Below the pieces are notes generated by a model, which saw only the letters and a list, made by a program, of their open reading frames with translations, did not search any database and was not told the DNA's origin. A stretch of DNA of 63,771 nt, counting the filler, from Collodictyon triciliatum (Eukaryota), in NCBI GenBank assembly GCA_043381765.1. It is 5 parts of 5 records of this genome, joined end to end, with 100 filler letters (N's around TTAATTAATTAA, not from the genome) between each part and the next. Parts side by side here need not be neighbours in the genome. Positions count along the whole stretch, not along the records: positions 42,314 to 59,446 come from JBHJMP010000454.1; 4 more parts are not named here. One strand, written 5' to 3'. Shown here one piece after another: positions 1 through 63,771 of the stretch (its first letter is position 1; every line of letters begins with the position of its first letter). The position numbers and the translations under genes were made by a program.

Positions 1-2868
<2,868 letters not shown>

Positions 2869-2946
2869 GGTCGCCACAGAGACTTGGTGGAAAGAAATAA
2901 GGGGATTGTTTAATTCATTTCTAGGTGATTGCGGGACTATATAAGG

Positions 2947-3769
2947 ATGATGGCAGACGGACTACTGAGAAAAGCCATTAAAGGACGAGAACAGAAAGAG
3001 TACCACAATTTCCCAATAGCTTTTTCATGGTTCCATTCTCTGCTTCAAACTCTGATATTGTTTTCTGTAGACTGTGAATCAATTCAGAGTCCCGCAAGAC
3101 GACAGCTTCATGGTCGGATTTCAACATTTCATGGCGTTCGTTAAGAATTTTGATTTCGCGCTCGAGTCTATATTATCAATATAAATACATACATAACGAT
3201 GATACTTTCATGCGACGAAGAAATATGTTAATAGGAACACGTTTATCGAATAAAGGAAAAAAAATGTTAATAGGAACACGTAACGAAAAATGGATTCAGT
3301 AGTGAGAAGATGTAACTTACCCCTCCACTTTATTACTAAACGCCGTCCTTTCGTCAGAGGAAATCAAACGCAGCCGCTGTAATTCATTCTCATTCTCCTT
3401 CAACCCTTTCAGTTATTTGCAATAATTAATTTGACTTTATGTGTATTAAATGTTGTAAGGAGGCTATATTTTCTGTCGTTCTTTTTCTATTCCCATACAA
3501 ATACTACAATTGGTGTGGTTTGTGTTAAGACATGACTCATAATCGCCTTCACAGCGATGAATATATATAAACCAAGGTACCCGTAAGCTTTTCACGAGTC
3601 AATTTGGTTATGTGCTCATATTTTGTTTCACAGAGGCCGACAAGTCCAGTCAGTAGCTCTTCCAGTAGCATACCCCTTTCGATGCATTGAATGGAAACCT
3701 AAAACAAAGGATTCATCACAATCTATCACTGAAAAAGTATGTGACTTTTAAAGACTAAAGCACTATTTT

Positions 3770-3818
<49 letters not shown>

Positions 3819-4148
3819 ATACTTGACGGGCAACTTCAGCGATGCACGATGTGTACACGTTTTTTGCGACCTCAAAATCAACTAATAAATCATAATATTA
3901 ATTTATCTAAAATATGCAAACGAAATGAAGGCGATTCGTGAAGAACAAAAAAGGAAGTTAAAATGAAGAGAAAATCAAAATCTTACTGACAGCATCACCG
4001 ATATCTTCCATCATTTTGTGATAGCAACTCTTCAGTAACTCAACTTCTTGCCTTGAAGATGGATACCTTGATGGAAATACACGACGCAAAATCCTACCAC
4101 CTTATGTTCCGAGAGCAAGCGATTCAACAACAGATCGAGTGTGCGTAG
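2947..4148 (+). CDS. Hypothetical small multi-exon protein
   Basis: ATG 2947 (MMADGLLRKAIKGREQKE); short GT-AG-bounded exons including GRQVQSVALPVAYPFRCIEWKPK and a last exon HHRYLPSF...FREQAIQQQIECA*. Exon phases not fully resolved. Confidence 0.4.
3225..3281 (+). mobile_element. Mini retroposon 3' end (21 nt, 3243-3263) with 18-bp TSD
   Basis: ATGTTAATAGGAACACGT at 3225-3242 and 3264-3281 flanking TTATCGAATAAAGGAAAAAAA. Confidence 0.85.
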
Positions 4149-4161
4149 CATACATAGATGG

Positions 4162-5245
4162 CTATGTCAGGAGGGTCATTGAGAGAGAAAGAGCGCGCTC
4201 ACTTTGATCCCTCCCATTGTCGATTGTTTCCCACAGATGGTATTTCTCGGGGATGGTTGTTTTGTAACCCTCGGGAAGAGCAGCACCCTGGCTGAGATTT
4301 GTCTTTTTCACCTCCACAGTATCTGCACTTGATTCTGGGTTCCCCTCAACGGCACCCTTCAGTTTATGAAATATAAGGCACCCAAGAAATAACCACAATC
4401 TTAAAAAAAAAGAAAAAGAAAGAAGGAATAAGAATGAACATTATAGAATGAATCCACACTATACATAAATAAATATCTTATCAAAAATATCAACAAAGAA
4501 AAGATAAAAAAAAAGCTCAATTATGTACGTATTTGTATTTGTATATATTATACCTTTCCCTGGGGTTCTCCTCGACTGAATGCAGGAGCTGTTTGTGGAC
4601 GGGATTTTGCTGACTGAGGGCGAACCTTCCCCGGTGCTGTCATGTGTAAAACAATATGATTCCATGAAATAAATTGGTGCTCCATTAAATAAATTATTAT
4701 GATTGTTCTTACTTTCTGACATATTATTTTGATTTAAATGTTGGTAAAAGAACGATTCATTAGTTGCTGTGGCCATAGATGAGTTTGACAGTATTTTTCT
4801 GTTGTACTTTTGATGATGATAATAATGACATACACGGGTATCCGGCTTGGAAGGATGGAGATGTTGGCGACCGTGTCGGGCTTGCGTATTTTACTGGAGT
4901 TCTATGATACATCGACATAATATATAAAAGGATACAAAATTAATACTAATCCAGAAGAAACACAGTGCATGATTCCATGTATATGATCATATATATATAG
5001 CAATACTAAAAGATGAAGCGAGATGATGAACGAACGAACGAACGAACGAACGGACATATGAGCACGTACTTTGAGACGTCCAATGGCATATTTGGAGGCC
5101 GCGTGGCACCCGCAGAGGCTGATCGTCGCAATATGACTTCCTGCGAATGGACACGATGCAAAGTCGGATGTTGGGCAGCATCGCGTGCGAGTCCACTCTC
5201 AAAGTCCCGTCGGGTGCCTTCAAAGAGAAGAACAGGGCGTGTCAT
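4162..5245 (-). CDS. Hypothetical Ser/Pro-rich protein (about 4 exons)
   Basis: MTRPVLLFEGTRRDFESG...LDVSK|TPVKYASPTRSPTSPSFQ with GT-AG boundaries; last exon ORF 4162-4398; phase of exon 3 ambiguous. Confidence 0.4.
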
Positions 5246-5287
5246 GGAATCTGCGTGTCGGCCAGAGCCTGTGTTCTGTTGTGCCTG

Positions 5288-5430
5288 AAAGAAAAAAGAA
5301 AAAGAAAAGAAAATGAAAAAGAAAAAGAAAAAGAAAAAGAAAAAGAAAAAGAAAAAGAAAAAGAAAAAGAAAAAGAAAAAGAAAAAGAAAAAGAAAAAGA
5401 AAAAGAAAATGAAAAAGAAAAGAAAAAGAA
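5288..5430. repeat. (GAAAAA)n microsatellite
   Basis: Direct tandem repeat. Confidence 0.95.
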
Positions 5431-6111
5431 ATGTTATCAGAACGAATATTTGAAAGCCTAATGCTAACTCGTTCACGCGAGCGGACTTTCAGCTTCGTCC
5501 ACGCCGCGAATCAACGCAGCGACTGCGAACCCGTCGGCCGCTTTGTTCGGCGACATTTTGCTTCGGAGCCGATCATCTGTGCTTCTTTGCCGAATCTGCG
5601 TGTCATTTCCCGCGATCGGCGCACATCATTCAAGAAAAGAATTCCATGGCGGGTGCACATTCCACATTCGGTCGATTTGCTGCATATAGGGTTTCAACTG
5701 AACCCTTTTGTGGAATACACATATGGCATCATTGCACATAGAAAAGGGCGCAAGCAATCCGTTTGTCGCGGACACCAAACCCTGTATCTAAAGTATACGA
5801 CAGACAACCGCAATCAAAACACATCTGCTGCTGGCCAAAAGGAAAGCATCGTGACATCCACGCAGAGGAACAAAGCGTCTAAACCGTGAACCGAACACAA
5901 CCGTTTCTTTTCATGTGTGTATCTGTCAGTTTACGGCGTCTGCTTGTGATGCTGCCTCGTGTGTGTAATTCCCTTCAAGCACCGCCCCCAAGCAAATGAC
6001 AAGTCAAACTTTTGCTCGAAACTCAATGCCCGACAGACGAAACCTTTGGTCGTGGCCAAGCAAAACGGCAACGGGAGGAACAAAAATAAAGAAAAAACCT
6101 TTTTTTTTCTT

Positions 6112-6298
<187 letters not shown>

Positions 6299-6377
6299 AA
6301 TTCTCCACGGCACAGTTCCTCTTGGAGAACCAGCACATCGATGCAGGCCGAGTAATCAAGTAAATACATGCAAAGAA

Positions 6378-9300
6378 ATGACGACACTGAGTCTCTTTCA
6401 CCGCAAGTGGCTTCTCGGTCGTGACGATCTGATCATCCCGTCGGCCATTCTATCGATTCTTCTCCTGCTGATGCTATGTGTCCTGGTCGTGGCAGAAGAG
6501 ATGCGACGAGGCGCATGTGTATGCATGGCTGAATCAGATAATGTGACTATTCTGTACCGTTTGATATCATTTACTTCCTTTTAATTAAAATTCTGTTTCT
6601 TTTTTTAAAACCAGAAAGCTAGATACGCATCTACATGTATGGATATGTGTAAATAAACACTTTCTCTAATCTTTTCCTTGTCCTAAATCAATGGCATGGT
6701 ACATCTGAAACGCAGTGCCCTCATGATTGGCACCAGTATTATCTTTTGTGGATGATATTTGTTTACTTTGTGGCGCTGATAGTCGAGTTGTTGATTGGAT
6801 ACATATCGTGGAATCACCATCCGTCGGCAGATTCAGCCTTTGCTCAAGGACAACTTCTTTCTCTGGATCCAAACTCGTACCCATACCGGCAGGTTTCAGA
6901 TTCACCAACTTTCATAATTTAAAAATAATTTCGATGTTTTTTTAATGATATTATTATTGATGTGTTTATATGCAGCTTCACCAACATGCGTGCTCGACCT
7001 CATTTACCAACCATGACCTTGACGCAAGCAAAAGAGATACTTGTAATCTGGAAGGAGAAATCACCATCGATATCGCACCATTAATCCCATCTGTCAACAG
7101 CACTTTCCACCTCGAGAAGGGCCAATCTGCTCGACTCAGATCAATCCACAAGGAGAGGCTGCAGGATGACTCAGAGTGGAGAGATTCGGCAACCCAAAAT
7201 GGCCATAACCTTTCGACCTATGGAAACGAAAAAAGACCAGGATTTGGAGCCGATATTCTGAATGTATTGCTCTACATCAAAGCATTCGTCATGACCGTGG
7301 AAATTCTTTCTACTGTCTATGGTGTTTCCGTTTCCTATTTCATCCAGGATAACTGCCCCATTGGTTCAACCGAGCATTATCTCCCTTTAATTGTTGCTGG
7401 TTTGAGCACACTGGTAAGCCGAAGAAACGTTCCTTAATCGCCTTTTTAAACTTCTTCAACAATACTAATACCCCAAACTCTTTTAAAAATATACACGCAA
7501 TCAAAAATTTCTGTAATTTAATATATACCACTTCTGTTTTATTGTATTTAAATGGTTGGCTCTTATTTTTTTAATCGCTCATTCAATAAACCCTTCAAAT
7601 CAAACCAACAGAGTATACTGTTGGAAAGTTTGATAATTTGCTGTGCGATGGGCTTTGGTTTCTTTGGCGTACACAAGTACCATTCTGACCAAGACCTTGT
7701 ATATTTGAAATTCTTATCTCTATGATATGAATCAGATGAGCATATTTGTATTTTTTTGAGTATATAATTCTGGAACAGAAGAAAGAGCCACTTATTTTTA
7801 AAACTTTTGTTTGCATGAATACAAATAGGAACAAGTTTACAAGAATTCTTGCATGAAACTGTATTGCTGTTTCGTCCCAACCACAAACGAAAATGAGCCC
7901 ATATTCCACACAGCATCCCTGTTTTTTCTTCGTTTCTTCTCCAACTTTGACCTTGTCCCATCTGATATTATGATGGGATTGCTGCTTGTGCAGAATATCC
8001 AGAGGTATTTAAAACATCCTCCTATAGAAGACATGCCTATCCATCTTGTGATAGACCACATCAACAGCAAGACGCATATCCACCGTCCGCTTTACAGCAA
8101 GAATTCCTGGCTGAATGCCCATCGAGAAAAGATGGCCATGTATCTGTGTAAATACTCAATAGCGGCATACACCTGGCCAAATTATGTTCTTATGCACCCT
8201 TGGATTGGACCGTTCTCTTTGACGTTCGAATCCCTAGGCCACTCCTTTCATATAAAGGACGCATGCAACTTAAACAGAAGACACTGGCTGGAGCAAGGTT
8301 TGGACGATGGCTTACTGTCCCACGGCTCTTATCCTGTGGTAGTGGGTGACAATTTTTGCAGCCTTCATGTTACTGCGCTTTTGAGAGTGGCCAATATCAG
8401 TCGTGATGATTTGATATATGCGAAATTATCGGTAGTATAATTTGATCAAAAAAAAGAAAAAAGAAAAGAAGAGAGACATAGAAGTAATGCTCCATATGTA
8501 ACATTTTAGAGTATTTTGAGACTGATACTAACTAAATGCCTCGCGTGTAGGTTGACATCTTCCAACCAGTATATTTCATCGCTGTGGACCATGAGACACA
8601 ATCGGTGGTTTTGTGCATCAGGGGGTCAATGAGTGCGCAGGATACGCTAACGGATGCCATTGCAGAAACAGAGGTCCGTAAGAACAGCAGTCATAATTTT
8701 GAATAATCAAAAAAAAAAATAATCAAGTTTTCCAATCATAAGTTGACGAACTTGCGCTTGGAATTTTCAGTTGGTACACAAACATTGCGAAAGACAAAAA
8801 CAATTGGATTGTATATTTCCCACGTTGCCGTTAATTGCATTTCGAATTGCTTGTCTGGTTCCTAAATCACGGTACATTAAACCAGCCTTTGGACAGCGAC
8901 GGATTTCCTAGCGAGTTTGGACATAAAGGTGTGGTCACCGCAGCACGTTGGTTAATATCAGACCTCCAACAGCATGGATTGCTTCATAGGGTAAATATAC
9001 AATTGATTCGGCTCCTGAATCAGAGATAATTTCCGTTTTTTTTTTTAATATTATATTAGCATAATGCTATAAATCTTAAAAGTTTTTTAATGAATATTAT
9101 GTGAAAAATGGATTATATGTTGTATCGTAATTTCTACTTGGCAATTTTACTACCTTAAAAATCGAAAGGCTCTGCAAAAACAAATAAAACGAGGCCCAGG
9201 TTTATCGCAGTGTTGCTACACATTGAAGGTTATATTTTTTTCAAAAAATATATGAGAGTACTGATGATATGACAGCTATAGCTTGCATAAACCATATGGC

Positions 9301-10794
9301 CTTTTTCTTTTCCAGCCCCAACGTTTATCTCTAATTTATCAATCCACGTGATTTTTAAATTAAGGAAACAGTGCAATACAGAAACATCATATCAGGTTGT
9401 AGGTCATTCACTGGGTGCTGCTACTGCCTCACTTGTTGCTCTGTATCTGAGGCCGGAGTTTCCCGACCTTGAATGCTACACTTATGGAACACCCCATGTT
9501 ATGACTGAAGGACTAAGGTGGGTGCTGTGTATACAACGAGCCAGGCAAATCACGCATCGTCCATTGCTATTGAGCCTGATTACCAACCAACAAATTTCGA
9601 ACTACATTTAATAATAGAGATGATTAAATGGTAGACCATTCAATAAAGAATAATAATAATAATAAAAAAAAAAGCTGCCACTAATTATTTTATTTTGGCT
9701 CGGTTTGCCAACTACAGTAAAATGTGCGAACCTTTTGTTACGTGCGTTAGTCTGGGGCATGACCTTGCTACACGTCTTTCTTTAGCGGCCATCGAGCGAC
9801 TTCGAAATGCCGTGGCAAGTCTCGTTCCTCTGAGCAAAAGGTTTTTCTTATTCTCGCAAACTTTAATTTGAATGGAATCAAAGCAAAACGACAGACCGCA
9901 AAGCCACGAACAGAGCAAAGCATTTCGCGGGAAACATCTGACCTATCCAAACGATAAATTGATTCCAGTGTGGAGCATTACAAAAAGAAAAAGTGTCAAT
10001 AAATTAAAATATTGCTAATAATTTTTCTTCTCCTTTTGTTTTACTCTTATCTTTACCAATACATACATATAATAAATTGATAATAGACATAAATGGGATA
10101 TCCTGACTGGGCGAATCCGACAGAGAGGAACAAGGGAGCCGTCAGACTATTTTCAGGATGTCGCCAAGGCCGTGGAGGTTTATCGGAAGTGTCTCGAGTA
10201 ATTCAACGCAATGCTTTTTTATGAACCCTGCTTGGTTAATCTTTTCCTTTTTCCGCTTTTTCCGCTTTTTCCGCCTTTCACATGTTTTAAACCAAAAGAA
10301 AGGAAATGCACTGCTGTTTCAAAACACATATTTGTAATTCCCGCTGCCTCTCTTTCTCGCCGAACTCTGCCCGCATGTAATCAATCTCCGCTTGACAGGA
10401 CAAACCCACACCTGTCATCCACGCTCTTCACACCCGGCCTTGTCCTTCAAATCGACTACGAGATAGCCTCGCCAGCGCATTGCAGCTTTGTCTCCCGTTT
10501 TCTGCGCTTCAAGGAAAAGTACAGAGTCTACCATCATGCCGTGTTCGCTTGGCCCCAATCCACCACCCATCCGCTCAGCTTTTCGAATCAGCATTGCGCT
10601 CGCCTGCCTTTAACCACACCTTTCTTTTTCTTTGCCATCTTTCTCTTCCATTTCCTCCAACCAGAAAATACACACTTCGCTGGTGTCAGAAGGAAAGCTA
10701 CCAAAACATCATCGTGTGCAGCCAGATGGTTCCGGACCACATGCCGTTCGAGTACCTTTACGCATCCGAGGCCTTGATGAAGGCATACCAGTAG
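6378..10794 (+). CDS. DAGL: sn1-specific diacylglycerol lipase-like (N-terminal TM helices + lipase class 3)
   Basis: N-terminus MTTLSLFHRKWLLGRDDLIIP matches the DAGL FxRxWxxxxDDL motif; VYFIAVDHETQSVVLCIRGSMSAQDTLTD, GHKG, catalytic VGHSLGA (~9400), SLGHDLATRL (Asp), MVPDHMP (His); TAG at 10792-10794. Confidence 0.9.
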
Positions 10795-11123
10795 TCGCGT
10801 CGCGTCGCGTCGCTTCTGTCTTCTCCACAGCCTTTTCTCCACACACAAATGTTTCGGTTCCCCTTTCCTTCTCGTTCTGTTTTTCTATCTCTTCCCTTCC
10901 TCCCATCACGGCATCGGTATTAGAGCTCCCGGACACAACAAACCAACCATCCTCGCTGCTTCTTTTCTTTGTTTTATTTGCCACCTTCCAGGCGTGCCGA
11001 GCAGCAGAGACCAGAGTATGAAAGACAAGGTCACCGCGTTAGGGGATAGATAACTGCAGCTCTGATTGCGTGTGCGCCAGATTTTTTGCAGCAGCGGCCC
11101 GGTTCTGTGGGGGTTTGCGCTGT

Positions 11124-11516
11124 TCATTTATCGGGCCAGTATTCCTGCAGCTGCGGATAGCGCCGCGCATAAAGCTGCCACAAGGTGTGCTTGGTCGCCT
11201 GCTGCCGCTCCTGCTCGTAGGGAAGATACGCGATCAACCCCGTCGACACAACAAGAAACACATTCCGCACGCGAAGGCCGACTCGCTTGATTGCTGGATG
11301 CATGAAGACGGATGTCCTGCCTGGAAGCGCTTCTGGCTGGCTGGGTTTGCGATTTGTGTGGAGTTTGGCTGTCGGGCAGGATTCGTGCGCGTATCGATTT
11401 GGATTCAGTGTTGTCAGATACGCAGCGGCAATGGTAGTCTCTCGCCTCCTATCGTGGCGTTTGGGTGCGCACGATACCACCGATCAGGAACCGATTTCGC
11501 TCACCTTGGATACCAT
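11124..11516 (-). CDS. Small (~74 aa) single-pass membrane protein, two exons
   Basis: Exon 1 11516-11505 (MVSK, donor GTGAGC); exon 2 11336-11124 PEALPGRTSVFMHPAIKRVGLRVRNVFLVVSTGLIAYLPYEQERQQATKHTLWQLYARRYPQLQEYWPDK*. Confidence 0.55.
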
Positions 11517-11777
11517 AATCAAAATATCATACTCAAATTCCCGTATATAATTGGGAAAAGGGAACTGGGTTCACCCCTCGGCCACAAGACCACAGGCCGC
11601 GGTTCGGTGAATGCATCTTTTCTGCTTTCGTTTTATAATCATGTAGAATTACGGAGACAAGAATAAAGTCTGGAGAGGAATAAAAATAAAAGAGGAGTTA
11701 TATTAAGTGACACAGAAACAAAAAAAAAAAAATAAAAATAAACAAAAAAATAAAAACAATAAGAAGTAACTCGGCAA

Positions 11778-12312
11778 TCAGCAGGGCGCGGGGAGTTCGT
11801 CTGACGAATCCAAGGGAGATGTTTGGATGCAGAGGGTTTTGCAGACTGGGCTCGACTTTGGGCTTTGGACTCTGCCGTCGCTGTGTTTAGCCTGCAGACT
11901 GCTTTGTTGCGAGTGCGACTTTGGCAGCGCCAAAAGGACTTCAGGAAGGACCAGTAGTTTCTTTTTGTCGACCGTCGGATGGACAGCGCTTTCAATGGCG
12001 GACTCGCGCGTATCTTTGCTGCTGTCGCTGTCGCTGTTGTTGTCACATGTGTACTCCTTCCGAGGCAGAGAATCCTGCGTCACAACCGCCGAATCTGAGG
12101 CAGTGGCGATGGTCTCGTTCTTGTTGCTGCTTTGCGGTGGGACTTCAGAGTTGGGCTCGCCAGTGAACCACGGATGGTTCAGGGCTTCTTCGCAGCTTGG
12201 GCGGGCGCCAGGGTCGATGCGGAGGAGACTCCGGAGGAGATCCAGCGCTATTTTATGAAGATTTTTTTTTGAGATTTTATATCTCATATTTCCTTCATAT
12301 TTCCTTCATATT

Positions 12313-12377
<65 letters not shown>

Positions 12378-14293
12378 GTGTATGTGGACGGATGAAAAAT
12401 TGCAAGGTGGGGAAAACCTGCTTCGGAGAAAGGGCACTCTTCGTCCGTCGGGTAATCGAGCTCGTCGCACATTGTCCGTCGTTTGATCTCCAACTGGGGC
12501 AGAGTGAATGGCACAGGGAAGCGACGGAACATTCTAGAAGATGAAGTTGTTGTTTGATTGTTTTTTTTTCGTTTTGTAAGATTTTGGTGATTGATGGGGA
12601 GATGTTTAGCATTTTTGTTGTCGTGCAGCGAGGTGGTGGGTCATTTTGCAACTTGTGAAAGCGAAAAGAGTAAAAATAATTGAAAAGAAAAAAAGAGAAA
12701 AAAAGGTAACATAGCACGTGTATCTCTTTTTTTTCTTTTCATCTTGATAAGGGTGGCTGTGGAGATGGAGAAGAGAATACACAGAGGTGAAAGGATAAAA
12801 GGAAGGGTGGGGCATGGTTTGTGGGCGGGCTCGGATGTTATTGTGTATTACATACAAACTAGAAAAGGGTTGCTTACATGGTAAACAAGACTATTCCGAT
12901 TCCCCAGCAATCGATTTTTTCGTCATAGGAAGTATCATAGTCTGCCGCGTAGTACATCTCTGGGGCTATATATTGATTTGATTTATTTTTTTTTTAGTGA
13001 AATTCACATCCCCGCCGAATTGATATGTACAAAGAGTGTGTTTGTGAGGGTATAAAAACATGGCCATCTGCTCAATACAAAAAAAATGATTTTTTTTTTT
13101 ACATGGTGGCAAGTTTCAACGGGCTTATCGTATAAGAAAAGAAACCTATGTAGTTGATAGTCCCACAAAACTCGGTCATTTTGATATTTGGGTCGTACTT
13201 TTTTGCCATGCCGAAGTCAATAAGCACAAGATTCGTAATGTCCTTAGTCTTTCTGAGCATGATGTTCTCTAGCTTTACAGCAGTACAATATTTGGACTCA
13301 ATTCCACGAAAAATAAATTCTATTGGAAAGCCAACCACCGCATGCGCATAATGCTCAATAAATTCTCAGGTAAAAAAAAATACCTTGATATCACGGTGAG
13401 CGATGCTGTGAGAATGCAAGTAATTTACTGCGTCCAAGAGCTGGAAAGTTGCCATCCTAACCTCCTCTTCAGTATGCAGAGCTCCCTGGTCAATTTCAAA
13501 GTAAAGTTCCCCTCCTTCGAGACTGTTGCAAAAATAAAAAAAAATCAGTAAAAATGACGGATAAAATTATGGATTCGACATATAAAAAAGCAAGAGATTT
13601 TCGAAAAAGAAAAGATTTAAGGATAAAACTATACTATTCTGTTATCAGATAAACAACTGAATCTGTTTCGTAAGTGGCCTCGTATTTGATGATATTTGGA
13701 TGGTCGAGTGTCTGCAAGATGTCAGCCTGTGGTATGTATGTGTATCACATGAATTTATCGATTAATATCGTTCAGAGATACGAGAATATTGGCCGTAGGA
13801 AATAATTAGAGAGAAAACGACGATATTTGTTCAGGAATTTTCATGTTTAGTAAGACTCAATTGTCTGGCGCTTAGGAAGCGATAACACAATCGATATGAA
13901 ATTGGGGAATATATCATTCATGTACCTCATGTGTGGTGCTTGAGAGCCCAAGGTTTTTGAGAGACGGAATCAAGATGTTTTTCTTCATCATCTTCATGGC
14001 AAATTGTTTGCCAGTGTCGATTTTTTTGACAAGATTGATAGTCCCCGAGGTTGTCCTTTTGTTGCGGTTACCCACGAATTCGTTAGAGTCCAGTTTTAAG
14101 ATAGGAGAGGAAAAACGGGAAGGATATATAAAGATTCGAGAAATCTGAGTTGAATTATTGGCATTTGCTGTGAATGATATCCGTTGGGAAATTATGGGTA
14201 GCAGGAGTAAGCTTTTTTTTTTTATTGCCGCGCTTACTTGCACACTCGCTTCTCCAGCCTATAGTCATCCGTCACATTTCTCTTGGGAGCCAT
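11778..14293 (-). CDS. CAMK-group Ser/Thr protein kinase
   Basis: Spliced: FAMK, LDHPNIIK, EYLEGGEL, AHRDIK|LEN, IDFGMAK, FCGTINYI|APE, IDCWGIGI, RPSCEEALNHPWF; all GT-AG. Confidence 0.92.
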
Positions 14294-15505
14294 TTGTATC
14301 CTTCGTTTAATGAAGTGTTTTTTTCCCCTTTTATTGCGCCTGGCCGTCTGACAAGGAATAGACAAGTAAGCAAGGTGTTCAGGTTTCTGGGGGTGTGTTT
14401 TTGTGTGCGCGGCAGACGAGTGGTCGTCAATAAGCCCCCGCTTTAGAAGAAAAAAATTGTGCGCAAGGCACGTCTGAAAAAGCCATCAGCTTTAGTACCA
14501 CTCTAGTCAGGTTCATTGTATCCTGGCCTCTGTCTTGTTTTCTTCTGTGACGATATCAACTCCGCTCTTCAGCAATAATGCTGGTGTGCGACTTCGCCGA
14601 AAACAGGGCGAAACAAGAAAGGAGTGTTTGGAGCGATATGGATTTAAGTTGTCAAGAAAATTATGTACCGTACATTAAATACTCAAATTGCATTCTGAGA
14701 ATATATTTTCCTTTTATGGTATGGATAAGTGATTTTCCTTTTTGTTTTCTTTTTTCTTGTTTGGTATCATTTGGTGGCTGATTGCAGCGCTGCTTTGGCG
14801 CGGAGAAGACCCGCTCTGCCCTGCAGAAAATATCCGTGTGTTTGCGGCGGCGATCACCCGGCAATTTATACGGGCCGCTGTGCGTTCACCAATCCCGTTT
14901 CTGCGCGAAGTTTGGAGTTAGCTCTGCCGAACGAAGGAATCCACCGCGGACTTTCCAGGAAGCAGGACGCGATTTCCGGGAACTGTGCGGGAATCTGGTT
15001 TTGGGCTCTGCTGGAGGGATTGAATTCCAGAAAAAACCAAATTTCTTGGAAGTGTTGGATGAATTCCTTTGAGAATCGAACCAAGAGACGATGAGTTTGA
15101 GTCGGGGAAATTGTAGCGTTCACTCCGCTGTGCGTGTGCTCCAGGGCGGCTGTCATCCCTGGCGCGTTCTGCGTGGCTTTAAAGTCGCTTTTCTGGTTGG
15201 CAAGATGAACCATCCCTGAAAAGTTCTCCGTTGTCGCTCTGGTCTTGTCATGCAGTAGGCGAAAATAGAAACACGATGATACCATAAGCGATATCGGGGT
15301 TCTTTTGAGCCGCGAAACTTGTCTGCATTTTGGTGGATAGGGAATTTATTGGTGCCTCACTCTGTAGCGATTGCACATGAGGACATGCTATCTACGCTCC
15401 TTTGCCTGGCGCTGTGGAAGTGGTCCGTGGATAAGAAAAAGGACTGTGTCGAGAGAAACTCCAGCAATCTCTCCCTTCCCATTCGCCGTATCGCCTCCTT
15501 CGTGT

Positions 15506-18500
15506 CTACTTTTTCGAGAGAATCCAGAAAAGCATCAGTCTCCACAGGATAATCATCGATATGAGTATTCCAACACACTCGCCGAACGACAAGTCGATGC
15601 TATAGTAGTCCAGAACCTACGGCACGCCGACACACACAATACAGAAGGGTAAAAATGGATTAGATACGTCGCTGGCCTGGTCTCCCTTAATCTATCAGTA
15701 ATTGCGCACACCACAAAACGGTGATAATCACAATGATAATATGAGTCATATATATATATATATATATATAGTAAAAAGAACATATACATCATCTCCTAAT
15801 ACATCAGAGCATGGCTGGAAGCATTCGTATGCGATTGCACTGGTCGGTACTGTAACGCCATCGACTACTATCGTCTCGTTGACCGGGAAGCACGGGATGG
15901 GATTGCATGCGTACGTTTGCCCTTCCAGCTCGGTCTTAATCATGGCGTTGGATGCGTACTTGATGAAAGATGACCTTTCGATCCATATCATGTAGTCGGG
16001 AATGCGGGACTCTGGGATGTAAAATGGGAGTAGAAAACTCCATGCAAGAAGGGACAGGCTGAATATTAAACTGGCGATGGCAGCAGACGAAGAAAATGCT
16101 AGGGCTACGGTTGTGGCGAAGGACATGGCGACCTCAAGAAGGAGAATGTTCATCAAAAGAAACTTGAAAAAGTAGATTGCCCCTGAGCGGAGTCCAATCA
16201 TATAATAGGACACGGCGGTCGCCACCATGTTCGACGGAATTACGACCGGAAGGGAGTGCAGCGACAAGGAGAACCCCAACGCCGCAGGATGGTACATGCG
16301 CCTCGACTTCTCCAGAGTGTATGGTACTTTGTCCTGAGGGTCTTTGGTTGGTTTGGTTTGATTGAGGAAGCGCATGAGTAAAGCAAATGGATATGGTTGC
16401 GTCTGGGTATAAATATGCTGATACAGAAATACAGAAATACAGAAATACAGAAATACAGAAATACAGAAATACAGAAATACAGAAATACAGAAATACAGAA
16501 ATACAGAAATACAGAAATACAGAAATACAGATATATCGCTTTCTTGCGAAAGTGTAACAGTACTGTATAATATGGTATGTGATACGGTGGATGTTAAAAT
16601 AAAAATGAAATGAAATGAAAGATTTTGTTGTGATTATGAAGCATTATAGCATATAAATATATGGAAGTTAAGTATTTACATCCAGCTATGATGCAAAATG
16701 GAGCAAAGAAGGCTGTAACAATAGCGGAGAATATAATCGAAGAGATGCGGTCTCGAATACTGGCTTCGTCTGTTGGAAGCTGATAGTACATGGACCCAAT
16801 CAGCAGTCCAAACAGCACAAGCGATATTGCAATCGTCTGGAAAAGGCTTCGATTACGCATGGAGTGATTCCAAGAGCGCTTCATCAAAATAAAAAGTTGG
16901 TACCAAAACGGTGTTGCATACGAGCCTTCTGAATATTGTGGTAGAGTTGTCTTTTCCTGTGGTGAGATACACATCATTCAAAGAAAGAGATAGCATTTTG
17001 TAATTATTGGGATTGTAGCTTTGTTGTTGTTGTTAATGTTATTATTGTTTGGATATGCGAATCATAAGTTTGCTATGAAAAAATAGCTTTCTCTCGATGA
17101 TATTGTGTATTTGATTGTGAGAGCGTTCAAGAAATAAAAATAATATAAATCGGAAAATGCAAAAATTCAAAAACAGAAAGGTAAAAAAAAAAAAAAAAAC
17201 GAAGTTCTCCACACCTGTGTGTCTTTTTCGATTTCTTCATACACGGTGCGCTTCCCTTGCGATTCTGCAAAGATATCCCGCATCTTGAGACCTTCCTTCG
17301 AGTCTTCGTGAATCACGTCCACTGGTGCATAATTGTAGTATTAACACTTCAAGGACATCTGCAGATACGCTATGATACCTTTATGAACTGAACATCCCTT
17401 TATTCATTTTCATCACATACACATACACATACACATACGCATACACATACACATACACATACATACATACATACATACATACATACATACATACATACAT
17501 ACATACATACATACATACATACATACATACATACATACATACATACATACACACGCACGGAAAAAGAAGAAGAAAAGGTGCAGTTTCGTGTAGCTGTGCT
17601 TACGTGCAAAGTCCGCTGGGTTGTGATAGTCGGGACATATCTTATCAAGCCTCTCTAGATAAGGAAGTAGCGCTGATGTTGGCCCATGGAATGCGACGCC
17701 CCCACGACAGTCGAGCAAGAGCACCTTGTCGAATAGCTCAAAGACGCGCATGTCGGGTTGGTGGATGGTGCAGACAACAGAGCACCCCTTCAGGCTCATG
17801 TCCTTCAGAATCTTTATGAGCCTGAATGATGTCGATGAGTCCAGTCCCGTAGTTGGCTCATCAAGAAAAAGAAGTCCTAAGCAAGTAAACGCCATGTAAC
17901 ATTACTATATCGCCCAGCTTTACTTCTATATATATATGTATATTGCCAATGACTTGTTCGCACTACATTTGCATCCTTCTGTTAGGATACTGTCTTATTC
18001 GTACAAACTCATACAAAATTATCACCTGGATTTGTGATCAGCTCGACCCCGACGCTTGTCCTCTTCTTCTCGCCTCCAGATATTCCGCGAAAAAGCTCTC
18101 CCCCAATCATCGTATCTTTGCAGTTGACTAGATCTAGAATCCTCAGCATCTCGTCAACCTTTATTCGAAAGAGAAATCTCGTGAAAATGAGACACTTGCT
18201 ATCTTGCCTCGTGTCTTATTTTACAGACATATCCTTTCCGATTGAATTTTCTAATTTCAATCTTCCTTCATGATTTTATGTGTAGATGCGTTGCTTAGTT
18301 TGCTTGAGACTATGAATTACAAAGTACAAATGCTGCATGCCACCTTCTTTTCTTTCTCTTCTACCGATAGGTCTAGCGGTAAGCGAAGCATGGCCGAGAA
18401 AAGGATGGCTTCGCGCACTGTCGGGGTCGACAAGAGATTATCATGTTGCGGCACGAACCCACAAAGACACCGCAAGGCCTAAGAAGTGGAAGGGCCGCGT

Positions 18501-19491
18501 CATTTTATCATGAGCTGCGGGCAGTCACCGGGCCCTCAAACGCCACATACAGTCTGCCTTGTACAATATCTACACGATAATCTGTGGTTGGTTGAGATTT
18601 GAAGAGGACCTGAGGAGTTGCGTGGTTCCCGTTCAGAAGGATGTCGCCTCTTGATGTGCCGCCCATCGACTTTCCTGATAAGATGTCCAGTAGCGTTGTC
18701 TTTCCGGATCCTGAGTGTGTTGTGTCCGAGAGTATAATTGTCTCATTCAGTATATTTTGGTTGGTTATTATAAGTACGTATTGTTTGTAACAATAATAAT
18801 AACAATAACAACAACAACAATAATAATAATAATCATAATAATAATCATAAAAGTAAGCATAATAATAATAGTAATCATAATAATAGGCTGTTTCATAGAA
18901 GAGTTTCGTTTATTATGTTACAATGAATAGAGCTTTCCACCTTGCTTTCATGTAAATCACCGACAGAAACCTTCAGCTCGTTACTAGCTATTCTTTCTTT
19001 CTTTCTTTCCTTCTTTCTTTCCTTCTTTCTTTCCTTCTTTCTTTCCTTCTTTCTTTCCTTCTTTCTTTCCTTCTTTCTTTCCTTCTTTCTTTCCTTCTTT
19101 CTTTCCTTCTTTCTTTCCTTCTTTCTTTCCTTCTTTCTTTCATATGTGAGCGCGTACCTGATGGGCCCATGATGGCAAGAGTCTCTTTTGACTGAACACG
19201 CCCACACACGTCGTCCAGAATGCGCTTTGTTGAAGTCACAGCCTCGCCTTTGTCGCTTTGCTTCAAGACCACGTCGTAGAATATGTTTCGGAACCCGAGG
19301 TTGTAGCCTTTTGGGTCTCTGCTTGGGAGTCGGAGGATATGTAAGTCCAGACCCCAGAATAGAACCAGATGGAAAACGAAGGAAAGGATCGGTGCAGTGA
19401 AAACATACTTGGATACCCCCGCTTGCGACTGCAGCGAGTAATTCGTGCCATAATCAGGACGCTCTTCATTCAAGAGAAATGGGGTGCGCAT
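15506..19491 (-). CDS. ABCG (white/ABCG2-like) half-transporter, NBD-TMD
   Basis: Walker A GPS|GSGKTT, signature ISGGEKKR, Walker B LLFLDEPTTGLDS, H-loop CTIHQP, TMD TPFWYQLFILMKRSW...; ends FWILSKK* at 15506; start codon uncertain. Confidence 0.93.
16422..16530. repeat. (TACAGAAA)n intronic repeat
   Basis: Direct tandem repeat in an ABCG intron. Confidence 0.95.
17414..17550. repeat. (ACATAC)n/(ACAT)n intronic microsatellite
   Basis: Direct tandem repeat. Confidence 0.95.
18991..19140. repeat. (TTCCTTCTTTCT)n intronic repeat
   Basis: Direct 12-mer tandem repeat. Confidence 0.95.
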
Positions 19492-19949
19492 TGCTTCGGT
19501 CTCGTCCGTCTCTGCGAGGCCACACAAGGTTGAGCGGAAGGAGCTTGAGAAATAATAACACCTTTAAAGAGGCCATTGTGGGGAGTGGCAGGTCATATCC
19601 GTGTTTTTTTTTTGGTTCCAGGATTTTGTGGTGACTTTATTTCCTATCCTTTTCAAATTTTATTGGCAGAAAACAAAGCCGAGGAAACCGCCTTCGCCTC
19701 TAGGACAAGAAATGAGCTGTGGACGAGACAGTGGAAAACCCCAGATTGTGTGGTTGGAGGTTTTGTGTTTTGGAAAGAAAAAAAGAAAAGGAAAAAGAAA
19801 GTAGAAAGGAGAGAAAGTGTTCTCACAAACAGACTAATATACCCGAGGTGAATCAGCTCCAACGCGATTTCTGGTTGTATTCGAGACTGACAGAAGAGCG
19901 GATAAAGTTGTCGGGTCGATGAAAGTACGCACATGGCAGTTACTTCTCA

Positions 19950-20049
19950 NNNNNNNNNNNNNNNNNNNNNNNNNNNNNNNNNNNNNNNNNNNNTTAATTA
20001 ATTAANNNNNNNNNNNNNNNNNNNNNNNNNNNNNNNNNNNNNNNNNNNN
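19950..20049. other. Artificial contig spacer (N44-TTAATTAATTAA-N44)
   Basis: Six-frame stop linker at 19994-20005 embedded in Ns. Confidence 0.97.
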
Positions 20050-20278
20050 TTTTATATTCTTCATTTTATATTCTTCATTTTATATTCTTCATTTTATATT
20101 CTTCATTTTATATTCTTCATTTTATATTCTTCATTTTATATTCTTCATATTTCATCTCTCCTTATAAATAAGTCATTCGCTTCCAATCCACCCAATTTAT
20201 TTTATCTAAACGCAGATGTTATAATTAGAAGTACGATGGTTTGAAATATGGCATTATAGTTAAACATAATTCAAACAG

Positions 20279-22320
20279 GGAATCTCAAATGGTACGACAA
20301 GAGGATTTAGTCCCGCTGCATACTTACAAAACTGATATGGACGGATTAACTGTTCAACTGCGACAAATACTGACTGTAGGTTTTGATTTTCCGAAATGTT
20401 GTATATATTGTTTGAAATTAAAGTAAAAGGTAGAGATATTACCCTTAAAAGACCCTCTTAATACATAGCAACAGCGGTTGGTGATGAATTCGATGAAATC
20501 GCTACAGAAATCGGTGACAGAGCGTTTTGAGGCATTGGAAACAAGAATATCGAACATGGAGGGCTTACTTGTAAAAGATATAAATAAAAACACTATTGAA
20601 TTTTAGAATGTAAGTCATGGTCTGATTTATATATTTATTTAAATTGATATTCTTTGCGTTTTATACAGATCGATTTTCTTGCAATTTAGGCCAGCCAACA
20701 AATGCGCTCGAGTCTAGAATATGCTGCTTATGAAGAAGAACAAGACCTAGGTCCAGAGACGCAGATATGGGCTTCCCCTCCCGAACAACGAGATATTTTT
20801 TATCCCACAGGTATAACTTATGACATCTTATGTCCCTTTTCTTTCTCGTTTGGTGAATGATTGATACATCTCTGATATTTATTTGACTATCTCTTGTATG
20901 CCATACATTTTTCATTTAAATGTGTGTATCTTTTCTTCTTTTTTTTTTATCATAGAAGGTCTGTCTACACACGAGCCACATAGAGCATGGTCCACATCGT
21001 TGGTTTTCCTGCAGAGAGGTCAAGTGAATGAGGCTATATCCACAATACTTGCCTCAAAGGACCAACTGCAGTTGATTAGGCTGCTGAACAAATGTGGTGA
21101 GTGTCTCATGTGTGATGATTTTCCTTCTTTCTTCTTTCTTCTTTCTTCTTTCTTCTTTCTTCTTTCTTCTTTCTTCTTTCTTCTTTCTTCTTTCTTCTTT
21201 CTTCTTTCTTCTTTCTTCTTTCNNNNNNNNNNNNNNNNNNNNNNNNNNNNNNNNNNNNNNNNNNNNNNNNNNNNNNNNNNNNNNNNNNNNNNNNNNNNNN
21301 NNNNNNNNNNNNNNNNNNNNNNTCTTTTTTTTTTTCTTTATTTTTTTTCTTTATTTTTTTCTTTATTTTTTTCTTTATTTTTTCTTCTTTCTTCTTTCTC
21401 CTTTATTTTTTCTTTATTTTTTTCTTTATTTTTTCTTTATTTTTTTTCTTTATTTTTCTTTATTTTTTTCTTTATTTTTTTCTTTATTTTTCTTCTTAGC
21501 TATACCCTTGCATCCTGTTTGTTGTCGCATTTTGCATGAAGAGCTAGTATCATTGGCGAAAATGATTTAATGTTTGATTGATTGCCATTAATAGAACCGA
21601 CTTACGAAGGATTATCAAGCCATGTGTCCATCGAACTATTTACTGAGCTTATGCGCATTTTGGAGCGAGGAGTTTTCCTTGGTAAGTATATACATAGCTA
21701 TATAAGTTTCCTTCTCCTTCCCTCTATTATATTCTGGTTTCGCTTGCTTTGTTTACTTGCTTGTTTTATTACTATTAAAAAAAAATCGGGCTCATTTACT
21801 TGTTCGAGTTAAAAAAAAAAACTTATATTTGAATTTAATTACCCTTAGTATGTATCTTTTTCATTCAGCTTTTGTGTTCTTGACAAAAGTTAAACAACAA
21901 CTTACACTTTTTGTGTCTTTGGCACAATCACAAAGAAACCGTGATTCCCTGGGTTGGACAGGCTGTGAACGAAGGCTTCTCTTTCTCCACGTCCCTAAAG
22001 TCGGCACTTGTCAAGGTCGCCACCCACACAAAAGCCTCATCCATTCATATTCGGCTTTCTATTTTGCTTCATCAAGAAGCCATGCCATTGCATTTCATTT
22101 GCAGACGTCTTGTTATTTCCTCATGTCGGTTGAAACAAGTACATGTGTTTTTTGTTTTTTGTTTTTTGTTTTTTGTTTTTTGTTTTTTGTTTTTTGTTTT
22201 TTGTTTTTTGTTTTCAAAATGATTGCGATGGTTCAAAATCAAGACAAAATGCGCGGCGTTTTAGAGCGGGTTGTAAAGAAGCGCCTTGCACACCGCCTGG
22301 CATGCTTTCGCAAAGACTAA
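20279..22320 (+). CDS. C-terminal fragment of a TORTIFOLIA1/SPIRAL2-like microtubule-associated protein (5' part missing at spacer)
   Basis: Coiled coil QLRQILT|QQRLVMNSMKSLQKSVTERFEALETRISNMEG, then AWSTSLVFLQRGQVNEAISTILASKDQLQLIRLLNKC|EPTYEGLS...|ETVIPWVGQAV, matching the TOR1 C-terminal domain pattern; last exons tentative. Confidence 0.7.
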
Positions 22321-23163
22321 ACGAAAAATAAACAGTGTCTTCGATCTGTCGCACAATCCTCCGGCGAGTTTGCAGAGGACGCCCAACTCATTATGGACTC
22401 CCTGTGACCCGCCCTTGCAAGGCCGCGTGTGTGGGTGCGCCTGCGCCGTGGCGGACAAAGCGCCCCTGGCATGACACCGGCAGAGTCGCGAGTGCTTCGA
22501 TAAACACCCTTCTCGCTCCGGGGATGCGCTCTCTTGCAAGTTGTCTCCTCGCCGCATTTTGCTGTGGGTGTGTCCCGTGTCTGCCTCTTCCCGTTGCACC
22601 GGCCAGGCGAAGGGCGGATGGAACACCGTGCGGCGCACTCAGTCGCAAGGCGAAGAAGGACGCAGGCGGGGCATTTCCGTCTGCGGTGGGTGTTTTCGTT
22701 TTCTTTTGCTCCCTCCCTATCTTTGTCCCTCGGGCGTGGATAGAGCAAGGTATGTATTTATATGATACGATGTCTGCCAAGTTGTCCTTGGTCTGTATGT
22801 TCGCATTAACACTCTGTGACGAGCGTGGTGATGATAGAGAGGGGATGCAAATAGATAGCTGTGATACGGAGAGGGCGGGGTCTGGAAATATAAGCGTACA
22901 GAAGGGACGGTAGATATCTCTTCGTGGATGAAGCTGCTGGTTCGAGCCATCGACCGCCCATGGATGAAGACGAAAGGCACCTTTTGTGCCCAGGAGGCTC
23001 TGTCTGATCGATCAAAGTGGAAGCGTGAGAAACGAGAAGCAACTCAGCTTATGAAACTTTGTATCCATTATGATTTGGATATAAAAAGAAAAGACACATA
23101 CCCGCTGATGACATCATGGCTGCCGCAAATAGTCGAGAGCAACAAAAATTGGTGTTCACGCAC

Positions 23164-24970
23164 CTACTCAGAATAGGAGTCGGTCTCGCTGTCAAAAGCG
23201 AACTCTAGTGCGTCTTTATCCTCTAATGAGATGATGTGTTGATAAGTAGTGATAACAATAGGAGCAGACACGACATAAGAGCACGATTTTTATACTGCAA
23301 AATTCAAGATATTAAACCGAATGTTAAAATATAACTGGTCGAAGTTCAATTGTGAGTCCAGTCATGATATATACCTTCAAAAGATTTGCAAGGCTTTCCC
23401 TCTCTAATGTTGGCTTTTATCTCTTCGTAGATGAGCTGTTTGTCCTTTCGGCTTTGCTCCTTAGATGTCTTCTTTGCTGAGGGGGGATTTTGCTGTAGAT
23501 GTGAAAACGAATTGAGTGCGGGGGGCAAGCGAGGACCAAGAATAGACGGCAGGACTTCGCAGCTATCAAATCCTATTTTGATTAAAAAAAAAATAATTCA
23601 AGGTTTTTTACCCTGTGGTTCCAGTTTCTATTTCTGCGACGGAGTTGGAGCACATAGCTCATGATGATACTGAGGATGGTTGGGTTTCGACGGCTGATGG
23701 GGATTCCTAGTTGCAAGGGCTGGTCGAGAACCTCCTTCCTTAATCTATTGGATAAAGGTTGCAAGGTGATCAGCGTTATGATATATATGAGCATAACTGT
23801 AGTATATTGGTAGGTCGCAGATTGTAGTCAAGCAAATTGCCGTCCAGGTTTACGTAACTCATTGAGGCATTGTATCTCATGTAAATGAATACCTCATTTG
23901 CTCTTGCGTCAGGGAGGTGATTACGGACTCTGGCTTGGTGACGATATCCTTCCCGAACAACCCGGATTGCATAAGGCTGCTCTTTGAGTGTTTTTGCTGT
24001 TTAAAAGCAAACAGGAAACGGGAAAAAAAAATGTGAGTCTACGAAGGTGGTAATTTTTAACAAACGACTATGTCTACGGGCTCGGGTGGGTTCGATTCAC
24101 CTCTTACATATGCATGTTTTACTTTAAAGAGGAGTTCATGCAAAATTAGGCAATAAACGCTTACAATTCCTGAATGTATCTTTGGCGTCGGGGAAGACTT
24201 TTTCTGGCGAGGAATATCCTTCTGTAGACTTTGATCAACTGAGACCGGTTGTATTTGCGTAGGCTCTGAGAGTACAGTGAACCGAACAGAGTCATCAGCC
24301 TCGGGAGACGACAGAGACTCGACACAGAGTCCGGGTGTTATATCGGGTGTAGTTGAGCCATTCTGAAAGCGGTCATGATCGACATCCTACATAATGTGTC
24401 TGCTTAAGAAACATTTGGACACTGCGAATGGAGGAACCAGCGAACCTTATGAAAAAGCGAAAGAAAAAGGAAACAAGAAACAAGAAACAAGAAACAAGAA
24501 ACAAGAAACAAGAAACAAGAAACAAGAAACAAGAAACAAGAAACAAGAAACAAGAAACAAGAAAAAGGCCGATGACAAGTCCTACAGAGAGGATCTGGCC
24601 ACTCGTTTAAAGAGAAGCAGGGAATTATCTAAGCATTTTCAGAGCGAACCTGGACTGGGCGGACGTAGAAGGAAGGAACAGCGGGGAATGTGTGATGGTC
24701 ATAGGAAGAGCCGGGCAGTGTTTGTAGCTTGTTTGTGGGACTGTGCTGGATTTGAGCCGGCGGCGGCGGCGGAAAAGTCCCCGCGTGTTGCGTTGGCGGA
24801 AACAAGGAGGATATGGAGGGCAGGAGCTGCTGTGTGGGCGATATCGTCTGTGGTGGGAGAAAAGTCGTCGCCGGGAATGCAGTTGCGTGCATACTTGTAA
24901 AGAACGGTGCCGGGTGCAAGATGAATCGTGGAGACTTGTCGCTGTTGGGTGCTGCGCTGTAGTGGTACAT
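23164..24970 (-). CDS. Hypothetical Pro/Ser-rich multi-exon protein
   Basis: ATG 24970; GT-AG exons DVDHDRFQNGS..., QKHSKSSLMQSG..., ...IYEEIKANIREGKPCKSFE|EDKDALEFAFDSETDSYSE*; phase of the exon near 23610-23750 unresolved. Confidence 0.45.
24470..24562. repeat. (GAAACAA)n intronic repeat
   Basis: Direct tandem repeat. Confidence 0.95.
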
Positions 24971-25725
24971 TCTTGTGTGTCTTTCTTTCTTCTCTATCCC
25001 TTTCTCTTTCTCTTTCTCTTTCTCTTTAGTGCGGAGGCGTCTGGATTTGAGGCGTAGTGCTTCGGGTTAGGAGAGGGGACTTTGGTGCGGTGATTTGTCG
25101 CCAGGGTATTTCTCCTGGTAAGCAGTTGCCGTGCCCGCTGCGTTGGTGCGGCAATGGAGGTGGGAGAGGGTTGAACGAGTTGTGTTGTTTTGGTGCGTGC
25201 AAAGGGACGCATGGATGAGCCACCACTTTCGTATTGCGCTTTCGAAATGTCGCCTGTTTATATAGGCTTCTGGTTGATCCGATTCGAGGCGCGAATAATG
25301 CGTACCGGAGCGCACGATTTGGTCATTTGCATTATGAGAATAATAAAATACAAGGTTAAAAAAAAAAATCTTATTGGTCGAATCGCGATTTGTGCATTTT
25401 GATTTTGTGCTTTAACATTGGCAATTCACCAGGGATAATCAAGAACCATTTGAACTTGCCGCTATTTTGGCCATATTCTTGGAAAACAAGCGGTTCGGTC
25501 GATCGACGTCCGCTATAATAGCTTTTCGATATGTGGTGAATCGGTGGATATATCGGGTTTAATCGGCGCACTTTATCTGTTTCTGTATAAATTGGTCTAT
25601 AAATCGCGTTTGAATCGAAGATCTACCCAATCTGGAAAGAATCGGCAAATACTGAAAGATTCCTAAATAGGAATGAGCCTATAATTTTACAATATATATA
25701 GTATAAATGAGGAAGTGTACAATAA

Positions 25726-25797
25726 GCGGGTGTAGCTCAGTGGTAGAGCGTTCGACTGCAGATCGAATGGTCGCCGGTTCAATTCCGGTCGCTCGCT
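25726..25797 (+). tRNA. tRNA-Cys (GCA), intronless
   Basis: Cloverleaf: acceptor GCGGGTG/CGCTCGC, D arm GCTC-AGTGGTA-GAGC, anticodon arm TTCGA-CTGCAGA-TCGAA, T arm GCCGG-TTCAATT-CCGGT, U73 discriminator. Confidence 0.97.
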
Positions 25798-25803
25798 TTT
25801 TTT
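25797..25803 (+). terminator. Pol III oligo-T terminator of tRNA-Cys
   Basis: T7 run starting at the discriminator base. Confidence 0.85.
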
Positions 25804-25888
25804 GCGATTCTCGTGGATGCAGGCTTTTTTTTTTCGTTCTCTGCTTCCGATTTCCGAAGGTAGGCAAGGAGCGAGTTTGGGTTAGACT

Positions 25889-29627
<3,739 letters not shown>

Positions 29628-29786
29628 GGCGCGGTGATTGCTGCGGGTCTCTGGACGCGGATGTATGGAGTGTCGTATATGCGAGAGATACTGAGTGTGC
29701 GTGTGTGTGTGCGCAACGGTCGAGTCTCTGTTTTATTGGGGGCGGAGAGACGGAGGGCGACCGGGGCGATAGATAGGAGGGGGCGC

Positions 29787-31679
29787 CTAGTAGAGGGAGC
29801 GGACGGCGTCCGAGATGCGGCGGGCCTCGACAGTGCCGAAGTACGAGGCAAGGCGGTCTTCGGGGGACTCGAGGATGTCGCCACCGATGATGCCGTCGGC
29901 AGCCACGCGCGGGCCCTGGTTGGGGACGCCGATCTGCTCGAGCCACTGGCCGACCTGCTGCGACGAGAAGTTCTCAAAGTCGGCGCGGCGGATGGCGGGG
30001 TATGCGGGGGCGGCGGTGTAGGCGGCGACGGGGGCGGCGACAACGACGGGGGCGGCGGTGTAGACGGGGGCAGGGGCGGGCGTCGGGGTGAAGACGGGCT
30101 CCGGGGGGTAGACGGGGGCGGTGTAGACCGGGGCGGGGGCGGCGTAGACCGGGGCGGCAGGGGCGACAGAGCCCAGCTCAAAGTCGCGGGTGGCCGGGGC
30201 GGCAGGGGCCGGGGCGTCGGTGGCCACGTCGTCCGAGAGCAGGTAGTCCTCGCCGTCGAGCGAGTCGGCCTCTGCGCGGGGGTGGAAGGCGGGCAGCGAG
30301 AAGAAGCCGGCGACGGCAACGCCCGAGAAGAGGGCGATGCCCATGGTGACGAAGTAGGCGGCGACCTCGTTGCCGGCGGCGTTCTTGTCCGAGGCGTAGT
30401 AGTCGGCAAAGTCGGCGCCGTAGAAGGTGCCCTGCGAGTGGGCGTCGGCCAGCGAGATCATGACGCCGACGCCGGCGACAAGCGAGGCCAGGATGTTTGT
30501 GGACAGGGCGCGGGCGGGGTCCGGGTGCCGGGCGGCAAAGGCCGAGCGGTCCAGCACGCGCAGCCCCAGCACGACGGTCAGGGCGGCCACCAGTCCGGTG
30601 CCGAGCGCGGCGGCCGGTCCGTTCACCACGGCGATCGACGACGACAGCGCAATGCCGCCCGCCACCGTCCCGCTGCGCACCTCCTCCGACAGCACGCGCC
30701 CGTTGTTGAAGAACGACGACGCAACCACCGACGTCACCGCCGCAGACCCCAGCGACAGGAACGAGTTGATGATCACGCGCTGCTGGAACTCCTGCGGCAC
30801 AAGCGCCGCGTTGAACGACGGGTAGAATGCAAACAGCACGGCCGTCCCCAGGAACGCAGTCAGGTTGCCCGAGGCCGAGGCCTTCTTGGCGGCCGCCGCA
30901 GCCTCCCCGAAGCCCTTGTTGTACAGCAGCACAAAGCCCAGCGCAAAGAACGCTCCGAACTCGTGCACGAACAGGTGCAGCTCGTAGTCCGCAATGTTGA
31001 GGTTGTCGCGCAGGATGTAGACGTTCAGGCCGTACATGATGATCTCCACGCCTCCCACAAGGACCAGCTGGATGTACGAGATCTTGCCCAGCACCGCAGA
31101 CGCCGTGATCAGCACAGAGATCGTCGTGTAGGTCGCGCGGATCAGGTCGTGGATGTTGATGTTGAAGTTGTTGCTCCAGTGCGACGTGAAGACGCGGTAC
31201 CAGAACTCATTCACAAGCAGCGCCCACTGCAGTGCCACGGCAGCGTACGCAAAGTTGTACACGATGGCAACGAGGTTTCCGCGGCGCTGTTGTGGTGGGC
31301 AGGCAGAGCAGTTCAGTGGTGGTCAAGGTAGGAAATTCAGCGTATGGAGTGCCCCTCATGGGTCGAGGTAAGTAGAAGGAGGGAAAGAGAGGAGACTACT
31401 TACACCGAAGGAGTTGAAGTAGCCGTAGCCGATGAGGGTCATGGCCATCAAGTGGGTGTAGAACAGGTAGTGGAGGGGATCATAGCTCAATGTGTTGTAG
31501 AATTTGAGGGGCTGGCCTTTGGCGACGGTTTCGTCATCCTCGTTGAAAAAGTCATAGTAGCTTCCAAAGGAAGGGGTGTCATTGACGTTCTGGAACGAAG
31601 CGATGGTTCGGTATAGGATGATGAAGGTGATGTCGAACAGGACAAACAGGAAGAAGAAGGGCGAGCGTGAAGCGGCCAT
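29787..31679 (-). CDS. Rh-type ammonium transporter family protein with Pro/Ala-rich linker and C-terminal SAM domain
   Basis: Two exons (31679-31404, 31286-29787). Rh motifs: MTLIGYGYF, ALQWALL, SVLITASAVLGK, VHEFGAFFAL, GTAVLFAFYPSFN, TVAGGIA. C-terminus FSSQQVGQWLEQIG...DGIIGGDILES...EARRISDAVRSL is SAM-like. Confidence 0.88.
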
Positions 31680-32316
31680 TTCTCAAGTCTGTGGCAGGGC
31701 GAGTGCGTGGGTGAGTACAAGTGCAATAATATGGTTTTCGCAATCCATAAATTTTCTACAAGTGAGCTCTGTTGTCGCAGTTGTTTGTGTCCTTGGCGTT
31801 GATCGGTACAGTTTTACAATGTTTGATGATCACAAACTCGCCGCCCTTCGAACGTGTGGGGGTTTATATACAAACAAATTGCCCACCACGATCTGCTTGC
31901 ATCTGCTATAAAAGACTCACGGTTGGCCTGTGGCTTCGGTTCGTTTGCCTTGTGATGTTGTGACGAGAAGCTGTGTCAATGTGGTCACAATCCATAACGG
32001 GATATCCCACTGGCTATAATACACACCTTGGTTGCAAGATTTTGGCTGCACATATTCAAAAATATGAAATTATGAAAATTCAAATACCCTTCAGTATAGT
32101 ACATTCTTTTTTGCATTACATCTACATTTTTATAACATTTTGTAAACAAATAAAACCAATAATAAGCTTTATGGGCATATGATTATACTTATATAATATT
32201 TTCCAGATTATACACATATTTTCCGTTGCTTTTCGCCAGCTCACTCTTTTTCACCTTCGCCAAGGTCTCACGATCCACAGCAGAGAAACCACTTTCAAAC
32301 AGGAGATCTGCGCGAG

Positions 32317-35300
32317 ATGTCACGACCAAAGAAGCCCAGCGACGTTTGTTATATTCATCTGTACTTCCATTTCCCTCCGCGCAATGCCCTCACTTACTTG
32401 TTTATTTCTTTACGCCATTTTCTTTTAAAAGTGCTTCGAAATTGTCCTTTTCATATATATTCATTTTGTCTCGGTATACGGGGTAAACTATGCATATTTC
32501 ACATAATTTTGTTATTTTTAACGCTATGACCTTCTTTTCCTATAGTACTTAACAAAAGCCATACCCAAGAGTACACGTTATGCTGACGTCCAACCGGTTG
32601 TCAGTATGAGCTTCACTCCCAAACTATTTTTTTTTTTTACATGTCAAATATTCATATTTCGACGCATCCCCTTCTCATTTTCGTGATATTCTTTCTTTAT
32701 TACTCCTATCACTGCCATCGAAACGCTCCGGGCTTCATTCTTTAACAGATTCTGGCCCAAGCTTGAAGAAAGTGATCGATCAGCCCCGGACCATTTGTGA
32801 GAACAAAATATCAGCAATCGCATCCGTCCTTTTGTTTTCCTTCCTCTTTGAACTGAATAAATGAATTTTTTTTTTGTTTTCCTTCCTCCTCAATCGTTTC
32901 CATAGTTCTATCCTATTATAAACGATATATATTTTTTTAGAAACCCAATGCTCTTTGAGTATATTTAATCCTCTCCCCTATTATTCATCCCAAGAGACGG
33001 GATTAGTGATATGTTATTTGATTTTTTTTTTCAATTCCAGTTATACCTCATCTTATACAGTCGCCAGGTTCAAGAAAGAAAACGAAATATTCCAGAGAGT
33101 ACGACCTACTGAGCTTGCAACTGCATTGGAAATACAACAACAGCGTGGATTTGAAGATAGAAGTTTCGACTATGACGAGCAGGTTCTATATTCACTTCAG
33201 TCCCGCATCACAGGAAATGAAATTCCTTCTTCCTCTTTATTATTCATTCATTTTTCAATATGGCATAACCTCGCTGCACTTTGAATCGAATAAAGGAATT
33301 TTTTTCCATTTTTCAATATGGATCTCAAATAAAACCCAAAATAGCCTCATCATTAGTCTATGCCTGTTCCAACTCACTTTTCATTACACTATTACCTATG
33401 CATCAATGATTTAATTAATTGGTGGAAATTTCATGATTATTCGCATTAGTAATATTATAGCGAAAGATAGGATTTTTATTCTAAAAAATAATGGTCTTAT
33501 AAGTTTTTTTTCCCCAATCCTCTTCTACACCGAGATAGACTTCACAACACCGTTTCGAAACTCAAGACGTGTACTCTGGGCGTCGTTCGAACGGGGCCAT
33601 TTTAAATCCTGAGCCTGCACGAGGAAGCCGAACCATGGTGGATGTGGATGATAGCTCCATGTATCTTTTGCTTGACTTAAGAGACCCAGAAGACTATGAG
33701 AAGTGTCATATAGAATCAGGTATTTTTATCACAACCTTTACCGTACTCGTGCAGGACTGAGACTGAAAATTGCCATTTTCATATTCTTCTTTTTGAAATC
33801 ATTTGTCCACGCTCAGGTTCTGTAAAAACAAAGCTTGAAGAATTTTCTCATTCTCAAATTTTTTTTTTTAATCACTGCAGCGATATCTTATCCGTCTAGA
33901 ATGCTTTCCAGAGCAATTAATTGTTTTACTCCTGAGATGTATAAATATGTAAGAGCGATCAATAATACATATTTCTATCATACTTCTATGCATTATAAAC
34001 AATTTCTAATGGATTCATTGACACCTAACCAATTTAGGATTTTCATAATTTACAATTTCAAGATACATCCTTCTCTTCTATGTTATAATTCGACTTTAAC
34101 AAATATCTTTATCAAAGAAAAACCAGGAAGGCAAAATAATCATTTGCTACGATAACGACGAGAAAATTGGACCCAATGCATGCACTATCATTTTCCAAAG
34201 AGAATTCGATAATATAGCACTGCTATCAGGAGGTTTTTTCTCTTATTTTTACAAAATTCGCGTGCGCTTTTGTCTTCTTTCTTTCATTTTACACAACTTC
34301 AGTTAAAGGAATATATACACATAGCCTTCTTTTAAGTAATTTGCATATTGGTATTTGAACCAAATAAAGAGAGAAATATATACCTATTTTGATTTGTATA
34401 ATTTATCAAATTTGCTTTTTGTTACTACTGCTACTTAATCAATTGCCTATTTGTTTTTCTGTATCACACGGATGATATCGACCAAAAAAAATATATATCA
34501 TGCACACAAGAAATCACACGCCCTATCTTACCACATCGCCATTATTTCCGAGTTCACATTTGGTCTTTAGATATCAATATCGCAGAACTTCTGTTAAGCT
34601 ATTTCAATACCGGGTACTTTCACAGCCCCCTTTTTCAAAGGAGTTTCTACTCACACTTCCGTCGTTCAACCACTTACAAACAGGTCTCTGCGTCTTCGCC
34701 GAGAAATTCCCCCAATTTGTCATAGGAACTCCACCCCCACCGCCGCCATCGGCCCGCAGTTCTTCCCGGGGTCCATCTCGGCCAGGTACATCTGCATCCA
34801 CAACGTCCCGGCTCTCGTCTGCTTCCGATGTAGCAAGTGTCAGGTCTGCAAGCTCGTATAATGGCGGGGCTGCAGGCTCGAATCCACAATCGGCAAGACG
34901 CTCATCGTCGGCTGCGAGACGTGCTCCATCCCCTGCATCTTCAACTCGACCCCTATCGTCTGCGCGTAGGAGTGTCACTCCGTCTCGTGAGCAATTAATA
35001 GTCATCACACATATCTCTAACTGCATATTCCTTCTTGATCTCCGCCGCGTAATCCAGCGTTTTCTTAATTCCCTTGAATTCGATTGATTAGATTCCTTTC
35101 TTCGTTGAAATATATTTTTTTAAACAATCATGGTCTCCTTATACGTCATAGTTGACTGTAGTTTAAGTTCTGTTGTACAAATTTATTCGCGTGTACTTTT
35201 TCTTTCTTTCCATGGAGTTGTAAAATATATACGCGATGATAGCTCCTTGTTGTTTGATAAAATGACAACCTAAAATTGTCATATTTAATTTTATAACACA

Positions 35301-35365
35301 AAATGCTGTATTTGTTATCATTAGAGAACCGATTTGACCCGGATGACGCGCCTCGTTGGAAGTAA
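32317..35365 (+). CDS. CEP41: Centrosomal protein of 41 kDa (rhodanese-like)
   Basis: YLTKAIPKSTRYADVQPVV|NSG, EIFQRVRPTELA, YLLLDLRDPEDYEKCHIES|AISYPSRMLSRAINCF, KNQEGKIIICYDNDE, FDNIALLSG|GL, terminal PRWK*. Confidence 0.92.
33249..33321 (+). mobile_element. Mini retroposon 3' end (43 nt, 33264-33306) with 15-bp TSD in a CEP41 intron
   Basis: CATTTTTCAATATGG at 33249-33263 and 33307-33321 flanking CATAACCTCGCTGCACTTTGAATCGAATAAAGGAATTTTTTTC. Confidence 0.88.
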
Positions 35366-36021
35366 ACCATCCAGAAGCCAATTGACGATCAAGTCGAAGA
35401 GAAAACAGCATAGTACTATTTTTTTTTCTCTGTCTTATTTCATGGTTGGCTTGCTTTATGTGTCACCTGAAGGATATCTCGCCATCTACATTTTTTTTAC
35501 TTTCCTCATCTCCTTTTTTTCTTTTCTAAAGGAGGGTTGTTTAACCTTTGCTCTTGCTCTTGGAACTTTCCTACATATTTTATCCTTTGTTGCTCCTCAC
35601 AAAAACAACAAAGAAACGCGTGGGGATAAAGTTTGCTCACAGGCTCTATGACCAATATCATAATGCCTCCGTGCTGAGTAGTCTCGCAAAAGCCCGATGC
35701 TCATTCTATTCTCCAAGGGACAGCCTCCTTCTCTCCCCCCCATTTTTTTTCTTTTTTCTCTTTCCTTTTTTCACTGTGCGTGACTTTCCTCCTACTATCC
35801 TCATGGTTGTAAGTAAAAAAAAGTTTACCACTCACATAAATGTGTGCATGCGAGAAAACCCAGTTTCAGATTGTAAATAGAAAAGCATCGAACAGATTCC
35901 CGATTCCGATCATCAATCCTTGGATCAAACAAGCAGCTGGAAAGAAAAAAAAGAAAAAAGAAAAAAGAAAAAAGAAAAAAGAAAAAAGAAAAAAGAAAAA
36001 AGAAAAAAGAAAAAAGAAAAA

Positions 36022-36121
36022 NNNNNNNNNNNNNNNNNNNNNNNNNNNNNNNNNNNNNNNNNNNNTTAATTAATTAANNNNNNNNNNNNNNNNNNNNNNN
36101 NNNNNNNNNNNNNNNNNNNNN
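36022..36121. other. Artificial contig spacer
   Basis: TTAATTAATTAA at 36066-36077 within Ns. Confidence 0.97.
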
Positions 36122-36226
<105 letters not shown>

Positions 36227-36227
36227 G

Positions 36228-39200
36228 GTTATTGGAACAGCTATCCAAGATGTCTCGTTTCGTATCCTTTCTCTCCAAAGACACATGGATGAGACTAATG
36301 TGATTGAAGAGGCAATTATACTTGCTCGTGTTCTGAATGAAGTTCGGCTTGTAAGTGAATACAAGATAGATAAATATCTACTCGTTTCCCCCCATTTCCC
36401 TGGGACTATATCGCCCAGAGGTGTGCTATTATATCATCATGATATTTTGATATATGCCTAATTATGTAGGTGTCTCCTCTCTTCTTTATACCCATGCATA
36501 ATGACGATTAAAATGTAGCAAATCGAGACATATTTTGGGACATATTGCCAAGACAAGTTCCCCTCTCAAACAGGTAGTGCTCAACCAACTCCACCAGCCA
36601 CGCCCAAGGCTGATGCGGCTCCACCTCCAACACCGAAACGTGTCAATGTAATTATGTTTAATTTAGTTGTAAGGATATATTCATCCTCCATCTCTTATGT
36701 TTTAAAACTCGACCGCATGTGTAATCTGATTCTTGATGGATTTACAACGAAGTTGGTCGATCCCTTTTTCTTCCCAGAAAAGAAAACACATTTATTTATT
36801 ATTGCTATATTTATTCATCAGCCTCCAGCGTCACCAAAGGAGGAGTCCATGAAACAAAATCTTGAGTCTATTCGCAAAGCTGTTGCTTCTATATCCCTTG
36901 ACCGAATTATAGCGGATATGCGAAAGGTTTTTTTTTCTTTGCTTTTGTGCAATTGTGCTTATGCCCATTTCCTAATACCTAAAATTCTCATTTTCGGAGG
37001 AAAAAAAAGAAGGTTATCAATCATCCTTGTTTTTACTGCAGTGTTGCTCAGATGTTGGAGAAGGCTTGGGTAAAGTTAGTGATGAAGTTATGCCGATGGA
37101 CAAAAGAATTGCTAAGCTGCAAGGTTTGATAAGAAAAGACCAAGAGGAGGGTAGACGAGCAGCAGAAGGTCTCTATTCTCTTTCTTTTTTTTCTTTTTTC
37201 TTTCTTCTTTCTTCTTTTTCTTTTTTCTTTTTTCTTTTTTCTTTTTGTTTTTCTTTTTGTTTTTGTTTTTGTTTTTGTTTTTGTTTTTGTTTTTTTGCGT
37301 TCTATTCCTCCATTTCATATAGACCCCTTCAATCTTCACCTTAATATATTCACTAGTGGAAAAAATCGTCCTTCAGCTGCAACAGGAAATATCTACCCTG
37401 AATATCAAAAGACATGTTCTGACACTCGCTGTTCGCAACTTAGATAGGAAAATTAACCTTTTGGGTAGGGTTTTATTCAAAGAGAACCTTTCCATGATAT
37501 ACATCTGAATCATATTCATCTCTCCATTTTTTATTGGAAATAAAAAAATTCCCTTATTCGATTCAAAGTATTTCTAATAAATTTAAAATGTAGTTCGCAG
37601 TCAAGTGAAGAAATCGGAAGAAGATGATATCGATGAGGTCTTTCAGTTTTTTGACGAAAGCTCTCAAGCAGACCACCCACTCGGAAACTTGAAGGAGGTT
37701 CATCGCATTTCAATGATTATAACCCTTTATTTGCTATTTATATATTTACTGTAAAATGCATAGTTCATTGACTTGAGCATAGTACCATTCTACCAATTTA
37801 TTTTGTATAAATTAACATCTGTTTGGCAGTGCTACGAAAACTTTGTCTACTTTCTAAGACAACACCCTCAATACATGACTTCACTTATTCCATTTATTCC
37901 TCACAGCGAATTGGATAACATATCGCAGGTAACATGCTCTTCACTGATGAACTCCTGTATTTTCTCATCCTCAATAACATGGACATAATGTTTTCGCCTC
38001 TTTTTGCAACTATTTTCTTACATGAATCGATTAATTGATGAACCACAGATGGTCACCGTCTCGCTGTTCTCTGATATTTTTCTGTCTAGGGAAGAACTCA
38101 TTCTCCTCAATTTAATTCGGGTACAGTCGAATAGAAGAAAATATCGATGCGTTTTTTTAGTTTTAGTTTTAGGCATCAATGTCCCGTCTACATAATTACT
38201 TACTATTGTTGTTACAGAGTGTCATGTTTAAATCTTTTGAAGACTGCACAGATATGAGTAATTTCCTCCGTAGCAACTCATTCATCACCAAAGTCCTTGC
38301 AGGCTACGCCAAGTCCACTTTAATTTACTTTCGCCGCTGATTTATCTAACTTTATGAATTCCAATTATTATTTCTCTATCGCAGTCCTAATATTACGAAT
38401 ATAGACGACAAGGTGGAAGACTCCATTTGATGGAGATATTCAAAGGCACATTGACAGATATATTGATTGATGAAAAGACGAATTTCGAACTGGACATTCC
38501 AAAGGTTAGCTCTCCTCTTTCTTTTTCCTTACGCCTGTCTTGCAATATTTTATGCTTTATTTAAAGAAATTATTTATTTCGTGATTTGTATGCCCATTCT
38601 CATGCCTCACCCAGACTTATCCGCACATATGTAAACATCAATACATTCTAGGTCAGAGCAGAAGTAGAAAGCACACTTCCAAAAGGAACTCCATCTGCTC
38701 TAATTGATGATGAAACTCAGAAAATCCTCAAAGCACGTCAGTGCAGCCAGTTTATCTTGATTGGAAAATTCATATGAAAGGTCACGGCCTTATCCCATGA
38801 ATAAGCTCACCAAATTATCTAAATGTCACAGGTACTCTTCAATTACAAGAAAGTTGTGCCAATCTTCTTAAAAATATCATTTCCAACTTGCGGAACATGC
38901 CATATGGGATGCGGTGGTTATGCAAAGAGATGGTTCGGTGAGTTGCGAATGTACCAATTTATACAAAACACTCTTAAAAAAAAAAGAGGGATATTTATCT
39001 TACATGTCATTCACGGCAAGAGTTTCCAGTATCTATTATTGTTCAATTTATTGCAAACACTTGTTTAACTAACGATAAATTCACATTAAAGTCTGGCAAA
39101 GCTGAAATTTAAGGATATGGTTCCTCGTGATGAATTAATCCTTGTTGGTAGTTATATATTCCTTCGGTATTTGATGCCTGCTGTTATCACACCGGAGGTA

Positions 39201-40290
39201 TGAATATTTTGCTACAATTTAATTGATCACATAGTGGCCTTTGTGTTATGAGTGATATCCCATCCGAAATCTGGAGGAGCGGTTGACTTGCTAATCATGA
39301 ATATATAAGGGCCATGGAATCATCACAAATATATCCATAACTGCACGAAGGAGACGCAATCTAATTCTTGTATATATTTCATTCTAAAAAAAATATTGTG
39401 TTTGTTTGTTCTACTAAAATCAGAATAATATAATTAAGATAGCTTTTATAAAGTAGAATATTATTTTCATTATTTATTGTCATTTTACTATTTATAGTGC
39501 GGTAAAGTTCTTCAGAATTTGGCCAATGATATTGAATTCGGAGGAAAGGTTTGTTCATATTATTATTATTTCGTTGCTTTTTTTTTTTAAAAAAAAAAGC
39601 AATCGACCTGGTCTAATTCATGAAGCATAGTTAAAAAAAATACTGAAAAACGTCAATCCAGGAGCAATACATGTCAGTGATGAATCAATTTATGGTGGAG
39701 AGTCGCTCGATTATATTTGATTACTTCAAAGCCCTAACAAATGTTGTCGAACCCGAGGAATACTATCATACAGTATGAAAGTTTTTCTTTCGAAAATAAA
39801 AAATAAAGGAATATGTACTGTTAATTGTGCCCTTATTTATGCACCCATAGAGTCGATAAACTGAATTTGCTGCGTAGACTTTTATTTCATACTTCATATT
39901 TCCAAATGAACATAGGGTAAGTAATTCTCTAAAAAAAAAAAAAAAAAAAGATAAGTGATTCCGGGTCGTCTACATCTGCCATACATCAATCTGTCACAAT
40001 CACACCTAATGAGCTTCTCACTGTACACAGACTGATTGTCGATAATCACACTGATATTGTTAGTTTTCACTTTGTAAACTAATAGCAAACCATATATATT
40101 TAAATATAGAAGATTTATTCATTTATTTTTCTTTCTTTATTTGTCTTTGTTTTCAGTCCATGGCCACTAAATTCGCGATTATACAACCACAGATAAAGGA
40201 ATCGGATGATCCGATGATGTTGCTGTTGATGAAAATGGGTATGAATTACACAAATACCAATTTAGTCGTGATTGTGTTTTATACGTTAAT

Positions 40291-40342
<52 letters not shown>

Positions 40343-42053
40343 TTTTTGTAGCATCGTATTAATATAGCTGTGGATTTATAAAGCTTCTGTCATACATATG
40401 TATTTTAGTATTCTTTGTGGTTTATATTTCAATTTCACGGTTTTTAATCATAAAATTTAATATATGCATAAATATGATTATTGAACATATCAAGGGCCTC
40501 CAATTGAAAATCTTCCACGCAAGAAAAACAAATATATCGTTCTTGAAGTGCTCAATTATGAAAGAGGTCTATTCTCAATCAATTAGTTCTAATTTTTGTG
40601 ATTGCGTACTCGAGTTAACCTTAATGCAAAATTAGGCTTATACATTCCACTCAATACATCCCATCCCACACGATTAGAGCTCGTATCTGGCCCATCATCA
40701 ACATTTATGAAGCAATTGAAGGAACGCCTGACCACAGTTTTGCAATCGGCGCCCACCATAAACCCGATAGCATCGCAAAATCCTTCGATAGTACAAATAT
40801 TGGAATCTGTGCGAAAGGTTTAATCATTCTTCTATTATACAAATGCCTCTTTTTCCTTTTTTTCTTTTTTCCTTTTTTCCTTTTTTCCTTTTTTTTTCCT
40901 TTTTTTCCTTTTTTTTTCCTTTTTTTTCCTTTTTTTTCCTTTTTTTTCCTTTTTTTTCCTTTTTTTCCTTTTTTTTAAAAAAAAATTGAAAAAGTTTGTC
41001 GATCCATCGGTCATCATACACATCGATTACTTGATTGGAAAACTTTCCAATATTCCTGATGAAAGAAGGGCCATTCTGGAGGTTGACATGGTCGCAGATT
41101 TGGAAAAGGTTTAGTTTAGTTTAGTTTAGTTTAGTTTAGTTTAGTTTAGTTTAGTTTAGTTTAGTTTAGTTTAGTTTAGTTTAGTTTAGTTTAGTTTAGT
41201 TTAGTTTAGTTTAGTTTTGTTTTGTTNNNNNNNNNNNNNNNNNNNNNNNNNNNNNNNNNNNNNNNNNNNNNNNNNNNNNNNNNNNNNNNNNNNNNNNNNN
41301 NNNNNNNNNNNNNNNNNNNNNNNNNNTTTATTTTGTTTTATTTTGTTTTATTTTGTTTTATTTTGTTTTATTTTGTTTTATTTTGTTTTATTTTGTTTTA
41401 TTTTGTTTTATTTTGTTTTATTTTGTTTAGTTTAGTTTAGTTTAGTTTAGTTTTATTTTGTTTTAAATAAAATGTGTTCTCTTTCCTAAATATGTTCTAC
41501 TGTCCTTTAATATCATTCGCTATTCCTAGGAACTTCAAAGTAGAAAACTGTATAGGGAGTCACTGGCAAAGGAGCGTCAGGAGCTCTCTGCGGCCTTAGA
41601 CAACCAGAAAAATCTTGTAAACATGCAATACGCAATTCTTTTTGTTTTTTCCGTGGTTTTATGAAACATGCAAGGGTAACTTGAGTACTCTCTTTTGATT
41701 CATCCAGTGTTTTTTTTTCTTTTCATTTTCTCATATTTTTTTATTTTCTCTTTAAACAAGGTTGACCAAAAAGTGAGCGAGAAGTCAATTTACACAGACT
41801 ATATGCTAAATATTCAAAAAAGAGCCTTCCAACTGAAGGTCAAAGGAAGGTTGGATGACAATCCTGTTTTAGTATAATCTTCATTTATTTCTGTGATTTC
41901 GATCATTAAAATCAATCGAATAACCTCAAAAAATATATAATAAAAAATTACCGTATCGACTCTAAGTGGCGACAAAATTGGACCATTTTCCTTCAACGTC
42001 AAGGAGCTGGAGAAGCTGAAGTTATTGGTTCCATCCCCACTACTCGAAACATT
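36228..42053 (+). CDS. RasGAP with RasGAP_C region (IQGAP-related/Gap1 type), partial at both ends
   Basis: YENFVYFLRQHPQY, SREELILLNL, NFLRSNSFITK, MPYGMRWLCK, VGSYIFLRYLMPAVITPE, RRNLIL|CGKVLQNLAN, ITPNELLTVHRL, KIGPFSFNVKELEKLKLL. Confidence 0.92.
37543..37568 (-). mobile_element. Degenerate copy of the mini retroposon, no direct TSD
   Basis: Minus strand CTTTGAATCGAATAAGGGAATTTTTT matches the family core. Confidence 0.6.
41109..41450. repeat. (GTTTA)n/(TTTTATTTTG)n intronic microsatellite spanning an N gap
   Basis: Direct tandem repeat in a RasGAP intron. Confidence 0.95.
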
Positions 42054-42117
42054 GTATGAGGATGTGAATGAAATATACATAACACAGTTTTACCTCTATT
42101 TTTTTACTTTTAGTACC

Positions 42118-42213
<96 letters not shown>

Positions 42214-42313
42214 NNNNNNNNNNNNNNNNNNNNNNNNNNNNNNNNNNNNNNNNNNNNTTAATTAATTAANNNNNNNNNNNNNNNNNNNNNNNNNNNNNNN
42301 NNNNNNNNNNNNN
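42214..42313. other. Artificial contig spacer
   Basis: TTAATTAATTAA at 42258-42269 within Ns. Confidence 0.97.
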
Positions 42314-42497
42314 CATAAAAAACATAAAAAACATAAAAAACATAAAAAACATAAAAAACATAAAAAAACATAAAAACATAAAAAAACATAAAAAAACATA
42401 AAAAAACATAAAAAAACATAAAAAAACATAAAAAAACATAAAAAAACATAAAAAAACATAAAAAAAAATAAAAAAAAATAAAAAAACATAAAAAAAA

Positions 42498-42546
<49 letters not shown>

Positions 42547-42748
42547 ATAAAAAAACAAAAAAAAAAAAAAAAAAACATAAAAAAACATAAAAAAACATAA
42601 AAAAACATAAAAAAACATAAAAAAACATAAAAAAACATAAAAAAAAACATAAAAAACATAAAAAAACAACATGATGCAATCAGGAGAATGAAAGTGAAGT
42701 TGGCTAATAACATGGCGAACATATATATAAAGGGAGTTCATTTCGACG

Positions 42749-45700
42749 ATGGAAGCCTCCGGGAACGAGACTATATTTTCCTCTTTACAGTCATTAAGGT
42801 AACCACCATATTTCCTTCATACCTAAATGAAAATCCTGAGAGACATATCCCAAGCGATTCAAATTGGCCAGATTAGCATCACTCTATGTCGCAATTCGAT
42901 GCAATTACTTTGTACATACAAAGGGGGAAATAAAATTAAAACTCACTTTACGATATGTACTTTCTTTTTACTCTCCTCAAAACTGTAAGAATACATGAGA
43001 TTTCTCCCAGCAATTTATTAGAGAATACTGGCAAAGCCATCATTTCAAATAGCCCAAATTTCCATATAATCGGGGTTTTCTTTCCGCTGATTTCAAAAAT
43101 ATGCAACTATTTCATTTTTTAAATTATTGATGACATTTAATTTATTTTGTTTATCAGATCCATTTTTAAGGATAAGAGCTGTTTCTCTTATATCCTTCAA
43201 GAAAATCTGAATACGAAGCCAATAGGAAAAACTGGTGGGGAATGGATACTGACATTTAATTATAAACAGGTTAGACCATCAACACAACTAAGAATGATTT
43301 CGTTGAATAATGCAGAAACATTATCCCTTGACGCACATCCATCATTTTTTTTTATCGAATTTCGTTCTTTTCCCTACAATTTTTTAAAGGGCTGTTAATT
43401 TTCATATCAGCCTCTTGGTGAAAAGCTTTATTTTGTTCCTCATTTGAAGTAATCTTCTATCTCATTCCTTACCTTTTTTCTTTCATTCGATTGTCAAAAG
43501 GACTCATTCTCAGACGAAGAGATATCATTGAAATTCCTCTCAAAAAAATTTAAAGAACTAGGATTAAAAACAGAGACGTACCACGACCACACTACATCTA
43601 AGGTTCTGTTTAAAGACTCTATTCTTTTTCAAGAAAACGACCAGTGACATCACATACGCCTTCATTATTCATAATTTAATTATACTGCAATATTCAAACA
43701 CACACTCAAATAATATTAATAAATTCATGCGGCGTTTCCTCTGATAATGTGTCTATAATTCAGGTGTTTGTATTCGTCTCTGGTTCTGATTCATTCTACT
43801 ATGAACAGGCAGAAAATAGACAGTTGAAAAGACCAAAAATCGTGAGTTATGTGTCCATTTCATAGTCAAGTTTATTTAATTGGCCGAATGAATCCTTAAT
43901 TACAATCGAAATCGATTCAATGTCGTTTTTCAGGGTGGCGGACGATATACATTCGAGAGAAACAAGATGGATTCGTTTGTGGACTCGGGGAATGTGAACT
44001 TGTTTTTTTCTTCCGCAGAGAGGCAAAAAATGATACTCGATATTCTACTCTCGTATGATTCAATACATAGACATTAAATAAAGGGATAACGAAATTAAAA
44101 TGCTGGCTTTATTGCTCCGTTATTCATAAATTGGCTTATTATCTTTCATTTACATACAGGATAAAGGCCTCGAATGAAGAGCCTCTTCAAATGAAAGATG
44201 TTTCGTTTATTCATGGGGACCCTATAGGTGCGGTGATTTTCTGATTCATTTTGAGTCCATTACTGTGAGTATTGAAATATATGATGAATCATCGAGTCGG
44301 GGTTCTCGAAACCTGACCAATTAAGCATACCTAAATTCACGAAAAGTCCAAAAACTCCTTGTGACTGGTATCATCCGGGAAATGTATCCAGCTCACGAAG
44401 AGACAAGCCTCGATTTAATTCGGTTCAAATGGATGAGAGAACCCACAAACTCATTACTTTTATCCATATTTGATTATTTCGGTCAAGACGTCTCTTGGTT
44501 CTTTACTTGGTCAGGTAATTTAACTATATCACCAGGCCTGTCAATACATATTGAGGGAGAAGAAAAAAAAATCTAATAAGGATTCAATATTTTAAAGATT
44601 TTTTGAGTAAATTCCTCGCCGTGCCATCTGTATGCGGCCTATTATTTGCAGCTTACGAGTTAGTAACACTCATACTTTTCAGAATATGGTGTTATATATA
44701 TTAAGCGTAGTTGAATAACCATAATAAATATATCAATAGTTGGGTATTTCCATATTCTCTTGCGCTAGTATGGTTTTCCATAGCTATATCTTTTTGGGGT
44801 AATCCTCGATAGATAAAATAAAAAATAATATCAATTCATCTCACTTTATCCCCATCCATCAGACAACCGAATACAATATTCTTTCAACAAATACTTATAT
44901 TCATTCCCCTTCAACCAGCCGTGATAATGACCGAGCTCTGGAAAAGGAAGACTTTTATTTTACAACACAGTTGGACTCAATTCATGGATTTGGTCTACGA
45001 TTCGAATGTCGGTATAAAAATTCCAAAAAAAAAATTTTCGACCCCTACTCCCCCGCCTTTAATATATCATTCGAGAACGTAGATCACATATTGTAAAGAA
45101 GTATATGTATATCTAAATGAGGCCACTAATTTAGGATGAAGAAAGTGAAGGGGTTGATTTTGAAGTCGACACAGACGCCCTGATGAAAGCCAGGAATATA
45201 GTGCCTCAGTTCTTAAACTATGCTTGTATCTTGATAATCGTAATAAATCTTTTCCGATTTATGTTCTTTTTATTATAAAATTCAATCGATTTTTTTTATC
45301 ACAGGCAGTTATCCCCACATCCATCTCGTGCGCATCATTGATGCCAAGTTATGTGTATCTTGAGTCTTTTGTCTCTTGCGAAGTTTTGACACTGGGTCAT
45401 GTCGTTTTGATGAGAATTCAATCACAAGTTTGGCTATTCCCTTTAACATTCTTGGAGACATGCATAATTCTGACTCAAATATTTTTACTCAATACATTAG
45501 ATATATTGGGTCTTGGTCAAGTACATAAATGACTTTGGTGCGTGATATATCTCGACAAATTCTATTTTTATGCGTAATATCTAATTTATGGTATTATTAT
45601 CAAAGTCAATTATCCTGATCAAAAGTCGAGATCAAAACACTTCTGTATAAAGATACTTGCGCTAGAGTCTTTGAATAGGTCAGAACTTTCAATGTGTGAT

Positions 45701-48700
45701 CCTTTTTATGATGAAAAAAAAGTAGCTTATAATAAATGCTACTTTGCTCCTTTACAGGCCTCTTTTCTTTGCATTTTCAGCCTTTTTAAGGCGGGATATT
45801 GGTTTACTGAAGATTCAGTTGGGTGAGATTCCTTTGATTCTTTTTAACCTTGGATTACAATATGATTATTATCATTATTTTTTTAAAAAAAAGAAAATTA
45901 AGAGGCATATACTCATGTTCGTCATTTATAGGAATTTATTTTATTGCCAATCTGTTTATTGACATCCTGTGCATATATTTGCCCATGTGAGTCGCTCTGC
46001 CTTTGTGTCACTTTTTCTCTCTAAAATTCTATCCATCATCATGCGCACTATATATAATTATAATATCAGAGATATTTTATACTAAGACATATGAACTACT
46101 TGTCTGATTAAATGCCCCATGAACAAAAAATGGACAAAAGTTTAATCAGAGCAAAATGGGAATCGTGGCTTAACGAGCGGCCTATTATCCTATCGGAGAA
46201 TGCTAACAAAAGAACTGAAAAAAACTCAACTAAGCCAGCCCAGCCTATGTATGGCCAAATCTTCATGGCTAAGGTAGATTCTCTGAAAATCTTAATCCCC
46301 TCCCGAGAACATAATACTATTTGGTCGGTTGAGAGAAAATTTTACTATTACCCCACCAGAATGACCATAAGCCGCGATGCTTTTCACTAAAATTTATTTT
46401 CATAGCTTGGAGCAAACCACACTCTCACACACTCTGAGGATTTCAACTGGTATTATCTTGAGATAGGTGGAGAAATAGTTTATTCGTTAACAAGAAGGTC
46501 GAAATATCCTAAAAGTGAAAATTTTGTTTGTACCACTAGCTGTTGTACATTTGACACTCATGTGCATTCAATTATACACAGCGATCCAATTTTCTGTGTT
46601 GGTCTTTTTTGGTTCTGCTGCACCTATAATATTTATGATTGGTCTCATTGATATATCTTTGAAGTGGAATATGAATATTTACATATTACTATTTTACGCC
46701 AAGGTTTGTGTTTTATTAACCTCAAATATTTTTTGATTCAAGTCCAAATTTTCTTGATCGTGATTCAGTTTCATAGAAGTTTAATACTCGCGAGAACTAA
46801 TATTATATTGCTGCTGTATAGAGACCTATGGATGGTTGTATCGATCAAAGTAACATATAAATTAAATAGTTATGATTTTCTCAGTTAATTAAATTTCTTG
46901 TGCTGATACAAGGATGCTGGTTTCGAATGTTTGAAGTGGTATCCATATCTTCTTTGGTTTTCAACTTGGGGATAAGCATCCTGAAACTTTCAACAAGTGA
47001 GAACGAAACGAGCGCTGATTACAACTGGATTGTTACCATAGTCGTCACTTTTTTTGAGGTAGCCATTAGAAAGTTTATTTCAAGAAGAGAAAATAATTAT
47101 AGTTTTTAAGATATTTTAATTCATTCACATGAACATATATCCGTACATTTACCAAGTATTATATTTTAATCCATACTATAGCACTTTTTGTTTGTATGGA
47201 AAGTATTTTTATCGAAAAGTTTCGATGAGACATCATGGCACTCAAATTTCAACAAAGTATGCAAGTTATTATTCTCCATAAGATACAATGCAATTTTATT
47301 TGAATGATTTTAAAATTAATATCCAAAAAGGTATTACGGAAGAGAGTAGAATCTACTATAGTCTTTGTTGAAGAAGAAATGTTGAGATGGATGAATCACT
47401 CTTTTTCATTCATGAACAATCAAAATCAAAATTATTATGCACTTGGCTGTGTTATTTTTGGACTCACGGCAGGAGCAATGAAATTGAACATATCTTACTT
47501 GATTATATTTTATGTCGCAATACACCACAAACGCCATCAATCAAGTATTAAAAAAGCTCATAAAATCATAAGAGCCATGCAAAAAAGGATATATAGCGAC
47601 CCTATGGTACGTTGTTCCACTAACTAATATATCAAAATTTAGGTTTTAGAAATATGATGAATAGGCATTAAGGGCTTATATAACCGTGAAAATAAAACCA
47701 TACAGCTTATTTCTACTGTGGAAAGCTTGGACTGGATGAATAGTGTGTTCAATGCCTTTTGGTCAAAATTTGGAGTCGATTTTTCAAACAAAATGAAACA
47801 AACGATTAATCAAAGTCTTGACAGTAATAGACCACTTGTTTTGGTGAGTTTCTTGTCGTTTATTTTCCTATAAATTTATTCATCTTACAGTTAAGGTGAT
47901 ATTTATTATACACCTACACATCTATATTTTGTTTACATCGTTTGATTGAACGTATTGAATTGTATTTTTTCTTATTTCTTAGTACTATTAATTTCTTTCT
48001 TTTTAGACAACTCTAGGTTTGCGAGATTGTTCACTCGAGACATTGAAGTTTCATTTTTCGAAAATATACACAATCCAGCCAAGTAAAGATAGAAATATAG
48101 TAAGTTTTTTGTTTTAGATATTGTTTTTGGAAATATTATACAAATATAGCTCCGTTGTTAAGCGAACAATAAAAATACACATAAATTCTGGCTCAGGGGT
48201 TGGAAACCGATGTCGAGATTACCATGGGTTCGGATATTGTCATCGTCGCTGGAATCGGAGTGGATGCAACCATAAAAGTTACAAAACCGAAGGCAAAAGG
48301 GCGGGTATTATGTTCTTTTCTTTTGTTTTTGATACTTTTTTCTAAAAAATTTTTTTTTACATAAAAGCAATAGCATATGAGTTTACCCAATTAATGCCCC
48401 CCTAATTCTAAATATACAATATCATTACTGTTATCACTATTTGTGATGCAATACATATTGATTTATTCATATGTTATCAGTTGAGGATGGAGTTCAAGAT
48501 TCTTTCTCAAAGACCACCAGTTGGCCTTATAGTGATACAGTTTATTGAAGAACCTATTCTTAACTATGGGCTTACCCCATTGAATACAACCAATATTATG
48601 GATATTGATTTTATTGCTGAGTCAATTCGAACGACAGTCAAAGCAAGTCTACGTAATTCACATTTTTCAAATAGTCTTTGGGCTATGATGTCTTATAAGT

Positions 48701-51498
48701 ATAACATCCTGCCAAAAAAAATTTTAACCTCGAATTATATGGTTACACAAGGAACTTGTTCGGTCGAGATTTGTGAATGATTCCATCAAAATTGCACTTC
48801 ATGAATCAGAAACACAAAATACTAGCTACCGATTTTGTCTGGCTATCAAATCAGCCAAGGGTCTTATTTTGAGGGATTCTATAAGTACTTTCATTTTATA
48901 ACAAACATGAAGAAGTAAGCTGATGTTTTACTTGCTACTCCTTTCATAGGAGACACAAAGCTATATTGCAAAATAAACATAGGAGGAAAGTCAATCAAAA
49001 CTAGATCAGTAACAAGCAGTCACAATCCTTACTGGGATGATTGTTTCCAAGAAACAGTCAAAATACGGTATGATACTCTGCTATCCTTGTGGACAAAATT
49101 AGAGAGTGTTATTAAAAAAAAAAAGTACGCAATTTTATTTTTGTATTCGATGCTTTTAATATTCATTAAAGAGAGTCATATAAAATTTAGAGATGATACT
49201 ATAATTGAGGACATTAGCATCCAAATCAAGGAATCTGTCTTACCATCAGATAATACAATTGCTGCGGTGAATGTAAGAATTCAATAAAGAGCGAAACCAA
49301 GCTATAATGCTTCCTTATGAATGTGCATGTGGCTGAACCTGGGATTCGACATTCTACTAAACTGCGAGTATTTGATTGCAGCTAAATATCAGTAGTTTGG
49401 GGAAGTCAATCCACTGGTTAACATAGTCTTACTATCTATTTTTTTCATTAGGTTCCTGTGCAAACCCTGAAACCATGGCAGATGAACACTATGATATTAG
49501 ACGCAGAAAAACCTTGTCATGGGCAAATTTGCATCAGCGCCTTCTTAGAACCACCGTTTGGTAGGATATTTATACTTTGAATGCAGTACGATTGTTATGG
49601 TGACTAATACATAATAACCACTGCCAGCTCATTGCATAGTATCTATAGTTTGAGAAATATTATTCAGATTTGATTTTCTCTTCAAATAAGCTGATAAGAA
49701 TCCTGTGGCCCTCTCAATCCACTTGACCAGTTTTGATGAGCTTATTCCGCTCCCTAAAAGTATGGCATTACCATATGTCCCCCATTTATTCGATTCGAAG
49801 TAGCTATGTCATATTTAAATTGTATTTCATTTGACCTTTGTTTTTTTTTAAATTTTAAAAATTAATCTAAAAAAAAGTGTATGAATACATAATTGTCCTT
49901 ATACTTCTCATTCGATTATGACACCATTTTCAATCTCAAAGGAAATGCATACTTTATCTTTTTGATGGATGGATTCGAAGTTCGTACGATACCCCGTAGA
50001 CATACAAGGAATAATGATATAAATACAGGCTACATTCTTTATTTTGAAAGGCCTTCCAGGAATCTTACAATTCAGGTCTAAAAAAATTCAGCCGAGTGCT
50101 ATCCCAGAAATTTATATTGACAGTATAACCAATATAAATTTGAGATAATTTATTTTGACATAATGCTAACCTTTTTATTCAATACATGATTAATTCACCC
50201 ACAGTTTTTGGAAGAAGGGTCAACAGAACCTATCGAGTCTGTGGATATGCTTCTCCCTACACTAGATATTAAAGAAAAGTCTATGGTAAAGGTTGATTTT
50301 AGCCAGCATATTCGCGGTAGCCTGGACCTTGAGCTACAGTTCCTCACTTATTCAGATATTCCTATCAGTGGGTCTATTTTTAACTATTTTCATGTCAATT
50401 TTATGTCAATTTTATGTCAATTTTATGTCAATTTTATGTCAATTTTATGTCAATTTTATGTCAATTTTATGTCAATTTTATGTCAATTTTATGTCAATTT
50501 TATGTCAATTTTATGTCAATTTTATGTAATTTTATGTAATTTTATGTAATTTTATGTAATTTTATGTAATTTTATGTAATTTTATGTAATTTTATGTAAT
50601 TTTTCCTTTTCATGTGAATGCAAATTATATCGCGGTTCATTCAAGGTGCTGTTTTTTGCTTGTTCGAAACAACAACCCAGCATACACAAAAGAAAAAATA
50701 TTAATAAACGTATTGAAATCGGGGTATTTTTCATTTTAGATCCAGTCATGGGTAGTGTGACGATTATGGTGCATGGCTTCAAGAATCTTTCCATGCCTAT
50801 TTCAGGTATACTATTATCCGTGCATTCGCTCAAGTCTTTCCTGTGTTCATTATGTGGCTCTTCATCCGTTCTATTTACTTCCGTTTATGTTATATTAAGA
50901 TATCATCCCTTCCTTTCTTTCCTGGTAATTATTCTTATGGGTTAGATGCAGCCTTGGTTGGAAAACTTCATAAAATGAAAAGAGTAGTTGTTGGCAAGGG
51001 GATGGTATTTGTTAAAATATAATGAAATGCACAAGTGATTCATTTGGTTTGATATCGCCACAACAAGATTTCATGTTCGCTCCTAAAACTCGCGTAGGAG
51101 CCGATGTCATGCTGGATTTGTGTCGGGAATGAAGCCCAAGATATTTTAATTTCCGACGGCAAATGCTCAGCTACAATCACGATGCTTGTTCAAGACCAAA
51201 CTAATCAGTTCATTCGTATATACATCGGGTTCTTGGGTGATGACATCCATGCGCATTTTTGTTTTCTGAAGGTATCGCCTTATTTCATTTATCTCTCAAA
51301 TATCACACGTGTAATCTCATAACATTTCATTTCGTATATGCCTGCTCATATATATGCACATTTCCTGCCCAGATACCGCTCTCCGCCGTATCATCGACAA
51401 ATATCACCAGCGGCTGGTTTCCATTTGCAAGTGCAACTCATAAGTTTGAAGATGGAAATCCAGAAGTGCGCCTGGACGCATTATTTGCTCCATCATAA
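42749..51498 (+). CDS. Anoctamin/TMEM16 domain fused to hydrophobic hairpin-SMP-C2-C2-C2 (tricalbin/E-Syt-like); start uncertain
   Basis: Anoctamin motifs: FFSSAERQKMI, MYPAHE, IFDYFGQDVSWFFTW, TELWKRK, YLEI|AIQFS...AK|RP, FFE|HFLFVWK. SMP: VESLDWMNSVFNAFW...RPLVL, GR|LRMEF...QFIEEP...NIMDI. C2A: IKSAKGL...LYCKINIGGKSIKTRSVTSSHNPYWDDCF; two further C2-like repeats; TAA at 51496-51498. Confidence 0.8.
50392..50601. repeat. (ATGTCAATTTT)n switching to (ATGTAATTTT)n, intronic
   Basis: Direct tandem repeat with an 11-mer to 10-mer transition. Confidence 0.95.
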
Positions 51499-51812
51499 TA
51501 AAGACCACTAGTTTCTAATTTTGTTGAGTGCAATACCCCTGCCCGATTTATCATTTATTTCACAAGCCAGAATTCACTTCTACCTTTTCCACTGGACATA
51601 ATGAGTTTTTAGGTTTTCTTCCCATACTTTGAGAGGCAGAATGATAATTGGACAAGTACAAGCATTACAGCGCTTCATTAATTTATTAGCTAAGATAATG
51701 CAATAATTATGAACATGATAAGGAGAAGGAAAACTTGAGCATAGTGAAGCTTTATTATCATACACCTTCGACACATCTTTGGTGTTTATGTAGTTCTTAT
51801 ATACTATCAAAT

Positions 51813-58654
<6,842 letters not shown>

Positions 58655-59446
58655 CGCCTCTGGAAGCGGCCTGCAGCTTGTGCCAAGAAGCTCTGGTGAT
58701 GTTCGTAGCGATGGGAAAGTTATGTTTCGGTTGATCACGAAGAGAAAAAGAAAACCCCCAGCTTCTCTTTGTCTTTTTTTTCTTCTTTTTTTTTTTTTTA
58801 TTGTTAGTTTTTCTTTTTAATATGCGGTTGTGTTGACCCAGGCTGCATGCAATTCTTTCTTTTCTCTTTCTCTTTCTCCTTCTCCTTCTCCTCTTTCTCC
58901 TTCTCCTCCTTCTCCTTCTCCTCTTTCTCCTTCTCCTCTTGGCCGCCTTCTTTCTCAGGTTCGGCAGGATTTGTCATAGTTCCAGTCACAGGTTTGGTTT
59001 TCGTTTGGCTTGCGTATGTGCGGGGCTCGCTGAGGGTGAAGCAAGTGGTTTGACAGGTTTGGGTGATTATGCGGCGCTCATCGCCTCATCCTCCTTTCAG
59101 TGTTGTTTTAGTTTCTGTTCTTCCTTTTACTTTTTCTTTTTCCTCTTCGATTCATTGAATGTCTGAAGAAGAAAAAATATGGTGTTTGTTGTGTTCGGCG
59201 GTTTATCCTTATCTTTTCGCTTTGCTTTATTCTAATCCTCCCTGTTCCTGCAGGAAGACATGATTTTGTCCACAACACAGAGCGCAGAACACAAGGACTT
59301 GGGCCGGAAAGAAGCTTCGGCTGTGATTCGGGCCGCGCGAAGGAATGATAAAGAAAGAATAAAAAAAAAAAAAAGAAAAAAAAAAGGAAAAAAAAACATT
59401 TCAACTCCACATTATATTGTTTGCTCCTCTCCTTTTTTTTTCTTTT

Positions 59447-59546
59447 NNNNNNNNNNNNNNNNNNNNNNNNNNNNNNNNNNNNNNNNNNNNTTAATTAATT
59501 AANNNNNNNNNNNNNNNNNNNNNNNNNNNNNNNNNNNNNNNNNNNN
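59447..59546. other. Artificial contig spacer
   Basis: TTAATTAATTAA at 59491-59502 within Ns. Confidence 0.97.
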
Positions 59547-59659
59547 ATGTGTCTATGTGTCTATGTGTCTATGTGTCTATGTGTCTATGTGTCTATGTGT
59601 CTATGTGTCTATGTGTCTATGTGTCTATGTGTCTATGTGTCTATATATATCTATGTTTG

Positions 59660-59854
59660 CCCACGTTGATTTTGTGCATGGGTAAAGCGGCTCCCATCTG
59701 CGCCTCTCCTAGTATATTGGCTGATGGATGACTGCTGTTGGATTGGTGGGTGTGGGAGGACGGTGGCTGGAAATCATGAATTCGGCGAGCGTAAATATGA
59801 AAAGTCAGAAAATATTGGACGAAATTGTTTTGGAAATAAAAAATTAAAAAGGTG

Positions 59855-59935
<81 letters not shown>

Positions 59936-62900
59936 GAAAGGAAAAAGACAAAGAGATAAATTTGTTGAAATCCTATGAATTCATGTAAATAGATGTCGAG
60001 GATATACAAAAAAAGAAAAAGGACAAAAATCAAGATAGAGGCAAAGAAAGGGAACCTCGGGATTGTAAAAGACTGGGTCGTCTCGGCTCTGCTAATAAAA
60101 GTTTCTGTAGATGAGTTGGGACAAAGACCGATATTTTTGAGATGTGCTCGGGAAGATATTGGTGCCCACTTCCTTGACTAATTCTTTCACTGACATCATG
60201 ACTCTAATCGAATTATTGTGAAACAAAGCTAATAGTTGTTCAGGCGATGAAAAACTCATGAAGAAGAAGAAAAATAAATGGTGGGTAGGCTATTGACACT
60301 AATTCGAATTATACTTGCGCAGTGACTTCAGTACTTCCACTTTCTATCTTATGTACACTTACGGGCGCTGCGTCTTCTGTGGGTATTCCTTTTATTTACA
60401 AAGGTAAGATAGAACTTTCAGAACAAGTATGGTGCGATGAGAAAGACTATTCTTTTGCACCAATTAAAAAAAAGTATATGACTTCCGAAACTTACTTTCT
60501 CCAATTATTTGAGTTTGGTCTTTTCTAAAGTATTTATTGGATGTATTGACAAAATACCTTTCGTGAGGGGAGGAAAATTTATTAGGATAGTACCAATATA
60601 TTTGATATAATATTATCAATATTTTTCAAAATCCATGAATTGGTGGTGAATATTGATTGATAATTCAGGATAAAGGACGGAAAGATCAACAATAGGTGAG
60701 GTACTTTGAATTCTTTTGTAGCTCTGCCATGACTGACAGAGCCACCACGAGCCTCTCTTTTAATCCACTTGACTTAACAAACGTGGAGCGCTTCAGGAAC
60801 TCACTTTGTACTTTCCACTCATCAGAGACAGGAAGGCATAACTCTGTCACTTGGGAATCCTATAAAGATTTGGGTATTCAAAAGAGCGAAAAGAATCTTT
60901 AATAGCATACTGCAATAAAAAAAATGATAATATACCAATCTAACATAGACATAAAATTCTCTAACACTCATTCCTTTCATCGAGTATAGGAAAGTATTTA
61001 AGTATATCGACAGGCGATTATTTACATATTTATTAAGAATCAAATAACAATCAACTTACGGATAGCCCAAGCACATCAACCCTGGAAGAATCTATGCTTT
61101 CGAACGGGTGGCTTTCGTCAGATACTTGAAATGGTGATGATGGCAATCGGTTAAGAGTTGGAGGTTTAGATTTCATCGGACCAACACTCTCTCTTTGTCC
61201 GTCGCCCGAATTTATCTTTGGGATTATAATGAACATATAAGTGCGAACTTGCAAGAAACAACTTAAAGCTCTTGGAAGTTTAATAGAATATAGGAAGGAG
61301 AGATGCAGAAAGACAATTTATAGCAACCGGCATTTTATAGCATATGAGAAAAAAAATTACTAGTAATAAAAATTTTATGAAAAATGATGAGAAAATAAAT
61401 GTTCAATAAATTCGCTGATTAAATCTTCGCGATACGAAATCATTTGCATACATTAGTGTTATGTTGGGATTGTCGAGAATATCTATCTTCGAATCTACTA
61501 TTTCCGTCCCTTAGCTTTTCCCCAGTAAATGTTTCCTCAATATTTCCAACAATCCTTTGCCCATTCGTTTCTAATTGCCTTTCTTGCTTTCCAGAAGCGG
61601 GACGTTCTGATGGTTTTCTATCTGGACCCTTTCTGTCTTTTTCGGTACCTTTCCCTGTTGGGGGTTTGGAGCTGGGAAAAGGCAAATGATATGCGATTGT
61701 TTTGAAAGAGAAACACATTTAGGGAGATATCACTGAAAGTTGCATTTTCACGGAATATTGCTACGTTTAGTAATTGGTGTATTTATGTAAATTTGCACTC
61801 TAGTATATTTTTTTTTCCTTTATTCGATTCAAAGTGTTGCACTCTAGTATATAAACACTCACGATTTCATTTGCTCCTCGACCTTCTTTTGTACTTGCAG
61901 TCTTTTTGCTGCATTCATGTGTGTTTCCAATCCTATAATACTACATCTTAGTAACAGAATCCATGTAAACGATGCATCGTTTTTCCTATTATTTGATTCA
62001 AACTAGACACCGTGTAACTAAAACATATATGGGAATGATAAAAGGAAGGAAAGAGGCTTTGAATCGAATCGAGGAGGAAAAGAGAAAGAGCGAAGGATAG
62101 AAACAGGGATGGACAGAAATACACATAGACAAAAGACAAAAGACAAAAGACAAAAGACAAAAANNNNNNNNNNNNNNNNNNNNNNNNNNNNNNNNNNNNN
62201 NNNNNNNNNNNNNNNNNNNNNNNNNNNNNNNNNNNNNNNNNNNNNNNNNNNNNNNNNNNNNNNAGACAAAGACAAAGACAAAGACAAAGACAAAGACAAA
62301 GACAAAGACAAAGACAAAGACAAAGACAAAGACAAAGACAAAGACAAAGACAAAAACAAAGACAAAGACAAAGACAAAGACAAAGAGAAAGGTATAGAAT
62401 ACAGAGAAAAAAGATAAAGGACCTGCAAATCCCCCGCCCCAGGCGGACGTAAAGAAATCATCATATTTTGCAGAGTTTGCAGACGGGTATATGCGAGTAA
62501 AGTTTCCCTTTTGAAATGAAACAATTAGATATAAATATTCAGTTTCATTACAAGAAGGAATGTAATCATTTATTAGTGTGTTTAAGAAAGAGAAAGTATG
62601 TGTAATATTATATGAGAATTTTGTATAAACCATGTGCTCCTCTTCCCATTTGTGCAACATTTCGGCAACTTTCTCCTTTTGTGTCTAAAATTGAACTCAG
62701 TATTTACAACCAACAGTGAAATGCGGACAAATACATGAATTTGACACGAGAAAAGCTGTGTGAGGCATAGGAGAACACAAAGGACAAAGGTTTTGTATGT
62801 AAAAATTGAACTGCTACAAAGTTTCATTTTCGATAAAAAAAAAAAATAGGTAATTAATAAATAGAGTTCATATATTCACAATTTGTTCGACTTATACATG

Positions 62901-63480
62901 GAAATTTTAAGCAAAGACTCGCCTCCTTGTCAGGAGAGATAAAATCATCTCTGCGCCGAGAGCCGAATATTCTCTGCTGTGCTCGTAATTTTTCATCTTT
63001 CATATATCTCCGAATATAATCTGAATCGATGTGAAGGAGGTTGCAGACGCTCTTTAGTAGGTTGTCCTTGATGTACGTATCAATCCCAGAGTCGCAACTC
63101 AAACTTGGAGAGTGATTAACCTATAATAACACATTCACTTGAGTATGTAATTATGTATTTGTTTTGAGAATTGTGTGGCAATTTAGATAGTCTATGATAT
63201 AAATGTATTTCTGCTCTAAATATATGCAAGTTGCCGGGGATTTTTGGATGTATCTTATGGAAATGGCCAAAAAAATATGTGTTTTTTTTATGTTCACCAT
63301 CCAAGAGTTAAAATAATATAGGGGCACCTCTAGGAGTAGAGGACGTAGCTGACTGTCAATAATGATATCAAATCCAAGTAATTCAAAACAAGCACTCCCT
63401 TCGACCCCGTCTGGTGCGCATGTCCGGTACATGTGCGCAAGCATTGGTTGCACGCAAATAATCGTTTTTATTATGATATC
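59660..63480 (-). CDS. Tubulin polyglutamylase, TTLL6/TTLL13-like, C-terminal part (5' end beyond window, 3' end uncertain)
   Basis: DIIIKTIICVQPMLAHMYRTC...SACFELLGFDIIIDSQLRPLLLE|VNHSPSLSCDSGIDTYIK...WEEEHM|GNFTRIYP. Confidence 0.88.
61793..61852 (-). mobile_element. Mini retroposon 3' end (28 nt, 61809-61836) with 16-bp TSD in a TTLL intron
   Basis: TTGCACTCTAGTATAT at 61793-61808 and 61837-61852; insert CACTTTGAATCGAATAAAGG(A)8 on the minus strand. Confidence 0.9.
62127..62385. repeat. (GACAAAA)n/(GACAAA)n intronic microsatellite spanning an N gap
   Basis: Direct tandem repeat. Confidence 0.95.
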
Positions 63481-63771
63481 CTATTTTTTTTTTTAACAAT
63501 TTGACATCATCGAAATTATGGTGTAAATATGATGGAAGGGTACTTCCCTCGAATGGCATGATTGGTTGTGTGAATATCATCGAAAAAAATATGGAGACAG
63601 AGGGATGGGGAGAAGGGAATTATCCTTATGGAAAATATGTAATAGTATAATATCTTCATCTTCCTTCCTTTGTTTTCTTTCTTTTCTTTCTTTTCTTTCT
63701 TTTCTTTCTTTTCTTTCTTTTCTTTCTTTTCTTTCTTTTCTTTCTTTTCTTTCTTTTCTTTCTTTTCTTTC

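Follow-up and report, generated by a model that had tools for sequence, protein, structure and literature searches.

Does the plus strand between positions 42749 and 51498 of this Collodictyon triciliatum DNA carry one gene, in which an anoctamin (TMEM16) is fused to a lipid-transfer module, or two genes lying side by side? We examined the locus within the window, meaning the whole stretch of 63,771 nucleotides that was analysed. We favour a single gene, at a probability of roughly 0.78, whose spliced mRNA would encode one anoctamin-hairpin-SMP-C2 protein of ~1283 amino acids, with functions inferred from the families of its parts. The fused anoctamin and SMP-C2 gene is real; its domain architecture is new and the families are known. 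Exon structure, splicing and homology of both halves are established.

42749 to 51498, + strand: whole fusion gene, ~39 exons and ~1283 codons, ATG at 42749 and TAA at 51496-51498
42749 to 47256, + strand: TMEM16/anoctamin half, exons 1-21, residues 1-643, with the N-terminal cytosolic region and the membrane domain

A scripted check found the spliced frame open from the ATG to the TAA, without an internal stop over ~1283 amino acids. The start is backed by the similar N-terminus of P0001, a related protein described below. At least 18 introns were drawn from joints or loose contig ends in two public runs, X1 and X2; between 50806 and 51372 the exons are poorly modelled. No N letters were found within 42749-51498, as the sequence-only reading had said, and the closest N runs lie at 42214-42257 and 42270-42313. 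Overall, the window is a scaffold with gaps, in which 14 N runs were counted.

The reading of one gene depends on the junction between the two halves, where the following features lie.

47182 to 47256, + strand: last anoctamin exon, 75 nt, end of TM10 and C-terminal helix, stop-free once spliced
47206 to 47210, + strand: run of five T, 2 T shorter in the X1 contig and as in the window in X2
47257 to 47330, + strand: junction intron, 74 nt, phase 0, GTATGC...AAAAAG, with its joint in X1 and X2

The last anoctamin exon is translated as HFLFVWKVFLSKSFDETSWHSNFNK and is followed by a GT donor (GTATGC). Exon 47331-47606 resumes in phase 0 with VLRKRVEST, and the residues meeting across the splice are NFNK and VLRK. 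This donor, the 74-nt intron and the phase-0 entry had been claimed from the sequence, and both direct reading and a script bore them out. A check of the junction in RNA had also been proposed. X1 and X2, which we presume to be RNA, both contain the GT..AG joint from 47256 to 47331, in X1 at a depth of 9.27, where the shorter flank measures 77 nt, and in X2 at a depth of 2.9, where it measures 74 nt; no contig represents one single molecule, and depths are low throughout (2.9-9.3). Since it is found in contigs of two runs, the joint exceeds chance. X1 record 6 connects 46430-47056, 47182-47256 and 47331-47474, and X2 record 10 extends to 47562. GT..AG joints at the intron bounds of the model occur in X1 and X2 contigs, and none was found in the DNA contigs of X3 and X4.

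A 2-nt loss in X1 at 47206 would, by computation, put a stop at codon 633, upstream of the junction. The X1 contig with this loss also retains introns 46467-46581 and 46704-46884 and, because of these two upstream introns, is not a mature mRNA. The difference at the T run nevertheless raises the question of whether the fused frame is an artefact of a miscounted homopolymer in the window, which is a gapped scaffold. However, X2 matches the window at 47206, and the window frame alone aligns with the conserved TMEM16 C-terminal helix, as found in P0001 and TMEM16K.

If the junction intron is retained, the anoctamin frame ends at TGA 47305-47307. An ATG of the downstream frame (47304-47306) overlaps this stop as ATGA, and the following in-frame ATG is at 47379. 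This close stop and start had been pointed out from the sequence and was found exactly so. A scan of 47257-47400 for AATAAA or ATTAAA found neither.

The second line of evidence comes from another organism. Using exon 44349-44513 (55 aa) as the query, a single protein, P0001, was retrieved at E<=0.001 among 1,835,955,588 representatives (E 8.9e-6). P0001 is a 1263-aa ORF marked 'complete' on a EukProt Trinity transcript. Pfam assigns Anoctamin to its residues 230-653 (E 1.4e-92; 311.4 bits, cutoff 28), C2 to residues 953-1052 (E 8.8e-16; 58.5 bits) and SMP_MUG190-like (PF25669) at 39.3 bits (cutoff 35); its score against SMP_LBD (PF17047), 23.2 bits, is under the cutoff of 27. Residues 117-654 match the TMEM16K chain (PDB 5oc9) at 83-625 with E 3.3e-55, and residues 764-1071 match E-Syt2 SMP-C2A (PDB 4p42) at 4-319 with E 6.2e-16. 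By these sequence comparisons, TMEM16K and E-Syt2 are its best solved relatives. A search for the domain architecture in other proteins had been suggested; P0001 has the same layout.

The spliced window model and P0001 align in one HMMER domain (45-1210 to 57-1217, 572.5 bits) within which the junction, at residue 643, falls; none of 20 shuffles scored in the control for this alignment. By tblastn of P0001 against the window, 19 of the 20 HSPs are colinear. Identity is 30% overall (370 of 1226 aligned positions). For its final ~45 residues, P0001 has no alignment to the window; this P0001 isoform may therefore be incompletely spliced. No other fused member was found besides P0001; the six other proteins recovered with the whole length of P0001 as query are plain anoctamins. 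Literature and protein searches found neither a description of this architecture nor another fused member, in keeping with the earlier impression that it had not been described.

The claim that the anoctamin and the hairpin-SMP-C2 part share one reading frame is therefore supported by the spliced contigs of two runs, the architecture of P0001 and the junction-spanning alignment. As Trinity is able to join neighbouring transcripts, P0001 could itself be a chimeric contig; but the colinear fusion, with its homologous linker and hairpin, recurs in two independent data sets, the genome with RNA contigs for this organism and a transcriptome for another, and an artefact at either place is very improbable and largely refuted.

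We consider it quite unlikely that two genes lie next to each other here and that read-through gives rise to the fused message only as a minor (conjoined) transcript. The main products would then be two separate proteins: with the intron retained, an anoctamin whose frame closes at TGA 47305-47307, and, expressed from a promoter of its own, a hairpin-SMP-C2 protein with its start at ATG 47304 or 47379. The ATGA overlap inside the junction intron and the in-frame ATG at 47379 would suit such an arrangement, as would a downstream half that retains its own membrane anchor like a free-standing E-Syt. The X1 contig, with its frame-breaking loss and two retained introns, also indicates that unspliced or aberrant RNA is present. 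Against this, both RNA runs that cover the junction contain the spliced joint, the 30% identical P0001 has a continuous ORF across the fusion on a transcript, and 47257-47400 lacks AATAAA and ATTAAA. Adjacency, strand and frame are unlikely to be kept at 30% identity without selection on a fused product; one architecture in two organisms at this divergence argues that the single-gene fusion is maintained by selection.

Over the anoctamin half, the tblastn HSPs with P0001 are colinear and span 43495 to 46727. Single exons are less telling: exon 43934-44050 matches Anoct_dimer weakly (E 0.013), the sole PDB match of exon 44349-44513 is Anoctamin-10 (TMEM16K; E 1.2), and 0 of 7 single-exon queries matched PF04547, which is why the family assignment of the window protein rests on its alignment with P0001. 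The proposed Pfam scan succeeded in P0001 for Anoctamin, SMP and C2, and in the window it returned single-exon matches that are weak but colinear (Anoct_dimer, SMP twice and C2), with PF04547 missed. Membership of the TMEM16/anoctamin family via P0001 is indirect but strong. A hydropathy scan shows residues 233 to 629 to contain hydrophobic blocks, without distinguishing ten separate helices. The last exon (47182-47256) aligns near P0001 636-660, itself aligned to the C-terminal helix of TMEM16K.

The acidic ligands of TM7 and TM8 are a trait of calcium-activated TMEM16 members and not of the fold. In mouse TMEM16A the calcium ligands are E702, E705, E734 and D738. At these positions the window protein has Y, E, K and N, compared with D, E, E and D in P0001; P0001 and TMEM16K have the acidic pattern in common, from which the window copy departs at three of the four. 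With its calcium site apparently degenerate, the window protein, if it still scrambles, may do so independently of calcium. It has also moved much further away from ordinary anoctamins than P0001 has: against P0002, phmmer gives it an E of 5.8e-4 at best (Z=1e6), compared with 3.5e-31 for P0001.

These two features would fit a real fusion whose TMEM16 half no longer scrambles lipids and whose remaining role would be only to anchor an E-Syt-like tethering and transfer protein in the membrane or to help it dimerise. We regard this as possible but doubtful. Across its 21 exons the whole 643-residue half has kept an open frame, and its alignment with P0001 covers it from one end to the other. Loss of calcium ligands alone does not abolish scrambling in the TMEM16 family, and Ist2 is reported to be a scramblase in the excerpted text of PMC12617493.

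Downstream of the junction, the fusion protein continues as follows.

47331 to 47606, + strand: linker, hydrophobic hairpin and basic stretch, 92 aa, residues 644-735
47706 to 48883, + strand: SMP domain, five short exons (47706-47843, 48007-48099, 48197-48304, 48481-48636 and the start of 48752-48884)
48800 to 49560, + strand: first C2 domain, parts of exons 48752-48884, 48950-49124, 49191-49272 and 49452-49560
49691 to 51498, + strand: C-terminal region, ~220 aa, conserved with P0001 to the end of the P0001 alignment
50386 to 50603, + strand: 11-nt tandem repeat, 20.5 copies, within intron 50368-50739

Exon 47331-47606 holds a 30-residue hydrophobic stretch, YYALGCVIFGLTAGAMKLNISYLIIFYVAI, with polar residues in the middle and a hydropathy peak at residues 683-703. 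We infer that it forms a hairpin and not a single span. The exon aligns with the linker and hairpin of P0001, which has an equivalent hydrophobic stretch, within the single HMMER domain; searched alone, it found no relatives. A hydrophobic anchor ahead of the SMP domain, a trait of E-Syts and tricalbins, is thus present.

The first SMP exon (47706-47843) contains ESLDWMNSVFNAFW. Two window exons match SMP_MUG190-like (PF25669) at E 0.023 each, at colinear profile positions 1-39 and 153-204, and tblastn over the domain gives HSPs to P0001 763-964 with up to 55% identity (48469-48642). The SMP (TULIP) lipid-binding domain of the E-Syt/tricalbin family was recognised through these exons and the scores of P0001. 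The closest Atlas clusters are E-Syt- and tricalbin-like (score 0.86-0.88), which we take as a lead only. In the first C2 domain, exon 48950-49124 matches Pfam C2 at E 7e-4 and 0.0015 (20.2 bits, cutoff 22); this domain is without the D-P-Y stretch found in P0001. An X2 contig is contiguous across exon 48752-48884.

The sequence-only reading had named an SMP domain and three C2-like domains. The SMP domain and the first C2 were confirmed; the second and third C2 are unconfirmed, as the ~220 residues after the first C2 gave no Pfam match and no hhalign signal. The AF2 model of this C-terminal region has a pLDDT of 40.3. Its HSPs to P0001 fall at 1079-1217, and X2 covers 49942-50072 and 50202-50367, with a loose end crossing the intron to 50740. 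Intron 50368-50739 was delimited by means of the X2 loose end at 50367 together with the sequence.

From N- to C-terminus the protein would comprise a TMEM16K-like anoctamin, a linker of ~35 residues beginning directly after the C-terminal cytosolic helix of the TMEM16 domain, a hairpin of ~30 residues, the SMP domain, at least one C2 domain and the conserved tail. TMEM16 proteins have both termini in the cytosol, as are both ends of the E-Syt hairpin. The SMP-C2 part should therefore be cytosolic. The TMEM16 domain and the hairpin would sit in one membrane, most likely the ER. Judging from family functions, the C2 part may contact a second membrane, the SMP domain may carry glycerolipids between cytosolic leaflets, and the linked TMEM16 domain may re-equilibrate the leaflets of the anchoring membrane. 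These putative activities (scrambling, lipid transfer and tethering) come from family membership only. As for the origin of the fusion, the likeliest course is that an entire E-Syt-like gene, bringing its anchor along, was captured on the downstream side of an anoctamin gene.

More tentatively, and with less than even odds, the protein may be an old, selected single-chain machine, in which a TMEM16K-type scramblase dimer and an SMP dimer make up a single assembly where membranes are in contact, and shuttle-type transfer is obligatorily coupled to leaflet scrambling. Such a machine predicts that E-Syts or tricalbins partner with TMEM16K- or Ist2-type scramblases elsewhere. If this Rosetta-stone reading is true, the functional partnership should be direct and extend to animals and yeast, and it could be tested in model organisms.

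In the current model, lipid-transfer proteins require a scramblase in the membrane that they feed or drain, on the basis of the non-covalent systems ATG2/ATG9, VPS13/XK and Ist2/Osh6. A natural TMEM16 and SMP-C2 fusion would carry this logic over to shuttle-type SMP proteins, and would be a natural test of whether inter-membrane lipid transfer needs a scramblase. For reconstitution and structural work, it offers an object of fixed stoichiometry.

TMEM16K resides in the ER. Among solved structures, this lipid scramblase (anoctamin-10; PDB 5oc9) comes closest to the fused family, and P0001 has its TM7/TM8 acidic pattern. TMEM16K stops ~40 residues past its C-terminal helix, whereas the fusion protein continues into hairpin, SMP and C2; TMEM16K also keeps the four acidic positions, three of which the window copy has lost. 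The E-Syts and tricalbins (E-Syt2 SMP-C2A-C2B, PDB 4p42) have the order hairpin, SMP, C2 in common with the fusion protein. They start at the hairpin, whereas a whole TMEM16 protein precedes it here, and they carry 3-5 C2 domains compared with one recognisable C2.

VPS13 pairs with XK. In yeast, Ist2 is an ER TMEM16 protein whose scrambling keeps lipid transfer by Osh6 going at ER-PM contacts, in the excerpted text of PMC12617493, and an ER-to-plasma-membrane tether working with a lipid-transfer protein, in that of the review PMC13286939. As far as these excerpts go, Ist2 with Osh6/7 brings together scrambling, tethering and lipid transfer at a single site, a logic common to the fusion. Ist2 works through a long tail that is disordered, and its ORP-type exchanger is recruited without covalent linkage, whereas in the fusion the carrier is a covalently attached SMP domain and C2 takes the place of the tail: no Ist2-type disordered C-terminal tail with a basic membrane-binding patch was found, and folded-domain families (SMP and C2) follow the TMEM16 domain. 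Transfer between cytosolic leaflets requires that leaflets be re-equilibrated, as the excerpted text of PMC8667587 sets out for ATG2 with ATG9, TMEM41B and VMP1. To the extent of that excerpt, the ATG2 systems, like VPS13 with XK, follow the same principle as the fusion, that transfer needs scrambling. They do so with separate polypeptides, bridge-like carriers and other scramblase families, whereas the fusion would do so in one chain, with an SMP-type carrier.

The anoctamin (TMEM16) half of the fusion gene and its SMP-C2 half meet in AT-rich eukaryotic DNA (GC 26-35%) where microsatellites are common. The window contains 14 N runs, and the sequence-only reading was right that the locus has no gap, as the N count in 42749-51498 is 0. 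The elements at the junction are as follows.

Elements at the junction
47182-47256, plus strand: last anoctamin exon, 75 nt, with GTATGC directly 3'
47257-47330, plus strand: junction intron, 74 nt, with the 3' end AAAAAG at 47330
47331-47606, plus strand: linker exon, continuing exon 47182-47256 in phase 0

The sequence agrees with the previously proposed coordinates, phase 0 and 74-nt intron length at every position compared. Without splicing of this intron, the anoctamin frame stops at TGA 47305-47307. An ATGA at 47304-47307 makes a downstream-frame ATG overlap this stop, and the following in-frame ATG of the downstream frame is at 47379, which bears out the proposed overlap or closeness of the unspliced stop and the next ATG. 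With the intron retained, the anoctamin would be made on its own, and the SMP-C2 part could in principle form a separate frame.

Five public sequencing runs are listed for the locus, including X1 and X2, which are small and only guessed to be RNA, and X3 and X4, which are metagenome DNA. Their contigs were compared with 42749-50380, and the reading is limited to the parts they cover. GT..AG joints in the X1 and X2 contigs match intron bounds of the gene model, and none of the model's GT..AG joints was found in the X3 and X4 contigs over 42749-50380. The joints total 29; among the 15 listed, 14 are GT..AG and one, from X3, is CA..TG. The splice across 47256/47331 predicted from the sequence is present in contigs of both presumed RNA runs, at a depth of 9.27 in X1 (shorter side 77 nt) and 2.9 in X2 (shorter side 74 nt). 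An 848-nt X1 contig (record 6) connects 46430-47056, 47182-47256, and 47331-47474, and X2 record 10 extends to 47562. Being contigs rather than reads, these data establish that the junction exists, not that a single molecule runs over the whole gene.

X1 record 6 (46430-47474) is spliced at 47059-47181 and 47257-47330 and keeps two inferred introns (46467-46581, 46704-46884). In the same contig, a T5 run at 47206 is 2 nt shorter, which would stop the anoctamin frame at codon 633; X2 covers this run and is identical to the window. Other X1 contigs are unspliced (43241-43528 and 44198-44374). The deletion, the kept introns, and the unspliced contigs suggest that X1 includes pre-mRNA, carried-over DNA, or a defective allele. 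As read in the window, the last anoctamin exon aligns to a conserved C-terminal helix common to TMEM16K and P0001, a EukProt relative with the same layout, whereas the X1 form does not. The deletion is therefore likelier to be an error or a defective allele, although this is unproven.

Short DNA contigs of X3 and X4 (freshwater, subsurface metagenome) match stretches of exon plus intron with 0-1 mismatches, so this organism or one very close to it is present in these samples at low depth.

Examples of exon-plus-intron matches in X3 and X4
43967-44268: contig match
47625-47830: contig match
48664-48814: contig match

The gene model combines splice signals with the joints and loose ends of the RNA contigs, and P0001 was added as a guide at a later stage. 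The model is a stop-free chain of approximately 39 exons from the ATG at 42749 to the TAA at 51496-51498, encoding 1283 aa with the junction after residue 643, and its introns measure 60-372 nt (median 115 nt). The intron 45679-45757 and the exons of the C2 region were set with RNA hints and P0001, and the small exons placed in 50806-51372 are conjectural. The 372-nt intron 50368-50739 contains a perfect 11-nt tandem repeat, ATTTTATGTCA (50386-50603, 20.5 copies, 99% matches). Just before the start codon, in 42120-42668, (TTA)31 is found together with an A-rich array of a 10-mer spanning 350 nt and two gaps of 44 N each, so the promoter region is incompletely assembled. The 3' end of the gene is convergent with a RasGEF domain on the opposite strand. 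Elsewhere in the window, a block with 61% GC holds an ammonium-transporter ORF and contrasts strikingly with the 26-35% at the fusion gene.

Other features in the window
11778-12302, minus strand: end of a protein kinase domain, E 2.1e-4, below cutoff
15746-16630, minus strand: ABC-2 type transporter membrane domain, E 3.1e-14
25726-25797, plus strand: tRNA
29787-31322, minus strand: ammonium-transporter (Rh-like) ORF, 511 uninterrupted codons, Pfam E 9.3e-23
52228-52416, minus strand: last part of a RasGEF domain, Pfam E 6e-6

Single exons of the window are diverged, encode 6-92 aa, and are mostly too short for Pfam and PDB searches. As single short exons, none of seven anoctamin-half queries matched the Pfam Anoctamin profile, and one matched Anoct_dimer at E 0.013. 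Two SMP exons matched SMP_MUG190-like at E 0.023 (profile positions 1-39 and 153-204), and one second-half exon alone matched C2 at E 7e-4 in Pfam. In the PDB, exon 44349-44513 matched Anoctamin-10 alone (E 1.2). Single-exon matches to PARP4, IL-2, TilS_C, Endo_dU, and GH78_N were set aside as chance.

The decisive match came from a search of 1.84 billion representatives with the 55 aa of exon 44349-44513, in which a single protein passed E<=0.001: P0001 (E 8.9e-6), a EukProt Trinity ORF of 1263 aa labelled 'complete'. Its domains were recognised as follows.

Profile and structure matches of P0001 (residues)
230-653: Pfam Anoctamin, E 1.4e-92
765-942: Pfam SMP_LBD, 23.2 bits, below the cutoff of 27
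855-942: Pfam SMP_MUG190-like, 39.3 bits (cutoff 35)
953-1052: Pfam C2, E 8.8e-16
117-654: PDB TMEM16K, E 3.3e-55
201-442: PDB afTMEM16, best stretch, E 3.8e-34
764-1071: PDB E-Syt2 SMP-C2A-C2B (4p42), E 6.2e-16

A tblastn search of the window with P0001 gave 20 HSPs, counted on the plus strand within 42-52 kb after filtering of all others; 19 are colinear from 43495 to 50804, and the single out-of-order HSP has E 8.6. Globally aligned, the model protein and P0001 are identical at 370 of 1226 aligned positions (30%). By phmmer, the model, after one intron correction guided by P0001, matches it in one domain (45-1210 against 57-1217, 572.5 bits), with the junction mid-way; none of 20 shuffles scored. 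The two proteins have similar N-termini and both contain the hydrophobic hairpin. We conclude that the fusion gene is real and present in two distant organisms. The last ~45 residues of P0001 (~1218-1263) have no alignment to the window and are not domain-like; the end of this Trinity isoform may be a retained intron, and the true C-terminus of the protein is probably longer.

The fusion reading itself stands, in that a single frame holds both modules in recognisable form and keeps the hairpin. Of the three proposed C2 domains, one is confirmed. The first matches the C2 profile, whereas the second and third 'C2-like' regions gave no Pfam profile signal in P0001 or in the window exons. Both later regions are conserved between the model protein and P0001 by tblastn, and hhalign of the first C2 against them gave a probability of <=1.2%. 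AF2 prediction of a 281-aa part of P0001 from the single sequence, without an alignment, was unusable (mean pLDDT 40.3).

We also searched for further relatives. In a shared-word search of proteins of 694-2211 aa, residues 660-1200 of P0001 returned P0001 itself alone, and the whole-length query returned seven proteins, the other six having anoctamin domains only. As leads, the Atlas clusters closest to the C-terminal half are those of E-Syts and tricalbins, and none of the clusters listed there has an anoctamin family. The linker exon 47331-47606 found no match as a homologous-protein query. Scans of metagenome contigs gave 421 pattern matches with this exon and 597 with the P0001/window SMP alignment, with no confirmed relative in either. 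In the main texts of the openly accessible literature, passages of two reviews included, no report of a TMEM16-SMP fusion was found; the gene joins two well-known families in an arrangement that we could not find described there.

TMEM16 termini face the cytosol, as do both ends of the E-Syt hairpin. The fusion would therefore be topologically coherent, with its SMP and C2 parts on the cytosolic side. Analogy with TMEM16K and the E-Syts suggests that the protein is anchored in the ER and that its C2 part binds another membrane. Glycerolipids would be exchanged between cytosolic leaflets by the SMP domain, and the attached TMEM16 domain would equilibrate the leaflets during this exchange. The function that we infer for the fusion protein is well motivated.

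At four TM7/TM8 positions, which we take to be calcium ligands, the window protein carries Y, E, K, and N, where P0001 and TMEM16K are acidic in the alignment. The first C2 of the window protein also lacks the D-P-Y stretch present in P0001. Together, these differences argue against a simple calcium-activated scramblase here.

Among known systems, Ist2 with Osh6 offers an experimental precedent for coupling a scramblase to lipid transfer, according to PMC12617493, and a model pairing transfer proteins with scramblases is discussed in PMC8667587.
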